DNA from: an uncultured Clostridia bacterium
GTDB lineage: Bacteria > Bacillota > Clostridia > Christensenellales > UBA1242
Assembly: GCA_947589025.1 (NCBI GenBank)
Contig: CANQAY010000001.1
Location: forward strand, 23,419 to 87,418
Reading direction: 5' to 3'
Length of the DNA: 64,000 nt
The notes beneath the pieces were generated by a model. That model worked only from the letters and a program-made list of their open reading frames with translations, was not told the DNA's origin and ran no database searches. This document shows positions 1 to 64,000 of this stretch, one piece after another (positions within the stretch are counted from its first letter, which is position 1; each line of letters starts with the position of its first letter). The position numbers were made by a program, and so were the translations under genes.

Positions 1-55
1 TATTGAAACAATAACAAGCAGCACCACGGCCACAACCGCCAAAAACAAAAACAAT

Positions 56-427
56 TTAACTTTTTTTGAATTTCGATTTTCCATTGTGCTTTCCTTTGTT
101 TTTAAAATTTTTTATAACAATATTATACCATTTAGTTTGCAAAAAATCAAATAATTTAGCAAACAATTTTTTGTGCCAAATATATCCAACAACGGTGGCC
201 AAAACAAGTGACAAAGAAAATTTACCAAAATTATAAAAATTTAAAAAAATTACAAAAAAAATTGAAAAAAAACTAAAAATAATGCCTTCAAAAATGATTT
301 TTAAAAAAATTTTTTGTTTTTTTATTAAAAATAATAAATTTAAAATGTTAAAAATTAATGCAAAAAATATTCCTAAAAAAATAAATATTAAAAAACAATT
401 AAACTGATTAAAACTTATAAAAATCAT
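56..427 (-). CDS. yabQ: Small multi-pass membrane protein, YabQ-like (spore cortex biosynthesis family)
   Basis: 123-aa ORF with 3-4 hydrophobic helices followed by a Lys-rich tail. Its start overlaps the stop of the upstream YabP-like gene by 4 nt (424-427), which reproduces the yabP-yabQ pair of spore formers. The call rests on size, topology and synteny. Confidence 0.55.
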   Translation of the reverse strand: MIFISFNQFNCFLIFIFLGIFFALIFNILNLLFLIKKQKIFLKIIFEGIIFSFFSIFFVIFLNFYNFGKFSLSLVLATVVGYIWHKKLFAKLFDFLQTKWYNIVIKNFKNKGKHNGKSKFKKS

Positions 428-696
428 TTAAAAATTTTCCTAAAAAAAGGTTCTTTTACTTTGCCTTCTAAATATTTAATAGATTTTATATTGCCAACAA
501 TTTCCGCTTTGTTTAAATCGTTGTCTAATTTAATTAATTCTAATTTTTCGCCAGTTATAACAACTCCGCCAAAAACTGTATCTAATTGAATTAAATTAGG
601 ATTTAAACTTATTATTTTTTTTGTTCCCGTTATAGATAAATTTTGTTTGTTAATTAAATTTAATATTTGTTCTTTTTTAATTTCTGCATGTTCCAT
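424..696 (-). CDS. yabP: Sporulation protein YabP
   Basis: 90-aa ORF. The core (LSITGTKKIISLNPNLIQLDTVFGGVVITGEKLELIKLD) and the C-terminal PFFRKIFK resemble B. subtilis YabP, which ends GFFSKLFK. It is followed by a YabQ-like gene. Confidence 0.75.
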   Translation of the reverse strand: MEHAEIKKEQILNLINKQNLSITGTKKIISLNPNLIQLDTVFGGVVITGEKLELIKLDNDLNKAEIVGNIKSIKYLEGKVKEPFFRKIFK

Positions 697-845
697 AATT
701 TTACCTTAATTAGAATATTCTTAAAAAAAATTAAATATGAGCATTTTTTTTATTTGACAAATTATTACAATATTTTTTATAATATTAAATATTAATTAAT
801 TAAAATATTTTGTAGCATTTAGGTTAAATTAATTAAGGGGATAAA

Positions 846-3800
846 ATGAAAAAAATATTAAGTGGTGTTTTTATAATTATTTCGCTATTTGTTTGCCTTG
901 TTTTTTCCGCGTGTGGTGAAAATAAATATAAAAACCTTTCAATGTATTTTTGCAACACCAATGGGGAAAGGCTTGATAGTGTTGAGTTTGTTATAGACTC
1001 TAGCGAAAGTAACACCAATAACAGCATGCGCATTGCGGTTACATTTGAAGGCATAAATAGTGAGGATATTGGCGATGTTTTAATTTATTCTCTTAACAAC
1101 ACAGTTGATGTTAAAAATTATGTTTTTCAAAACGATATGTGTTATGTGGATATTACTGCAAAAACCCCTTCTAATGGTAGATTATATGTTAAACACATGG
1201 CTTCAAATAAAATGGAATCTATTCCGCTTAACATAAAATTGAAGTCGGATAATTTAAAATTAAAATCTGCAAACATAAGCACTTACATAATTTCGCTTTC
1301 CACCATCGGGCAAAAGCTTATTGACGCCAACCTGCTGTTTAACTTGTTTTATAATGGCTCTGTTGCCAATTGCACGGATAAAATATATTTTAAATCCACC
1401 AATATGGATAACCCACTTTTCGTTACCGAAGTTGTTGAGGGTGAACCTTACATAATTGGCTTTGATATTACTGAAGAGACGAAATCTGACCCTATTGAAC
1501 TGTATCCTGTAACTTATTTAAAAGATTATACGCCAACAGAATATCCGGCTGTTAAAGTTAATTTTGTGTTTGTTAACACGCTGGAAGAAGATAAACTATC
1601 ACTTGAAGCGGACGAATTGCATAATGAAAATTTAAAAAATGGCGAACAAATTATTTTAATTTCCAACACCAGTTATGATTTGGCACACAATAAAGATGAT
1701 TCCACCCTAAACAACATTAGGGTTAAACTTGTTTATGATGGCGATGGTGAAACACTTAAAGATTATTTCAATTTTGGGCTAAACAATGCGGGATATGAAT
1801 ATTTTTATCCTGAAAATGTTATTGCGCCTACTGATGATGACTATTTTACCATTCATGCCGATGTTAATAATTTTAACCCAATTTTAATAACTCTTGGGTT
1901 AAAGCCAAAAAATTGTGTTGGGGATATTAACATTGTTTCTAAATCGTTTGAGGTTAAAAGTGAATATAAGCCAAGCGAAATAACTGTTTCTATGCAGGAT
2001 AATGTTTTAACCGAAGAAAATGGCATTATTAATGTGGCAAACCCTTTATACGATTATTATGAAAACGACCAAAATTTTAGCAATTTGGGCGCAAAATTTG
2101 TTTTTACGCCAAGCACCAACAGTGTTTCTGCCTTAAGAAAATTGCGCATAGGCATAGAGCCTAAATATATTAATGCCTATATTGCAGATTTGTTAACCGG
2201 CACAAACCACATTTACACCAGCAGCAATTTTGAAAGTGAATATGCAAATTTAATAAACGAAAACTTTAATGGCCAATATGTTAGAACCAACAAATATATG
2301 ATGGAGTTTTATGTTAACGACACCAGCATGAAATTTTATTTTGATTCAACCACCAACAAGTTGGTTTCTGAAGAATTTACCGATGCGGATAGAATTTATA
2401 TTAAGGCGGTTTACAACGGGGCATTAATGGGGAATGACAGTGGCCTTTATATAGAGGCGTTTAATGTTTTTGATGAAAGTTCTAAATTAACATATTTATC
2501 CACTGCCGTTACAATTAAATTGCGCATAAATTTTAATTACGAAACGGGCGTTGGCGATATTAATGTTAGCGCGGGCAGGCTTGTTCAAAATGGGGCAGAT
2601 ACTGGCACAAGCCTTATTCCAAATAAATATGTTAACAACAATAAAATTTATTTGGCCACACAAAATGGGCAGGATAGCGCAACCGAAAACGGCGCATATA
2701 TATTATATTTATCCGCAATATTAAGGGGCGGCAATGCCGTTAACAATATTGGCATTATAAATTTTAATGTTTCTGTTATTGGGGGAGAAAATAATCCGCT
2801 AAAAATTAAGCAGTGGGAAAAATCTGATGGAATTGGCAAAAATTTTGGCAGTTCTTTAAAGCCAATTAACACAACAATAACATATGAATATAACAGTGCC
2901 GGCAGTGTGGACAATGCCATAATTTTAGTGTTTAATAAAGATACGGATGTTGGGCAATATGTAATTCGTTTTACCCAAGGCAATGGCTTTGTTAAAGATT
3001 TTGAACTTGAAGTTTATGACGATTTTACTAGTGCTGACTTAATAAATTACAATTTGCACATAGAAAACAATGCAACTGCATTTAAAAATGATCCGCTGGC
3101 AGATTATAATGAAGATATCCCTTTTGTTGCCGATTACATTGTTGCAAGCGGCAGCAGTCTAAACATAAATTTTGATATTTCTAACCGATACACAAACACC
3201 AGCATAATTAAAAGCTATAGTTTTAGCGTGGCAAATTATGAAGGCAATGAAAACATAACAGAGGATAATGTTGAAGAATATTTAAAAATTGAAGATGGAC
3301 TAGCCGATTCCGCTTTAATAAATTTCATTCGCGGCACCATTGTTAACGGGCAAATTAACTATGTTGTGTTAACTTTAAAGGTGTACGTGCGCCAGTATTC
3401 GGACATTTTAACCGAGGCGGAAACAACAAGTTTTGAAAAAGATATTGTATTCTTCATTTTTGATGAAATTTCTTATGATGACATAACATTAAACGTGCCA
3501 AATTATGTTGAAGTTTACGCCAATAACGATTTGGGCCATTATAACAAGGCATTAAGCGAACAGGAAATACACGCCACATTAAGTGACGAAAATTTGTGGA
3601 ATTATGTTCAGGCTTATCAGCAAGGGACTGGTGACAAATATAAAGTTACCTTTACTAGTGATAGTGAAAACCCACAAAATGTTCAAATAACTAACCAGCA
3701 GCAAAATGGCGGCACACTCCATTTTTACGAGCAAGATAGCATTGTTTTGCGGGTTATAATTAAGCAATTTAACACCGTATTCAGCTTCCCTATAAATGTG

Positions 3801-6800
3801 CAAATTTTAACGCCGGTGGTAACGGATAGAGTGGTGGTTAACGGATATAACACCATAATTGAAGGTGCCTCATTATTTACATCTGGGCTTAAAGATAGAA
3901 ACGGCGTGCCAACATTAAATTTAAAGTTTGGCAGCACAAATGCAACATATCAAATTGTGGCAGAAAATCAGGCTGAAACGGGCGATGTTACGCACGAAGG
4001 CATAACGCTTGTGGTTACAGATCAAAACGGGCATGTGGATAGCAACATTGTGGCTGTGAAAGGTGATAAATTAAATGTTGTAACCTCTGCCAGCACAACT
4101 GTTAACTTAAAACTTTACATTTTTGCAACCGACGCTTTAAAAATGCCAATTGGCACATCAATAAGCAATGTTAATGAGCTTTTAATGGATAGCCATTCAA
4201 ACGCATATTTGGTTGTGGATTTAATATTATCTAACGGAAGTGCAATTAACCCTTATTTAATTTACACTGCGGATGAATTTAAGGATATAAATTCGGACCC
4301 TACCAAACATTATAAGTTAATGAACAACATTAATTTATCTAACACAGATTTTGTTATTAACAATTTTTCTGGCGGGTTAACAAGCGATTATGATGCAACA
4401 GGGGAGCAGGTTGTTTATTATGATTATTCTGTTTTTGGCATTAAGCTAAATGAAAATAGGCAAAACCTATTTACAACCAACCGCGGCAATATTTCCAACA
4501 TCAATTTTGTTGTGGAATATGGCTATAACATAACTAGCAACAATGTTTTAACTTTGGGCATTGTTGGTGAAAACGAAGGCACACTAGAAAATGTTACAGT
4601 AAGCATAACAAGCATAAATAACTCGTTTAATGGAAATAACGAGGCATATTTTGGCGGGCTTGTTGGTGTTAATAAAAGCGAAATTAAATATACGTCCAAT
4701 CAAATTATTGGTGTTAGCGGCAACATAAGTTTGGCAGGCGGCAAAGAGGTGTATTTTGGTGGGCTTGTTGGCAAAAATGAGGGCAGTGTTGTTGGCTGTA
4801 ACGCGCAGACAATTAACCTTAACTTGGCAAACACATTGGCAAACAAGGTTGAATTTGGCGTTAGCATAAACAATGCCGGTTCAATTGCAAACACAACCAT
4901 TTTGGCGCAAGGCTTAACTAACCAAAACAGTGCAGTCGGCGGGGTGATTGGCTACAACACCAATGCTGTTAACTACTTAGTTGCCTCGGGTCATATTGAC
5001 GGGGCAAACAATGTTGGCGGCATTATTGGTAAAAACGAAACCACGGCAAAAACAGTTAACTTTGAAATTGACAACGGTAATTTATCCAGCATAATTGTGG
5101 AAAATGCCAAGTATGAAAACTTTTTAATAAAAAATTCAATTTCCAGCGTAACCGTTTTAGGCACAAACAATGTTGGCGGCGTGGTTGGGCTTGATTTGGG
5201 CGGCAGTTATTACAACACTTATTGCCAAATTGTTGCGGGCGCATCGGTTTCTGGCACAAGCAATGTTGGTGGCATTGCGGGCAGCAGCACCAATGGTGTG
5301 TTTGCTTTCTGCTCGGTTATGAGTTATAAATGGAATTATGGTGAAGAGGTTAACACCTTTGATAACCCAGATATTTTAGGCAACACAAATGTTGGCGGCA
5401 TAGTGGGTGGTGCAACAAGCAATTTAACATCGGTGGTAAATTCTGGCTCTTCAAACGCTTGTGCAGTAATTAGTTGCAGCGTAAATGCCTATGTTTCCGG
5501 CAAAAGCAACACGGCAGGCTTGGTTGTAAACTCATCCAACATTTCCTTAATTTTAGACGCCTATTTCATGGGCAAAATTGATAACGCAACAGCAATTGAC
5601 CCTTCTAACACATACGGGGTGGAGGGCCTTATTATTGCGACTGAAACGGATGCAAATTATTCAATATTTAACCGCGTGTATAATAGACTTATGGACATTA
5701 ACAGCGTGGTAACTTATGAAGGCGGCGAGGATAACTTTAGCATAAAGCCAACAACCAACTATCCAAGCATTACAAACTGGGGCGGCAACGCCAATATAAA
5801 TGGCGGATACATGTATGTTGAGCTAAACGGCAAGCCAATTTTTGAGCTTATGCCACAAACACTTGTTGCAACAACAAAAGATAATTACATTTTAACAGAT
5901 GTTGAAAATAAAGAAGTTTCCAACACACTGCATTTGTATTATTACACAGTTGAAGATGCTTTGCACAGCAATAGTTATAGCATATTAAATTTATTAAGCA
6001 TTGCTGCCAAACCAGATTTGCTTGAAAGCGTTAGGGTAACAGCAACTTCTTCTAACGACAATATTGTGCGCGTTTCTTATGGCACGTTAACCGTTAGAGG
6101 GGCGGGCAATTGTGTGTTAACAATTGCTTCTGCCTTTAACCCTGCAATTAAAACGAAAATAAACATAATTGTAACCCTTCCTTTTGGGGATGAATTTTAT
6201 GTTTCCAACAGTTCAATTGAAAACAATATAACAAAAGATGGAGATGTTAAAATTGTTAAGGCCGGCAGCAAACAATTTTATGTTTCGTTTAAAAGTGCGG
6301 CGGGCTACTCTACAATTGCCAACCCAAGCCTAAAAGTTGAAGTAACTTATGTTGGGAAAGAGGCAAATTTTGCAAACTTTCTTTCAATTAACGGCAACGC
6401 GCTTAAGTTTGATGGCGCAAGCACTACAATAGACATTAGCGAAGCTTCAGTGTTTAGCGTAACAGTAAATAGCTATTTTGAGGGCAAATTTAAATTTATC
6501 GTTACTCCATACATTCAATTAAATGTGGGGGATAGCGTTGTTAAAGTTTACAACACCATAGACGAAGTTAAGCAAAACTTTACCTTTAATTTGTGCGCAA
6601 GCAAAGGTGCAACAAGCATGCATTCTAGCGTAAATAATCAAAATTTATATCCAAGCGATAGGTCATCTTTAACAATTTACATAACAACGGATGAAGAAAT
6701 TGACCCAGTGCAAATTACAAAGCAATTTAGCATTTCTGGTGAGGGCACAAGCCAAGATAACTCAGTTGCAAATGAAAACATTAGTTTTGGCTTGCAGTTT

Positions 6801-9800
6801 GTTAGTTCCAACTTTGATGCGGGAAACAACAGGCAAATGTTAACCTACAATGTAACAGTTGTTAGGCTTAAAGATTTTACCACCGCGCAAGAGGTGGATG
6901 TAACCTTTGGCATAGAGGGAGTTTCCACCACCGCGCATTACAGAATTTTGCCAGAAAGAATTGCAAATATTATAATAGAAAACTATTTGTACACTGACAA
7001 TATTGTTGATGGGCATAAGGATATTGAAAAATCCCCTGTTTTGCGCCAAAATGAAAGGGGCCTTATTGTTATTGATATGGATCCACTTAACGGATATTAC
7101 GATTATCTTGAAATTGACGATTTATCTGGCGGCAACCTAATAGCTTTCCGTCAATTGGACGGAGTGAACGGCAACCGTGTGCAAGAGGCAGAAACTATTT
7201 CTAGCGATGGCTTTGGCATAAAACTTCAAAAGCAGCAGGATACAAACCGCATTTTTGTGGAAACTAGGGTTAGCATTAACGATAGTTCCCGCTTGCATGA
7301 AGTTCGCGTTAAGGCATATTTAAATGATGGCACATTGTTAAAACAAAATTATTACACCATAAGTGTTAGAATGTTGCCAGAAATTCATTTATATTATCGC
7401 AACCCTAATGGCACGGAAAAGCAAAACGAAAACAGCAACTTTTACTCTGCCTTGGGTGTGGATACTTATTTAAGGGCAGAAACTTTAAATGCGGACGCAA
7501 ACTCGGTTAATTTCAGTTTGAGTTTTGAAAACAATGCGGAAGACGCCAACAATTATTTTGAAATTGAACAAACGCGTGATGGCTTTTACACTTTGCATTA
7601 TAAAACTAACAACATAATATTGTTAAATAGAACTTTAATTATAACAGCCACCACTAGGGCAACACAAGCCAACGGCCAATTTGATGAGGCTAGTGAGCAA
7701 ATTAAACTAAAAATTGTAAATTTTGTTATTCACAACATAAGCGTTAGCAACAGCCGTACGGGCAGCACGGGCAAAGAAATTTACGGCAACTTTAACACGC
7801 CAACAAAACTGGAATTTTACTTTGCACCGCAGGATATAAGTTATTACAATAACGGCTTCTTTAACCAAACCTACCGTGAGGATAGCAGCACGCGGGCAAT
7901 AAACGAAAATATTTACAACATTTTGCACGCATTAAATAATAACACAATTAATGCAAGCGAATATTTGAAGTTTGACCCACTTAATGCCGATTTAACTTTT
8001 GAAAACAATGTTTTAACAGTAAAAAGCCTAACCGGCAGCACAGTGTTAAATTTAACATTGCCAATGCACTTAACTAATAATCAATGGGAACTTGGCATGG
8101 GGGATGAAAATGCGGAAAACATTACATATACTGACAGTTTTAACCTTAATTTTGTAAATTTAACCTCAAGCATTCACCCAGATGTTATTACGGATGAGGC
8201 AGATTTACTTTCAACCTCTTTTGCACCGGGTTATTATGTTTTGGGCAACGACCTTAACCTATTTAACTTTGCGCCATTAGAAGTTGGCGATGCCGATGGG
8301 CAAATTGTGTTTGACGGCAATGGCAGAAGAATTATTATTCATAGTTTTGGTGAATTTAACGAACAAAATGTTACAGTTGGGCTGTTTGAAAGAATTCCTT
8401 CTAACATGATTGTTGTTAACCTAGAAGTTATTTATATAACCGAGCGGGATAACTTAAATGGTTACACCTTGGGCTATATTGATAGGCAAAATATACGATT
8501 AAATAGCATAACTTATAAAAATTTGTTTACTAGCGCAAGTGTGGAATATGTTAACGCAAGCTTTGGCGGGGTGGCGGCAGTTAATGATGGAACAATTTCA
8601 AACTGCACCGTTTCTGGCTATGTTGCGTTTGAAGCAAGTTATAACGACGAAAACGGCGGCAAAATTTATGCCGACTTTAACATGGGCGGCATTGTGGCAG
8701 AAAATAATGGCACAATAACACACTCAACAAGCAAATTGGGTATGTTTGCGCATGCCAACATTGGCGGTTTGGCTTATGTAAATGGCGGCAGCGGGCGCAT
8801 AATTTCAAGCCAGTTTGACGCAAGCCAAAGCTTTGCAACAAACCGCGCAATTCAAAATTACAAAATAAGCGCAACCGAAAATTATTCAACCACATCAATT
8901 AACATTTCGGGCATGATTTATGCCTTTACTGGTGCTGCCAAAACAATTGATGTTGCTGGCTTTGTTGTTAATAACAGCGGCGAGGTTTCGATGTGCTTTG
9001 CTAACATATCCAACACAACAATAAATGGCAGGCCATTTGAAAATATTGAATCTAACTACGAATTTGCCGGCTTTGTTTACCACAATTCAAGTGTAATTTC
9101 TAATTGCTATTCAATTGTGGATACAATGTCTAATAGCCAAGCATCATTCTCGGGCTTTGTTGCAAATAACGAATCGGGCACAATTCAAACAAGTTACAGC
9201 TTTGTTACTAATGGCGTGCATGCCGATTGGCGTGCTATTGATATGTTTATTTCCCGTTTGCGTGAAAACAAGGGCACATTAATAGATTGTTATGAAATTA
9301 ATTCGGATATTGTTAGCGGCAACGAAGTTGTTACAAAAATTGCCCCTACCGAGCTTGCCAATAAAGAAAAATACACCAACTTCTTGTTTGGTGATAATGT
9401 TAGTTCGGTGTGGACAATTTCAAGCGGCACGCCACAGCTTGTTAGCACGCTAGATGCCGTTACATACGACGCCTATGAACATAATGACGAATTATGCTAT
9501 TATGGCTTAAGGCGGGTGGATGTTGACCCGGCAACTGGGCTGTTTACCTTAAATAACAATGGCTATGGCAATAAAAATAACCCAATTTTAATTTACGACA
9601 TTAACGGCTGGAACGACTATTTGGCAAACGAAAACGATGCATATTTAAATAAATATTATAGGTTAATTTGCAATTTGGATTTTGGTGATCAAATGCCAAA
9701 ATCTAGCACAAAAACATTTAGTGGCAATATTCAGGGCAACAACATGACAATTGACAACATTTTGTTGTATTCGTCTGATAGCCTAAGTTCAATTGGTTTG

Positions 9801-11534
9801 TTTAAGCAAATAGTTGGCGGGCAAGATGTTAACATTATTAACGCAATAAGCAATGTAACATTAAATGTAAATTCCATTAAAGCCCAACAAACCACAGCGG
9901 TTGGCGTTTTGGCAGGCATTGTGGAAAACTTTAACCTTTATAACATCACGCTTGGCTCAAGCAATGGGGATAACAACGTTATTAATGGCGGAAACGCGGT
10001 TGGTGCTTTGGCGGGTGTTATTCGCGGGCAATTTGATATTGAAAACATTACCTCTAACCTAAATATCTTTAGTGCATACGAATTTAGCCAAACCAACAGA
10101 TATAACCTATATCTATCTAAAAATAATGGCAGTGAAGTTTCTTCTAACTTGGATATGGTGTTCTATTCGGGCGGCATTGCGGGCATTGTTGATGGCTATG
10201 ACTATAGCAATTACAATGTTAACAATGCAAGAAATATTAATGAAGATAAATATTTTGAAATACGCAACATCAATTTAAATAATGTTTCGGTTAACGGCTT
10301 AAATGTTGGCTCGGCATTCGGTTTGGTTGGCGAACGCGTTAAAATATCTAACGCCAACATTACGCTAAATTTGGGCTATCTATCCGGCTTGCAATATGCA
10401 GCAGGCATGGTGGGCGAAAACCGTGGGGTTATAAGCTACTGCACAATTAATGCAACAGCTAACGACATTTTTGCAAATTCAACCCGGGTTAGCGCCGGCA
10501 TTGTGGGCTTAAATTTAGGCGGGCTGGTTATTGATAGTGCGGCAAATATCAATATTATTAAAACAGATGATAACTCAATTGTTGGCGGCATTGTGGGCAG
10601 AAACATTAACGGCAATATTGTTAATTGCACGTTTGATGGCAATTTGTTTGCGTTATACACAGGCGGCATTGCTGGTTCGGTTTATCCAAAATCATATTTA
10701 ACCAGTGCTTCAACTGGCACTAACACCGTTTATAGCGATAGCATAATTGCAATTCCTGATAACCAAATAACCTATGTTGGGAATAACGAGTTTAAGTTGC
10801 TTGAAAACAACACAATTTCTAACAACGCCCTACAATATTGGTTTGAAAATATTGAAAATGTTTACACTTTGAATTCGGATAGCAATTACTTTAACGCAAT
10901 TTATCACAAAACCGTGGTTGGGCTGGCAGTTGGCTTGCAAGGTAATGTGGCAATTGACTTGCATTACGGCTATGATGAAAACAAAAACTTTGTGTTCAAT
11001 TCGTCTTATTACACAGAGGCGGGCAAGGTTGCAACTCCATTGTTTAACGGCGAAGTTTATGATTTGCCTTTTGCAAATGTTGCGGTGGATAACTCATTGC
11101 AAAGCAGTTATGTTATGTACGCAATAGGGGCGGTTGTTGGAAATTTAGATTCTTGGACGGGCGATGATTATTCTAACGAAATGATTGTGTTTACAAACAG
11201 CAATGAAAATTATGTTAAATTGTTAAATGATGGGCAGGAGGTAAAATTTAATATTTACTATCAGCAAACCGCAAACGAAAATGAATATAATTATTCTATT
11301 GCAGTTTTTGAAGATGTTGATGGTGATACAACTTTAAATGTTAACTTAGCCTATTTTGAAGCACTGTTTAACGAGGCACCAAGCGTTACTGTTAACGATG
11401 TCGAGGCAGAACTTGCAGGGCAAATTTTAACCGCCCAGTTTGAAAAAAATGAATGCACAATAAAGCTTGCCGGCAACAAATTAAATGCCGAAGAAAGTTT
11501 GGAAATAACTTTAACCTTTATCTTGACAAATTAA
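846..11534 (+). CDS. Giant (3,562 aa) surface lipoprotein with GLUG-like repeat arrays and a Big_2-like Ig domain
   Basis: Uninterrupted 10.7-kb ORF with RBS aagggg upstream. The signal peptide MKKILSGVFIIISLFVCLVFSAC ends in a lipobox-like Cys. Two arrays of G-G-[LIV]-[VA]-G / NVGGI-G units lie at about nt 4640-5560 and 8550-10700. A Big_2-like segment (VRVTATSSNDNIVRVSYGTLTVRGAGNCVLTIASA) lies near 6030-6140. Confidence 0.9.
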   Translation: MKKILSGVFIIISLFVCLVFSACGENKYKNLSMYFCNTNGERLDSVEFVIDSSESNTNNSMRIAVTFEGINSEDIGDVLIYSLNNTVDVKNYVFQNDMCYVDITAKTPSNGRLYVKHMASNKMESIPLNIKLKSDNLKLKSANISTYIISLSTIGQKLIDANLLFNLFYNGSVANCTDKIYFKSTNMDNPLFVTEVVEGEPYIIGFDITEETKSDPIELYPVTYLKDYTPTEYPAVKVNFVFVNTLEEDKLSLEADELHNENLKNGEQIILISNTSYDLAHNKDDSTLNNIRVKLVYDGDGETLKDYFNFGLNNAGYEYFYPENVIAPTDDDYFTIHADVNNFNPILITLGLKPKNCVGDINIVSKSFEVKSEYKPSEITVSMQDNVLTEENGIINVANPLYDYYENDQNFSNLGAKFVFTPSTNSVSALRKLRIGIEPKYINAYIADLLTGTNHIYTSSNFESEYANLINENFNGQYVRTNKYMMEFYVNDTSMKFYFDSTTNKLVSEEFTDADRIYIKAVYNGALMGNDSGLYIEAFNVFDESSKLTYLSTAVTIKLRINFNYETGVGDINVSAGRLVQNGADTGTSLIPNKYVNNNKIYLATQNGQDSATENGAYILYLSAILRGGNAVNNIGIINFNVSVIGGENNPLKIKQWEKSDGIGKNFGSSLKPINTTITYEYNSAGSVDNAIILVFNKDTDVGQYVIRFTQGNGFVKDFELEVYDDFTSADLINYNLHIENNATAFKNDPLADYNEDIPFVADYIVASGSSLNINFDISNRYTNTSIIKSYSFSVANYEGNENITEDNVEEYLKIEDGLADSALINFIRGTIVNGQINYVVLTLKVYVRQYSDILTEAETTSFEKDIVFFIFDEISYDDITLNVPNYVEVYANNDLGHYNKALSEQEIHATLSDENLWNYVQAYQQGTGDKYKVTFTSDSENPQNVQITNQQQNGGTLHFYEQDSIVLRVIIKQFNTVFSFPINVQILTPVVTDRVVVNGYNTIIEGASLFTSGLKDRNGVPTLNLKFGSTNATYQIVAENQAETGDVTHEGITLVVTDQNGHVDSNIVAVKGDKLNVVTSASTTVNLKLYIFATDALKMPIGTSISNVNELLMDSHSNAYLVVDLILSNGSAINPYLIYTADEFKDINSDPTKHYKLMNNINLSNTDFVINNFSGGLTSDYDATGEQVVYYDYSVFGIKLNENRQNLFTTNRGNISNINFVVEYGYNITSNNVLTLGIVGENEGTLENVTVSITSINNSFNGNNEAYFGGLVGVNKSEIKYTSNQIIGVSGNISLAGGKEVYFGGLVGKNEGSVVGCNAQTINLNLANTLANKVEFGVSINNAGSIANTTILAQGLTNQNSAVGGVIGYNTNAVNYLVASGHIDGANNVGGIIGKNETTAKTVNFEIDNGNLSSIIVENAKYENFLIKNSISSVTVLGTNNVGGVVGLDLGGSYYNTYCQIVAGASVSGTSNVGGIAGSSTNGVFAFCSVMSYKWNYGEEVNTFDNPDILGNTNVGGIVGGATSNLTSVVNSGSSNACAVISCSVNAYVSGKSNTAGLVVNSSNISLILDAYFMGKIDNATAIDPSNTYGVEGLIIATETDANYSIFNRVYNRLMDINSVVTYEGGEDNFSIKPTTNYPSITNWGGNANINGGYMYVELNGKPIFELMPQTLVATTKDNYILTDVENKEVSNTLHLYYYTVEDALHSNSYSILNLLSIAAKPDLLESVRVTATSSNDNIVRVSYGTLTVRGAGNCVLTIASAFNPAIKTKINIIVTLPFGDEFYVSNSSIENNITKDGDVKIVKAGSKQFYVSFKSAAGYSTIANPSLKVEVTYVGKEANFANFLSINGNALKFDGASTTIDISEASVFSVTVNSYFEGKFKFIVTPYIQLNVGDSVVKVYNTIDEVKQNFTFNLCASKGATSMHSSVNNQNLYPSDRSSLTIYITTDEEIDPVQITKQFSISGEGTSQDNSVANENISFGLQFVSSNFDAGNNRQMLTYNVTVVRLKDFTTAQEVDVTFGIEGVSTTAHYRILPERIANIIIENYLYTDNIVDGHKDIEKSPVLRQNERGLIVIDMDPLNGYYDYLEIDDLSGGNLIAFRQLDGVNGNRVQEAETISSDGFGIKLQKQQDTNRIFVETRVSINDSSRLHEVRVKAYLNDGTLLKQNYYTISVRMLPEIHLYYRNPNGTEKQNENSNFYSALGVDTYLRAETLNADANSVNFSLSFENNAEDANNYFEIEQTRDGFYTLHYKTNNIILLNRTLIITATTRATQANGQFDEASEQIKLKIVNFVIHNISVSNSRTGSTGKEIYGNFNTPTKLEFYFAPQDISYYNNGFFNQTYREDSSTRAINENIYNILHALNNNTINASEYLKFDPLNADLTFENNVLTVKSLTGSTVLNLTLPMHLTNNQWELGMGDENAENITYTDSFNLNFVNLTSSIHPDVITDEADLLSTSFAPGYYVLGNDLNLFNFAPLEVGDADGQIVFDGNGRRIIIHSFGEFNEQNVTVGLFERIPSNMIVVNLEVIYITERDNLNGYTLGYIDRQNIRLNSITYKNLFTSASVEYVNASFGGVAAVNDGTISNCTVSGYVAFEASYNDENGGKIYADFNMGGIVAENNGTITHSTSKLGMFAHANIGGLAYVNGGSGRIISSQFDASQSFATNRAIQNYKISATENYSTTSINISGMIYAFTGAAKTIDVAGFVVNNSGEVSMCFANISNTTINGRPFENIESNYEFAGFVYHNSSVISNCYSIVDTMSNSQASFSGFVANNESGTIQTSYSFVTNGVHADWRAIDMFISRLRENKGTLIDCYEINSDIVSGNEVVTKIAPTELANKEKYTNFLFGDNVSSVWTISSGTPQLVSTLDAVTYDAYEHNDELCYYGLRRVDVDPATGLFTLNNNGYGNKNNPILIYDINGWNDYLANENDAYLNKYYRLICNLDFGDQMPKSSTKTFSGNIQGNNMTIDNILLYSSDSLSSIGLFKQIVGGQDVNIINAISNVTLNVNSIKAQQTTAVGVLAGIVENFNLYNITLGSSNGDNNVINGGNAVGALAGVIRGQFDIENITSNLNIFSAYEFSQTNRYNLYLSKNNGSEVSSNLDMVFYSGGIAGIVDGYDYSNYNVNNARNINEDKYFEIRNINLNNVSVNGLNVGSAFGLVGERVKISNANITLNLGYLSGLQYAAGMVGENRGVISYCTINATANDIFANSTRVSAGIVGLNLGGLVIDSAANINIIKTDDNSIVGGIVGRNINGNIVNCTFDGNLFALYTGGIAGSVYPKSYLTSASTGTNTVYSDSIIAIPDNQITYVGNNEFKLLENNTISNNALQYWFENIENVYTLNSDSNYFNAIYHKTVVGLAVGLQGNVAIDLHYGYDENKNFVFNSSYYTEAGKVATPLFNGEVYDLPFANVAVDNSLQSSYVMYAIGAVVGNLDSWTGDDYSNEMIVFTNSNENYVKLLNDGQEVKFNIYYQQTANENEYNYSIAVFEDVDGDTTLNVNLAYFEALFNEAPSVTVNDVEAELAGQILTAQFEKNECTIKLAGNKLNAEESLEITLTFILTN

Positions 11535-11556
11535 TTTAAAGTGCTATAATATCAAT

Positions 11557-12135
11557 ATGAAAATTGATTACAACAAATTAATGCATGAAGAAATAACTAG
11601 TTTTGGTGGCAAGCCAAAACTAGTTTTGCATTGTTGTTGTGCGCCGTGTTCTTCCGCTGTTATTGAAAAAATTAGCCAATATTTTGATATAACTTATTTG
11701 TTTTATAACCCAAACATCTATCCGCAAGCCGAGTTCGATTTAAGGAAAAATGAATTTTTAAAACTTGGCGTTAAGGTGGTGGATTTAGGGTATAATCATA
11801 ACGAATTTTTGCATTTGGTTTTGGGCAAAGAGCAAGAAAAAGAGGGCGGCAGCCGTTGCCAACTTTGCATTGCCCAACGCATGGAAATGGCGTTTAAATA
11901 TGCGGCGGAAAATAATTATGATGTGGTTACCACAACGCTTTCAATAAGCCCGCATAAAGATGCTCAGTTTATTAACAAAACGGGGGAGGCACTGCAAAAC
12001 AAATATGGCGTTAAATTTTTGCATGCCGATTTTAAAAAGGAAGATGGCTATTTAAACAGCATTAAAATTTGCAAAAACTTGGGCATTTATAGGCAAGATT
12101 ATTGTGGCTGTGAATTTAGTAGAAAAAAAGACTAA
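11557..12135 (+). CDS. queH: Epoxyqueuosine reductase QueH (DUF208)
   Basis: 192 aa. The N-terminal LVLHCCCAPCSS and C-terminal YRQDYCGCEFS Cys motifs are characteristic of QueH. A consensus promoter ends 6 nt before the ATG. Confidence 0.85.
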   Translation: MKIDYNKLMHEEITSFGGKPKLVLHCCCAPCSSAVIEKISQYFDITYLFYNPNIYPQAEFDLRKNEFLKLGVKVVDLGYNHNEFLHLVLGKEQEKEGGSRCQLCIAQRMEMAFKYAAENNYDVVTTTLSISPHKDAQFINKTGEALQNKYGVKFLHADFKKEDGYLNSIKICKNLGIYRQDYCGCEFSRKKD

Positions 12136-12153
12136 ATTTACATATATAAATAT

Positions 12154-13164
12154 GTGTTTAATAAATTTTATATAAGCAAAGCCAATTTAATTAACAATTT
12201 AAAGGCAATTAAAAAGAAAAACAAAAGCGCACTTATTTGCGCCATGGTTAAGGCAAACGCCTATGGCATTGGCGCCAAGCAGGTGGTTAAAATTGTTGAT
12301 AAAAAAATAGATTATTACGGCGTTGCCACCCTTAATGAAGCTAAAAAGTTAAATAAATACACAAACAAAAAAATTCTTATTGTTGGCCCGTTTGAACTTG
12401 GGGGCAACAATTTTTCTTACACTCTTTCAAGCCTAAAAGACGTTAGAAAAGCAATAAAATTTGGCAAAAAAATTAATGTGCATTTAAAAGTTAACAGCGG
12501 CATGAATAGATATGGTTTTAACAGTTTAAAAAAATTTTATTTGGCACTTAAATTTATTAAAAACAGCAACATAAATTTAGAGGGCATTTTTACCCATTAT
12601 GCCACGGCAGATAGTTTAGTTAATTTGCAAACAAAAAAATTTGTTAAGTTTGTTAACTTGGCGCATTATATGGGGTTTAAGCCAATAATTCACGCGGATA
12701 ACAGCGAAGTTAACCGCGCCTTTAACCATAATTTTGATATGGTTAGAGTTGGCTTTGGGCTATATTTAAATGATAGCGCCCCGTTTAAGCCGGTGGCGTC
12801 AATTTACAGCAAAATTGTGCAAATTAACCATGTGCATTCGGGCAATCTTGTGGGGTATAACTACCGGGCGGTGGCAGATAGACCCATGCGGGTTGCCGTT
12901 GTGCCGCTTGGCTATGCTGACGGCTTGGATATGCGCCTTATTGGGTTTAATTTGCGTTTGAATGGGGCAGAGTGCAAAATTTTAAACATTTGCATGGATT
13001 GTTTTATGCTGGATATTTCGCACACAAAAATAACAAAAAAAGATACCGTGCCAATTTTAAATAAGCACAACAACCTTTTAAAATATGCAAATTATTTAAA
13101 AACACATGTTTATGAAGTTAGCACTAAATTTGGGCAAATTAGGGCAAAAAGGATAATTCGTTAA
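12154..13164 (+). CDS. alr: Alanine racemase
   Basis: 336 aa with a GTG start. It has the PLP-lysine motif AMVKANAYGIG, an HLKVNSGMNRYGF block and a C-terminal YEVSTKF...R pattern typical of Alr. Confidence 0.9.
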   Translation: MFNKFYISKANLINNLKAIKKKNKSALICAMVKANAYGIGAKQVVKIVDKKIDYYGVATLNEAKKLNKYTNKKILIVGPFELGGNNFSYTLSSLKDVRKAIKFGKKINVHLKVNSGMNRYGFNSLKKFYLALKFIKNSNINLEGIFTHYATADSLVNLQTKKFVKFVNLAHYMGFKPIIHADNSEVNRAFNHNFDMVRVGFGLYLNDSAPFKPVASIYSKIVQINHVHSGNLVGYNYRAVADRPMRVAVVPLGYADGLDMRLIGFNLRLNGAECKILNICMDCFMLDISHTKITKKDTVPILNKHNNLLKYANYLKTHVYEVSTKFGQIRAKRIIR

Positions 13165-13883
13165 TTCCTGTCCCTTACAAAGAAAATTAACATAACCAGC
13201 CTTAATAAGGATAAAATTGAAGTTACAAGCGAGGCAACATAAGTTAATGCAGCGGAATTTAAAACTTTTTTAACGCCCATAAGTTCATCTTCGTCCATTT
13301 CGCTTGTGGCGGCAAGCATTTTATATGCGCGCTTGCTGGCGTTTAATTCTATTGGCAAGGTTATTAAGCAAAAAATTACATTTAACGCATACAGCCCAAC
13401 GCCTATATATAAAAACACATCTGCCGTTGTGCCAACGTAAAATAATTCCATAATTAAACCAACAAAAAGCAATGGCCAAATAAAGAAGCCTGTAAAATTA
13501 ATAACTGGCACCAAAGCATTGCGAATTCTTATTGGCGAATATTTTTCTTTATGCTGAAAAACATGGCCAATTTCGTGTGCGCAAACGCCAATTGCGGCAA
13601 TGCTGTTTTGGTTGTAAACCGAACTTGAAAGTGAAACAGTGTCCGTTTGCGGATTGTAATTATCTGTCAATTCACCTTTAATTGATGTAATTTGTGTTTC
13701 CGTGTAACCGGCACCATCTAACATATATCTTGCCACATCTTTTGCTTTTCTGCCAGTTTTAGTTTCAATTTTATTATATTCATTAAAATTAGTGTAAACT
13801 TTAATTTCTGCCCAAATGCCCAAAATAATGCCGGGCAACATTATTAAACCTAATAAATAATAAACCCAATAAATTGCAAACAT
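13161..13883 (-). CDS. Membrane zinc metallopeptidase (YugP / Zn_peptidase_2 family)
   Basis: 240 aa with an N-terminal TM helix, the HExxH motif in CAHEIGHVFQH, and C-terminal TM helices. RBS aaaggag. Its stop codon overlaps the alr stop convergently within the shared TTAA at 13161-13164, with no terminator between the two genes. Confidence 0.8.
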   Translation of the reverse strand: MFAIYWVYYLLGLIMLPGIILGIWAEIKVYTNFNEYNKIETKTGRKAKDVARYMLDGAGYTETQITSIKGELTDNYNPQTDTVSLSSSVYNQNSIAAIGVCAHEIGHVFQHKEKYSPIRIRNALVPVINFTGFFIWPLLFVGLIMELFYVGTTADVFLYIGVGLYALNVIFCLITLPIELNASKRAYKMLAATSEMDEDELMGVKKVLNSAALTYVASLVTSILSLLRLVMLIFFVRDRN

Positions 13884-14215
13884 ATTTTTCTCCTTTATTT
13901 TTTAATTATAATATTATTAATTTAATTTGTCAATTATTATAATATTTTTCCTATTTTTTTATAATTAAAATAAAAATATTAAAAAAATAATTATTGTAGA
14001 ATTATTAATTATTTTAAAAATTAAATATTAATTAAAATAAAAAATAAAAAATAATTGTGCAAAAAATAAAAAAATAATTAAAAAGCAGTAAATAATAATA
14101 AAAAAATATTTTAAAAAAATTAAAAAAATATTAAAAAATATTAGTAATTAATAAATCTTTGTGTTATAATAACAATGTAAATAAATGTCAAATAATGATA
14201 TTTAAGGGGTAAAAT

Positions 14216-16657
14216 ATGAATATTATTAATGAGATCGATAGGTTTTTTAGCTCAATAAATGTTTACATAAATTATAGTGGTATTTTTATTACCTTTTCTT
14301 TATTATTTTTATTTGCTGTAATTGTTGTAATAATTTCCACCGCACATTCCTACGAAACAAAATTAATTAAAGCAATAGATAAATTTAATAAATATTTTAT
14401 TAATAATCCTAATATTGATGAAAATAATTTATTGGCTTTTAATAATAGAATGAAAAATAGGCGCGTTCCAAAACAATTGCGCAAACAGTGGCAGCAATTT
14501 GTTTTGTATCGTGAACATAAAGCCAGCCATTATATGTCGTTTGAAAATTGCGTTGCCGCTCCGTTAAGAAACAGTTCTTTTAAACGTGACGTTAATGTGT
14601 TTAACACAGTTTCTTGCATTTTGGCTTTATCTTGTTTAATTCTTAATTTGTCTTATGCTTCTTATTATGAGGGTGTGGCAATCACTTCTGGCGGCAACTT
14701 TGTTGTGTTTTTGCAACATATTTTGTTGTGCCCAGTTTTAATTTTAATTTTAAATTTGTTGTTTAGAATAATGTTCGATTATAGGCACAATGCCATTGTT
14801 GATGATTTATATCAAAACTACCAATATTTTGAAGTTAATATTGATAAAGCAACCGAAACTTTGCCCGAGTATGTTGACTATGAAGTGTTGTTTGATAAAA
14901 ACGAAATTAAACGCGGCATTCCAATTTTATATATTTATCTTCAAAAGCGTGCGGAAGAAGAAAAGCGTGAGCTTGAGCGCGCAAGGCTAAAAAATGTTGA
15001 GCACGAGCAATTTAATTTTGACGAGGCCGGGGTGGAAAGCTCCTTGGTGCTGGAACGTGCAATGCAGGAGGCTGAAAACTATATTGCTGAGCGTAAAAAG
15101 TTTATGCAAGATATTGAACAAATTAACAGCGAAATTACGCAAGAAGAAGTTAATTTTAGAGAGATAACCAAAGAATATCAGCGCCAGATGCAAGTCAGCA
15201 AAGAGTCGTTTGACAATTTCAAATCTCAGTTGGGTGAGGCAAGTTCAACAATTGAAGCTAACTATTTAAAAAAGCAACAGCAACAAGAGTTGGATCGTCA
15301 GCGTAACCTTGAAAGGGATTATGACACAGCAACCGAGCGCCACAACAAAGTTTTGCAATCTTTGCAAGAAGAAGTTGACAATTATAACCAGCAAATTAAG
15401 GATGCTAAACGCACACTTGAAAAAGGCATGATGAGTGAGTTTGATACTTATAGTTCAAAAGTTTATAATGCCGCCAAACAAGCCGTGCAGGATAGGGAAA
15501 CAAAGCTGGTTAATGAAGTTAATGATTTAAAAAATAGATTAAACGTTACCGGCGCAACAACTGAAGAAACTGAGCAAAGCGAAAATTCTAATTACCAAGC
15601 CCAGCCAAGCCAAGAAATTGAACAAACTGCGCCAACACAAACCGAGCCGGCAGCATCAAAATCAGCGGAAAGTGATGCTTCATCCGGGTTTGATTTTAGC
15701 AATTATTACAGCAAATTTAATTTTGACACAGCCAATGAAGCCAGCCAAAATAATAAAGTTGATTCATTTGAAAATGAGGGGAATTCAAATGAACAAGAAA
15801 ATTTCTTCACCGAACAAAAAAATGAAAGCGTTAAACCTGTTAAAACTTTAGTTAAAAAGAGGGGCAGGCCAAAAGCTAAAGAAACAGGTAAAAAGGGCAG
15901 GGGGCGCCCTAAAAAAAACACTTCAGCGCAAAAGCCAAGCAAACAAACTTCAAAAGGCATGGGTAGGCCTAAAAAAGAAGCAGAAAAACCAGCGGATGAA
16001 ACCAAAAAAGTAAGCAGAGGCAGACCAAAAAAAGTTGAAAGCACAAAAGAAGAACCCGCAAAAGTAAAGCGCGGCAGGCCTAAAAAGGTGGCAGAAGCAA
16101 AAACCGAAAGCACATCTAATGAAACTAAGCGTAGGGGCAGGCCTAAAAAGGAAGAGCCTAAAACCGATGGCGAAGTAAAGCAAACTAAACGTGGCAGACC
16201 TAAGAAAGATCAACCAACCGAAAATAGTGAGCCTAAAGAGGGTGCATCTAAAACCTCAGAGATAAAAACCGATGGCGAAGTAAAGCAAACTAAACGTGGC
16301 AGACCTAAGAAAGATCAACCGACAGACACAAATGCCGAGCCAGAGGACACATCTAAAAAGAAAGGCAGGGGCAGGCCTAAAAAAGAGGAACAAACCGCCC
16401 CAACTGAGGTGGCAAAACCACGCAAGGGGAGGCCAAAAAAGGTTGAAACTGAAGCAGAAAGTGATAATGCGGAAATAAAGCCTACAAAGCGCGGAAGGCC
16501 AAAAAAATATAATGTTTTAAATTTGAACGATGAAAAAATTGAAGATATTGACGCTTATTTAAAAGAAATTGATAATCAAATTAAAATTGAAAATGAAAAA
16601 ATGAAGGAAAGCGAGCGAGAGCTTGCAAAAAATTCGCGGTTAAGAAAAAAGAGATAG
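14216..16657 (+). CDS. Membrane-anchored coiled-coil protein with 11 AT-hook (RGRPKK) motifs
   Basis: 813 aa with RBS aagggg. It has N-terminal TM helices (GIFITFSLLFLFAVIVVIISTA plus two more), a long heptad-rich Glu/Gln/Lys segment, and then 11 copies of [KR]-x-GRPKK between about nt 15850 and 16510. Confidence 0.85.
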   Translation: MNIINEIDRFFSSINVYINYSGIFITFSLLFLFAVIVVIISTAHSYETKLIKAIDKFNKYFINNPNIDENNLLAFNNRMKNRRVPKQLRKQWQQFVLYREHKASHYMSFENCVAAPLRNSSFKRDVNVFNTVSCILALSCLILNLSYASYYEGVAITSGGNFVVFLQHILLCPVLILILNLLFRIMFDYRHNAIVDDLYQNYQYFEVNIDKATETLPEYVDYEVLFDKNEIKRGIPILYIYLQKRAEEEKRELERARLKNVEHEQFNFDEAGVESSLVLERAMQEAENYIAERKKFMQDIEQINSEITQEEVNFREITKEYQRQMQVSKESFDNFKSQLGEASSTIEANYLKKQQQQELDRQRNLERDYDTATERHNKVLQSLQEEVDNYNQQIKDAKRTLEKGMMSEFDTYSSKVYNAAKQAVQDRETKLVNEVNDLKNRLNVTGATTEETEQSENSNYQAQPSQEIEQTAPTQTEPAASKSAESDASSGFDFSNYYSKFNFDTANEASQNNKVDSFENEGNSNEQENFFTEQKNESVKPVKTLVKKRGRPKAKETGKKGRGRPKKNTSAQKPSKQTSKGMGRPKKEAEKPADETKKVSRGRPKKVESTKEEPAKVKRGRPKKVAEAKTESTSNETKRRGRPKKEEPKTDGEVKQTKRGRPKKDQPTENSEPKEGASKTSEIKTDGEVKQTKRGRPKKDQPTDTNAEPEDTSKKKGRGRPKKEEQTAPTEVAKPRKGRPKKVETEAESDNAEIKPTKRGRPKKYNVLNLNDEKIEDIDAYLKEIDNQIKIENEKMKESERELAKNSRLRKKR

Positions 16658-16668
16658 GCAACTATCTC

Positions 16669-16863
16669 TTATTTTCTTTTAGCATTTAAAGCTTTAAGCA
16701 CTTCATTAACATCAATGCCGTGCACCTCGCACGCTTCTAACAATGTTTCCATTTGAGAGGCGGGGCAATATAAACAATGAAAGCCAAAACTTGTTAAAAT
16801 TTCTTCCGTGCTTTCATCTTTTTCTAAAATGTCACAAATTAAATCTGTTTTTTTAAATTTCAT
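16669..16863 (-). CDS. DUF1858 / hybrid-cluster-associated redox disulfide domain protein
   Basis: 64 aa. FGFHCLYCPASQMETLLEACEVHGIDVNEVLKALN matches the DUF1858 pattern as I recall it. RBS aaaaggagag. Confidence 0.65.
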   Translation of the reverse strand: MKFKKTDLICDILEKDESTEEILTSFGFHCLYCPASQMETLLEACEVHGIDVNEVLKALNAKRK

Positions 16864-16970
16864 TTTGTTTTGCTCTCCTTTTATATGTTTATTATAGCCA
16901 AAATTTTTATAATGTCAATAAATATAAATAAATTTATTTTATTTAACCAAAATAAATTAAACCGAACTAG

Positions 16971-16999
16971 TTGACAATAAATTTTATAAGTTTTATAAT
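16971..16999 (+). promoter_or_regulatory. Consensus sigma-70 type promoter (TTGACA-17-TATAAT) placed 7 nt before the ATG at 17007
   Basis: TTGACA at 16971-16976, a 17-nt spacer, and TATAAT at 16994-16999. No Shine-Dalgarno site lies before ATG 17007. The TTG start in the ORF track is actually the -35 hexamer. Confidence 0.55.
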
Positions 17000-17006
17000 T
17001 TTAAAG

Positions 17007-19322
17007 ATGCTAAAAATAGTGTTTAACAAACTGTTAATGATTGCTTATTTTGTTTTGGGCGCCCTTATTTTGGAATTGGTTACTTTCAATGTGTTAAATC
17101 TGGGCACGGCACCCAATTATTTTTGGCTTAACTTTGCAATTATTTTAATTATTGGCATGCTTGTTTATATTATTCCTAACTTTACAGCCCAATATATTGT
17201 TTATACTTTTATTTTATTAGTTCAAACAATTTTTATTTATGTAAATTACACTCTAAACACCATTTTTGATGGTTTCTTTTCATTTGATATGCTTGGCCAA
17301 GTTGCCGAAGCGGGCAACGCGTTTTCGTCGGATTATATTTATGTTTCTTTAATTTTGCAATTAGTTGCCGTGTTTTTGTCAATTGCAATTATTGGCGCAA
17401 TTTTGTTGCACAATGTTAAAAAAAATAAAATAAACTTAAAGCAACACTATTCTGTTTTTAGCGTTATTTTGTTAATTGGCATTCAGTGTTTTTCGTTAGG
17501 ATATTATTTTAACGAGCGCAATTACATTAATCACTTAATTGATGTTAATGACGAAAACTATGTGTTTAGTGATGCTTTTTGCATGAACACCAACTTTTTT
17601 AGAACTTTAAGTTATCAGCGCTTTGGCACTTATGGATATTTCCTTAATTCGTTTATTAACTCGTATATAAATCACTATGATGAAGAAATTATTAATGCTT
17701 CGCTTGATTATTTTAGCGACCCTAAAGCAATTTACACAAACAGCCCAGTTTATGGGGTGGATAATGGCAACAACGTTATTGTTTTTATGATGGAGTCGCT
17801 TGAATGGTTTGGCTTTGGAGATGGCAATTATGACCCTAGCCTAAGCAATTTATCGCCAGAATTAACGCCAAATATATATTCCATAATTTATGGCAACGAT
17901 TATGCATCTGACTTTAGCAATGCAAATGCGGATAACGATGCTTTAATTATGACCAACTTTTTTGCAAAATCAAAAACCAATATATCGGAGGGTTACGGCA
18001 TTTTGGGCAACTATCCGGTTGCACAAAGTGTATCTTCGTTAGTGTCCGATAAAAATGAAAATTACAAAACCACATTGGGCTACGCTTTGCCTAACGTGTT
18101 AAAAAAATTGGGTTACACCACCAATTATGTGCACTCTAACTTCATTTCATTTTATGATAGAAAATTTACACACAAATATTTTGGCTTTGACAATGTTATT
18201 GGCAAAGATTTAGTTAAAGACGAAAACGGCGCCTTAAGATACACAGGTGACGCACTAAATTGGAACAATTGGGCACCCGAACAAGATTATATTAATTACA
18301 CAATGAATTATGTTGTGCCAGAAACTGAAGAAAATAACCCATTTTACACTTTCTATTTAAATGTTTCTAGCCATGGGGAATACACTCCGGCAAGCAACAC
18401 AACCGATGGTGACGCTTTAAGATATTATGATTATTTAAAATATGGCAAGGATAATTGCGACATTGTTTTGCAAGATGGCAGCATTGTTAGCGAGCAACAG
18501 CTAAAACAAAAGCAACAACAGGCCTTGCAAGACACTGGCTACGCTGTTGTGCCTTATGTTTATAAATTAAAAACGGGCGTGGATGCTAAAAATGAGGAAA
18601 ACTATTCTAATTGGTATAAAAATATAATTGCGCAGGTTAATAAAAACGCCAATTTATCCGACGAGCGCAAAGCCAACCTTCGTGAAGAAATGATATACTA
18701 TCAATGCGGGGTGGAAGGCCTTGATGCCGCAATTGGCAGCGTTTTAAATGAGCTTGAAACAAGGGGATTATTGGATAGCACCACGCTTTTGTTTTATTCC
18801 GACCATTATAGTTATATGAATGACCTTTCGCCTGACTTTAAGGGTTTAAGCGAAACTGATGATTTAATTGAACTTAACACCATTCCGTTTATAATTTCAA
18901 GCCCGGGCTTAAAGAGGGAAGGATATAGCAGTTTGGAAATTGCTAAAGAAAAAGTTTATTCAAGGTTCTGCTCGGCTTATGATATTGTGCCAACAATATT
19001 CGATTTGCTTGGTGTGGAATTTAATCAAAACCTATATGTTGGGCGCTCTTTGTTTGCCCCGGCTGACTATATTTACACAATTACTAATGCCGATGGCAAG
19101 GAAGAAACACGGGAAATGATTATATATTATTCCAACCTAGATAATAGGCTGTATAATAAGGATGTTTACACCACAAATATGAGCAAATATTATGTAACTG
19201 ACGAACAAAAACGAGATCAACTTGTAACTTTATTTAATTCGGAAGCGGCACATCTAATGCGAAAACTTTATTATTTGCAAATATTAAACAACACACATAT
19301 ATATAATAAACTTGCAAATTAA
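17007..19322 (+). CDS. LTA synthase family protein (membrane sulfatase / phosphoglycerol transferase type)
   Basis: It has about five N-terminal TM helices followed by an extracellular sulfatase-like domain (NVIVFMMESLEWFGFG, HSNFISFYDR, SSHGEY, FYSDH). The start is moved to ATG 17007 (MLKIVFNKLL) because 16971 coincides with the promoter -35. Confidence 0.8.
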   Translation: MLKIVFNKLLMIAYFVLGALILELVTFNVLNLGTAPNYFWLNFAIILIIGMLVYIIPNFTAQYIVYTFILLVQTIFIYVNYTLNTIFDGFFSFDMLGQVAEAGNAFSSDYIYVSLILQLVAVFLSIAIIGAILLHNVKKNKINLKQHYSVFSVILLIGIQCFSLGYYFNERNYINHLIDVNDENYVFSDAFCMNTNFFRTLSYQRFGTYGYFLNSFINSYINHYDEEIINASLDYFSDPKAIYTNSPVYGVDNGNNVIVFMMESLEWFGFGDGNYDPSLSNLSPELTPNIYSIIYGNDYASDFSNANADNDALIMTNFFAKSKTNISEGYGILGNYPVAQSVSSLVSDKNENYKTTLGYALPNVLKKLGYTTNYVHSNFISFYDRKFTHKYFGFDNVIGKDLVKDENGALRYTGDALNWNNWAPEQDYINYTMNYVVPETEENNPFYTFYLNVSSHGEYTPASNTTDGDALRYYDYLKYGKDNCDIVLQDGSIVSEQQLKQKQQQALQDTGYAVVPYVYKLKTGVDAKNEENYSNWYKNIIAQVNKNANLSDERKANLREEMIYYQCGVEGLDAAIGSVLNELETRGLLDSTTLLFYSDHYSYMNDLSPDFKGLSETDDLIELNTIPFIISSPGLKREGYSSLEIAKEKVYSRFCSAYDIVPTIFDLLGVEFNQNLYVGRSLFAPADYIYTITNADGKEETREMIIYYSNLDNRLYNKDVYTTNMSKYYVTDEQKRDQLVTLFNSEAAHLMRKLYYLQILNNTHIYNKLAN

Positions 19323-19341
19323 AAAAATTTTTTAAAAACTG

Positions 19342-19370
19342 TTGACAACGCTAAAAAAATATAATATAAT
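19342..19370 (+). promoter_or_regulatory. Promoter of tRNA-Asn
   Basis: TTGACA at 19342-19347, a 17-nt spacer, and TATAAT at 19365-19370, about 19 nt upstream of the tRNA 5' end. Confidence 0.55.
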
Positions 19371-19388
19371 AAACACGTTGTCAAAAAT

Positions 19389-19463
19389 GCCTCGATAGCT
19401 CAATGGTGGAGCACTCGGCTGTTAACCGATAGGTTGTAGGTTCGAGCCCTACTCGGGGCGCCA
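19389..19463 (+). tRNA. tRNA-Asn (anticodon GTT), CCA encoded
   Basis: The cloverleaf was folded by hand. Acceptor GCCTCGA/TCGGGGC, anticodon loop CTGTTAA, T-arm GTAGG-TTCGAGC-CCTAC, discriminator G, then CCA. Confidence 0.95.
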
Positions 19464-19733
19464 AAACTCCACGGCCTTGCCGTGGTTTTTTGTTTGCCCA
19501 AGAGTGTGGCGAGAACCAAAATATCTTGCTGGGAAAGAACTTTTACAGCAAGAGAAGGAGGGAGCGAGCAAAGGCACAAATTGCGATAAGCAATTTGACA
19601 AAGGCGAGACTACCGACGCGGAGCCCTACTCGGGGCGCCAAAACTCCACGGCCTTGCCGTGGTTTTTTGTTTGCCCAAGAGTGTGGCGAGAACCAAAATA
19701 TCTTGCTGGAAAGACTTTTACAGCAAGAGAAGG
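19444..19733 (+). repeat. Tandem direct repeat of about 113 bp (period 177 bp) that duplicates the last 20 nt of tRNA-Asn, its terminator and about 70 bp of downstream flank
   Basis: Copy 1 starts at 19444 and copy 2 at 19621. The first ~90 nt are identical (GAGCCCTACTCGGGGCGCCAAAACTCCACGGCCTTGCCGTGGTTTTTTGTTTGCCCAAGAGTGTGGCGAGAACCAAAATATCTTGCTGG). The copies then diverge by small indels. Confidence 0.9.
19469..19491 (+). terminator. Rho-independent terminator after tRNA-Asn (duplicated at 19646-19668)
   Basis: CCACGGC-CTT-GCCGTGG followed by TTTTTT. Confidence 0.8.
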
Positions 19734-19819
19734 GCCCCAAAATAACAAATTGTAAAAAAGTATGTTTATGTATTGATTTTTAATTTAAATTATGTTATAA
19801 TTTAATTATGAGGTGAAAA

Positions 19820-22800
19820 ATGGCTGTAAAGACATTAGGAAAATATAATCAATTAACTAAAGAACAACTTGCTGCCGCTAAATTTGAAGATTTAGGCGTT
19901 GTTGTTGAAGGCGACTTTTATCTTCTTAAAGACTTGACCATATATTCAGATGATGGCAACAAGCATATTCAATCACTTAAACAGTTTTTGAATGCAATAA
20001 AAAACAAAAAATATCTAGATAATAAGGATGCGACGCATATTCAAGATAAGATAACAAAAGATGCCAGCGGTAATATCATATTTTATTCACAAAAATTCAA
20101 TTTTGAAGTTTCTGGCAGCCTAATTTCAGATAAATTTTCCCCTGAAGACGATAAGTCGTCTATTGCTCCGGGTTTAAAACGTGCGCTTAAATATGAGCAA
20201 GCGGCGGATGGGCAATATGTTTATGTGCAACTTAAAGGTTTGGATGCGCCAGAGCTTGTGCCTATTAAAGAAATTGGCTATTATGTGGGCAGCAAATTTA
20301 CAACCTGCAAAACATTGGAAGATGTTAAAAATAATACTGACAAAAACTTATTTTTAAGTGGCAAATATAACAACGCCACAGTTAGCGGTGTTTATTTAGA
20401 AGCATATAAGTTTACTGAAATTATAAAGGGTGCCGATGGCAAACCATTGGTGGAAAGTTATTTAACTACAGAAAAGAAAAAGTTAGACCTAGTTTTAAAA
20501 AATGGCACAATAGCAACTGAAGAAAAATCTCTTGCCGACTATAATGTGGCTAGTTATGTTAAAACTGGGGATAAAAGCAGCGTTGCAGTTAAATCTTACA
20601 TGGTTAACACAACTGAAAAGGGTGGCAGTTTTGTAAGGCTTAAATTGCAAGATGAATCTAAAGAAATTATGGTGCCAATTGTATCATTAAGAAAGGTTGA
20701 CAAAGCAGGCAAGCCGTTGGAAGAAGGCATAAAGTTTAAAGACCTTTCAAAATATATTGGCCAAGAAATTGCCGTAAGCATGCAAGATGGCAAATCTGTT
20801 AAAACCAACGCTCTCACACCAGAACAAGCATATGTTTCTTACGATTTAACCATGCACAAACAGCAAACAACTGACAAAGCAGATGTGCTTAAAGACAACA
20901 CTCACTTGCTTTTGGCTAACGGCCAATTTGTTAAAGAAAAGGAAGCTGTTAAGCCAATTTCATACGAATTTGTAAATGACAGTGACGACGATTTTGATGT
21001 TTACATTGTTACTGTAAAATCCAGTTCGGGCGAAAGAGAAGTGGTTGTGGATAAAAGCCTTTTCTTAACTAGACAAAAAGCGGATATCATTTTAAATAAA
21101 GAAGTTGTGTCGGTTAGTGAAGAAAATTCAATTAAAGCTAAAAGATGCGCATACGCACAGGCAGATGCCGTTCAAACCACAAGCAAAGGGGCTAGGGCGG
21201 AACAATGCACCCTTTTGGCAGACAAAAAAAGCCGCGTGAAAAAGAAAAAGGCAGAAAGGGAAGAACTGCTAAACAGTTTGCTTGATGAATTTTTGGCAAA
21301 ATATAAAAATGGCGATTATGCGCTGGATAAATATGTTGATGTTGAAAACGAACTTAAAGAACTTGCAAAATCTAGGCCAGAGCAGTGCAGATATGTTGTG
21401 CAAGATTTTATCTCTCAGCCGGACTATGGCAACAAGTTAAACGAATATGCATTCTTAAAGTCCACAACACTAAGTTGGAACGGAAACAAACTTGTTGGCG
21501 GGCCACAGTATAACGCAATGAAGGCGTATACTAAAGATATTACCACAATTGCAAAAGTATTTTTGCATGTTTTGGTGTTTTCAGTTGGTTGGGGCGGCAT
21601 TTTGTCCGCTGCAATATCTCCATTTATCGTCATTGGCATGTTGTCCGCAGTTGCGGGCGCAATTCCAGCCATGGCAATATTTAGAGCAATTAAAAACGCT
21701 TGGATTGAACGCAAAAATCACGCATTTAAATATAAAGATAAACTTGCCGAACAGCGCAAAGGCGTTAAAAAAGAAATTTTTGAAGAATTAAAACAAATTA
21801 TTGCCGATACAGCAGATAATGAAAATCTTACCACGGCAGTAAAGAAGGATGATAAAACTGCTGCGGACCAAAAACTGATTGAGCAGTGCAAAGCTAAATT
21901 TTTAAATAAATTTGATGAGCTTGAAGCTAGGGCAGCAACCCTTTCCGCAACAGACACAATGTCCGAGTTCCGCATGGTTGATGGCCAAGGCAAAGTTGAT
22001 GACACCAACGCCCATTTGTTCTATCAATATCATGTGGAGATGGAAGAACTTGAAAAACGCGTTAAATACCTTGAAAAACGCAAAGGCAAATTAACTGATG
22101 AAGAAAAAATAGAGCTTGAAAATTCCAGCCAAGAGTTGGAAAGGCGCAAGAAAAACGATGTTGTTGTAGGCCCTACCGTTCCTGAAGATAGTGAATATAA
22201 AAAGATAACCGAACTTTTGGCACAAGTTAAAGGCACAATTTTGGCAAAATATTTTGGCGAAACACCAACTAACAACGCTGAGGCTGAGTTAACTGATGAA
22301 CAAAAAGCAGTGTTAGAGGCATTAAAAGATGCTGAAATTGAAGTAAACGCTCGCAAACACAATGTTAAGTTTTCAACAAAACAAAAAGTAGCAGCATTGG
22401 GTGATAAGAGTTTGGAAGAGGCAATATCCGAAATTATTGCACCTATTGGCAAGCAAGCCCCAGAAGTGTTTGTTGTTGGAGGTGAACCTCTAAAACCTAC
22501 GCGTAAAACACCGTCACCACCAAAATCTCCAACAGAACAACAAAAAAGGAACGAGGAATTGAAAGCCATGACTAATGACCAAATTGAATACATTATTAAA
22601 AAAGTTGCTAAGGCAATGGAAAAATTAAGAGAAATTGGCTCGGGCGTTGGCGCATATGGCAAAAACGATTTGTCTGAAGCGGAAGAAAGTAAAGCAGAAC
22701 AACTTAAAAAAGTGTATGAGGATAACAAATATGTTTTAAAATATTTGGTTGACCATCAAGATTATGTTCAATACAGTGCTTTATATAAGAGATACGCCGC

Positions 22801-22876
22801 AACGATAAATACAATAGGGCTAACTTATAATGAATTTAGAACAGTTGTAGAAAATGCTAGCAGTAGGAGATTATAA
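19820..22876 (+). CDS. Hypothetical 1,018-aa protein: N-terminal repeated beta-rich modules, central TM hairpin, C-terminal coiled coil
   Basis: RBS gaggtg, preceded by an extended -10 (TGTTATAAT). The central hydrophobic stretch is VFLHVLVFSVGWGGILSAAISPFIVIGMLSAVAGAIPAMAIFRAI. The C-terminal half is Lys/Glu-rich and heptad-like. I recognise no family. Confidence 0.85.
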   Translation: MAVKTLGKYNQLTKEQLAAAKFEDLGVVVEGDFYLLKDLTIYSDDGNKHIQSLKQFLNAIKNKKYLDNKDATHIQDKITKDASGNIIFYSQKFNFEVSGSLISDKFSPEDDKSSIAPGLKRALKYEQAADGQYVYVQLKGLDAPELVPIKEIGYYVGSKFTTCKTLEDVKNNTDKNLFLSGKYNNATVSGVYLEAYKFTEIIKGADGKPLVESYLTTEKKKLDLVLKNGTIATEEKSLADYNVASYVKTGDKSSVAVKSYMVNTTEKGGSFVRLKLQDESKEIMVPIVSLRKVDKAGKPLEEGIKFKDLSKYIGQEIAVSMQDGKSVKTNALTPEQAYVSYDLTMHKQQTTDKADVLKDNTHLLLANGQFVKEKEAVKPISYEFVNDSDDDFDVYIVTVKSSSGEREVVVDKSLFLTRQKADIILNKEVVSVSEENSIKAKRCAYAQADAVQTTSKGARAEQCTLLADKKSRVKKKKAEREELLNSLLDEFLAKYKNGDYALDKYVDVENELKELAKSRPEQCRYVVQDFISQPDYGNKLNEYAFLKSTTLSWNGNKLVGGPQYNAMKAYTKDITTIAKVFLHVLVFSVGWGGILSAAISPFIVIGMLSAVAGAIPAMAIFRAIKNAWIERKNHAFKYKDKLAEQRKGVKKEIFEELKQIIADTADNENLTTAVKKDDKTAADQKLIEQCKAKFLNKFDELEARAATLSATDTMSEFRMVDGQGKVDDTNAHLFYQYHVEMEELEKRVKYLEKRKGKLTDEEKIELENSSQELERRKKNDVVVGPTVPEDSEYKKITELLAQVKGTILAKYFGETPTNNAEAELTDEQKAVLEALKDAEIEVNARKHNVKFSTKQKVAALGDKSLEEAISEIIAPIGKQAPEVFVVGGEPLKPTRKTPSPPKSPTEQQKRNEELKAMTNDQIEYIIKKVAKAMEKLREIGSGVGAYGKNDLSEAEESKAEQLKKVYEDNKYVLKYLVDHQDYVQYSALYKRYAATINTIGLTYNEFRTVVENASSRRL

Positions 22877-23002
22877 AGGTAAGGTTGGCAACTTACTTTC
22901 AACTTAATATGTTTTAAGAGTGGGTAATTTACCAATAAGGGTGGAACCGCGGTTATTAAAAAATCGTCCCTTTGCTGTGTTTTTGCACAGCAAGGGCTTT
23001 TT
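22785..23002 (+). promoter_or_regulatory. Glycine-specific T-box leader (riboswitch) with intrinsic terminator
   Basis: AGAGA at 22788-22792 and a GGC specifier followed by A at 22887-22890. A short stem III (GGTA/TACC) lies at 22923-22933. The T-box sequence AAGGGTGGAACCGCGG lies at 22937-22952, with a UGGA bulge that matches the UCCA end of tRNA-Gly. The terminator CCCTTTGCTGTG/GCACAGCAAGGG plus T-run lies at 22968-23002, and its CCCTT can alternatively pair with the T-box AAGGG to form the antiterminator. The 5' boundary is uncertain. Confidence 0.7.
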
Positions 23003-23075
23003 ATGTTATTCAAGGGGCATTTTAAGTTGCTTCCACAAAAAAATTTTTGTTTTGAACGATGGGAACTTCTTACCA

Positions 23076-23447
23076 TGTCATTGCGAGGGCTGTGCCCGTG
23101 GCAATCTCAGAGATTCCCACGCTCACTTCGTTCGCTCGGAATGACATGACACATGTGTCCTTAATAATATAAAAGGGTAAATTCCTCGGTTACGCCCGGA
23201 ATGACATATAGGGGAGAGATTCTTCGGTTACGCCCGGAATGACATATAAGGGAGAGATTCTTCGGTTACGCCCGGAATGACATATAAGGTTGAGATTCCT
23301 CGACTACGCTCGGAATGACATATTTGTCCCCCGACAAAACAATTTTTGTTCTTCGTTCGCTCAGAATAACAGATTTCAACAATTTGTTTTTAACAAGCGG
23401 AAAACTCTTCCTCTGTCATTGCGAGGGCTGTGCTCGCGGCAATCTCA
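23076..23447. repeat. Cluster of REP-like palindromic 34-mers and a tandem array of a ~39-bp unit
   Basis: The 34-mer TGTCATTGCGAGGGCTGTGC(C/T)CG(T/C)GGCAATCTCA occurs at 23076-23109 and 23414-23447, with internal hairpin ATTGC-GA-GGGC-TGT-GCCC-GTG-GCAAT. Units of GAGATTC(T/C)TCGGTTACGCCCGGAATGACATATA start at about 23110, 23178, 23214, 23253 and 23290, and a decayed unit lies near 23345. Confidence 0.85.
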
Positions 23448-23456
23448 AACAAAAAA

Positions 23457-23485
23457 TTGTAAAAAATAAAAATTTATGCTATAAT
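23457..23485 (+). promoter_or_regulatory. Candidate glyQS-proximal promoter with extended -10
   Basis: TTGTAA at 23457-23462, a 17-nt spacer, then TGcTATAAT (TATAAT at 23480-23485). RBS aaggag and ATG 23504 follow. Confidence 0.5.
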
Positions 23486-23503
23486 AAAAAAAGGAGTAAT
23501 TAT

Positions 23504-24868
23504 ATGGGAAATTTTGATAAAATTGTAAATTTATGCAAAAATAGAGGCATAATTTTTCAGGGCAGCGATATTTATGATGGCCTTGCCAACACATGGGATT
23601 ATGGCCCGGTTGGCGTGGAATTAAAAAACAACATTAAGCGCACTTGGTGGAAAAAGTTTGTGCAGGAAAGCGCAAATTCTTTTGGTGTGGATGCGGATAT
23701 TTTAATGCACCCAAAAGTGTGGGAGGCAAGCGGCCATGTTGAAGGGTTTAACGACCCTAAAATTGATTGCAAAAACTGCAAAACCCGTTATGGTGCAGAC
23801 CATTTAATTGAAGATTTTAGCAAGGATAAGGTTAATGCCGACATTATGTCTTTTGCAGAAATGGAACAGTACATTGCCGAACATAAAGTGCCCTGCCCTA
23901 AATGTGGAAAATCTAACTGGACAAATATAAAAACTTTTAATATGATGTTTTCAACTTCGCGTGGCTTAACGGACGAAAACCAAAATTTAATTTATCTTCG
24001 TCCAGAAACTGCGCAAGGTGAGTTCGTAAACTTTTTAAATGTTCAACGCAGTATGCGCGCAAAACTGCCTTTTGGCATTGCGCAAATTGGTAAAGCATTT
24101 AGAAACGAAGTTACGCCGGGCAATTTTACTTTCCGCACAATAGAGTTTGAACAAATGGAACACCAGTGGTTTTGCAAGCCAGAAGATAGCATGAATTTTT
24201 ATGAAGAATTTAAACAAAAAGCGGTTGATTATTTAGTTTCTATTGGTTTTAAACGTGAAAATTTGCGTTATCATGACCACGATAAACTTGCATTTTATGC
24301 TAAAGCTGCATGTGACGTTTATTATAACTTTCCAATAGGTTGGAAAGAATTAAATGGCGTTCATCATAGGGGAGATTGGGATTTATCTCGCCACCAAGAA
24401 TTTAGCGGCAAATCTATGATTTATACCGACCCATTTACAAACGAAAAATATATTCCTAATGTTATTGAATATTCAATTGGTGCGGATAGGCTAACTTTGG
24501 CAGTTTTGTGTGAAGCGTATGACGAGGAAAAACTTCCAGATGGTGACACTCGCGTTGTGTTGCACTTCCACCCAGCAATTGCGCCATATAAGGTTGCCAT
24601 TTTGCCACTGCAAAAGAATTTGGGCGACAAGGCGCGTGAAGTTTACAACGCGCTTGCCAAAAACTTTATGGTAACATATGACGATGCCGGCAGCATTGGC
24701 AAACGCTATCGTCGTCAGGACGAAATTGGCACCCCAATGTGCATAACCATTGATTTCGATACGCTTAATGATAACACCGTTACAATCCGTGACCGCGACA
24801 CAATGGAGCAAATTCGCCTAAACATTAACGGACTTAAAGACTATATTTCTAAGAAAATAGAATATTAA
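23504..24868 (+). CDS. glyQS: Glycine--tRNA ligase (dimeric class II GlyQS)
   Basis: 454 aa starting MGNFDKIVNLCKNRGIIFQGSDIYDGLANTWDYGP, with RPETAQG and FRNE class II motifs. The start is set at ATG 23504 (RBS aaggag). The track's upstream extension to 23315 reads through repeat DNA. Confidence 0.93.
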   Translation: MGNFDKIVNLCKNRGIIFQGSDIYDGLANTWDYGPVGVELKNNIKRTWWKKFVQESANSFGVDADILMHPKVWEASGHVEGFNDPKIDCKNCKTRYGADHLIEDFSKDKVNADIMSFAEMEQYIAEHKVPCPKCGKSNWTNIKTFNMMFSTSRGLTDENQNLIYLRPETAQGEFVNFLNVQRSMRAKLPFGIAQIGKAFRNEVTPGNFTFRTIEFEQMEHQWFCKPEDSMNFYEEFKQKAVDYLVSIGFKRENLRYHDHDKLAFYAKAACDVYYNFPIGWKELNGVHHRGDWDLSRHQEFSGKSMIYTDPFTNEKYIPNVIEYSIGADRLTLAVLCEAYDEEKLPDGDTRVVLHFHPAIAPYKVAILPLQKNLGDKAREVYNALAKNFMVTYDDAGSIGKRYRRQDEIGTPMCITIDFDTLNDNTVTIRDRDTMEQIRLNINGLKDYISKKIEY

Positions 24869-24910
24869 GTGGCGGTTGCCACTTTATTTTTTATTATTTT
24901 TTTATAAAAA

Positions 24911-24944
24911 TGTCATTGCGAGGGCTTTGCCCGTGGCAATCTCA
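24911..24944 (+). repeat. Third copy of the REP-like 34-mer, just downstream of glyQS
   Basis: TGTCATTGCGAGGGCTTTGCCCGTGGCAATCTCA, in the same orientation as the copies at 23076 and 23414. Confidence 0.8.
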
Positions 24945-24976
24945 ACCTTATCAAAAAATCCACTAAAAGTGGATTT

Positions 24977-25420
24977 TTATTTAATGTTAACACTGGCAAT
25001 AATGTCGGTGGCAACTTCTTTAATAAATTGCACTGTAATTTTATATTGCCCGGCGGCTTTTATGGTTGGAAAATCTTTAATCATATTTTTTTCAACCTTC
25101 AAGCCATCGTTATTTAGGGCGGTTAAAATATCCTGTTTTGTAACTGAGCCAAACGCCTTGCCGTTTGCACCAACGTTAAGCGTAAAATTGTAAACCTTAT
25201 TTTTAATTTTGTTGGCAATTGCTTGATACTCTTTAACCATTTCACCATGGTGGAACGCCTGTGCGTCCATCTTGCCTTTATGGTCGTTTAAATTGCTGGC
25301 GGTTGCTTCCACCGCAATGCCTTGTTTAATTAGCACATTGTAGGCGTAGTTTGGGTTAACTTCAATAATATCCCCAGCCTTGCCTTTGCCTTTAAGCTCT
25401 TTTTTTAAAATAACCTTCAT
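24977..25420 (-). CDS. rplI: 50S ribosomal protein L9
   Basis: 147 aa from the internal Met (MKVILKKELKGKGKAGDIIEVNPNYAYNVLIKQGIAVEAT), which matches the L9 N-terminal domain. RBS aaaggaaaa. The longer track ORF adds 17 unsupported residues. Confidence 0.9.
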   Translation of the reverse strand: MKVILKKELKGKGKAGDIIEVNPNYAYNVLIKQGIAVEATASNLNDHKGKMDAQAFHHGEMVKEYQAIANKIKNKVYNFTLNVGANGKAFGSVTKQDILTALNNDGLKVEKNMIKDFPTIKAAGQYKITVQFIKEVATDIIASVNIK

Positions 25421-25603
25421 AAATTTTCCTTTTATAAATGTTATTTTAACATAAAAAAAGTAATTTGTCAAATTTTTAGCATTAATTAAACATAATTGAA
25501 GTTTTAATTTTTTGTTTACAAATTAAAAAATTTTTGCTAAAATTAAATTAGAACGGCAAATTTAATAAAAAATCAATTAAATTTTCAATTTTAGGGAGAA
25601 ATT

Positions 25604-26584
25604 ATGAGTAACGAAGATGATTTTGACGAAGTGTTGGAATACGAATTGCAAATTTTAACTAACCAAGTTGACGCATTATATGATTATTTTTTTAACCCTA
25701 AAAGGGACATGTCTAAATTCGCGGAAATGCTAGCGCTTTATAATAAAAAATTTGAAAATTTTGATGAATATGTTTTGGGCATCAAATTTCGCGGGAAGGA
25801 CCTTTCCCAACTCGTAACAAAATTTAAGGCGGTTGGGGAAAAACTTGCCCATATTTTAACCGAGCAACAAAATGGGGAGGAAATTGGGCACAAGTTGGTG
25901 CAATCGGTTATAGACAGCAAACAAAAATTGAACAAAAATCCGGCATTGTTGCAATATTTATTTTTAAAATTATCTCAACGGCACAATATTCCTTTTAAAC
26001 CTTTAAGCGCATTTTCAGATTATCGTAATGCTGCAATGGCGTTGTTGGACAACTCGATTTGCATCCGCTGCAACCTTGGGGATAAAGAAAAAGAGATATG
26101 CCTTTGCAACGCATATGCTTTGTATGTGCTTGAACATGAACTGCAACATATATCGCAGCGCCTATCCAATCCAAATGGGACAAATGAGGAAAGATTGCTT
26201 CACCTTTATTCCGAAGTGCAACCACTTGAAGACGGATTTGAAAACGGAAAGCCCTCACACAACATCGCGCAGCACATTGAGTTTCCGGACGAAATTAAGG
26301 CAGATTATGATGCCTGTGCGGAAATTTATCAATTTATTGCAAAAGAATTTTCCTTGCCGGATGACGAGTTAAAAATGGTTAAAGAATTTTTAAAGCGCCA
26401 GCAAATAAAACTTGTTAGCCAAAACGTACAATCACAAACGCCGCTAAGCCCAGAAGAATATTTGGAATTTTTTGTGGAAAAACACTTAAAAAACAATAAA
26501 AAACTATCAAAAACAGAACAAGAGAGAGTGCAAAAATTTATTCAAACTTATGAAGAAATAACTAATAAAAATTTTCAACTTTAA
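25604..26584 (+). CDS. Hypothetical protein with an HExxH motif (VLEHELQHIS)
   Basis: 326 aa with RBS tagggag and a terminator directly downstream. The protein is helical and acidic. I recognise no family, and the HExxH may be coincidental. Confidence 0.65.
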   Translation: MSNEDDFDEVLEYELQILTNQVDALYDYFFNPKRDMSKFAEMLALYNKKFENFDEYVLGIKFRGKDLSQLVTKFKAVGEKLAHILTEQQNGEEIGHKLVQSVIDSKQKLNKNPALLQYLFLKLSQRHNIPFKPLSAFSDYRNAAMALLDNSICIRCNLGDKEKEICLCNAYALYVLEHELQHISQRLSNPNGTNEERLLHLYSEVQPLEDGFENGKPSHNIAQHIEFPDEIKADYDACAEIYQFIAKEFSLPDDELKMVKEFLKRQQIKLVSQNVQSQTPLSPEEYLEFFVEKHLKNNKKLSKTEQERVQKFIQTYEEITNKNFQL

Positions 26585-26590
26585 AAGCGC

Positions 26591-26617
26591 AAAAAACCCG
26601 CAAAAAGCGGGGTTTTT
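26591..26617. terminator. Bidirectional rho-independent terminator
   Basis: An A-run, then CCCGC-AAAAA-GCGGG, then a T-run, lying between convergent genes. Confidence 0.75.
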
Positions 26618-26930
26618 ATTTTGGCACAAAACTATTGCACGGGGCTTGAACCTTTTCGCTGCCCACAAAAATGCCATTTGAAAAACACTCGCCATCCTTA
26701 TTAAAAATGCATTTATCTGTGCTGCAATTTATGTTCATGGTTTTGCAATGGTGGTAAGGCGCCACATCTGGCTCGTGGCTGAACATATCAAGTGAAACAT
26801 CCTCCACCACTTTGCTGTTATCTATATGCAAATCTTTGCAGTCGGCTTTTTCGTCCACCTGCAAATTTTTGCGGTTACATTTTGCTTTTTCGTTATAAAT
26901 ACAACTATATTTTCGGCACATTACGTCCAT
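26616..26930 (-). CDS. DUF1540 domain protein (Cys-rich, two repeats)
   Basis: 104 aa from MDVMCRKYSCIYNEKAKCNRKNLQV, with a strong RBS (ggaggt). The second repeat is CSTDKCIFNKDGECFSNGIFVGSEKVQAPCNSF. The pattern is typical of DUF1540 proteins in spore formers. Confidence 0.75.
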   Translation of the reverse strand: MDVMCRKYSCIYNEKAKCNRKNLQVDEKADCKDLHIDNSKVVEDVSLDMFSHEPDVAPYHHCKTMNINCSTDKCIFNKDGECFSNGIFVGSEKVQAPCNSFVPK

Positions 26931-27042
26931 AATTACCTCCGGTTTATAAATATTTTGCACGTTAAAAATGTTTTTATACTATTTTACAATTGACAAAACC
27001 AACATTTTATATTAAAATTAGTTATAATTTTTAGGAGATTTT

Positions 27043-29448
27043 ATGGAATATAACCACAAAAAAATTGAGGCAAAGTGGAAAAAATATTGGGAGGAAAACG
27101 GCACATTTAAAACCGATGTTTGGGATTTTTCTAAACCCAAATATTATGCGTTGGATATGTTCCCATATCCGTCTGGTGCGGGGCTGCACGTTGGCCACCC
27201 GGAAGGCTACACGGCAACAGACATTGTTAGCCGCATGAAACGTATGCAGGGGTATAACGTTTTGCACCCAATTGGCTTTGATTCTTTTGGCTTGCCTGCC
27301 GAGCAATATGCAATAGATACGGGCAATAATCCTGCCGATTTTACAGAAAAAAACATTAAATTTTTTATAGGGCAATTAAAAAACATTGGCTTTTCTTTTG
27401 ATTGGGATAGGATGATAAAAACAAGTTCGCCAGAATATTACAAGTGGACGCAGTGGATATTTAAACAACTTTACGCTAAAGGATTGGCAAAAATTAAAAA
27501 TGTGCCGGTTAACTGGTGTGAGGAATTGGGATGCGTGCTTGCCAATGATGAAGTTATTGATGGCAAAAGTGAGCGCGGCGGCTATCCAGTTGTTAAAAAG
27601 AATATGCTGCAGTGGGTTATAGACACACCTGCCTACGCTGAAAAATTGCTTAATGGATTAAACGAAATTGATTGGCCGGAAAGTACCAAACTTATGCAAA
27701 AAAATTGGATTGGCAAATCGGAAGGTGTGGAAGTTGAATTAAAAATTGTGGGTGGGGGCAAGTTTTCTATTTTTACCACTTGCATTGAAACCATTTATGG
27801 AATAACCTTTATGGTGCTTGCGCCCGAAAACAAATTGGTGGACGAATTAAAACCGCGCATAAAAAATTGGGCAGAAGTTGAGGCCTACAGGCGGGAGACG
27901 GCAAAAAAATCGGATAGAGAGCGCACTGATTTAAACAAGACGAAATCGGGCGTTAAACTGGATGGCATTTTAGCAATTAACCCGGTAAACGGCAAAAAAG
28001 TGCCAATGTTTTTAGGTGATTTTGTGCTATCCAGTTATGGCACGGGCGCAGTTATGGCAGTGCCAAGCCATGACCAGCGTGATTTTGAATATGCCATTGC
28101 GCACAAAATTCCTATGATACAGGTTATTGCTGGGCAAGATGTTAGCAAACAGGCGTTTGAAAAGCAGGATTATTTAGGCAAGGGCTGTAAGTTGATTAAC
28201 AGCGCGGAATTTACCGGCCTTACAGTTGAGCAAGCAAAAACTGCAATAACGGATAAACTCGTTAAAATGGGAGTAGGTAAAAAGCAAGTTAATTACAAGT
28301 TAAGGGAGTGGATTTTTGCCCGCCAGCGTTATTGGGGCGAGCCGATCCCTATTGTGCATTTTGAGGATGGCACAACCCGGGCGGATGACGACAGTCAATT
28401 GCCAGTTGTTTTGCCACAACTTACTGATTACAAGCCAACAAAAGATGGCAGCAGCCCACTTGCGCGGGCAACCAATTGGGTTAATGTTAAAATTGATGGC
28501 AAATCCGCTAAAAGAGAGACCAACACCATGCCGGGCACGGCGGGCTCTAGCTGGTATTTCATGCGCTATATTGACCCAAATAACGACAAAGAATTGGCAA
28601 ACAAACAGTTGTTAAAGCATTGGCTTCCGGTTGACCTTTATGTTGGCGGGCCGGAACATGCGGTAAGCCACTTGTTGTATAGCAGAATGTGGACAAACTT
28701 TTTGTATGATATTGGCGTTAGCCCAGTTAAAGAGCCATTTAAAAAACTTGTGCATCAGGGCATGATTTTGGGTGCAAATGGCATTAAAATGGGCAAAAGA
28801 TATCCAGAATTTGTGGTTGACCCAAATGTTATTGTTGAAAAATATGGGGCGGATACGCTTCGCCTTTACGAGATGTTTATGGGCCCACTTGAAATGAGCA
28901 AACCGTGGGACGAAAACGGCGTTAACGGGGCAAGGAAATTTTTGGATAGAATTTTTAAAATTTACACAGAAAAACTCATTGAAAACACCCAAAACACTAA
29001 TTTAGATTTAATTTATAATCAAACTGTTAAAAAAGTTACGGAAGATTATGAAAGTTTAAACTTCAACACGGCAATAAGCCAAATGATGATTTTTGTAAAC
29101 GCGCTTAGCAAAGAAGAAGTTTTTCCGCGTGATTACGCATTGGGCTTTTTAAAATTGCTTAACCCAATTTGCCCATTTATAACTGAAGAATTGTGGCAGC
29201 AATTGGGCCACAAAAACACCATTGCATATGAAAGTTGGCCAACATTTGACAGCACAAGACTGGTGGAAGATACGGTTGAAATACCAATTCAAGTTAATGG
29301 CAAATTGCGAGGCAAAATTGTGGTTAGCCGCACTGCCACCGAAGCGGAAATTAAAGAAAAAGCGGTGGAAGCAGTAAAAACTTATTTAGTTAACGGATAC
29401 AAAAAAATTATTTATATCCCAAATAGAATTTTTAATATTGTGGTTTAA
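27043..29448 (+). CDS. leuS: Leucine--tRNA ligase
   Basis: 801 aa with the class I HIGH motif (PYPSGAGLHVGHPEGY), a KMSKS-type variant (KMGKRY) and conserved LeuS blocks. RBS aggag. Confidence 0.95.
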   Translation: MEYNHKKIEAKWKKYWEENGTFKTDVWDFSKPKYYALDMFPYPSGAGLHVGHPEGYTATDIVSRMKRMQGYNVLHPIGFDSFGLPAEQYAIDTGNNPADFTEKNIKFFIGQLKNIGFSFDWDRMIKTSSPEYYKWTQWIFKQLYAKGLAKIKNVPVNWCEELGCVLANDEVIDGKSERGGYPVVKKNMLQWVIDTPAYAEKLLNGLNEIDWPESTKLMQKNWIGKSEGVEVELKIVGGGKFSIFTTCIETIYGITFMVLAPENKLVDELKPRIKNWAEVEAYRRETAKKSDRERTDLNKTKSGVKLDGILAINPVNGKKVPMFLGDFVLSSYGTGAVMAVPSHDQRDFEYAIAHKIPMIQVIAGQDVSKQAFEKQDYLGKGCKLINSAEFTGLTVEQAKTAITDKLVKMGVGKKQVNYKLREWIFARQRYWGEPIPIVHFEDGTTRADDDSQLPVVLPQLTDYKPTKDGSSPLARATNWVNVKIDGKSAKRETNTMPGTAGSSWYFMRYIDPNNDKELANKQLLKHWLPVDLYVGGPEHAVSHLLYSRMWTNFLYDIGVSPVKEPFKKLVHQGMILGANGIKMGKRYPEFVVDPNVIVEKYGADTLRLYEMFMGPLEMSKPWDENGVNGARKFLDRIFKIYTEKLIENTQNTNLDLIYNQTVKKVTEDYESLNFNTAISQMMIFVNALSKEEVFPRDYALGFLKLLNPICPFITEELWQQLGHKNTIAYESWPTFDSTRLVEDTVEIPIQVNGKLRGKIVVSRTATEAEIKEKAVEAVKTYLVNGYKKIIYIPNRIFNIVV

Positions 29449-29452
29449 AATT

Positions 29453-29485
29453 AAAAAAATCTCGTAAAAAAGCGAGATTTTTTTG
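29453..29485 (+). terminator. Rho-independent terminator after leuS
   Basis: AATCTCG-TAAAAAAG-CGAGATT followed by a T-run. Confidence 0.8.
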
Positions 29486-29646
29486 CATTTTAGCATGTTT
29501 TTTTAGTTTTTTTAAAATTTTTAATTACTTAACAAGGTTATTAATAATTTTTAAATTTTAGGTTAATTTAAATAAAGATGAAAAATATGTCGATTTTTGT
29601 TTTGTTTAAATTGAGGCTTTGTGTATAATGTGAAGGTGGTGAAAAA

Positions 29647-32418
29647 ATGAAAATTAAAAAAATATTATTTTTATTTGTGTTATTTTGTGTTTTAAGTGTG
29701 CCTTTTGTTTTTACAGGATGCGGGCATACTCACACTTTTGCTGGAGGTTGGAATCAATATAAGGCCCCAACCTGCACGGAAGATGGCGTGTTAAGGCGAG
29801 ATTGCATTGAATGTGATTATTATGAAACCGCACCAGTAAACAAACTTGGGCACGATTTTGGCGAATGGGAAGAATGGCCTATTGCCACCTGCAATAATGA
29901 TGGCGAAAAACACAGGGAGTGTTCTAGGTGTGGTTATGAAGATACCGAAATTACGCACGCATTGCAACATGAATTTTCTAATGAATACGCCTATTCTGCT
30001 TCAACGCATTATTATCAGTGCAAGCTTTGTTTGGAAAGAAAGGATGAAAAAGCCCACGTTTTTGATGCGGAAAATGGCACAAAATGTTCGGTTTGTGGCT
30101 ACAAAATGGAAGATATTTTTAACACCAAAGTGCAAGATGATGGCTTAATAATTACCGGCTATAAGGGTGACATCAATACCATTCCAGAGCAAATTATAAT
30201 TCCAGACGAAATTGGTGGCAGGCAAGTGATTGGAATTGGCGATTATGCTTTTTCTAGCCGCGATGAAAACACTCCAACCCCTTTAAAAAAGGTGGTGTTT
30301 GGCAAAAATATTAAAAGCATTGGGCTTTCTGCCTTTTGGGGCAACGGCAACTTGCAAGAGTTGGAACTGCCAGAAAATTTGGAAGTTATTGGTTTATATG
30401 CATTCTCACGCTGTGTATCTATAACCAAAGTTAAATGTAATGATAAATTGCAAAGATTAGAGCAAGAAGCTTTTTGGGGTTGCTCCGGATTAACTTCGCT
30501 TGACCTAAAAAATGTTAAAAGCATTGGGCAATGGGCGTTCTCCAATTGCATAGGATTGCATGATATATCTTTCAATAATTTAGAGTATTTAGGAATTTCT
30601 GCCTTTTACGGTTGCAAAAATTTAAAAAACATTAATTTAGGGCATGGCAATTTAACTATTGACGAATGGGCATTTACTGGGTGTGAAGCGTTAAAAAATG
30701 TTGAAGTGAGTGAGAATATTGTTAAATTTTCTGATAATGCTTTGTATTTAAATGAAAATATGAAGTGCTATGTTAAAGACGATGTGAAATATTTGGGCAA
30801 TGAAGAACATAACTTTGTGGTTGCAGTTGACGCCGAGCCTACTATTAAAACATATTCTTCCGAGCCAGATACACGCATCATATTTAGAAACGCGTTCTAC
30901 AGTTGCCAAGAATTAACAGATGTTAAATTATCTGACAATGTTGTTGGCATTGGAAAATGTGCATTTACTAACTGCACAAATTTAACAAGTTTAACATTGG
31001 GCGCGAATATTAACTCAATTAACGATGCAGCGTTTAACAGTTGCAACAATTTATCTAAAGTTTATGCTAGTTCAATTGAAAGTTGGCTTAAAATAAATTT
31101 TGTTGCCCTTGATGATTATGGCAACAATGATGTTTATTCTGGCGATGTTAACCCACTTTATTATGGGGCAGATTTAATTATTGATAACATTGTTGTTACA
31201 AATGTTAATGTGCCAAGTAATATTAATGAAATTTCACCTTACGCCTTTGCAGGATATGTAAAATTAGAATCGGTTAGCATGGGCAATAATGTTAATAGCA
31301 TTGGCAACTTTGCTTTTTTGAAATGTAAAAATATAACATCGTTTACAATAAACGAAGGCAACGCGAAATATAGTGCAAAAAATAATTGTGTTATTGACAA
31401 CGACAGCAACACAATTTTGTTTGGATTTTCTACAACCACAATTCCAGATGGGGTTGAAACAATTGGCGATTACGCTTTTTGGGAAATACAATTTCCAGAC
31501 GAAGGGCTTACAATTGCCAACAGTGTTACAAAAATTGGCAAGTACGCTTTCTGTTCGGCAATAATCCCTAAAATTACAATGGGCACAGGCTTGCAACAAG
31601 TTGACTTTTGGGCATTTGCCGCAAGCGTTAAACAAGTGTATATCAGCGATTTTAACAAATGGTGCGGTGTTGAATTAAATGGAGAATTGTCATCGCCTAT
31701 TAAATGGGAATCTCAGGTGTTTATTGACGGCGAAAATATTGGCAACTCTGTGTTAAAGATTCCGGAAGGAGTGGAAGAAATAAAGCCATGGGTGTTTGCG
31801 AATACACAAATTTATGGTTTAAGCATTCCTTCAAGCACAACAAAAATTGATTCTACTGCATTTGCACGAGCTTGCAACTTGGGCCTTGGTGGAAATGAAT
31901 CGTTAACTGTAGACGAAAGAAACACTGCTTTAAAAGTAACCGAAAATAAATTAGGCCTTGTGGATAAACAAACCAAAACCTTGTTATTATGTTTAACGCA
32001 CAGTATTTCTGTTGTGGATTTTAGCAATGAAGACTTTGAAACAGTGGGCGCCTATTCGTTCTCATATAAAATAATCTATAATGTTATTTTGCCTTCAAGT
32101 GTTAGAAAAATTGAAAATTCCGCATTTGACCAATGCCGTTTAAAAACCATAGAACTTAATGACGGCCTTGAAAGGATAGAAGAAAGTGCTTTTTCTGGCA
32201 ACGATCAGTTAACATCAATTGTTATTCCTGCTAGTGTTAACTTTATAGGGGAAAACGCATTCACTTCTTGTGGAATTGGAAATGTGGTGTTTAACGATCC
32301 TAATAATTGGACAGTGAATGACGAAACCCACTCAGTTGTTGACGCTTTTGCCGATGCACAAACAGCGGCTGAAGAATTGCTAAAATATAATCGTTCTTGG
32401 CAAAAAACTGAAAATTAA
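29647..32418 (+). CDS. Surface lipoprotein with N-terminal Cys-rich modules and BspA-type leucine-rich repeats
   Basis: 923 aa. The signal peptide MKIKKILFLFVLFCVLSVPFVFTGC carries a lipobox-like Cys. Three Cys-x2-Cys modules occupy the first ~170 aa. Many ~23-aa units of the form IG.YAF..C..L..I.IP..V..I follow, which is the BspA/LRR_5 type. Confidence 0.85.
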   Translation: MKIKKILFLFVLFCVLSVPFVFTGCGHTHTFAGGWNQYKAPTCTEDGVLRRDCIECDYYETAPVNKLGHDFGEWEEWPIATCNNDGEKHRECSRCGYEDTEITHALQHEFSNEYAYSASTHYYQCKLCLERKDEKAHVFDAENGTKCSVCGYKMEDIFNTKVQDDGLIITGYKGDINTIPEQIIIPDEIGGRQVIGIGDYAFSSRDENTPTPLKKVVFGKNIKSIGLSAFWGNGNLQELELPENLEVIGLYAFSRCVSITKVKCNDKLQRLEQEAFWGCSGLTSLDLKNVKSIGQWAFSNCIGLHDISFNNLEYLGISAFYGCKNLKNINLGHGNLTIDEWAFTGCEALKNVEVSENIVKFSDNALYLNENMKCYVKDDVKYLGNEEHNFVVAVDAEPTIKTYSSEPDTRIIFRNAFYSCQELTDVKLSDNVVGIGKCAFTNCTNLTSLTLGANINSINDAAFNSCNNLSKVYASSIESWLKINFVALDDYGNNDVYSGDVNPLYYGADLIIDNIVVTNVNVPSNINEISPYAFAGYVKLESVSMGNNVNSIGNFAFLKCKNITSFTINEGNAKYSAKNNCVIDNDSNTILFGFSTTTIPDGVETIGDYAFWEIQFPDEGLTIANSVTKIGKYAFCSAIIPKITMGTGLQQVDFWAFAASVKQVYISDFNKWCGVELNGELSSPIKWESQVFIDGENIGNSVLKIPEGVEEIKPWVFANTQIYGLSIPSSTTKIDSTAFARACNLGLGGNESLTVDERNTALKVTENKLGLVDKQTKTLLLCLTHSISVVDFSNEDFETVGAYSFSYKIIYNVILPSSVRKIENSAFDQCRLKTIELNDGLERIEESAFSGNDQLTSIVIPASVNFIGENAFTSCGIGNVVFNDPNNWTVNDETHSVVDAFADAQTAAEELLKYNRSWQKTEN

Positions 32419-32420
32419 AT

Positions 32421-32456
32421 AAAAAAACCACAATTTTGTTGTGGTTTTTTGTTTTT
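32421..32456. terminator. Bidirectional terminator between convergent genes
   Basis: An A-run, then CCACAA-TTTTG-TTGTGG, then a T-run. Confidence 0.8.
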
Positions 32457-33428
32457 TTAGTTTTGAATGTAAAAATTTTCTTGTTTTAAAAGTGGGTAAG
32501 ATTTTAAATTTTTATCATTTAAATTTTCTTTATTCATGTTAACGCCAACTATTTGGCTGTTGTTGTAAGTGGTGTAATAATAAATGCCTTTTTGTGTGTT
32601 GCAGCAGGATGAATAAATGGTATGCTCAAAGCCTTTTTCAACCTTGCAACAGCCTTTTTGTTGTTCTACCGAACCTAATATGTGGAAAAATTGGCTTACG
32701 CTTTCAATTTCGTTATCTCCGCACACAGAATTTAGCTTGGTAAAACTTGCCTTAACAAAGCGTGAGGCGGAAGAAAGATCCCCCGGCAGGCCAATTGCCC
32801 CCATGCCTCTGCTGTATGGCGTTAAATTATAATTTTTTGCAAAGCGGTTAGTGGGCTCTTCTCGGGTTAAATTTATATAGTTTGAAAGGTTTGTTAAATG
32901 ATAGTCAAAAGTTGGGTTGTTGGTTAACACGCCAACTGGGTTATTATAAATTTTTAGCCCGCCAGCTAAGGGTTCTACAACAATGCTTTCTTTTTTATCG
33001 GCAATAAGCCAATGCAATGGAGAATGGGGCAATGAAGTAGAAAAATTTTCGTTGCAAATGTTTAGGTTAATTAATAATTTTTTCACTTCTGCCACATTTT
33101 TGCAGCTGGATAAAATGTATGGAATAAATTCAAAAGGCGCAACATTATTTTTGGTTTTGTCTTTTGTGGGGTAAAAGGCATTGGTTGGAAAATTTAAGCC
33201 TGCTATGCTAAGCCCTTTTTCGTTGGTTGCATCATAATAAAGTGGAAAATTGTTCTGCACAAACGCCATGCCTATCATGGCATAATGCTTGCTGTTTGCC
33301 CCCATAAAACGAAATTTAAACGGATAATTTCTGGGTGTTATTGTAACTGTTTCGTTGTAAGAAAATTCATAATCTAAATTTCTTCCAAAATAAAAATCTT
33401 TAGTTAAAAATGTTATTGCGGTGCACAT
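32457..33428 (-). CDS. Choloylglycine hydrolase family protein (bile salt hydrolase / penicillin V acylase type Ntn hydrolase)
   Basis: 323 aa starting MCTAITF (Cys2 nucleophile after Met removal). It also has the FGRNLD, NEKGL and PGD.SS.SRF blocks typical of the family. RBS aggagg. Confidence 0.9.
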   Translation of the reverse strand: MCTAITFLTKDFYFGRNLDYEFSYNETVTITPRNYPFKFRFMGANSKHYAMIGMAFVQNNFPLYYDATNEKGLSIAGLNFPTNAFYPTKDKTKNNVAPFEFIPYILSSCKNVAEVKKLLINLNICNENFSTSLPHSPLHWLIADKKESIVVEPLAGGLKIYNNPVGVLTNNPTFDYHLTNLSNYINLTREEPTNRFAKNYNLTPYSRGMGAIGLPGDLSSASRFVKASFTKLNSVCGDNEIESVSQFFHILGSVEQQKGCCKVEKGFEHTIYSSCCNTQKGIYYYTTYNNSQIVGVNMNKENLNDKNLKSYPLLKQENFYIQN

Positions 33429-33505
33429 AGTTCCTCCTTTTTTATTTTAGCAAAAACTAACCGTATAAACAAGCAAATAAAATTAAATTTAAAAGTAAAG
33501 AATAG

Positions 33506-33533
33506 TTGACGTTTATTTTTTGTGTGGTATAAT
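33506..33533 (+). promoter_or_regulatory. Promoter of the XRE regulator gene
   Basis: TTGACG at 33506-33511, a 16-nt spacer, then the extended -10 TGgTATAAT ending at 33533. Confidence 0.55.
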
Positions 33534-33565
33534 ATATATAGTTTTATTTTAAAGGAAGCAGCTTT

Positions 33566-33772
33566 ATGGATAAAAATTTAAAATTACATAACAATGTTAG
33601 GGCGGAGAGAATTGACAAAAGCATTTCTCAGGCAGAATTGGCTAGTATGGTTGGCACAACTAGGCAAACGATTATTGCTGTTGAAAAGGGAACATTTTGC
33701 CCATCGGCAAAACTAGCCATGTTGATATGCATTGCGCTTGACAAAAAATTTGAAAATTTGTTTTATTTTTAA
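33566..33772 (+). CDS. XRE-family helix-turn-helix transcriptional regulator (68 aa)
   Basis: ISQAELASMVGTTRQTIIAVEKGTFCPSAKLAMLICIAL is a classic Cro/C1-type HTH. Confidence 0.85.
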   Translation: MDKNLKLHNNVRAERIDKSISQAELASMVGTTRQTIIAVEKGTFCPSAKLAMLICIALDKKFENLFYF

Positions 33773-33872
33773 CTTTTGTTAACAATTTGTGCAGTTTTTG
33801 TGAAAAATTTGGCAAATTTTGTGCTTGAATTAAATTTTTAAGCCTTTTTTTCAAAAATTCTTAAAATTTATA

Positions 33873-33901
33873 TTGACTAGCACTAAATTTAGTGTTATAT
33901 T
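33873..33901 (+). promoter_or_regulatory. Promoter with an embedded perfect 14-bp palindrome (operator candidate)
   Basis: TTGACT at 33873-33878, a 17-nt spacer containing CACTAAATTTAGTG (33881-33894), and TATATT at 33896-33901. Confidence 0.45.
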
Positions 33902-33907
33902 AAAAAT

Positions 33908-34026
33908 AGAGTAATGAGTAATTTATAAGTGCCAGCGCTAAGTCTTGTTTGCAAGTTCGGTTAAAAGGACATGTTTCCCAATCGGTAATCATTAGCCAGA
34001 GCCTTAATTACATTACTCATTTTTTT
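33908..34026 (+). ncRNA. Candidate ~119-nt small RNA or MITE-like element closed by a long terminal helix and U-tract
   Basis: It starts about 7 nt after the -10. The 5' arm GAGTAATGAGTAATT (33909-33923) pairs with AATTACATTACTC (34006-34018) and is followed by seven T. It contains no credible ORF, and I recognise no Rfam class. Confidence 0.3.
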
Positions 34027-34222
34027 GTTTTAAATTTTTTATATTCGACTTGAATATCTTTTTCCTAAAAATTCTCAGAATTTATATTGACAAACATTAT
34101 CTATAAAAAACAAATCCTACACAATCATAAAGGGAAAATTGCACGAAAACTTTGTCGGTGTTCGTACAATTCCCTTTTGGCGGAGAGTGAGATTGTCGAT
34201 ACGTACTAGATTATGATTTATA

Positions 34223-35716
34223 CTAATTTGGTGCGATTTTTGGCAACCTAGTAGGCATTAATCCTTCATGTTGTAATTTTTTTATTTCCTCTATAGCTGT
34301 TATACATTGTCTATCAACAAACTGCATAATAGTTTTATTAAGTATATGTTCCTCATGTTTTTCATTCGTATCGTTAAAATTAAAATGATTATACAATTCG
34401 TTATTTTTTCTTTCTATTATATCATTATAGATATCATAACCATAAAACAATTTTTGCTCTAATCTTTTTATATCTATAATCATAATGTGTGATTTTACAT
34501 ATAACGCTAACTCTGAGTCATCCTGAATATTTTCTTGTTTAAAATATGCCTCATAAATTTTATCCCTAAGGATATAAGAATCTTGCAAAACCACAAGTAC
34601 TGCATAAATATCGTTTTTATCTGCAAGAGGAAAACCTTCGGGTTTAAAATATACTCCATAATCATCTATTTTCTTTTTCATTTGTTCTATACATTCGACA
34701 TATTGTCCAATTTTTTTAATTAATTGATCTTGATCATTTATATATAATGATGTATTTGGAACAGAGGATTTTGCGTCAAACATGAGGATTTTATCGTTAT
34801 CATTTACTATGCAATCTGCTGATTTCACTATATTCTTTTGCTTAGTATATTCCTGCTCCGGAATTACTTTGCTTTCATCATAGTATAAAGTTAAAATATG
34901 AAAAAGATATTTTTCAAAACAATGCCCAAACATTTTTCGAAGTTTGTCGTTTTCGTCTTTGTTGTTATAAAAAGTTGTAAATCTAGAGAAGATTGAATCT
35001 GAACAAGCATATTTAAAATTATGTGGAAGTGGAATATAGCAAATATTCTCATTTCTTATAATTGGAAATGCCTTAAATAATTTAAAACAAAAATTATAAT
35101 TTTCAATATCTTTATTTATTTGTTTATCTTGTTCTATAAAATAATCTCTATCTATTGTCAATACGTTGGCGGCCTTTTCATACTTATCTAAAACATTTAA
35201 TAATGCTTTCGCAGGAGTCAAATATTTAAAAAGATGAAAGAAAATAAAACACAAGTCTGATATTTCTTTGTAGCTTACATTAAATAATTCTTCAAAAGTG
35301 CTTTGAATTTCTGAACTTGTTAAGATATAATTAGCTCTATACATTTCAAAGAAAAACGTTCTATTTTGATCGTCGACCTGCTGTAAAATAATCGGCATTA
35401 ATATTCCATTCAAATCTGAATTTTCATTAATAACATTATCTGTATTCAATCTTATATTTTGCATAATTTTAATAAAATCTTTACTCCATTGCTTGCTGGG
35501 GATTGTATATTGAGTATAATTTTCGTTAGAATACAATATTAAATATAAAAAAGAGTCCAGTTCCCATGGTTTATAGGTTGGTTTTAAAACATCCAATTTA
35601 TCATCCAACAGCTCTCTAGAGTAAATTTGCAAAGAATTAATCTTTTCGTTAAACGCATATCTCCCTAATTTGATTAAAATTTGATTTGCTGTTAATTTTT
35701 CATAATATTCTTCCAT
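34223..35716 (-). CDS. Hypothetical 497-aa protein with a PD-(D/E)xK nuclease-like motif in the C-terminal half
   Basis: FGHCFEKYLFHIL (G..FE helix), then SADCIVNDNDKILMFDAKSS (D...D-x-K). This arrangement is typical of Mrr / restriction-endonuclease-fold domains. I do not recognise the N-terminal ~270 aa. There is no SD, and the ATG abuts the IS end. Confidence 0.7.
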   Translation of the reverse strand: MEEYYEKLTANQILIKLGRYAFNEKINSLQIYSRELLDDKLDVLKPTYKPWELDSFLYLILYSNENYTQYTIPSKQWSKDFIKIMQNIRLNTDNVINENSDLNGILMPIILQQVDDQNRTFFFEMYRANYILTSSEIQSTFEELFNVSYKEISDLCFIFFHLFKYLTPAKALLNVLDKYEKAANVLTIDRDYFIEQDKQINKDIENYNFCFKLFKAFPIIRNENICYIPLPHNFKYACSDSIFSRFTTFYNNKDENDKLRKMFGHCFEKYLFHILTLYYDESKVIPEQEYTKQKNIVKSADCIVNDNDKILMFDAKSSVPNTSLYINDQDQLIKKIGQYVECIEQMKKKIDDYGVYFKPEGFPLADKNDIYAVLVVLQDSYILRDKIYEAYFKQENIQDDSELALYVKSHIMIIDIKRLEQKLFYGYDIYNDIIERKNNELYNHFNFNDTNEKHEEHILNKTIMQFVDRQCITAIEEIKKLQHEGLMPTRLPKIAPN

Positions 35717-37021
35717 GAGATGATTATAACATATATTTACTAAAATTGTATAAAAATTTTGATATCATGCTATAATTATTTAAATATACTGGTATAAATA
35801 ATATTGGGGTTCAAATGAGAAAATTGAAAGAAACCATCAAATCAAACTTACTTAATGAAATGGTAGAAATAAACAATCCAAAAGAGTTATGTGAAAGGTA
35901 TGGGATATGTAAATCCACTGCATATAATTGGTTGAAATCTTTTCGCAAAATTACATATAATAATCACAACATCCTAACTTATTCAGATTATTATAAAATA
36001 CAAAAACAGTTAAAACAAAAAAATTTAGAGTTTAAAATTTTTCAAGACTTACATTGTTTCAAAGATGCTTCAACAAAAGAAAAAGAAGTTGCTATATCAA
36101 AATTTGTTGGAATTTATCCTATTAAGACGATGTGTAGACTACTCGAAATTCCTAAAGGAACATTTTACAACTATCATTTGCGAAGAAAAACAATTACTCA
36201 AAACCAAATTAGAGATGAGCAATTAAAGCAAGAAATTTTAAATATCTTTAAAGTAAGCGGAGAAAGATTCGGTGCAAAAAAGATAGAAGCAAAACTGCGC
36301 ACAAATGGGATTAAAACCACTTTACATAAAGTTCAAACCTTAATGAAAGTGCTAAACATTAAATCGTGTCAGCGAATAAATAAAATTGAAGCCCCTCAAA
36401 ACGACAACTCCCAATATTATATAAACAAACTGAAAAGACTTTTCAATCAAAATGCTCCTAACAAATTTTGGGTCAGCGATGTAACTGAGCTAAAGGCATG
36501 CAAAAATAAATTTTATCTTTGTGTGATTTTAGATTTGTTTTCAAGAAAAGTAATTGCTTTTAGATTGTCATCTCAAAACAATGTTAATCTTACTGTAAAT
36601 ACCTTTAAAGATGCTTATGAAAGCAGAAATAGACCATGTAATCTTTCTTTTCATAGCGATCAAGGAAATAATTACACGGCTTATGAATTTAGAGAATTGT
36701 TGCGCTTTTTAAATGTTAATCAATCTTTTTCTAAAAAAGGAAATCCTTATGATAATGCGTGCATGGAATCCTTCTTTTCAAGTTTTAAACGAGAAGAATA
36801 TAATTCAAAACAATATGAGCATTTTGATGAACTTGAAGAAAGTGTTGCTTCTTACATAAAATTTTATAACGATTTTCGTCCACATCAAAGTCTTAAAAAT
36901 AAGACGCCTAACCAAGTTGAAGAAATATATTTTTGTGAAACAAATAAAAAAATCCACAAACATGTTGTGGATAATTTTGGACAGTTTAATTAAAAAGTTC
37001 ACTCTTTTTAATCACTGCTCA
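35716..37021 (+). mobile_element. IS3-family insertion sequence (~1.3 kb)
   Basis: It has TG...CA termini and imperfect inverted repeats: TGAGATGATTATAA at 35716, against the reverse complement of the right end, TGAGCAGTGATTAAAA, ending at 37021. It carries a single transposase ORF. I found no matching target-site duplication, so the boundaries are approximate. Confidence 0.5.
35815..36993 (+). CDS. IS3-family transposase (HTH plus DDE/rve domain), encoded as one fused ORF
   Basis: 392 aa. N-terminal HTH (CERYGICKSTAYNWLK). DDE triad context: WVSDVTE, HSDQGNNYTA, YDNACMESFF. An A6G slippery-type heptamer (36276-36282) is retained, but the frame is continuous. Confidence 0.9.
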   Translation: MRKLKETIKSNLLNEMVEINNPKELCERYGICKSTAYNWLKSFRKITYNNHNILTYSDYYKIQKQLKQKNLEFKIFQDLHCFKDASTKEKEVAISKFVGIYPIKTMCRLLEIPKGTFYNYHLRRKTITQNQIRDEQLKQEILNIFKVSGERFGAKKIEAKLRTNGIKTTLHKVQTLMKVLNIKSCQRINKIEAPQNDNSQYYINKLKRLFNQNAPNKFWVSDVTELKACKNKFYLCVILDLFSRKVIAFRLSSQNNVNLTVNTFKDAYESRNRPCNLSFHSDQGNNYTAYEFRELLRFLNVNQSFSKKGNPYDNACMESFFSSFKREEYNSKQYEHFDELEESVASYIKFYNDFRPHQSLKNKTPNQVEEIYFCETNKKIHKHVVDNFGQFN

Positions 37022-37023
37022 TT

Positions 37024-37114
37024 TGGCGGAGAGTGAGGGATTTGAACCCTCGCGCGCATTTCTACGCCTACATCCTTAGCAGGGACGCCTCTTCGACCTC
37101 TTGAGTAACTCTCC
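37024..37114 (-). tRNA. tRNA-Ser (anticodon GCT), long variable arm, CCA encoded
   Basis: The reverse complement folds as acceptor GGAGAGT/ACTCTCC, anticodon loop CTGCTAA, long extra arm, T-arm GAGGG-TTCAAAT-CCCTC, discriminator G, then CCA. Confidence 0.93.
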
Positions 37115-37299
37115 ACATCGAAGTATTAATTTATTTTGCTAAATAACATGAGAATTATAGCAAATAAAAATAAACTTGTCAACCTAAAATGGAAAATTTT
37201 TTTAATTTCTTTGTTGCTGCCAATTTTTTCAAAATATGTGGTAAAAAACTTTAAAAAATGTGAAAAAAGACCACTAATATGGTCATTTTTCATCGGTTA

Positions 37300-37458
37300 C
37301 TATTCGCCCATTGTATAGTAACTGCCTGAATGTTGAGTGGCAGGGAATCTTTTACCTTTTTCTAGATAAAGGCTGCCACCGTTATGTCCGTTTTCATCAT
37401 AAGCAACATAAGTTGCAGATTTTGGAACGGTTTCACCAGGGGTCCATTTTTTAGACAT
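37300..37458 (-). CDS. YjzC-like small protein (52 aa), absent from the ORF track
   Basis: MSKKWTPGETVPKSATYVAYDENGHNGGSLYLEKGKRFPATQHSGSYYTMGE. It has a strong RBS (ggaggtg, 7 nt upstream) and a terminator (GACCA-TATTAG-TGGTC plus T-run) downstream. The G-E-x-VP...KG-x-FP pattern recalls B. subtilis YjzC. Confidence 0.7.
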   Translation of the reverse strand: MSKKWTPGETVPKSATYVAYDENGHNGGSLYLEKGKRFPATQHSGSYYTMGE

Positions 37459-37590
37459 ATAGCACCTCCAATTATAGTTTGTGTAAGTTAATTTGGGCTA
37501 TTCAAACAAAACATATTTACTAAAATATGGAAATTGGCGTTATTTTTCATTAAAGTTGCAAAATTAAAGAATATGTGATATAATTATGGT

Positions 37591-40560
37591 ATGATAAGCA
37601 TGGTAAACACTCCTTCGTTTTATGGTGCACTTTTTGAAGTGGCTGATTTTTGCCGTAAAAATGTGGGGGAAATTGAAATTGTTGTGCCAGATAAACTTAG
37701 CCTGTTTATGGAAAAGTTTATATTTGAACAATTGAACATATCTGCAAGCTTTGATATTAAAATTAGCACGCTTAACCGCTTTGCCAAGCGCGGGTTGGAG
37801 TTGGATAAATCTAGTCAAATATCTAAGATTGGCTCTATAATTTTAATACATAAAATTTTAAACGAGCATTACAACGAGTTTGCAATTTTTAAAAATAAAG
37901 CCTATTCTTTTAGCTATGCGGAAGAAATTTTAAAAACTATCAATCAGTTAAAGGCCAGCAAAATCAATTATTTGGAGATGAAGGGCTTTAAATCTGCCAA
38001 CCTTCAATTAAACAACAAAATTGCAGATTTAGCTTTAATTTATGAGTATTATGAAACGGAAAAGGCCGGAAAGTTGGATGCTTCCGATGTGTTTTTAATG
38101 TCTACCCAATTTGTGGGCAAGGGCATGGAAAACAAACAAATTTTGTTTGTTGGGTTTGATGATTTTACCGCTATTGAATATTCAATTATTGAAAGATTGG
38201 CAATAAGCAATAAAGTGTATGTGTTTAACTATCATTCAAATTTTGGCAACAAAAATATTTTTAATAACGAAGTGTATAATCAGTTGCAAGAAATGGCTTT
38301 TGTTAACAAAATTGGCTTTGAAGTTGTAAATTCTAGCCAAAAATTTGATGATTTAAAAGAATTTTTGCACAAAAACCTGTTTGCGCTTAATAAAAACACA
38401 ACAAAAATAACAAATAACGAAATTTCAGTTTTTTCTGGCAATGGCATAGATAATGAATTGGAATTTGTTGCACGAGATATTAAAAGCAAAATAATTTTAA
38501 ATAACAATTTTGAAAATTTTGGTGTGGCAGTTTATGGCCTTGAAAGCAAAACGGATAAGATTAGAGAAATATTTTCCAAATATGATATAAACTTCTATTT
38601 GGATAGCGAATTGAATTTAAACAAAAGCGTGCTTTACAAATTTTGGTGCTCAGTTTTAAAATATAATTTAGAGGGGTATGATTTAACTTATTTAATTGAT
38701 ATTATAAATTCGCCGTTTTACACCTTGCCAGAAAAAGATAAAATTGTTTTAATAGAAAAATTAAATTTTTATAAATTTCGCGGAGAAATTAAAGAAAAAA
38801 CGCATTTTGATATAGAAAATTTTGAAAATTTAAAAAATTTTATTAAATATTTCACTTTTAGCAAGGCTATAACCTTAAATGACTTTGTGGCAAGATTTAA
38901 TTTTGCAACTAACGAATTGAATTTTGCCGGCATTCTTTTAAACATTGCAGAAAATAAAATAGAGCTAACTGATAAAATTTTAATTACAAAATCGTTGGAT
39001 GCAATTAACAATTTAATTAAAGATATAACTGAAATTTATTCTAACTTAAGTTTAGAGCAATTTTATGATATATTTTTGCATGTTGCCAACTTAACAAAAA
39101 TAAACAATTTGCCACTTACTATTGATGCTGTTAAAATTGTTGAAGCAACTAATTGCATGGAACTATTTAACAATTTATATGTTGTTAATTGCACGCAAGA
39201 TAACGCCCCAAATTATAAATACGATTGCGGCATAATTTTGGATAGCGAAATTGATTGTTTAAGCTTTAAAAACAAGCTTGCACCAACAATTGCACATATA
39301 AACAAACTTTCTAAATTGCGTTTGTTTAATTTGTGCTTAATGTTCAAAAAAAGTTTAACATTAACTTCGTCGTTTTCGTTTAGTGAAGTTGTTAAAGAGT
39401 TTTTAACAAAAATTAAAGGTGTAAATTATTTAACCAATTTCATTTATGATAAATATGTTGCACTTTCGCAAAAGGATTATTTAGAATTTAAATCAAAATA
39501 TTATAATTTTGATGATTATAATTTAAAAAATTCACAATTTTATAAAATTTCAGATGAAAATTTAAAAATTTTAAATTTAAAAACAATTTCAGCATCGCAA
39601 CTTGAAAGTTATTTTCACTGCCCATTTGGATACTTTTTGAACAATGTATTAAAAATTCGCCCAAGGCTAAAAAATGACGTTATGTCTCTTGACGTGGGCA
39701 ACATATTGCATGAAATTTTGCTTCAATATTATAAGCGCAACAAACAGGTGGGTGATTTATATGATTTTTGCAAAACTCAAATTTTTAACTATTTAGATAA
39801 AGATTTGCGCCTTAAACTTAATGCCGATTCTCCAACCATAACAAATTTGATTGATGAGGCTGTTAGGGTGCTAAATGGCTCTAATTTTATTGACTCTTAC
39901 AGTTTGTTTAAACCAATATTGTTTGAACATGAGTTCGTTAATAATTTAAACCGCGCAAAAGTAAAAATTTTAGGCAAGGTGGATAGAGTTGATATGTGCG
40001 GCGATATGCTGCGCGTTATAGACTATAAATCGGGCAAGGCTGGGGCAAGTTTAAAAGAACTTTATTATGGCGATAAACTTCAGCTTTTCTTATATTCATC
40101 AGCAATGGAAAACGAACTAAATAAGCACGTTGTTGGCAACTTTTATTTGCCACTTCACAACGAGTTTGTTAATTCTAACAAAGCAAACTACAACTTAAAC
40201 GGCTTTTTTGTGAATGATGAAAACATTTTGCAAAATATGGATACTCGCCTAAAAAATGAACAAAAAAGTGACATATTAAATGTTCGCCTAACAAAAGAGA
40301 ACAAGGCATATCGAACAATTGCCAATAGAGAATTGGATATTGGCGAAATGGACAACTTAAAGCAATATGCACTAGATGTTTCAGCGAGCGCAGTGGGCGA
40401 AATTAAGGCCGGCAACATTTTGCCAAGCCCAAGCGGGAATGTTAAGCCGTGCAGATTTTGCCCATATAAGCACATATGTTTTAAAGATGTTAAAAATATA
40501 AGTTATAGAGTGGATAAAAAGGTGAATTTATCTAGCTTTAAGCGAGGCGAAAATGAATAA
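37591..40560 (+). CDS. addB: Helicase-exonuclease AddAB, subunit AddB
   Basis: 989 aa directly upstream of and overlapping addA. It has a C-terminal PD-(D/E)xK nuclease (GKVDRVD...IDYKSG) and Fe-S Cys ligands (CPFGYF...CRFCPYKHIC). Confidence 0.88.
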   Translation: MISMVNTPSFYGALFEVADFCRKNVGEIEIVVPDKLSLFMEKFIFEQLNISASFDIKISTLNRFAKRGLELDKSSQISKIGSIILIHKILNEHYNEFAIFKNKAYSFSYAEEILKTINQLKASKINYLEMKGFKSANLQLNNKIADLALIYEYYETEKAGKLDASDVFLMSTQFVGKGMENKQILFVGFDDFTAIEYSIIERLAISNKVYVFNYHSNFGNKNIFNNEVYNQLQEMAFVNKIGFEVVNSSQKFDDLKEFLHKNLFALNKNTTKITNNEISVFSGNGIDNELEFVARDIKSKIILNNNFENFGVAVYGLESKTDKIREIFSKYDINFYLDSELNLNKSVLYKFWCSVLKYNLEGYDLTYLIDIINSPFYTLPEKDKIVLIEKLNFYKFRGEIKEKTHFDIENFENLKNFIKYFTFSKAITLNDFVARFNFATNELNFAGILLNIAENKIELTDKILITKSLDAINNLIKDITEIYSNLSLEQFYDIFLHVANLTKINNLPLTIDAVKIVEATNCMELFNNLYVVNCTQDNAPNYKYDCGIILDSEIDCLSFKNKLAPTIAHINKLSKLRLFNLCLMFKKSLTLTSSFSFSEVVKEFLTKIKGVNYLTNFIYDKYVALSQKDYLEFKSKYYNFDDYNLKNSQFYKISDENLKILNLKTISASQLESYFHCPFGYFLNNVLKIRPRLKNDVMSLDVGNILHEILLQYYKRNKQVGDLYDFCKTQIFNYLDKDLRLKLNADSPTITNLIDEAVRVLNGSNFIDSYSLFKPILFEHEFVNNLNRAKVKILGKVDRVDMCGDMLRVIDYKSGKAGASLKELYYGDKLQLFLYSSAMENELNKHVVGNFYLPLHNEFVNSNKANYNLNGFFVNDENILQNMDTRLKNEQKSDILNVRLTKENKAYRTIANRELDIGEMDNLKQYALDVSASAVGEIKAGNILPSPSGNVKPCRFCPYKHICFKDVKNISYRVDKKVNLSSFKRGENE

Positions 40561-43500
40561 AAACCAAGATAATGTGCAAGATGCAATTTTGCTATCAGAA
40601 GCCAACACCCAACTAGTAAGCGCGGGCGCAGGCAGTGGCAAAACCACCGTTATGATAGAAAAAATTGCCAATTTAATTATAGATAAAAATGTGCCGGTAG
40701 AAAATTTGTTGGTTATTACCTTCACGGTTTTGGCGGCAAACGAAATGAAGGAAAGATTAATTAACAAATTAAATAGCAAGTTGGAGGTCTCACTAGAAAA
40801 AGAAAAGATTTATCGTTTAATTGAGCAAATTAAAACTGCCAGCATAGACACAATTGATGGTTTTAGTTCTAAAACCATAAAAAAATATTTTTACGAGCTT
40901 AATATCTCGCCAAACATAGAAATTATAAGCGACGCTACGCGAGATTATTATTTAACCCGCGCAATGAACAAAACAATTGAAGATTATTTAAAAGAAGGCA
41001 ACAAAATTAACATTTTGCTTGATATTTTTGGTGCAAACAGCAGAAATTTGGATAATTTAAAATCTTTAATTATAACGCATTACGAAAATGTGATAAATTT
41101 TGAAAATCCTTTTAGCTATTTAGATGATTGTTTAAATGAATATCAAAACCCAATAGAAAGTGAAACCATTGTAAATAATTACATATGCGAAAATGTTGCG
41201 TTAATGCAGCAAAACATTATAAATAGTGGCAGCAAAATTAACAAAATTTTCAATTTTTATAACGAGTTATCTAAAATTAACAAAAATTTAATGTTAAAAA
41301 GCAATTTGCACAGTTTATGCAATTTAGAATGCCCAAGCATAAGCGCAAAAGAAATTAAAGAAGATGGCAATCTGGCCGAGCTAAAATTGCAATTAAAAAA
41401 TTTTTTTGCAATTGTTGATGATTTAAAAACAAAAGGGCTTGATGAAACTTTTGAAGAAAAAAATGCAGTAATTGTAAAATATTTTGCATATTTTATTGAA
41501 ATTTTAAAAAATTTTATTAACAATTACAATAATTTGAAAGAAAAAAACAACTTAATAGATTTTAACGATTTAAACAGACTTATGCTAAAACTTTTGAAAA
41601 ATGAAAATGTTAAAAACGAATTAACCAACAAATATAGCTACATTTTCGTTGATGAATATCAAGATGTTAACCCGCTTCAAGAGGCGTTAATTAGCGCAAT
41701 TTCTAACAAAAACACACACCTATTTATGGTGGGCGATGTTAAACAATCAATATATGGCTTCCGTGGGGCAAGCCCGGAAGGGTTTTTATCTAAATACAGC
41801 AAATTTAAACAAAACAAAAATGCCGGCTCGGTTTTTGATATGAATGGCAATTATCGTTCTAACCCAAAAATTTTGGAATTTATTAATTTTATTTTTGGCA
41901 AGTTGATGACGGAGCAAACTGCGGACATAAATTATGAAAGGGACAGCAAAATTGAACCTAAATTATTAGATATTGACGACGATAAAGTTAAAATTTTGCT
42001 TGTTAAAGATGAAAAAACTGACGAGTTTGCTTCGGGGCTATATAGTGTAAAAAATGATGATGCAAAACCTCCAATTGATACAAACACCAAAGAAGCAATT
42101 GCCGTGGTTAATGAAATTGTTGGCCTTATTGGCACAAAATTTTATGATGCAAAGCAAAAACTTGAACGCGAAATAACATATTCCGACATTGCAATTTTAA
42201 CGCATTCGGAAAAAGATGAGGCATCTTTAGCATTAATTAAGGCCATGAAAATGGCAGGCATTCCCGTTAACAAAAACAACAAACTTAATTTGGATGAAAG
42301 TGAGGGCATTAAACTTTTGCTTTCAATATTAAAATGCATAACTTTAAATGCGGATGATGTTGATTATTTGGCAACATTTTTATCTTTAACCAATTTAAAA
42401 ATTGATGATTTAATTAGCATAAGGAAGTTTGACGCTAGTTTATATGAAAACTTTTTAAATTCGGAAAATGAAGAAGTAAAAAACGGCTTTAAAATTTTAG
42501 ATGATATTAAAAATAATTCTTACACAAAAACTAATAGCGAATTAATTAGATACATTTTAAATGTGCATAAGCTAAAATATTTTTTGCTATCAAACCCTAA
42601 TGGAGAAAAAGAAATTAGCTTAATTGAAGAATTTTTAAACAAATTAACACCAATTGAAAACAATTTAAGTTTAAATGAGTTTATAAGTGTTGTTAAAAGC
42701 AATGTGTCTAAGTCTAGCGATTTTGCAACAAATGATAGCGAAAATAGTGTAACATTGCAAACTATTCATAAAAGCAAGGGGCTAGAATATCCTGTTGTAA
42801 TTTTATTTAACGCAAACAAGCAGTTTTCTTATTTAAAAGAGACCGATAGCATAAGTTTTAACGCCGATTTGGGCTTGGGGGTGGATTATTTTGATTTAGT
42901 TAATCGCACCAAGTGTTGCAGCGTTAACAAATATGCAATTAAAATAAAAAATCAGCAAAAGGGTTATAAAGAGGAATTGCGCCTGCTTTATGTTGCCTTA
43001 ACCCGAGCAAAAAACAAACTGATTATAACGGGCAGATATTCGGAACTGGGGCAACAAAAGAAAAATTGTTTTACAAACATGATTTTATCTTGTTTTAACA
43101 ATTTGCAAGAGGGCGAAAATAAACTTGCACTTTGCAATATAATATTTGATGACGAATTTGTGCTAACCAATTATGAAAATGAAAAAGTTAGAGAAATTGA
43201 CGCAAAAAATATCAATTTTGAATATAAAAACAGCCAAAAATTTAACATTAGCGTAAAAAATTCGGTAACTGGGCTAAATTCTAAATATAGCGAAACTAAA
43301 AAATTTAACACAAAAATGTGGCTTAACCCAACAATGCAATATAATGCGGATGAAGATAAGGCATTAACAGGCACATATTATCATAAGGCGTTGGAACTTT
43401 TAGATTTGATGACGGAATATAAAAAGAACAGCGATTTTAAAGATGTAAATTACAAAAAGATTGAATTGGCACACAAAAATTTAAAAAATTTGGTTAAAAA

Positions 43501-43792
43501 TGCTAAAAATATTAAAAAAGAAACGGAATTTATGATGTGTGTGCCATATAACACACTGGTTGAAAGTGATGTAACGGACAAAGTGCTTGTGCAAGGTGTG
43601 GTGGATTTGCTTATTGAATATGAGGACGGTTTTGCAATTGTTGATTATAAATTTTCTTCGCTGCCGGCGGAAGTATTAAAACAAAAATATGCCGAGCAAT
43701 TAAAACTATATAAACAGGCGGTTGAACTTGCCTACAATAAGCCAGTAAAAAATACATACATCTATTCAATAAATAGTGGAGAATTGACATAA
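40553..43792 (+). CDS. addA: Helicase-exonuclease AddAB, subunit AddA (UvrD-type helicase plus RecB-type nuclease)
   Basis: 1,079 aa with Walker A AGAGSGKT, VDEYQDVNPLQ, the GDVKQSIYGFRGA helicase motifs, and the C-terminal nuclease QGVVDLL...IVDYKFS. Confidence 0.92.
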   Translation: MNKNQDNVQDAILLSEANTQLVSAGAGSGKTTVMIEKIANLIIDKNVPVENLLVITFTVLAANEMKERLINKLNSKLEVSLEKEKIYRLIEQIKTASIDTIDGFSSKTIKKYFYELNISPNIEIISDATRDYYLTRAMNKTIEDYLKEGNKINILLDIFGANSRNLDNLKSLIITHYENVINFENPFSYLDDCLNEYQNPIESETIVNNYICENVALMQQNIINSGSKINKIFNFYNELSKINKNLMLKSNLHSLCNLECPSISAKEIKEDGNLAELKLQLKNFFAIVDDLKTKGLDETFEEKNAVIVKYFAYFIEILKNFINNYNNLKEKNNLIDFNDLNRLMLKLLKNENVKNELTNKYSYIFVDEYQDVNPLQEALISAISNKNTHLFMVGDVKQSIYGFRGASPEGFLSKYSKFKQNKNAGSVFDMNGNYRSNPKILEFINFIFGKLMTEQTADINYERDSKIEPKLLDIDDDKVKILLVKDEKTDEFASGLYSVKNDDAKPPIDTNTKEAIAVVNEIVGLIGTKFYDAKQKLEREITYSDIAILTHSEKDEASLALIKAMKMAGIPVNKNNKLNLDESEGIKLLLSILKCITLNADDVDYLATFLSLTNLKIDDLISIRKFDASLYENFLNSENEEVKNGFKILDDIKNNSYTKTNSELIRYILNVHKLKYFLLSNPNGEKEISLIEEFLNKLTPIENNLSLNEFISVVKSNVSKSSDFATNDSENSVTLQTIHKSKGLEYPVVILFNANKQFSYLKETDSISFNADLGLGVDYFDLVNRTKCCSVNKYAIKIKNQQKGYKEELRLLYVALTRAKNKLIITGRYSELGQQKKNCFTNMILSCFNNLQEGENKLALCNIIFDDEFVLTNYENEKVREIDAKNINFEYKNSQKFNISVKNSVTGLNSKYSETKKFNTKMWLNPTMQYNADEDKALTGTYYHKALELLDLMTEYKKNSDFKDVNYKKIELAHKNLKNLVKNAKNIKKETEFMMCVPYNTLVESDVTDKVLVQGVVDLLIEYEDGFAIVDYKFSSLPAEVLKQKYAEQLKLYKQAVELAYNKPVKNTYIYSINSGELT

Positions 43793-43864
43793 AATTTTAT
43801 AATTTTTGCAAAATTTAACAAAAAATTAAAAATTTTTGCTTAAAATTTGTCAATTTTTAAAAAT

Positions 43865-44095
43865 TTAACTGTTAATTGGCAAATTTTCTTCATTTAAAAT
43901 TTTAATGTTTTGTTGCTTTAAAAGAGGCAAATAATCGTGCCACATATATTCCCTTATTGGTATTGGTTTGTGGTTGTCAAAATACAAAACCAGTGCGGGA
44001 TATATGTGGTGATATTCTTTAAACACACTTGCGCCCATTATGTGCCCGGTTCCTATTAATTTTTTTGCCCTGGCGTGATAATTATAATAAACCAT
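43865..44095 (-). CDS. Conserved small protein of unknown function (76 aa)
   Basis: MVYYNYHARAKKLIGTGHIMG...YPALVLYFDNHKPIPIREYMW resembles a small family I have seen in Clostridia, but I cannot name it. Confidence 0.5.
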   Translation of the reverse strand: MVYYNYHARAKKLIGTGHIMGASVFKEYHHIYPALVLYFDNHKPIPIREYMWHDYLPLLKQQNIKILNEENLPINS

Positions 44096-44175
44096 ATGCT
44101 ATTTTGTGCGTGTGGGTTGTTTTTATTCTTTCAATTTCTCTTTACTTTTTTTAAACTTTATGATATAATCATAAA

Positions 44176-44562
44176 ATGCAAATTAAAAATGAAAGTTACC
44201 TTAAAAATGCTTTGGTGCTGGCGTATCTTGGGGATAGCGTATTTTCCACGATGGTTAGGGAATATCTTGTTAAAAATGATAATTTAAAGCCAAGCGGATT
44301 AAACAAACTTGCCAACAGTGTGGTGTGTGCAAAGGCGCAAGCGCTTTTGTTGGATGAAATTAAGCCAATTTTAACCGAAACCGAGCAAGATATTATGTTG
44401 CGAACAAGAAACAGCCATTTAAACAGTAAATCTAAGCACAGCACACTAACTGAATATAGCAAAGCAACGCAATTTGAAGCACTTGTGGGATATTGGTTTT
44501 TGAATGACGATAACGCTAGGTTAACTGAAATTTTTAATAATTATGTGGTAGGTAAATTATGA
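44176..44562 (+). CDS. mrnC: Mini-ribonuclease 3
   Basis: 128 aa. LAYLGDSVFSTMVREYLV and a Glu-containing RNase III-like signature. Synteny with rlmB-sigH matches B. subtilis (yazC-yacO...sigH). Confidence 0.85.
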   Translation: MQIKNESYLKNALVLAYLGDSVFSTMVREYLVKNDNLKPSGLNKLANSVVCAKAQALLLDEIKPILTETEQDIMLRTRNSHLNSKSKHSTLTEYSKATQFEALVGYWFLNDDNARLTEIFNNYVVGKL

Positions 44563-45275
44563 TTGTTGATGGAATTAATGTTGTAAAAGAGTTGTTGAAC
44601 GCAAATAAAAAAATTGAAAAAGTGATAGTGGAAAATAACAATAATAGGGATTTATTAAACATTATTGATAGTTGCCGTGCAAAAAATGTGCCGGTTGAGG
44701 TTGTGGATAAACAAAAATTGGAGCGCATTAAGCCCAAAACACAAGGCGCTATTGCGTTTGTGCCAAATTTTAAATATTGTGAAGTTAAAGATATTTTGTT
44801 GGAGGCAGAGCGCAAGGGCACTAAACCATTTATTGTTATTTTAGATGGCATTGAAGACCCGCACAATTTGGGCGCAATTGTAAGAACATGTGAATGCGCT
44901 GGGGTGGATGGAGTTATTATTCCTGAAAACCGCGCAAGCGAAATAACCGATACCGTTTATAAAACCAGTGCGGGCGCGGTGGCGCATATGAAAATTTGCA
45001 AGGTAACTAACATTGCGCGCACTGTGGAAGAACTTAAAAAATTAAACATTTGGGTTTATGCTTTAGAGACAGGCGGCAAAAAAATTTATAAGGCGGATTT
45101 TACCTACCCAACCGCACTAATTATTGGCAGCGAGGGTAAGGGTGTTTCTCGCCTAGTTAAAGAGCGGGCAGATGAAGTGCTTTCGCTTGACATGTTTGGC
45201 AAGGTAAACAGCTTAAATGCGTCCAACGCGGGCGCAATTGCAATATATGAAGTTGTAAGGCAAAGAAGAGGGTAA
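44559..45275 (+). CDS. rlmB: 23S rRNA (guanosine-2'-O)-methyltransferase RlmB (SpoU/TrmH family)
   Basis: 238 aa. DGIEDPHNLGAIVRT, LIIGSEGKGVS and SLNASNAGAIAIYE are the SpoU motifs. Confidence 0.88.
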   Translation: MIVDGINVVKELLNANKKIEKVIVENNNNRDLLNIIDSCRAKNVPVEVVDKQKLERIKPKTQGAIAFVPNFKYCEVKDILLEAERKGTKPFIVILDGIEDPHNLGAIVRTCECAGVDGVIIPENRASEITDTVYKTSAGAVAHMKICKVTNIARTVEELKKLNIWVYALETGGKKIYKADFTYPTALIIGSEGKGVSRLVKERADEVLSLDMFGKVNSLNASNAGAIAIYEVVRQRRG

Positions 45276-45277
45276 AT

Positions 45278-45874
45278 TTGGCAGAAGAAATTGTTAGTTT
45301 AATAGCACGTGCCCAGCAGCGGGATAGTTTGGCAATGGAAAGTTTAATTAGAATGTTTAAGCCGAAAGTTATTGCCATTTCTCGTGAATATTTTTTAATT
45401 GGCGCGGATGTTGACGATTTAATTCAGGAGGGCATGATTGGCTTATATAAAGCCATTATGATATATGACGAAAGCAAAAACCACAACTTTGGCGCGTTTG
45501 CTTCACTTTGCATTCATAGGCAGATGCAAAACGCTGTTAAACTGGCAAACAGGCAAAAAAATTTGCCGCTAAATGGCTATTTGCCAATTAACTATTTTGG
45601 CGGAGTTAATGATGAGCAAACAAAAAGTAACATTGTTATTGTGGACGATAATAGCGATTTTGAAAAAGAATATATAGACAAAGAACTTAATGCCATTTTA
45701 ATAAGCAAAGTTAAAGATATTTTAACCGAAAGTCAGTTTGAACTTTTAAAAATGTTTTTAAATGGGCTAAGTTATAGCACAATTGCCGAAAGGCTTGACA
45801 TTTCTGTTAAACAAGTGGATAATAATTTACAAGCAATAAAGAAAAAAATTAGGGCTTTAAAAGGAGATATTTAA
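45278..45874 (+). CDS. sigH: RNA polymerase sigma factor SigH
   Basis: 198 aa with a TTG start. EYFLIGADVDDLIQEGMIGLYKAI closely parallels B. subtilis SigH (YFLIGADREDIVQEGMIGLYKSI). It has a C-terminal region 4 HTH and matching synteny. Confidence 0.85.
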   Translation: MAEEIVSLIARAQQRDSLAMESLIRMFKPKVIAISREYFLIGADVDDLIQEGMIGLYKAIMIYDESKNHNFGAFASLCIHRQMQNAVKLANRQKNLPLNGYLPINYFGGVNDEQTKSNIVIVDDNSDFEKEYIDKELNAILISKVKDILTESQFELLKMFLNGLSYSTIAERLDISVKQVDNNLQAIKKKIRALKGDI

Positions 45875-47346
45875 TGAATTTGGCACTTTATAGGGAGTTC
45901 CGCCCCAAAAGTTTTGAAGATGTTGTTGGGCAAGATTATATAATTCAAACGTTAAAAAATCAAATAAAAACCAACAGGCTAACGCATGCTTATCTCTTTT
46001 GCGGCCCACGAGGAACAGGTAAAACCAGCACGGCAAAAATTTTTGCCCGCGCAGTTAACTGCACACATTCAATTGATGGTGAGCCATGCAACATGTGTGC
46101 TGAATGCGTTGCACTAAGCGAGCCCAACACTGATATTGTTGAAATTGACGCTGCATCCAACAACCGCGTGGAAGAAATTAGAGATTTGCGCGAAAAGGTT
46201 AACTTTCCGCCACTTATTGGCAAATATAAAGTGTATATTATTGACGAAGTGCACATGCTAACCGATAGCGCCTTTAATGCCCTTTTAAAAACGCTTGAAG
46301 AACCACCAAAACACGTTATATTTATTCTTGCCACAACTGAAATTCATAAACTGCCAGCCACAATATTATCACGCTGCACCAGGTTTGATTTTAAATTGTT
46401 GCCAATTAACACATTGGTTGAACATCTAAAAAAGGTGTTTGAAAAAAAGAACATAACCTGCGATGAAAAAAGTTTGCACCTCATTGCAAAGGCGGGTGAA
46501 GGCAGTGTTAGAGATATGCTTTCGGTGGCGGATAGTGTGGCATCATTTAGCAACTATAACATAACGGTGGAAACCACAGAACAAGTTATTGGTCTTTCTA
46601 ATAAAGATAGCATTAAAAACATTCTTTTATCAATTGCAAATAAAGATGTTGCTGGCATTTTCGTTAACATAAAACAGGCTTTAGGCAATGGCAAAAACAT
46701 TCAAGTTTTGTGCAAAGAAATGGCGGATTTTATTAAAAATTTAATTATGGTTAAAGTTGGCGTTGGAGATTACGCAGTGTTAGATATTTTGCCTGGGGAA
46801 TTTGCTTCAATTGCGGATATTGCCGCCAAGTTTGACATAAATTATTTAAAACAGGCCTTTAATAAATTTTCGGAAATTGAGCTGGATTTAAAATATAGCC
46901 TGAACCCAGAAAATTTGTTTGAAAGTGTTTGTTTGCAACTTGTGGATGTTGGCAATATGCCCACTGCAAATGCCACAAAGTTAACAGTAACTGCACAACC
47001 CAAGCAGCAAGAAAAACCAACGCAAACCCTCGATGCCGATAAATTGTGGGGCAATGTGTTAATTAAGGTTAAAGAAAACAATTTGTTTGCCCTTTCTAAC
47101 GCACTTAAAAATGTTAACAAGGTGGAGGTTGCTAATCAAAAATTAATTCTGCACACAAACGATTTGTCTAGCCACGAAATGATTGACAACCAAGATAGAA
47201 TTAATGTAATATTAAGAATGGTTAACCTTTTTGATGACGGCATTACGGCCGTTGAAGTGGTGTACGATAAGGACAGTGCTTCTACGCAAGATATTAAAGA
47301 TAACCTAAAAGAAGTTTTTAAAAACAAAATTAAGTTTAAGGAGTAA
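45874..47346 (+). CDS. dnaX: DNA polymerase III subunit gamma/tau
   Basis: 490 aa with Walker A GPRGTGKTS, the Zn module CNMCAEC, the DEVHML box and SRC. RBS aaggag. Confidence 0.93.
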   Translation: MNLALYREFRPKSFEDVVGQDYIIQTLKNQIKTNRLTHAYLFCGPRGTGKTSTAKIFARAVNCTHSIDGEPCNMCAECVALSEPNTDIVEIDAASNNRVEEIRDLREKVNFPPLIGKYKVYIIDEVHMLTDSAFNALLKTLEEPPKHVIFILATTEIHKLPATILSRCTRFDFKLLPINTLVEHLKKVFEKKNITCDEKSLHLIAKAGEGSVRDMLSVADSVASFSNYNITVETTEQVIGLSNKDSIKNILLSIANKDVAGIFVNIKQALGNGKNIQVLCKEMADFIKNLIMVKVGVGDYAVLDILPGEFASIADIAAKFDINYLKQAFNKFSEIELDLKYSLNPENLFESVCLQLVDVGNMPTANATKLTVTAQPKQQEKPTQTLDADKLWGNVLIKVKENNLFALSNALKNVNKVEVANQKLILHTNDLSSHEMIDNQDRINVILRMVNLFDDGITAVEVVYDKDSASTQDIKDNLKEVFKNKIKFKE

Positions 47347-47348
47347 TT

Positions 47349-47678
47349 ATGCAATATAGAGGTGGTTTTGGTGGCGGCATGAACATGAACGCCCTTATGA
47401 ATCAGGCAAGAAAAATGCAAGAGCAAATGCAAAAAGCGCAAGAGGAATTAAACGAAGCTGAAGTTGTTGGCAAAGCTGGCGGCGAGATGGTGGTTATAAC
47501 CATGAGCGGCAAAGGTGAAATTAAATCGGTTAAACTAAACAAAGCAGCGGTGGACCCAGACGATGTTGAAATGTTGGAAGATTTAATTATTGTTGCAATT
47601 AAAGATGCTGCCCAAAAGGCAGAACAGCTTAAAAATGAAAAGATGGGCGGCATGGCTGGCATGGGCGGTTTAATGTAA
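47349..47678 (+). CDS. ybaB: Nucleoid-associated protein YbaB/EbfC
   Basis: 109 aa. MNQARKMQEQMQKAQEEL...G.GGMVV and the position between dnaX and recR are diagnostic. Confidence 0.9.
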   Translation: MQYRGGFGGGMNMNALMNQARKMQEQMQKAQEELNEAEVVGKAGGEMVVITMSGKGEIKSVKLNKAAVDPDDVEMLEDLIIVAIKDAAQKAEQLKNEKMGGMAGMGGLM

Positions 47679-48262
47679 TGGAAAGTTTAGATAAACTTAT
47701 AAATGAACTATCACGTTTGCCGGCTGTTGGCAAAAAAACGGCGCAGAGATACGCCTATTTTTTGCTTGGTGAGCCGCTGGAAGAAGTTAAAGAATTTGCT
47801 TTAAGCATTGTTGAGGCCAAACAAAAAATTCATTATTGCAAAATATGTGCAAATTTTACCGATAAAGAAATTTGTGATATTTGCGCAAAACCAAATAAAG
47901 CGCCCATTATTTGTGTGGTTAAAGAACCTAAAGATGTTACCGCACTTGAAAAGGTGAGGGATTTTAACGGAAGTTATCATGTTTTGCATGGCGTTATTAA
48001 TCCACTTGAAAATAAAGGTCCTAACGACATTAACATCCGCTCGCTTTTAACAAGAGTGAATGAAGAAAAAATAGAAGAAGTTATTGTTGCCACCAACCCA
48101 GATGTGGAAGGTGAAGCAACGGCAATTTATATTGCCAACTTGTTAAAACCGTTGGGCGTTAAAGTAACCCGCTTGGCGCAGGGCGTTAGCATGGGCAGCG
48201 AACTTGAATATACCGATGCATTAACGCTTTCCAAGGCTTTATCATCTAGGCGAGAAATGTAA
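47678..48262 (+). CDS. recR: Recombination protein RecR
   Basis: 194 aa with the HhH LPAVGKKTAQR, the C4 zinc finger CKICANF...CDIC and a Toprim domain. Confidence 0.93.
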   Translation: MESLDKLINELSRLPAVGKKTAQRYAYFLLGEPLEEVKEFALSIVEAKQKIHYCKICANFTDKEICDICAKPNKAPIICVVKEPKDVTALEKVRDFNGSYHVLHGVINPLENKGPNDINIRSLLTRVNEEKIEEVIVATNPDVEGEATAIYIANLLKPLGVKVTRLAQGVSMGSELEYTDALTLSKALSSRREM

Positions 48263-48297
48263 AATCTTACCCCTTTGTAAGATTTTGTTTTTTTTAT
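48262..48297 (+). terminator. Rho-independent terminator after recR
   Basis: AAATCTTAC-CCCTTT-GTAAGATTT followed by a T-run. Confidence 0.8.
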
Positions 48298-48395
48298 GCA
48301 CATATTGTCTTTATTATTAGAAAAGGTCAATGTTTAACATTTTAGTTTACAAATTTTTTTATTTATGTTAATATTATTCAAATTTAGGAGTTATT

Positions 48396-51107
48396 ATGGG
48401 ACTATTATCTTATCTTTTTGCATCAGATAACAAACGCAGTTTGATGAAAATTGAAAAAATTGTTAAAAAAATTGAAGATTTAGCAGATAAATACGCCGGC
48501 ATGACGGATGACGAACTTCAAGCGCAAACCCCCATTTTAAAAGAAAAACTTAAAAATGGCAGCACAATGGATGAAATTCTGCCAGATGCTTTTGCGCTTG
48601 TTAGGGAGGCTTCTACGCGTGTGCTTGGGCAAAGGCACTTTCATGTGCAACTTATTGGCGGCATAGTGCTTCATCAGGGCCGTATTGCCGAAATGCGCAC
48701 CGGTGAAGGTAAAACTTTAACCGCCACCACAGCTGTTTATTTAAATGCGCTTACGGGCAACAATGTGCACGTTATAACCGTTAACGAATATTTGGCAACT
48801 TATCAGGCAGAGCTTATGGGCAGGCTTTATAAATTTTTGGGGCTTACAATTGGTGTAACACTTTCCGGCCAAAGCCCAGAAGAGAAAAAGCAGGCCTATT
48901 TGTGTGACATAACCTATGGCACAAACAGTGAATTTGGCTTTGACTATCTGCGCGATAACATGCAACAAAACAAAGAATATAAAGTGCAACGCGGCCACAC
49001 TTTTTGCATTGTGGATGAGGTTGACTCTATTTTAATTGATGAGGCCCGCACACCTTTAATTATTTCGGGCGTTGGCGGCAAAATTAGCCAGCTTTACACT
49101 GTGGCAGATACCTTTGCAAAGCGCCTTAATGCACTTACGGATGTGGATATTGACCAAAAGCACAAGCAAATTAGATTAACTGAAGAGGGCGTTAGAAAAG
49201 CCGAAAACTTTTTTAAGTTGGATAACCTTTCCGACATCAACAACCTAGAAATTAACCATCACATAAACAATGCACTTAAAGCCAACTTTATTATGAAGAA
49301 AGACATTAACTACATCGTTAGGGATGACGAAGTGCTTATTGTTGACGAATTTACCGGCCGCATTATGCAAGGCAGGCGCTATTCTGATGGCCTTCATCAG
49401 GCAATTGAAGCCAAAGAGGGCGTTAAAATTAAAGACGAAAATAAAACGCTTGCAACAATAACTTTGCAAAACTATTTTAAACTTTATTCTAAACTTAGCG
49501 GAATGACCGGTACCGCAAAAACCGAAGAAAGCGAATTTAACAAAATTTACAACCTAGATGTTGTTACCATACCAACCAACAAACCAGTTTTGCGTATTGA
49601 TGAGCAAGATATGATTTTTTACACAGAAGACGCAAAATATAAGGCCATTGTTGAAGAAATAAAATCTAAATACGAAAAAGGGCAGCCAATTTTGGTGGGC
49701 ACAGCCTCGGTTGAAAAAAGTGAGCGCATTTCTAAAGAAATTAAAAAATTGGGCATTCCTCACAACCTTTTAAATGCTAAAAACCATGAGTTGGAAAGCC
49801 AAATTATAGCACAGTCGGGCAGGGTTAAAGCGGTTACCATTGCCACCAACATGGCGGGCCGTGGAACGGATATTTTGTTGGGCGGCAACCCCGAATTTTT
49901 GGCAAAACAAAAAATGACGCAGCAAAATGTTAGCCCAGAAACACTTGAAAAAATTACCAGTTATAACAGCAATTTAACAGAAGAAGAGCAAAAATTAAAA
50001 GAAAAATATAATAAATATTACACCGATTTTAAAGAGATTACCGATGGCGAAAAACAACAGGTTATTGCACTTGGTGGGCTTCACATTTTGGGCACGGAAA
50101 GGCATGAATCTAGGCGTATTGATAACCAGTTGCGTGGTCGTGCTGGCCGTCAGGGGGATCCGGGCAGCAGCATTTTCTTCATTTCGCTGGAAGATGATTT
50201 GCCTCAGCGCTTTGGTGAGGATAGAATGAAAAACTGGTTTTCAATTGCCTTCCGCGGAAATGAGGATATGCCATTGCAATCTCGCATTTTAACCAAATTT
50301 TTTGAAACCGCACAAAAGAAAGTGGAAAGCATGAACTTTAGCATGCGTAAAAACGTGCTTGAATATGACGATGTGCTTAACAAACAGCGCCAAATTATTT
50401 ATGCCGAGCGAGATAAAGTGCTGGATGGTGTGGATGTGCACTCTCAAGTGGTTGAAATGATGAAAGACTACGTTTTTGAACTGTGCAACACTTATCTTGA
50501 CGAAACAAAGCCAAGTTACGAGTGGGATTTAGAGCCTGTTAACAAAGCGCTTGAAGATAAACTTTTGGATAAAGGCACAAACATGGTAACAAGCGAATTT
50601 GTTGAAGGGCAGGATGTTAATTCTACCGCACAACTTGTGTTTGAAAAGATTTTGGAAAATTATGAAAAAAAGGTGGCGGAAGTTAACAAACTTGAAAAAT
50701 TGGGCATAACTTTTGCCCGCATTGAACGTGATACACTTTTGCGCGTTGTTGATAAATTTTGGACTGACCATATAGACGCCATGAACACTCTGCGCAACGA
50801 AATTGGCATTTTGGCTTACGGACAAAAAGACCCTATTGTTGCCTATAAAAATGATGGCTTTGAAATGTTTGACACTATGATTTCTAACATTAGGGAATAC
50901 ACTGCATCTGCGCTTTACCGAACAAAAATTGCAATTAACATTCAACCAAACAGACCATCAGGCCCTATTGCAATGGGCAATGTTAACAAGGCGGCAGAAA
51001 ACCCAATAAATAAGCGCACCGCACATATTAACAGGAACGACCCTTGCCCATGTGGCAGCGGCAAAAAATATAAAAACTGCTGCATGTTAAAAGATAATAA
51101 AAAATAA
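48396..51107 (+). CDS. secA: Preprotein translocase ATPase SecA
   Basis: 903 aa with MRTGEGKTL Walker A, the DEVDSILIDEARTPLIISG DEAD-like box, and the C-terminal zinc motif CPCGSGKKYKNCC. Confidence 0.96.
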   Translation: MGLLSYLFASDNKRSLMKIEKIVKKIEDLADKYAGMTDDELQAQTPILKEKLKNGSTMDEILPDAFALVREASTRVLGQRHFHVQLIGGIVLHQGRIAEMRTGEGKTLTATTAVYLNALTGNNVHVITVNEYLATYQAELMGRLYKFLGLTIGVTLSGQSPEEKKQAYLCDITYGTNSEFGFDYLRDNMQQNKEYKVQRGHTFCIVDEVDSILIDEARTPLIISGVGGKISQLYTVADTFAKRLNALTDVDIDQKHKQIRLTEEGVRKAENFFKLDNLSDINNLEINHHINNALKANFIMKKDINYIVRDDEVLIVDEFTGRIMQGRRYSDGLHQAIEAKEGVKIKDENKTLATITLQNYFKLYSKLSGMTGTAKTEESEFNKIYNLDVVTIPTNKPVLRIDEQDMIFYTEDAKYKAIVEEIKSKYEKGQPILVGTASVEKSERISKEIKKLGIPHNLLNAKNHELESQIIAQSGRVKAVTIATNMAGRGTDILLGGNPEFLAKQKMTQQNVSPETLEKITSYNSNLTEEEQKLKEKYNKYYTDFKEITDGEKQQVIALGGLHILGTERHESRRIDNQLRGRAGRQGDPGSSIFFISLEDDLPQRFGEDRMKNWFSIAFRGNEDMPLQSRILTKFFETAQKKVESMNFSMRKNVLEYDDVLNKQRQIIYAERDKVLDGVDVHSQVVEMMKDYVFELCNTYLDETKPSYEWDLEPVNKALEDKLLDKGTNMVTSEFVEGQDVNSTAQLVFEKILENYEKKVAEVNKLEKLGITFARIERDTLLRVVDKFWTDHIDAMNTLRNEIGILAYGQKDPIVAYKNDGFEMFDTMISNIREYTASALYRTKIAINIQPNRPSGPIAMGNVNKAAENPINKRTAHINRNDPCPCGSGKKYKNCCMLKDNKK

Positions 51108-51129
51108 ATTGGCTTTTGCCAATTTTTTT
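51107..51129 (+). terminator. Rho-independent terminator after secA
   Basis: AATTGGC-TTTT-GCCAATT followed by a T-run. Confidence 0.8.
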
Positions 51130-51178
51130 AACTTGACTAATTTTTATTTTGTGATATAATATCTGTTAAGGAGAACAT

Positions 51179-51571
51179 ATGCAAATATCCACAAAAGGCA
51201 GGCACGCCGTGCGCATTATGGCAGATTTGGCAAGAAACAGCGGCAACTATGTTTCAATTAACGAAATTGCTTCACGCCAAGGCATAACAATAAAGTATTT
51301 GGAAAAAATTATGGGCATGCTAAACAAAAAAAAGCTTGTTTTAAGCATGCGCGGGGCAAATGGCGGATACAAACTTGTTAAGCCCGCTAAAGATTATTCT
51401 GTGTTGGAAATTTTAGAGGCGGTTGGCGATGGCACAAAAATTGCTAGTTGCACCATTCATGGTGACTGCACCCGGCAAGATAAGTGTGACACCATGAAAG
51501 TTTGGTTTAAACTCTCTAACCTTATTAACGATTATTTAAAAACAATTACGCTTGAAGATTTAATTAAATAA
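51179..51571 (+). CDS. iscR: Rrf2-family transcriptional regulator, IscR-like
   Basis: 130 aa with an N-terminal winged HTH. The C-x5-C-x5-C spacing (CTIHGDCTRQDKC) equals that of the IscR Fe-S ligands. It lies directly upstream of nifS-nifU. Confidence 0.75.
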   Translation: MQISTKGRHAVRIMADLARNSGNYVSINEIASRQGITIKYLEKIMGMLNKKKLVLSMRGANGGYKLVKPAKDYSVLEILEAVGDGTKIASCTIHGDCTRQDKCDTMKVWFKLSNLINDYLKTITLEDLIK

Positions 51572-51622
51572 AATGTTTTGTTATTTTGCTTGACAAAGCA
51601 TTTTTTTAATGCTAATATATAA

Positions 51623-51646
51623 ATATCCTACTAAAAGGTAGGATAT
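51623..51646. promoter_or_regulatory. 24-bp palindrome (Rrf2/IscR-type operator candidate) overlapping the nifS transcription start region
   Basis: ATATCCTACTAAAAGGTAGGATAT (9/10 inverted half-sites) lies immediately downstream of the promoter TTGACA...TAATAT (-10 at 51613-51618). Its architecture resembles the IscR type-1 site ATAsyyGACTrwwwyAGTCrrsTAT. Confidence 0.5.
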
Positions 51647-51683
51647 AAAATTTATAAATGGAAATAGTATTATAAGGAGATTT

Positions 51684-52868
51684 ATGATTTATTTAGATAA
51701 CGCTGGCACAACTAAAATGGATGAAGATGTTAAAAAGGCTATGCTAAAATATTTTGATGAGGAATATGGCAATGCATCCAGCCTGCACTCTTTGGGGCAG
51801 CGCGCTAAAGAGCAACTTGAAATTGCGCGCACGCAAATTGCAAAAGCCATCAATGCACAGCCTAACGAAATTTATTTTACTTCTGGCGGCAGTGAAAGTG
51901 ACAACCAGGCCATATTATCCATTGCACATATGGGCAAACTTAAAAATAAAAGGCACATTATAACAACAAAAATAGAGCATCACGCCGTTTTGCACACACT
52001 TGAAAAGCTTGAAAAAGACGGTTTTGATGTGACCTATCTCGATGTTATGCCAAATGGCATTGTGGATGTTAAAGCGCTTAAAAAAGCAATAAAAAAGGAT
52101 ACTGTTTTAGTTTGCGTTATGTTTGCTAATAACGAAATTGGCACAATTCAGCCAATTGCCGAAATTGGCGAACTTTGCAAGCAAAAGGGCATAACTTTCT
52201 TTACCGATGCAGTGCAAGCGGTTGGGCATTTGCCAATTGACGTTAAGGCACTGAATATAGATATGCTGAGCATGTCCGCACACAAATTTCACGGGCCAAA
52301 AGGCGTGGGCGCGCTGTTTGTAAAGCGTGGCACACCAATTTTTAGCCTTATTGAGGGCGGCGCACAGGAAAATAACAAGCGCGCAGGCACTGAAAATTTG
52401 GCGGGCATTGTGGGCATGGCAACTGCACTAACAAAAGCAGTTAAGGAAATGGACAAGGTTAATAAAAAACTTGTTAAGTTAAGGGATAAACTTATTAAAG
52501 CGCTTTTAAAAGTTCCGCACAGTGCACTTAATGGGGACGCTGTAAATAGGCTAGCAAACAATGTTAATTTGTGCTTTGAAGGCATTGAGGGGGAAAGCCT
52601 GCTTTTAATGTTGGATGACGAGGGCATTTGCGCATCTTCGGGCAGCGCTTGCACTTCTGGCTCGTTGGACCCATCTCACGTGCTGTTGGCCATCGGCAGG
52701 CCGCACGAAGTTGCACACGGCTCACTAAGGCTAACGATGAGCAAATATACAACGGAAGAGGATGTTAACAAAGTTATTAAAGTTGTGCCTAAAATTGTGG
52801 AATATTTAAGAAAAATGTCCCCAGTTTGGGACGAATTGGAAAAAGGAGAAAGAAAACATGTTTTATAG
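51684..52868 (+). CDS. nifS: Cysteine desulfurase NifS/IscS
   Basis: 394 aa with the PLP lysine in SAHKFHGPKG and the catalytic Cys loop SSGSACTSG. Confidence 0.93.
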   Translation: MIYLDNAGTTKMDEDVKKAMLKYFDEEYGNASSLHSLGQRAKEQLEIARTQIAKAINAQPNEIYFTSGGSESDNQAILSIAHMGKLKNKRHIITTKIEHHAVLHTLEKLEKDGFDVTYLDVMPNGIVDVKALKKAIKKDTVLVCVMFANNEIGTIQPIAEIGELCKQKGITFFTDAVQAVGHLPIDVKALNIDMLSMSAHKFHGPKGVGALFVKRGTPIFSLIEGGAQENNKRAGTENLAGIVGMATALTKAVKEMDKVNKKLVKLRDKLIKALLKVPHSALNGDAVNRLANNVNLCFEGIEGESLLLMLDDEGICASSGSACTSGSLDPSHVLLAIGRPHEVAHGSLRLTMSKYTTEEDVNKVIKVVPKIVEYLRKMSPVWDELEKGERKHVL

Positions 52869-53250
52869 CGAAAAGGTTATGGACCATTTTAGAAATCCGC
52901 GCAATGTGGGTGAAATTCCGGACGCGGACGGCGTTGGCGAAGTTGGCAACGCAAAATGCGGCGATATTATGCGCATGTACATTAAAGTTAAGGATAATAA
53001 AATTGACGATGTTAAATTTATGACCTTCGGATGCGGCAGCGCTATCGCCACAAGTTCAATTGCAACCGAACTTATTAAGGGCAAACCAATTGATGAGGCG
53101 GTAAAACTTTCCAACCAGGCGGTGGTTGAAGCACTTGACGGGTTGCCTGCACACAAAATTCACTGCTCGGTTTTGGCAGAAGAGGCAGTTAAAGCGGCCG
53201 TTGAAGATTATTATAAAAAACACCCAAAAACAAAAACCAAAAACAAATAA
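52858..53250 (+). CDS. nifU: Fe-S cluster assembly scaffold NifU/IscU
   Basis: 130 aa with three scaffold cysteines in GNAKCGD, FGCGSAIA and HCS. Confidence 0.92.
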   Translation: MFYSEKVMDHFRNPRNVGEIPDADGVGEVGNAKCGDIMRMYIKVKDNKIDDVKFMTFGCGSAIATSSIATELIKGKPIDEAVKLSNQAVVEALDGLPAHKIHCSVLAEEAVKAAVEDYYKKHPKTKTKNK

Positions 53251-53285
53251 TTTGCGTGGCAAAATTGGGATTTAAAGCATTATAA

Positions 53286-53309
53286 TGTCCACCTAGGGTG
53301 GGCATTTTT
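53286..53309 (+). terminator. Rho-independent terminator after nifU
   Basis: TGTCCACC-TAG-GGTGGGCA followed by TTTTT. Confidence 0.75.
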
Positions 53310-53596
53310 GTTGCAAAATTTTTTAAATTAAGCAATAAAACATTTGTTATTCAAATTGTTTTAATAAAAAACCATAAAGTTATAACTGAAGATAGGGGAA
53401 GGTTTTTTAATAAAGTTTATTATACGGCAAAGGCCTTTTGCACACTTTGGCTTAAATTTAAAAATTAAATTGAACAACAAACCGTTAACATTATCCAAAT
53501 TTGAAAACGATGGCTAGTTTGGGGTTGCTTTTTTAAAAGTTTAAATGTTTAAATGCAAATTTATTCTAAAATTTTCAAAATTTTGTTGAAAAGTTA

Positions 53597-53625
53597 TTGA
53601 CAAATGCTTAAATCTTTGCTATTAT
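53597..53625 (+). promoter_or_regulatory. Promoter of the tRNA-Ala/tRNA-Ile pair
   Basis: TTGACA at 53597-53602, a 17-nt spacer, and TATTAT at 53620-53625, 16 nt before the tRNA-Ala 5' end. Confidence 0.55.
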
Positions 53626-53641
53626 TACTCTTGTCATTGAT

Positions 53642-53718
53642 GGGGGATTAGCTCAGTTGGCTAGAGCACCTGCCTTGCAAGCAGGGGGTCAGCGGTTCGA
53701 ATCCGCTATTCTCCACCA
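53642..53718 (+). tRNA. tRNA-Ala (anticodon TGC), CCA encoded
   Basis: Acceptor GGGGGAT/ATTCTCC including the G3:U70 alanine identity pair. Anticodon loop CTTGCAA and T-loop TTCGAAT. Confidence 0.95.
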
Positions 53719-53720
53719 AA

Positions 53721-53797
53721 TGAGATGTAGCTCAGCAGGTTAGAGCACCACCCTGATAAGGTGGGGGTCGGTGGTTCGAGTCCACTCATCTCAACCA
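53721..53797 (+). tRNA. tRNA-Ile (anticodon GAT), CCA encoded
   Basis: Acceptor TGAGATG/CATCTCA (U1:A72), anticodon stem CCACC/GGTGG, anticodon loop CTGATAA and T-loop TTCGAGT. Confidence 0.9.
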
Positions 53798-53863
53798 AAT
53801 AAAGTAGGGTAACCTGCTTTTTTTTAGACCCCCACCTTAAACGAAACGAAAGTGAAGTATAAT

Positions 53864-53900
53864 GGGGGTCGTGAGGTCCAAAGTCCACTCAGTCCTACCA
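53864..53900 (+). repeat. Degenerate third copy of the tRNA-Ile 3' end (att-like remnant)
   Basis: GGGGGTCGTGAGGTCCAAAGTCCACTCAGTCCTACCA compared with the tRNA sequence GGGGGTCGGTGGTTCGAGTCCACTCATCTCAACCA. It is followed by a terminator hairpin (AAACCCCGATTTTATCGGGGTTTTT). Confidence 0.55.
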
Positions 53901-54116
53901 ACGTAAACCCCGATTTTATCGGGGTTTTTGCTTGCCTAAAATTCAAAATTTATGGCTATTTTACTGTAGCAAATGACCCTAATTTTTGTAGCAAATGTTT
54001 TTTTTGCTTGATTTTTTATCAAAAAATTAGACTACAAGTGCTAAAATTTACTTGCGGTCTAAATCTATCAAAAACTGCCTAAAACGGATACATTTGCAAC
54101 AAATTGCAACAGTAAC

Positions 54117-54575
54117 CTACATTTCAAAATCTTTTTGTTTTCTTCGGCATTCTTTCTTTTTCAAAAGTCTTTCGAGTTCTTCGTCAAGTTCATCATCGCC
54201 AATATTTGCAATACTTTCTTGTTCTACTTGGTATTGGTCATTGAAAACACTTTTTGCTTTGTCAAAATAACTCTTGTCAACTGAGTTATAGGTTGTGATT
54301 GTCGTCTTTACATCTCTATGTCCCAAAAGTTGTTGGATAACCTTTGGATTTTGCTCGGCTTCAAAAAGTGTGTTTGAATAGGTGTGCCTTAAAGTGTGAA
54401 AATGAATGTCACAATCTTGTAAATCGTTATCTTTCAAAAATCTATCAAGGATAATTCTTGTTCCATTATAAGTTCGCATTTGTCCCTCTTCATTACAAAA
54501 ACAAAACTATTCATGCCGGTGAAAGATTTTTCTTTTGCTGGCAAGTTTTCCATAACTCATAATAACATATCCGCC
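54117..54575 (-). pseudogene. Tyrosine recombinase (phage integrase family) remnant: C-terminal catalytic domain only, with an in-frame stop
   Basis: HFHTLRHTYSNTLF...LLGHRDVKTTITTYNSV carries the HxLRH, LGH and Y catalytic signatures. The same frame continues upstream across a TAG at 54507-54509 (..SYGKLASKRKIFHRHE*FCFCNEEGQMRTY..). The N-terminal ~200 aa are missing, and that space is occupied by the terminator and 3' end of the neighbouring gene. Confidence 0.8.
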
Positions 54576-54657
54576 TCCGCCGAAAAAATCATAATGGTTT
54601 TGGCACAAAAGAACGACCTTCTCGGTCGTTTTTTGGTTTTCGCTATATGTTAAATTT

Positions 54658-56715
54658 TTATTCTTCACAATATGTGCGATAAAGAGCATCAAAGAAACAT
54701 TGTGCAATTTTATCCATTCCCCATTCATTTGGATGAATCATGGTATCTTCTGAAGATACGAAATAGAAAGGTAAATTTGTAGAATTTATTCCGGTGTCAT
54801 TATACAAATCAACAACATGACACATATATTGTCTAGCAAGGCGTGTTATTACTTCGTTGTATGCAATAAGGTCAGACTCTGGTCTTTTATGCTCTCCAAA
54901 ATTTGGTAAAAGTGTAAACAAATACACATCTGCACCATCATACTTATGCCTAAGTTGTGAAAGCATATCACTATAAGCCTTTTCAAATTCACTAACTGAT
55001 ATACTGTAATTATAATCATTTGCTCCCATATACACAGCAATTATATCTGGGTAAACATCTTCAGTTTGTTGTTCATCGTGGGTGTTATCGTGAAGTTGTA
55101 GGCATCTTGTTTGAGCCAATTCAGAAACTTTGTCTCCTGAATAGGAATTGTTTACACACAACTCCATTCCCGTCGTTTCACGCGCTTTATACCACCAAGT
55201 TTTCCAAACTCGATTAAGTTCGTAGCCATCCCAATAAGTATAAGCATTGTTTTCTATGGTAGAGTTGTATTTTGTATTGTTTGAATAGCCATCGTATGCG
55301 CTGACGCTGTCACCTAAAATTGAAAATTGTTTTCCGCCCAATTTTGCTTTAAGTTCCGTTTCTTTTTGTTTTTGAACTAACTCGCCCTCAAGCGATTCCA
55401 AGTGTTCAACTTGAGTTTCAAAGTTCCTAAGTTCTGTGTAATAAACATCCATGTATATTGAGCCGTCGCCAACGCCGCCCCAATTTTCGCCTTCTCCACA
55501 AAATTGCCATGAAAATGGAGAAACAATCCTAAGAGGGTAACCCTCTTTAAATCCATCCCATCCAAAAGTAACGCTGTCGTTAGGACCTCCAAAACCTAAA
55601 GTTTCGTCTTCTTTCAATTGAATATCACATTCAAAGGTTATCCACTTATTAACCCATCCCCCGCCTTGTTCATTGACATACCAATTAAGTTTGAGTTCGT
55701 GTTTTTCTATTGCTTTACTTCCCAACCCTTCTTTTGTGTTTTTAAAAACAGATACTGTAAACACACCATCCGCATGATCGTTTTTCACATCTGACGAGTT
55801 TATCGTCATAACTGGAACATCAATTCTTGTTATTCTTTTGCCAGCAAACAATCTTAAATCCTTGTATGCAATCGGTTTACCTACACCCCAAGATAGATAA
55901 TTTGAACTTAGGTCGTCCTTATTTTGACTTGCTTTTATGTCAGCCATTGTTTTGAAAACAGGTCTTTCCCATTCAACAATATTAACTTTGACTTGGAGGG
56001 CAAGGGTGTCTGCATATTTTTCACTTGCAATAACTTCGTCATGAGCCTTGTTATCTAGCAAAGTAAAATTGCCAACTTCGTCATCAACAGGAACATCTTT
56101 TAAGCAATAAAGCGAAACTGAGTTATTTCCACCAAGCACAATTGTTTCGTCTTCATTTAGTTGCAAAGGCTCTTTAAAGTGGATTGTGGTTTTGCCTTTA
56201 ACGACAAAATAGTTTTGTGTGTTGACAACCTTCAATGATTTTCCCGTTTTGCGAGCGTTGACGACATCACTTACATTTGCCTTGCCGACTGACAATTTTC
56301 CCGATGTTTTGGCATAAAATGTTAAATCTGTTATTTCCAAGCCAGAGTAAAGTGCGACATTGGCATTTTCCTTGTAATAAGACATTAGGGCAATGTGATT
56401 TTGTGCCAAATCAACATATTCTCCGTCAAAGAAACTACTCATTTCACCTGTCACGCCAAGTGTGTCTTCAAACACCTCGTCTTCCTGCGCCTGTGGTGCT
56501 ATATAAGCATCTGTCCTTTGAGTTCCATTCCAAACATAATGGTCATAACCAACATAGAGATTTGTTTCTTCTGTCGGTGGTAAAGGTGGTAAAACAGTAT
56601 CCTCTTTACCTTTTAAAATAACAGCGGTTACTATTGATGTGATTACTGAAATTACCAGTGACAAACTCGCAACAATATATAATATCGCCGTTTTCCAGTT
56701 AATTTTCTTTTCCAT
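54658..56715 (-). CDS. Membrane-anchored protein: two repeated beta-rich modules plus a C-terminal SGNH/GDSL hydrolase domain
   Basis: 685 aa from MEKKINWKTAILYIVASLSLVISVI, with a strong RBS (aaggagg) and a TM anchor. SGNH blocks: FSILGDSVSAY (GDS), YMGANDY (GxND) and MIHPNEWG (D..HPN). The terminator AACGACC-GAGA-AGGTCGTT lies downstream. Confidence 0.85.
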   Translation of the reverse strand: MEKKINWKTAILYIVASLSLVISVITSIVTAVILKGKEDTVLPPLPPTEETNLYVGYDHYVWNGTQRTDAYIAPQAQEDEVFEDTLGVTGEMSSFFDGEYVDLAQNHIALMSYYKENANVALYSGLEITDLTFYAKTSGKLSVGKANVSDVVNARKTGKSLKVVNTQNYFVVKGKTTIHFKEPLQLNEDETIVLGGNNSVSLYCLKDVPVDDEVGNFTLLDNKAHDEVIASEKYADTLALQVKVNIVEWERPVFKTMADIKASQNKDDLSSNYLSWGVGKPIAYKDLRLFAGKRITRIDVPVMTINSSDVKNDHADGVFTVSVFKNTKEGLGSKAIEKHELKLNWYVNEQGGGWVNKWITFECDIQLKEDETLGFGGPNDSVTFGWDGFKEGYPLRIVSPFSWQFCGEGENWGGVGDGSIYMDVYYTELRNFETQVEHLESLEGELVQKQKETELKAKLGGKQFSILGDSVSAYDGYSNNTKYNSTIENNAYTYWDGYELNRVWKTWWYKARETTGMELCVNNSYSGDKVSELAQTRCLQLHDNTHDEQQTEDVYPDIIAVYMGANDYNYSISVSEFEKAYSDMLSQLRHKYDGADVYLFTLLPNFGEHKRPESDLIAYNEVITRLARQYMCHVVDLYNDTGINSTNLPFYFVSSEDTMIHPNEWGMDKIAQCFFDALYRTYCEE

Positions 56716-56848
56716 TAACTCCTCCTTGCGTATTCGCTTATTTAAATGATAACACATTTGTTTTTTTATCAAAATAAAATCGGCAAAATCTAATTATTAT
56801 TTTTGCATTAATTTATTATTTTTAACAAAAAGCATATTTTATTCGCTT

Positions 56849-58915
56849 TTAATTAAGTTTAATTTTAATTTTTAATATATCGCCAAGATTTCCCATATTG
56901 TCTTCTGGTTGGATACCTATATAAAATTCTCCCTTATATTCTGGCTTGAAAAAGAACGCTGAGCCCTCTGTTTGACCAATAAGGTTGCAGTAACTTGCCT
57001 CTTCGCCATCTTTGACTTTGAAAACATTGTAGTGCCAAATATCATTGCTTGGTGCGTCCCAGAAAAGTTGAAGTGCTCCATTTTTAAAGTAGACTTTTGC
57101 ATTTGTAGGTTTTTTAGGATTTTTTGCTGTGTATTTTTCAAATGTTGAATTTAAATCTCTCTTCTTCCATTCAGAAAATGTCCTGCTTCGAAAGACGAGC
57201 GACGCACCTTCAGCAAAGTTTATGTCTTCAAGAAAAGGTGTCGTGTCTTCGCAGTAGAATTTTGTCAAGTCTTGTGCATAATATTTGTTGTCTTTGAATT
57301 TATTCCATCGTGGTTCAATCCCTGTGTTAGTGGAAGTGTCATCAACAAGATTAAAGTAAAAGTTCGCTCCTGTGCCGGTGTATACAACGTGGTTGTTAAC
57401 AAAAGAATTGCCAGACCACGTTTGTTCTCCATTGTCCTTTCTTGCGACAAACAATCCTTTTCTTACATATTTGGTTGAAACATTAAGCCCATTTGATGGG
57501 GCGGCTTTTATAAGGTTATTGGAAACTTCCAGATTACGTAATGATAGCAAATCTTTTGAATTTTTTTCAATGTCTTTCCAAGATGTATCTTGCCCATTCC
57601 AAGGAAGATAGTCGCTTACAGTAATCTGCCCATATTGGTTGGTGCAACAACGGTTATCCCAAACACGATTATGCGTTATCTTGCAGCCTGCACATGCCAT
57701 AGTAGAAATTCCTGCACCATCACAATGATAGCAGTTGTTGTAAGAAACATCAATGTTCATACAGTTAAAATCAATATCAATTGCAGTGCCATCATAAGGT
57801 CCACCTTGCCTATAGCAATCAAACACTTCGTTGTATTTTATTTCGGCATCTTTCATGCCCAAGGCCATTATGCCGCCTTGCCCCTCCATAGGGGAATCGG
57901 TCGAACTATCATTTAGAGTTCCAATCTTATATTTCCCACCATTGTAAACATAGTTACGATTGATGGTGCAACCCGTCGTTGACTCCACCCCGATACATAT
58001 AGTTCCTGCATCATGCACTAAATTATTGTCAACATGAACATCATTAAATATCGTAAATTTCGTTTGGCTAAAGTCCGTGCCCCACGCACAAATACCAATC
58101 CCAGTTCTTCCTACATCATAAATGTGATTGTTGGTTATATATAAACCCTTTAAAACGAAATCATCTGCAGATCCTTCATACGAGTCATAAATATTGCTTG
58201 CTGCTATGCCGATAGCGTTTGTGTAATAACTATTTGAATGAACAATGTTGTTTGTTATGTAAACATTTTTATATTTCTCTGTTCTTCCATTTTCGTAGTC
58301 ATAACATAGCATTATGCCATATCCACATACTTGTGTGTTTTTGCGGCTGCCCCATATTACGCTTAATTCCAAATCGCGAACAACAATATTTGAACAACGA
58401 ACAATGCTAACTGCGGCTTGATGCCCACCAGGGTCGGGAAGAGTTCCAACACTCTGATTTATTTCAATAATAGGCCTTTTGTCAGAATCGCCCCAAGATG
58501 AGATGGTAATAGGATTTCCTTCAACACCATAGCAATCATTTATTTCTAAATTAGTTTTAAAGACATCTCCACGTTTTAGTAAGATTTGGTCGCCTGGCCT
58601 GAAAAACGGAAGGTCTCCTCTCTCCTTACTGCCACGAGTAAGCCACCTAATATAGTCAATGCTAACTGGGTCATCTTTCGACAAGCCTGTTTGTGAGTTA
58701 AATTCGGGATCATCAAAAGTTTTCCCATCTGCCGCCACATAAAATGTTCGTCCATCGTGAGAGATTGGATAATTAGGCTTTTCTTCTGCAAGCCCCGTTT
58801 CAAAAAATTCAAATGATACAGTGCTCCCCTGAAAAAACAGCGCCATATTCAAAGATACCAAAAAAATTATAATGAGCATAAACATTGAAACTGATTTAAG
58901 AATCTTTTTTTTCAT
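56849..58915 (-). CDS. Secreted right-handed parallel beta-helix protein (pectate-lyase-fold / CASH-type) with a C-terminal Fn3-like domain
   Basis: 688 aa with signal/TM MKKKILKSVSMFMLIIIFLVSLNMALF. It has recurrent beta-helix coil signatures (ITNNIVHSN, ITNNHIYDVG, VDNNLVHDAG, INRNYVYNGG, ITHNRVWDN) and a C-terminal ~90-aa beta-sandwich-like segment. Confidence 0.8.
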   Translation of the reverse strand: MKKKILKSVSMFMLIIIFLVSLNMALFFQGSTVSFEFFETGLAEEKPNYPISHDGRTFYVAADGKTFDDPEFNSQTGLSKDDPVSIDYIRWLTRGSKERGDLPFFRPGDQILLKRGDVFKTNLEINDCYGVEGNPITISSWGDSDKRPIIEINQSVGTLPDPGGHQAAVSIVRCSNIVVRDLELSVIWGSRKNTQVCGYGIMLCYDYENGRTEKYKNVYITNNIVHSNSYYTNAIGIAASNIYDSYEGSADDFVLKGLYITNNHIYDVGRTGIGICAWGTDFSQTKFTIFNDVHVDNNLVHDAGTICIGVESTTGCTINRNYVYNGGKYKIGTLNDSSTDSPMEGQGGIMALGMKDAEIKYNEVFDCYRQGGPYDGTAIDIDFNCMNIDVSYNNCYHCDGAGISTMACAGCKITHNRVWDNRCCTNQYGQITVSDYLPWNGQDTSWKDIEKNSKDLLSLRNLEVSNNLIKAAPSNGLNVSTKYVRKGLFVARKDNGEQTWSGNSFVNNHVVYTGTGANFYFNLVDDTSTNTGIEPRWNKFKDNKYYAQDLTKFYCEDTTPFLEDINFAEGASLVFRSRTFSEWKKRDLNSTFEKYTAKNPKKPTNAKVYFKNGALQLFWDAPSNDIWHYNVFKVKDGEEASYCNLIGQTEGSAFFFKPEYKGEFYIGIQPEDNMGNLGDILKIKIKLN

Positions 58916-59062
58916 TTTTTGTTCCCCTAAAAGGAGTATAACACATTTTTCATAATTTAAAAACTTTTTTGCAAAAACTCGTGAAAAATGTTAAAAAAGA
59001 CAATTTTTTGCTTCTATGCAAAGCGGCATTAAATATGTTCGCATTAAGGCTAAGAAAAACAA

Positions 59063-59457
59063 TTGGAGTGGAACGCAAAGCGCGAGCTTGCAAAACTTAA
59101 CTATCACATACATACAGACGCTATCAAAGAGAATTTGATTGTGCCAACTCTAACAAAAAATCAAATCAATTTTGTTTATGCTAACGAAGCCGATGTTTTG
59201 AATGTTGCACTCTTTGGAAAGACTGCTGGCGAGTGGAAAACAGAAATCCAAATCTTTAAGGCAAAATAAGATTATGCGACAATAGAACAATTACTTGTTA
59301 TTGCCAATATGGAAAGTTATAACGCCTTTTAATTGAACAAAAAGTCTCACAAAGCGAAATGCTTGTGCAACTGAACAATATGGCTAAATCTCAGCTAAGA
59401 GGTTTAGGTCAAACAAGCAATCATTTATTGTTGGACAACAAAGATGGTGCAGATTAG
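59063..59457 (+). pseudogene. Decayed phage/ICE-type gene (C-terminal part of a KilA-N/ORF6C-like DNA-binding protein, by recollection)
   Basis: The reading frame RELAKLNYHIHTDAIKENLIVPTLT...YANEADVLNVALFGKTAGEW is interrupted by an in-frame TAA at about 59267. It continues as DYATIEQLLVIANMESYNAF and then needs a +1 shift near 59329 to read LIEQKVSQSEMLVQLNNMAKSQLR. The N-terminal domain is absent. Confidence 0.45.
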
Positions 59458-59615
59458 AAAAAATCAGTTTTTAACCAGTCAAAATATGCAATTTTTATGA
59501 AAAAATGGCAAAATGGTATAAAAAATGGTATAAAACAATAAAAAAATCACAAATCGTCATACTTCTTTGTTTTTACGCACATATAGATCCCAAACCTTAT
59601 CAAATTCACTGAAAT

Positions 59616-59673
59616 TTAGAGCACCACCCTGATAAGATGGGGGTCGGTGGTTCGAGTCCACTCATCTCAACCA
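59616..59673 (+). repeat. Partial tRNA-Ile copy (attR-like) closing the island
   Basis: 57 of 58 nt are identical to 53740-53797. It lacks the tRNA 5' half. It is followed by a hairpin (CCTAT-AAA-ATAGG) plus T-run that probably was the original tRNA terminator. Confidence 0.9.
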
Positions 59674-59788
59674 GCAAAAAGCCCTATAAAATAGGTTTTT
59701 TTTAATTGTTCGGCAGAGGTATAAATCGTTTTAGAAAAAGATATAAAAATTTTTGCAAAGTAAAAATGCCACGTGTGGGTGGCATTTT

Positions 59789-60325
59789 TTAACCGAGTTT
59801 AGAAATTATTAAGAAATTTTCATCATAAATAAGTTCATTTGCAATTGTTACATTAAATGTTAGTATCGATGGAGTTGCAATTGTTATTAGTGCATCGCCA
59901 GTTAAACTTGCCGAGCCAAAAGCCACGCCCGTTCTTATTGTCCCGCTTTCCACAACGTTATCTACCGATATTGAAATTGTTGGCGGTGTGCCGTTCGAAC
60001 TTGTAACGGTTGAACCAAAACGCATTAAATATGTGCCCGGTGTAAGGTTAATTCCGTTGCCACCTGCAAGGCTAATTTCCGTTTGGCTGGTTGGATAAAC
60101 GTTTTCTAATAGAAGTGTAGGTTCCGCATCTGTTACGCTTGGTGCAGTAAAAAATGCAGTTGCGCTAAATCCCGGTGCGCCAGCAGGGCCAGTGGGGCCA
60201 GTTGGTCCGGTAACACCAGCTGAAACGGATTGCAAAATATATTGTGTGCGATTAGGAGAAATCGGTTTGGTAGGGTAAGGTTTGCAACAATTGTTACTAG
60301 GTGAATTAAAATTAAAGCATTTCAT
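59789..60325 (-). CDS. BclA-like exosporium/collagen-like protein with a very short G-x-y tract
   Basis: 178 aa with RBS gaggag. GVTGPTGPTGPAGAPG provides five G-x-y triplets, followed by a ~115-aa Thr/Ser/Gly-rich beta domain, as in BclA C-terminal (C1q/TNF-like) domains. Confidence 0.55.
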   Translation of the reverse strand: MKCFNFNSPSNNCCKPYPTKPISPNRTQYILQSVSAGVTGPTGPTGPAGAPGFSATAFFTAPSVTDAEPTLLLENVYPTSQTEISLAGGNGINLTPGTYLMRFGSTVTSSNGTPPTISISVDNVVESGTIRTGVAFGSASLTGDALITIATPSILTFNVTIANELIYDENFLIISKLG

Positions 60326-60408
60326 ATTTTCTCCTCACAACATTATATGGAAAAACTAAAAAGTTGTTTAAAAAAAACACTTTTGGCAAATATTTTTTTG
60401 GAGGGAAT

Positions 60409-60999
60409 ATGGATTTTCAAAAATCAATAACAAAAGAAAATTTGGCACGTTCGTTTGCAGCTGAGTGCCAAGAGGGGGCACGATATCAATTTTTGGCGGA
60501 AAAAGCGCAACAAGAAGGATACCAATACATTATGACTTTTGTAAGAAGCCTTGCCAAAAACGAAATGAGCCATGCAAAAATGTTTTTTCAGGCAATAAAT
60601 GAGCATGGCGGCAATGCGGTGCAAAACATCGATGTTAAGGCTGGCTATCCGTTTAGAACGGGTGAATTGATGGATATTTTTAAAATGGAGGCGGAAAACG
60701 AACGTATGAGCGGGGAAAGTATCTATCCCAAATTTGCCGACATCGCGCGGGACGAAGGCTTTGCCGATGTGGCAGAACTGTTTGATTTGGTTGCCAAAGT
60801 GGAAATAACCCATAAAAATATTTTAACCAATTTTTATCAGGGCTTAAAAAAGGGCACATTATATAAATGCAAAACTGGCATGCACGCTTTTAAATGTGAT
60901 GAATGCGGCACAGTGGTGGAAGCAAAATCTGCCCCAAAAACTTGCCCGCTTTGCAAAAATGGGCAAGGCTATTTCCGTGTGGATTTTTCAATAATTTAA
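60409..60999 (+). CDS. rbr: Rubrerythrin
   Basis: 196 aa from MDFQKSITKENLARSFAAECQEGARYQF (RBS ggaggg). It has a ferritin-like diiron domain (E..E..H pairs) and a C-terminal rubredoxin-type CDECG...CPLC. Confidence 0.9.
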   Translation: MDFQKSITKENLARSFAAECQEGARYQFLAEKAQQEGYQYIMTFVRSLAKNEMSHAKMFFQAINEHGGNAVQNIDVKAGYPFRTGELMDIFKMEAENERMSGESIYPKFADIARDEGFADVAELFDLVAKVEITHKNILTNFYQGLKKGTLYKCKTGMHAFKCDECGTVVEAKSAPKTCPLCKNGQGYFRVDFSII

Positions 61000-61072
61000 A
61001 AATTTTTGCAATTTTAACAAAAAAACAGGCAATTTGCCTGTTAATTTTTATTTTTAAGCCAAATTTTTAAAT

Positions 61073-61873
61073 TTAATTTTTGTTTGTTGGGTTAATTCTA
61101 AAAATTGTGCCGCGATGTTCATGGTGAGCAATGTCCAACCTAACATTTACATTTGGAATTATATTTTTGCTTTCTAAATAACTTGCAATTGTGTTAACCG
61201 CCAAATTAACAGTGTTGCTGTGCTCACTAATGTGAGATAGCACCACTAAGCGCGTGCCCGAATGCACAAGTTTTTCAATTGCTTTGGCACAGCTTAGGTT
61301 GGATAAATGCCCATGGTCGCTATTAATTCGCTTTTTTAAAAATGGTGGATAATTTGGGTAACTCATCAGCATTTCGGGGTCGTAATTCGCTTCCAAAAAC
61401 ACAAGTGCACTAGATTTTATTGCCTCATACACCGTGTCGGTAAAATTGCCAATGTCGGTCACAATAGATACAACAGCGTCAGCTTCACTAACCCTATAGC
61501 CAACACAATATTTGCTATCATGCGGAACGGGGAAGGGTTGAATATGTAAATCGGCAATATCAAAATCGGCGTCAAAAAAGTTTAATAGATGCCTAACGCT
61601 GGATAGCTGATTAAACAAAATTTCACTTATATAACTGTGTGCGTAAATTGGAATGTTAAATGCGCGTGCAAATTTTGCCACACCTTTAATGTGGTCTGTA
61701 TGTTCATGGGTTATTAAAATTGCACTAATGCTGTCGGGCGCAATTTTTAACTCGTTAAGTGCGTTTAAAACATATTCTAGCGGCTTGCCAACGTCAACAA
61801 GCACCCTAGCTTTTTCACTTTCAATATAAGTGCAGTTGCCACTGCTTCCACTTGCCAAATTACATACGCGCAT
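61073..61873 (-). CDS. MBL-fold metallo-hydrolase (YycJ/WalJ-like)
   Basis: 266 aa with LASGSSGNCTYI and the HxHxDH motif ITHEHTDHIKG. The promoter ends 6 nt before the ATG. Confidence 0.85.
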   Translation of the reverse strand: MRVCNLASGSSGNCTYIESEKARVLVDVGKPLEYVLNALNELKIAPDSISAILITHEHTDHIKGVAKFARAFNIPIYAHSYISEILFNQLSSVRHLLNFFDADFDIADLHIQPFPVPHDSKYCVGYRVSEADAVVSIVTDIGNFTDTVYEAIKSSALVFLEANYDPEMLMSYPNYPPFLKKRINSDHGHLSNLSCAKAIEKLVHSGTRLVVLSHISEHSNTVNLAVNTIASYLESKNIIPNVNVRLDIAHHEHRGTIFRINPTNKN

Positions 61874-61987
61874 ATGTGCATTTTAGCAAATTTATTAAAA
61901 TTTTGCAATAAATTTGTTCAATTTACAAAAAATAGAAAAATTTTTATTTCAATTGACAATTCTTTTTAATTTTTATATCATTTTATT

Positions 61988-63070
61988 ATGGAAAACAAAA
62001 TTGTTAAAGAAAAAGCTTATTTGGTTTGCCCATATGTGGACATGGCAGAGCAAGAATATAGAAGCAAAGAATTAGAATTATTGGCAACCTCGGCACTTTT
62101 GGATGTTGTTAAGTGCAATGTTTTTTTAGTTAAAGAAGTTAACGCTCGCACATATTTTGGCATTGGCAAAGTGGAACAAATTAGGGATGAAGTGGCAGAA
62201 CTTAATGCAGATGTGGTTATTTTTGATTGCCCACTAACTGGCAGCCAACTTAGAAATTTAAATGAAATTATTGGCATTAAAACAATAGATAGAACAATGC
62301 TTATATTGGATATTTTTGCTGGCCGTGCAAAATCGGGCGAAGGCAAATTGCAAGTGCAGCTTGCACAACTTAAATACACTTTGCCACGGCTTAACATTAT
62401 GAATGCCAATAACAACCGCAGTTCAACCGGCGTTGGCATGCGCGGGGCAAGCGAAACTAAACTTGAATTGGACAAACGCAAAATTCAAGAGGACATTGCT
62501 AAACTGGAAAAAGAAATTAAAGAGATTGAAAAACACCGCCAAACCACCCGCAAACAGCGTTTAACACGCACAAAAAGCGTTGCGTTGGTGGGCTACACCA
62601 ATGCGGGCAAATCAACCCTTATGAATGCCATTGCCAAGGCGGGCACTTATGCGGATGATAGGTTGTTTGCCACCCTTGATGTGCTTACAAAAAAGGTGTG
62701 GGATAACGGCATTGAATATGTGCTTATTGATACAGTTGGCTTTGTGAGGAACCTGCCGCATGAACTTATGTATGCCTTTTCTGCCACATTGGAAGAAACT
62801 TTGGATGCCACCGTGCTTTTAATGGTGGTGGATGCGGCCGACCCACATAAGTATGAGCAGATTGAAGTTGTGGAGCGCGAATTTAAACGCCTTAACATTG
62901 ACCCTAACAAAGTTATTTTGGTTTATAATAAAATAGACGAATTGAATAATGACGAAATTAAACAGCTAAAATCATACCCATATGATTGTTGTTATATAGG
63001 CGCAAAAACACAAAAAAATATTATTCAATTAAAACAAATGATTGTTGAAAAATTAAAACAATTTAGCTAA
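61988..63070 (+). CDS. hflX: GTPase HflX
   Basis: 360 aa with an HflX N-terminal domain (FDCPLTGSQLRNLNEIIGIKTIDRTMLILDIFA), G1 GYTNAGKSTL and G3 DTVGF. Confidence 0.9.
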   Translation: MENKIVKEKAYLVCPYVDMAEQEYRSKELELLATSALLDVVKCNVFLVKEVNARTYFGIGKVEQIRDEVAELNADVVIFDCPLTGSQLRNLNEIIGIKTIDRTMLILDIFAGRAKSGEGKLQVQLAQLKYTLPRLNIMNANNNRSSTGVGMRGASETKLELDKRKIQEDIAKLEKEIKEIEKHRQTTRKQRLTRTKSVALVGYTNAGKSTLMNAIAKAGTYADDRLFATLDVLTKKVWDNGIEYVLIDTVGFVRNLPHELMYAFSATLEETLDATVLLMVVDAADPHKYEQIEVVEREFKRLNIDPNKVILVYNKIDELNNDEIKQLKSYPYDCCYIGAKTQKNIIQLKQMIVEKLKQFS

Positions 63071-63228
63071 ATTTTTGTAAAAAACGCAAAAAAACTTAAA
63101 AAATCGTTAAATTTTATTAATTTTGTAAAATTTTTTAATATTTTAACTAAAAAGCAAGAAAAACCTTGAATATTAAATTTAACCTTAAAATTTGTTTTAA
63201 ATGTTAACCAAAAATTTAATATTTTAGT

Positions 63229-63834
63229 TTGGTGAATATAAGGAAATATCAACCAAAAGATTTTTATTCGGTTAGAAAAATATGCATGGACACTGCAAAC
63301 AAAAATTTTCAATCTGCCAAGCGGCGCGAATTTGTTGCCACATTGTTTGTAGATTATTATTTGCAATGGGAAGCTGAAAATGTTTTTGTGGCGGAAGAAA
63401 ATGACAAAGTTGTTGGCTATGTAGTGTGCTCAACAAACAAAACATTGTTTAATCAAAAGATGAAGGAAATTTATTTGCCAAAAATTAAAAAAATTTCCTT
63501 CTTTTTTTGGGTGTTTGCAAAAATTTGTGTTAAAACTTCTTGGCAGCTGGATAGCAAACTAAATTCGGGAGGGTTTCATTTAAATGTAAGCAAAAATTTT
63601 CAAGGCAAAAAAATTGGGCCTAAGCTTCTTAATAGCTTAGGGCAGCACTTAATTAATGAGGGCTACAACTATATGTATTTAATAACCGCCAACAAAAAAA
63701 CGCGTGGCTATGGCTTTTACACCCACCTTGGTTTTAAGCAATTTAAAAAGTGTTTGGGCAATTCAATTGCGCTTTGCTTTAACCTAAAAGATGTTAACAA
63801 CCAACTAGCCAAATATAGCAATGTAAATTTGTAA
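63229..63834 (+). CDS. GNAT-family N-acetyltransferase
   Basis: 201 aa with a TTG or adjacent GTG start. It has an IRKYQPKDFYSVRKI opening and an acetyl-CoA pocket-like Q.KKIG..LL segment. Confidence 0.65.
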   Translation: MVNIRKYQPKDFYSVRKICMDTANKNFQSAKRREFVATLFVDYYLQWEAENVFVAEENDKVVGYVVCSTNKTLFNQKMKEIYLPKIKKISFFFWVFAKICVKTSWQLDSKLNSGGFHLNVSKNFQGKKIGPKLLNSLGQHLINEGYNYMYLITANKKTRGYGFYTHLGFKQFKKCLGNSIALCFNLKDVNNQLAKYSNVNL

Positions 63835-63940
63835 CATTTTTTTATTTTTGGCGTAGTATGTAGTATACAAAAGAAGTTTTAAGGTACCAATGAAAAACTT
63901 TTGTAAATACATACAATTTTTAAATACTTTAGGAGGAAAT

Positions 63941-64000
63941 ATGTTTAACAATTTCTTTGGTGGCAACGATTGTGGTTGCGGTAACACCAACACTGGCAGC
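63941..64000 (+). CDS. 5' end of an ORF running off the window (MFNNFFGGNDCGCGNTNTGS...)
   Basis: A strong RBS (aggagg) lies 5 nt upstream of ATG 63941. Only 20 codons are visible, so function is unknown. Confidence 0.4.
   Translation, partial: MFNNFFGGNDCGCGNTNTGS

Follow-up and report, generated by a model that had tools for sequence, protein, structure and literature searches.

A reduced glycine T-box element between a 1018-residue reading frame and the glycyl-tRNA synthetase gene of an uncultured Clostridia bacterium

The window, by which we mean the whole 64,000-nucleotide stretch of DNA analysed here from an uncultured Clostridia bacterium, carries a gene for glycyl-tRNA synthetase (GlyRS) behind a long open reading frame, and between the two lie a short T-box-like element, a spacer filled with repeats and a putative promoter. 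The features are as follows, with the basis of each in brackets.

19820-22876, plus strand: upstream open reading frame of 1018 amino acids (ORF list and translation)
22876-22899, plus strand: P1, the specifier hairpin, a minimal Stem I (RNA folds, pair counts in four lineages)
22900-22917, plus strand: single-stranded, AU-rich linker of 18 nt (alignment of the W-type loci described below)
22918-22935, plus strand: Stem III with its conserved flanks (direct reading; high posterior probability in the Rfam alignment)
22938-22971, plus strand: antiterminator (Rfam alignment, pair counts, fold of -9.3 kcal/mol)
22968-23002, plus strand: intrinsic terminator (terminator scan; fold of -18.3 kcal/mol)
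23077-23447, plus strand: lineage-specific cluster of REP-like palindromic units (repeat analysis)
23457-23485, plus strand: putative proximal promoter, sigma-70 type with extended -10 (promoter scan, 10/12 matches plus TG)
23493-24868, plus strand: Shine-Dalgarno (SD) sequence and gene for dimeric glycine--tRNA ligase (Pfam; NCBIfam PRK04173, 644 bits; TIGR00389)
24912-24944, plus strand: third REP-like hairpin, lying between the terminators of the GlyRS gene and rplI, which converge

The translation of the upstream reading frame has a hydrophobic segment in its centre and charged, coiled-coil-like regions, and profile searches of Pfam and NCBIfam returned no match for it. It has syntenic homologues 5' of GlyRS: that of L003 is 43% identical, those of L007-L009 about 25%, and further ones stand before GlyRS in L163, L164, L166, L169, L170 and L173. 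The GlyRS gene has its SD (GGAG) at 23493-23496, starts with ATG at 23504 and encodes 454 amino acids. It is the single-chain dimeric form (TIGR00389, PRK04173) and not a glyQ plus glyS pair, so that the name glyQS given to it in an earlier note on this DNA does not apply; it is called glyS here.

P1 is a plain 24-nt hairpin with an 8-bp stem (AAGGUAAG/CUUACUUU) and an 8-nt terminal loop (GUUGGCAA, 22884-22891), and it shares a single base with the upstream stop codon (TAA, 22874-22876), in keeping with the earlier observation that the T-box abuts the reading frame. The loop holds the glycine codon GGC (22887-22889) followed by A22890; a glycine specifier with a purine behind it (GGC-A or GGA-A) suits a glyS leader and stands at the canonical distance from the T-box bulge, but here it lies in a terminal hairpin loop. 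No GAA S-turn was found at the specifier loop, and P1, whose stem folds as one continuous 8-bp helix, has no basal K-turn (GA motif); as to the distal platform of Stem I, made of an AG bulge and a distal loop, AGAGA and GGUGNNA motifs have no plausible arrangement upstream. Between P1 and GAGUG there is only the 18-nt linker, and Stem II with its S-turn and the Stem IIA/B pseudoknot are absent. A small hairpin that could be drawn within the linker (22904-22919) is unsupported by pair counts in four lineages and is not conserved.

The 3' half of the element is complete. The motif GAGUG (RRRxG, 22918-22922) precedes Stem III (GGUA/UACC, 22923-22933), which is followed by AA (22934-22935), and the T-box sequence AAGGGUGGAACCGCGG occupies 22937-22952. 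In the antiterminator, helix A1 (AGGG/CCCU) and helix A2 (GCGGUU/AAUCGU, with a G22949.U22967 wobble at its base) flank a 7-nt bulge, UGGAACC (22942-22948), whose UGGA is complementary to a tRNA 3' end of UCCA; U73 is typical of tRNA-Gly. The terminator stem (22968-22996) runs into a U-run at 22998-23002, and since its CCCU (22968-22971) also belongs to helix A1, it and the less stable antiterminator are mutually exclusive. The motif 5'-RRRxG-Stem III-AA-3' and a basal G.U wobble in A2 together match the published definition of the T-box discriminator (PMC7583486).

The earlier note had described a glycine T-box with GGC-A at 22887-22890, Stem III, the UGGA bulge and an antiterminator/terminator switch, and all of this sensing and switching half is intact in what we regard as a T-box derivative. 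Its placing of Stem I at about 22785-22915, inside or against the reading frame, fails, as the 8-bp hairpin P1 is the only Stem-I-like element there. In the Rfam scan that it had suggested, RF00230 matched nothing in the whole window at its gathering score of 93 bits, while a permissive scan gave a match at 22821-22974 with E = 2e-7, at 41.2 bits well below that score. Only the 3' half fits: posterior probability is high across Stem III, T-box sequence and antiterminator, but upstream of 22900 it is low, and 28 nt stand against the 87 nt of the model's Stem I. With the same model, canonical Clostridium glyS leaders reach 95-101 bits, and seven scanned leaders from the clade of the window (L003-L005, L007-L009, L038) score 46-52 bits, all below the gathering score. 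There is no need to place a canonical Stem I within the coding sequence: leaders with a truncated Stem I occur throughout the clade.

Comparison of about 170 GlyRS loci shows that glycine T-boxes with a short Stem I run through the whole of this clade of uncultured gut Clostridia. Four independent lineages (the window, L163, L003 and L173) share the architecture described above, which is called W type. Type A comprises L004, L005, L007-L009, L038, L083 and L166, and type B comprises L084, L010, L012, L013, L016, L018, L043 and L101. Among W-type loci the element keeps 82-91% identity, where third codon positions of GlyRS keep 61-71%, the tail of the reading frame about 60% and the spacer about 50%; by this comparison the discriminator and the specifier hairpin are clearly under purifying selection. 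GAGUG, Stem III, AA and the A2 wobble are invariant in the four lineages, as is the motif UUCANNUUAAUA (22898-22909), and the antiterminator is invariant among all W-type and type A leaders. Pairing in the four lineages is 100% in the P1 stem (four of eight pairs vary, with one double change), 100% in A1 and A2 and 94% in Stem III (one double change), figures in which W-type covariation rests on four sequences and the observed values are reached by 31-48 of 500 shuffles. The terminator stem shows compensatory CG to UA changes between loci. The W-type loop reads GUUGG(C/A)AA, with UUGGNAA constant save for the third codon position; L163 and L003 have GGA-A where the window has GGC, and because every third-position change still gives a glycine codon, this exchange alone is uninformative. 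Both specifiers are found in canonical Clostridium glycine T-boxes, and GGA is that of C. tetani (PMC11404447).

Spacing is conserved as well. The distance from codon to bulge is a constant 51-52 nt in W type, near the 44-49 nt of canonical Clostridium glycine T-boxes that lack Stem II, and is 76-79 nt in type A and 63-71 nt in type B. From the stop codon to the T-box core there are 61-62 nt in every W locus and 97-198 nt in type A; this gap contains no conserved promoter in the four W loci, whereas type A mostly has TTGACA/TATAAT there.

The spacer between terminator and synthetase gene is abnormal, as the earlier note had remarked of its roughly 500 bp of REP-like and tandem repeats. Two hairpins of the form GTCATTGCGAGGGCTGTGC..GGCAATCTCA lie at 23077-23109 and 23415-23447, with an inverted unit at 23110-23148, a degenerate one at 23351-23371 and a 38-nt tandem array of 3.8 copies at 23181-23323. 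The units resemble REP/BIME elements in being short (30-40 nt) imperfect palindromes in both orientations, clustered, partly tandem and strictly intergenic beside terminators; they differ in that the copies, known from these 64 kb alone, stand at three sites that all flank glyS. They are absent from all other loci compared, the repeats have no plasmid match, and a terminator scan of the spacer predicted none. Comparison with relatives that lack the repeats had been proposed; one of them is L163 (94% GlyRS identity), which has a W-type T-box and a spacer of 222 nt without REP units. Judged from sequence, the REP-like cluster was inserted recently and in this strain only, and it lies outside the switch. 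Spacers in the clade range from 75 to 565 nt with contents unrelated between loci, and the spacer is an insertion hot spot in the clade.

Two putative promoters named in the earlier note are present as sequences. The proximal one consists of TTGTAA (23457-23462), 17 nt, and TG (23477-23478) before TATAAT (23480-23485), giving TGcTATAAT, and with the SD behind it was read just as described. A TGnTATAAT 8-10 nt 5' of the SD also occurs in L163 and L003, hence in three of the four W loci, and in L173 the counterpart is degenerate (TGTTCTATT); the proximal promoter is older than the repeat insertion. The candidate inside the reading frame (TTGACC/TACAGT, 22749-22777) was found by the promoter scan, which returned 9 promoter-like sites in the region against 3.9 expected, and is not conserved among relatives. 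No promoter belonging to the W-type element itself was identified.

Set beside known systems, the element combines familiar parts with an unusual 5' end. With canonical glyQS/glyS T-boxes (RF00230; B. subtilis, G. kaustophilus, Clostridium) it shares a glycine specifier followed by a purine, a single-stranded linker in place of Stem II, the RRRxG and AA flanks of Stem III, a UGGA bulge that fits U73 of tRNA-Gly, the A2 wobble, and one strand common to terminator and antiterminator. Unlike them, it has a 24-nt plain hairpin where the canonical Stem I takes about 85-90 nt, a specifier in a terminal loop rather than in an internal loop with an S-turn, neither K-turn nor AG bulge nor the distal-loop platform for the tRNA elbow, and no promoter of its own, since it begins at the stop codon of the upstream frame, 500 nt from the gene it would regulate. 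Glycyl T-boxes without a K-turn have been reported in streptococci. Actinobacterial T-boxes with an "ultrashort" Stem I (ileS; class II in TBDB; structures from M. tuberculosis and N. farcinica) likewise have no elbow platform and carry the specifier near the tip of a short helix, but there the S-turn of Stem II and the IIA/B pseudoknot, both missing from the window element, make up for the platform; they are also isoleucine-specific and translational, acting by SD sequestration, whereas the window element has a glycine specifier, a clostridial host and an intrinsic terminator with the SD 500 nt downstream.

Types A and B share with the window the host clade, the regulated gene, an identical T-box core and the style of terminator. 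Type B, driven by its own promoter in related MAGs, has the same UUGG(C/A)A loop atop a K-turn base at its 5' end (UUGG(C/A)AAC, nearly identical to the window loop), surrounded by UGA..GAG. Both types have a TTGACA/TATAAT promoter (except L008), a K-turn-like base and a IIA/B pseudoknot, and type A adds a Stem II hairpin that, like its pseudoknot, covaries. The window type has lost the promoter, K-turn-like base, Stem II and pseudoknot of types A and B. In sister lineages (L006, L164, L165, L168, L169, L170) the T-box is lost altogether, and in L170 and L164 only a terminator is left between the reading frame and glyS. The clade can thus do without T-box control of glyS, and W type could be a stage of decay.

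We favour, with moderate confidence, the view that 22876-23002 holds a minimal glycine T-box attenuator between cistrons, which would gate readthrough of the upstream gene into glyS beside a basal promoter. RNA polymerase would enter from the 1018-residue gene or from some promoter inside it, and would transcribe P1, with GGC and then A in its terminal loop; some 50 nt later the discriminator would be complete, with purine-flanked Stem III, the UGGA bulge and helices A1/A2. In uncharged tRNA-Gly the anticodon would then pair with the codon in the loop and the 3' UCCA with the bulge, steadying the weaker antiterminator so that transcription crosses the REP-filled spacer into glyS. Charged tRNA-Gly would be unable to pair in this way, and the stronger terminator would end the transcript of the upstream gene, leaving the proximal extended -10 promoter to supply basal glyS transcription. 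The earlier note had offered two options, a tRNA-sensitive terminator for upstream readthrough and an element acting over a long spacer; these do not exclude each other and jointly come near this model. Full functional decoupling, which it had also raised, is not favoured, because purifying selection acts on both the discriminator and the specifier hairpin, because the spacer is without a predicted terminator, and because in L173 about 45 nt separate the terminator from the SD and the only proximal promoter is a degenerate one.

Several points count against this attenuator. Beyond its two short duplexes the element has none of the modules known to give a T-box its affinity for tRNA (K-turn, elbow platform, Stem II S-turn, IIA/B pseudoknot), truncated Stem I RNAs without Stem II barely bind tRNA (PMC7583486), and glyS expression could be dominated by a strong proximal promoter. 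The Rfam score below the curated threshold, the lack of an identified promoter for the element, the T-box losses in sister lineages and the small number of sequences behind the covariation weigh on the same side. The element might instead be a decaying remnant, the decoupled option of the earlier note: having lost promoter, K-turn, Stem II and pseudoknot, it would no longer bind tRNA and would merely terminate the upstream gene's transcripts constitutively, with glyS transcribed solely from the proximal promoter. The missing modules and the published need of a truncated Stem I for Stem II support this, and both the repeated T-box losses in the clade and the TGnTATAAT of three W loci speak for it. 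We consider this unlikely. A plain terminator needs no Stem III with purine flanks, UGGA bulge, A2 wobble or codon hairpin, yet these are invariant or compensated where neutral sites are 30-40% diverged, and the terminator stem varies more than they do; the fixed codon-to-bulge spacing and the degenerate promoter of L173 also argue against it.

Two further readings concern where the RNA begins and what the spacer does. The loop sequence TTGG(C/A)A could serve as a -35 box with TAnnnT 17 nt downstream as -10, so that the RNA would start at about 22920, hold just Stem III, antiterminator and terminator, and sense any uncharged U73-CCA tRNA. Such an embedded promoter would account for the absence of another one for the element, and candidates can be read in the window (TTGGCA-17-TATGTT, 9/12 matches), L163 (TTGGAA-17-TAAATT) and L003 (TTGGAA-17-TAAAAT). 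It is nevertheless improbable: in L173 a -10 box at the required spacing is missing, the candidates for -10 are weak and unlike one another, matches to TTGnnn/TAnnnT are frequent in AT-rich DNA, the start would cut into the conserved GAGUG flank, and the complementarity kept around the "-35" through substitutions would go unexplained. Least probable, in our view, is a regulatory part for the repeats, for instance as a structured 5' UTR for processing, stability or Rho access of the readthrough RNA. Against shuffles the spacer RNA stands out for its structure (z = -3.64), and REP copies lie on both sides of glyS, but strong structure is expected of any REP cluster, the repeats are missing from every relative including L163, and spacers in the clade differ in both length and content.

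That a natural T-box should work by two short RNA-RNA duplexes alone, one at a codon in a plain hairpin's terminal loop and one at the UGGA bulge of a standard discriminator, placed just after a stop codon and gating readthrough into an aminoacyl-tRNA synthetase gene, is a tentative proposal, to which we give rather less than even credence. If it is true, this two-duplex element would define the minimal functional T-box, and W type together with types A and B would form a natural reduction series from a full riboswitch to its complete loss.

The glycine T-box upstream of glyS is a real T-box derivative that falls below the Rfam threshold. On direct reading, the 3' hallmarks recorded in the earlier note (GGC-A, Stem III, AAGGGUGGAACCGCGG and an antiterminator/terminator switch) are all present, as are the roughly 500 nt of repeats after the terminator hairpin and a promoter and SD belonging to glyS itself.

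Features of the glyS region (window positions)
22874-22876, plus strand: TAA stop of the 1018-aa ORF (ORF list and reading of 22500-23800)
22876-22899, plus strand: proposed specifier hairpin, 8 bp, starting one base into the stop codon
22887-22890, plus strand: glycine codon and A, GGC-A (direct reading)
22898-22909, plus strand: linker motif UUCANNUUAAUA, invariant in 4/4 W-type loci (see text)
22923-22933, plus strand: small Stem III (direct reading)
22937-22952, plus strand: T-box sequence AAGGGUGGAACCGCGG (direct reading)
22968-22996, plus strand: terminator hairpin of 12 pairs, then UUUUU; its 5' strand is shared with the antiterminator
23077 and 23415: two copies of a 33-nt REP-like hairpin
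23110-23148: inverted REP-like unit
23181-23323: 38-nt tandem array, 3.8 copies
23351-23371: degenerate REP-like unit
23457-23485, plus strand: proximal promoter TTGTAA-17-TGcTATAAT (promoter scan)
23504, plus strand: ATG, preceded by GGAG, of the dimeric glycine--tRNA ligase, 454 aa (profile matches)
24912-24944: third REP-like hairpin copy, just downstream of glyS
24977-25420, minus strand: rplI, convergent with glyS

At its gathering score, Rfam finds four tRNAs and no T-box in the whole window. The earlier note had proposed a scan with RF00230, and in a permissive scan of 22400-23600 this model reaches 41.2 bits, its gathering score being 93 (E = 2e-7). Only Stem III, the T-box sequence and the antiterminator align with confidence; the Stem I interior, 87 nt in the model and 28 nt here, has a low posterior probability. 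It follows that the 3' half is real and that the long Stem I which the note had placed within the ORF is absent. The ORF tail (22785-22875) also lacks the conserved motifs of a canonical Stem I, it diverges freely among the four W-type loci except for the final TTATAA, with which the ORF ends in all four, and the clade itself carries truncated Stem I leaders.

Starting from the window GlyRS protein, which places the window with uncultured gut Clostridia (Christensenellales-like MAGs), we gathered 173 GlyRS loci (L001-L173). None of the 20 closest loci of the first collection has a T-box at gathering score, and the canonical glyS leaders of Clostridium in this set, which have a full Stem I, reach 95-101 bits. 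Eight leaders of the clade that were scanned score 41-52 bits against the RF00230 gathering score of 93, so that standard annotation would miss them. A motif survey upstream of GlyRS distinguished several situations: canonical leaders, with a long Stem I and no Stem II; types A, B and W; and loci with none, a recognisable T-box core being absent in 117 of the 173. Type A (L004, L005, L007-L009, L038, L083, L166) has a TTGACA/TATAAT promoter except in L008, whose ORF adjoins the leader, and its parts are, in order, a short helix at the base, a hairpin whose 7-nt loop, GUGGCGA, never varies, another hairpin, a pseudoknot of the IIA/B type, Stem III and the switch. Its covariation is strong, with double changes in 12 pairs and a score reached by 0/500 shuffles, and the two pseudoknot strands vary together, as UCUU/AAGA, ACUU/AAGU, GUUC/GAAC, GUAU/AUAC and CCUU/AAGG. 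Type B (L084, L010, L012, L013, L016, L018, L043, L101) follows UGA-N-GGA-AUUGG(C/A)AAC-UCC-N-GAG, in which the specifier loop sits straight on a K-turn base and a pseudoknot comes next. Types A and B combine a truncated Stem I, whose specifier is in the terminal loop, with a transcription terminator and with a Stem II hairpin, an IIA/B pseudoknot or both; in the T-box literature consulted, glycyl T-boxes with Stem II are called unusual and truncated Stem I is described for translational Actinobacterial leaders. One type A locus (L083:2230-2500) has an ORF of ~66 aa, a predicted membrane peptide (MENQCKKNIKIALIITGTIFVIGVILLG...), between T-box terminator and GlyRS, which would be co-regulated by the glycine T-box. 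In close relatives without a T-box, the ORF adjoins GlyRS (L006, L169) or a terminator alone is left (L164, L170). In L170-L172 and L164 a terminator-like hairpin stands alone between ORF stop and GlyRS start, e.g. GUUCCUAUGCC..GGCGUAGGGCUUUUG, similar to the T-box terminator of type A, and no obvious promoter is seen after it.

The W type comprises the window, L163 (GCA_947630405.1, 94% GlyRS identity), L173 (GCA_947630075.1, 87%) and L003 (CANQHS01 MAG, 86%); L001 and L002 are the same strain as the window and are counted with it as one locus. In the alignment of the four sequences over ~140 nt (A3), the hairpin has an 8-nt loop, G/C-UUGG-C/A-AA, and is followed by an 18-nt AU-rich linker carrying the invariant motif UUCANNUUAAUA. 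Then come GAGUG, Stem III, AA, A1, the UGGAACC bulge, A2 with a basal G.U wobble, and the terminator, where A1 and A2 are the antiterminator helices; these are the parts by which the T-box discriminator has been defined (PMC7583486). Across the four sequences the hairpin keeps all its pairs (100%), and four of the eight vary, one of them by a double change from A-U to G-C. In Stem III, where pairing is 94%, one pair has changed on both sides; A1 and A2 do not vary, and the terminator, at 92% pairing, shows CG/UA exchanges. Four sequences give these counts modest statistical weight, the observed values being reached by 31-48 of 500 shuffles; in controls with a slid register pairing drops to 36-62%. 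A covariance model made from these four scores them at 142-159 bits and gives no other match above 65 bits in the 0.54 Mb of related loci searched; it shows no second copy in the window, and no remnant was found in the T-box-less loci. Weak matches to this model (32-34 bits) upstream of GlyRS in two 'uncultured Bacilli' MAGs (L045:2362-2475 and L048:2352-2467), which do not fit the T-box core pattern, may be further divergent leaders. A small AU hairpin at 22904-22919, considered as a pseudoknot or Stem II remnant, was discarded because it is broken in individual lineages. A MAFFT alignment (A1) had matched the window hairpin to Stem II of type A, its second hairpin, and the tail of the ORF to type A Stem I; this was judged an artefact, since what would be the Stem I remnant varies among W loci and the two loops show no relationship.

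The main rival to a tRNA-sensing leader is a non-sensing remnant that serves as a terminator. It counts against reading the hairpin as a specifier hairpin that the W element is without S-turn, K-turn, platform, Stem II or pseudoknot and that, according to the literature, truncated Stem I RNAs depend on K-turn and Stem II (PMC7583486); glycyl T-boxes without a K-turn are on record (PMC11404447), and the GC-rich glycine codon-anticodon pair has been argued to be the reason why glycine T-boxes dispense with Stem II (PMC7583486). Comparison between W lineages gives 82-91% identity for the element, 61-71% for the third codon positions of GlyRS, ~60% for the last 300 nt of the ORF and ~50% for the spacer, which is noise level. 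A bare terminator would conserve its stem over the sensing parts, but the opposite is seen: the Stem III flanks, bulge, A1, A2 and hairpin loop are the most conserved parts and the terminator stem is more variable, so that selection is acting on the tRNA-sensing features, and the remnant is the less likely reading. In favour of a specifier hairpin, the loop codon in W loci is GGC or GGA, each encoding glycine, followed by A; the canonical Clostridium glycine T-boxes of the collection employ both codons, as does C. tetani (PMC11404447). The codon lies 51-52 nt from the GGGUGG core in all four W loci, near the 44-49 nt of canonical Stem-II-less Clostridium glycine leaders and different from type A (76-79) and type B (63-71). 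Nine nucleotides of the W hairpin, UUGGCAACU, are identical to the type B loop region, and in type B the hairpin bearing them is the first structured element downstream of a clear promoter.

The W hairpin sequence can also be read as a promoter itself, TTGG(C/A)A with TAnnnT 17 nt downstream, which fits three of the four W loci weakly; such a promoter would cut the GAGUG flank short and leaves the complementarity of the hairpin arms unexplained. As to other sources of transcription, the stop-to-core gap is 61-62 nt and without a promoter in W loci, and 97-198 nt, mostly with a consensus promoter, in type A. The ORF-internal candidate of the earlier note, TTGACC/TACAGT at 22749, is there in the sequence and was rejected as a promoter, being conserved in none of L163, L003 and L173. 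The W element is thus most simply transcribed from the upstream gene by readthrough, or by an unrecognised internal promoter. The 1018-aa ORF (19820-22876) is syntenic upstream of GlyRS throughout the clade and evolves fast (window and L003 share 43% identity, against 86% for GlyRS); its sequence contains a single long hydrophobic stretch around residue 600 as well as regions rich in lysine and glutamate, and has no match in Pfam or NCBIfam.

Between T-box core and start codon the clade has 75 nt (L166), 88-91, 114, 144, 215, 222 (L163) or 256 nt (L003), with the longest distances in L083 (355 nt, small membrane ORF within) and the window (565 nt); the spacer is an insertion hot spot. Apart from the copies listed, REP-like units occur nowhere in the 64 kb or in any related locus, and the repeats are a strain-specific REP-like insertion. 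The spacer has no plasmid match in PLSDB, for which reason a plasmid or mobile-element origin was set aside; the 38-nt units are contiguous without spacers, unlike CRISPR repeats, and the ORFs at 23290-23469 and from 23315 onwards are made of repeat sequence, which disposes of a coding explanation. The RNA of the spacer is structured above shuffles (z = -3.64), with no predicted terminator. The comparison with relatives lacking the repeats, which the earlier note had proposed, bears on the second promoter: TGnTATAAT, 8-10 nt before the SD, is common to the window, L163 and L003, so the proximal promoter is older than the REP insertion. L173 has a degenerate -10, TGTTCTATT, only ~45 nt past the terminator. 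Judged by consensus the proximal promoter is real, and it is conserved in three of four W lineages.

An in-frame ATG at 23315 lengthens the GlyRS frame upstream across the REP cluster (23315-24868), and one public record, P0123 (NCBI, 517 aa), has this long version; since a length of 454 aa is indicated by every homologue and by the positions of the SD (23493-96) and the ATG (23504), it looks like a misannotated start within the repeats. Downstream, the glyS terminator (GTGGCGGTTGCCAC and a T-run), a REP-like hairpin and the convergent rplI terminator share ~110 nt (24869-24976). The leucyl-tRNA synthetase gene 2 kb downstream of glyS (27043-29448) has neither T-box core nor Rfam T-box match upstream, so T-box control is not general for aminoacyl-tRNA synthetase genes in the window.

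The W loci group together in a neighbour-joining tree of GlyRS (bootstrap 70%), and within this group the window pairs with L163 and L173 with L003 (100% each); W and a T-box-less group together have 94% support and are nested among type A lineages. A likely series leads from a promoter-driven type A leader to the W type, which lost promoter, K-turn, Stem II and pseudoknot, gained a proximal promoter and has the ORF adjoining the element, then to a remnant terminator alone, separately in sister lineages, and finally to no leader remnant. The W hairpin loop is like type B and the W 3' half like type A.

On balance we favour, with some reserve, a minimal glycine T-box that controls transcriptional readthrough into glyS from the gene upstream, beside a basal promoter. 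The hairpin starting at the stop codon would be a specifier hairpin and a minimal Stem I, and the basal promoter would supply glyS in addition to the gated transcripts. Structural work on T-boxes holds that tRNA recognition requires either a long Stem I platform or a module of K-turn, Stem II and pseudoknot. A leader that has neither and that selection has nonetheless conserved would put the smallest sufficient RNA to the test, and the strong GGC:GCC pairing of glycine T-boxes offers a ready explanation of why it might work. Glycine T-boxes below the Rfam threshold, overlooked by standard annotation, are carried by a whole clade of gut Clostridia. The locus also illustrates how riboswitch-controlled genes shift to promoter control, with an acquired proximal promoter, spacer insertions and then loss of the switch visible side by side in close genomes; it would gain in significance if the minimal RNA is functional.
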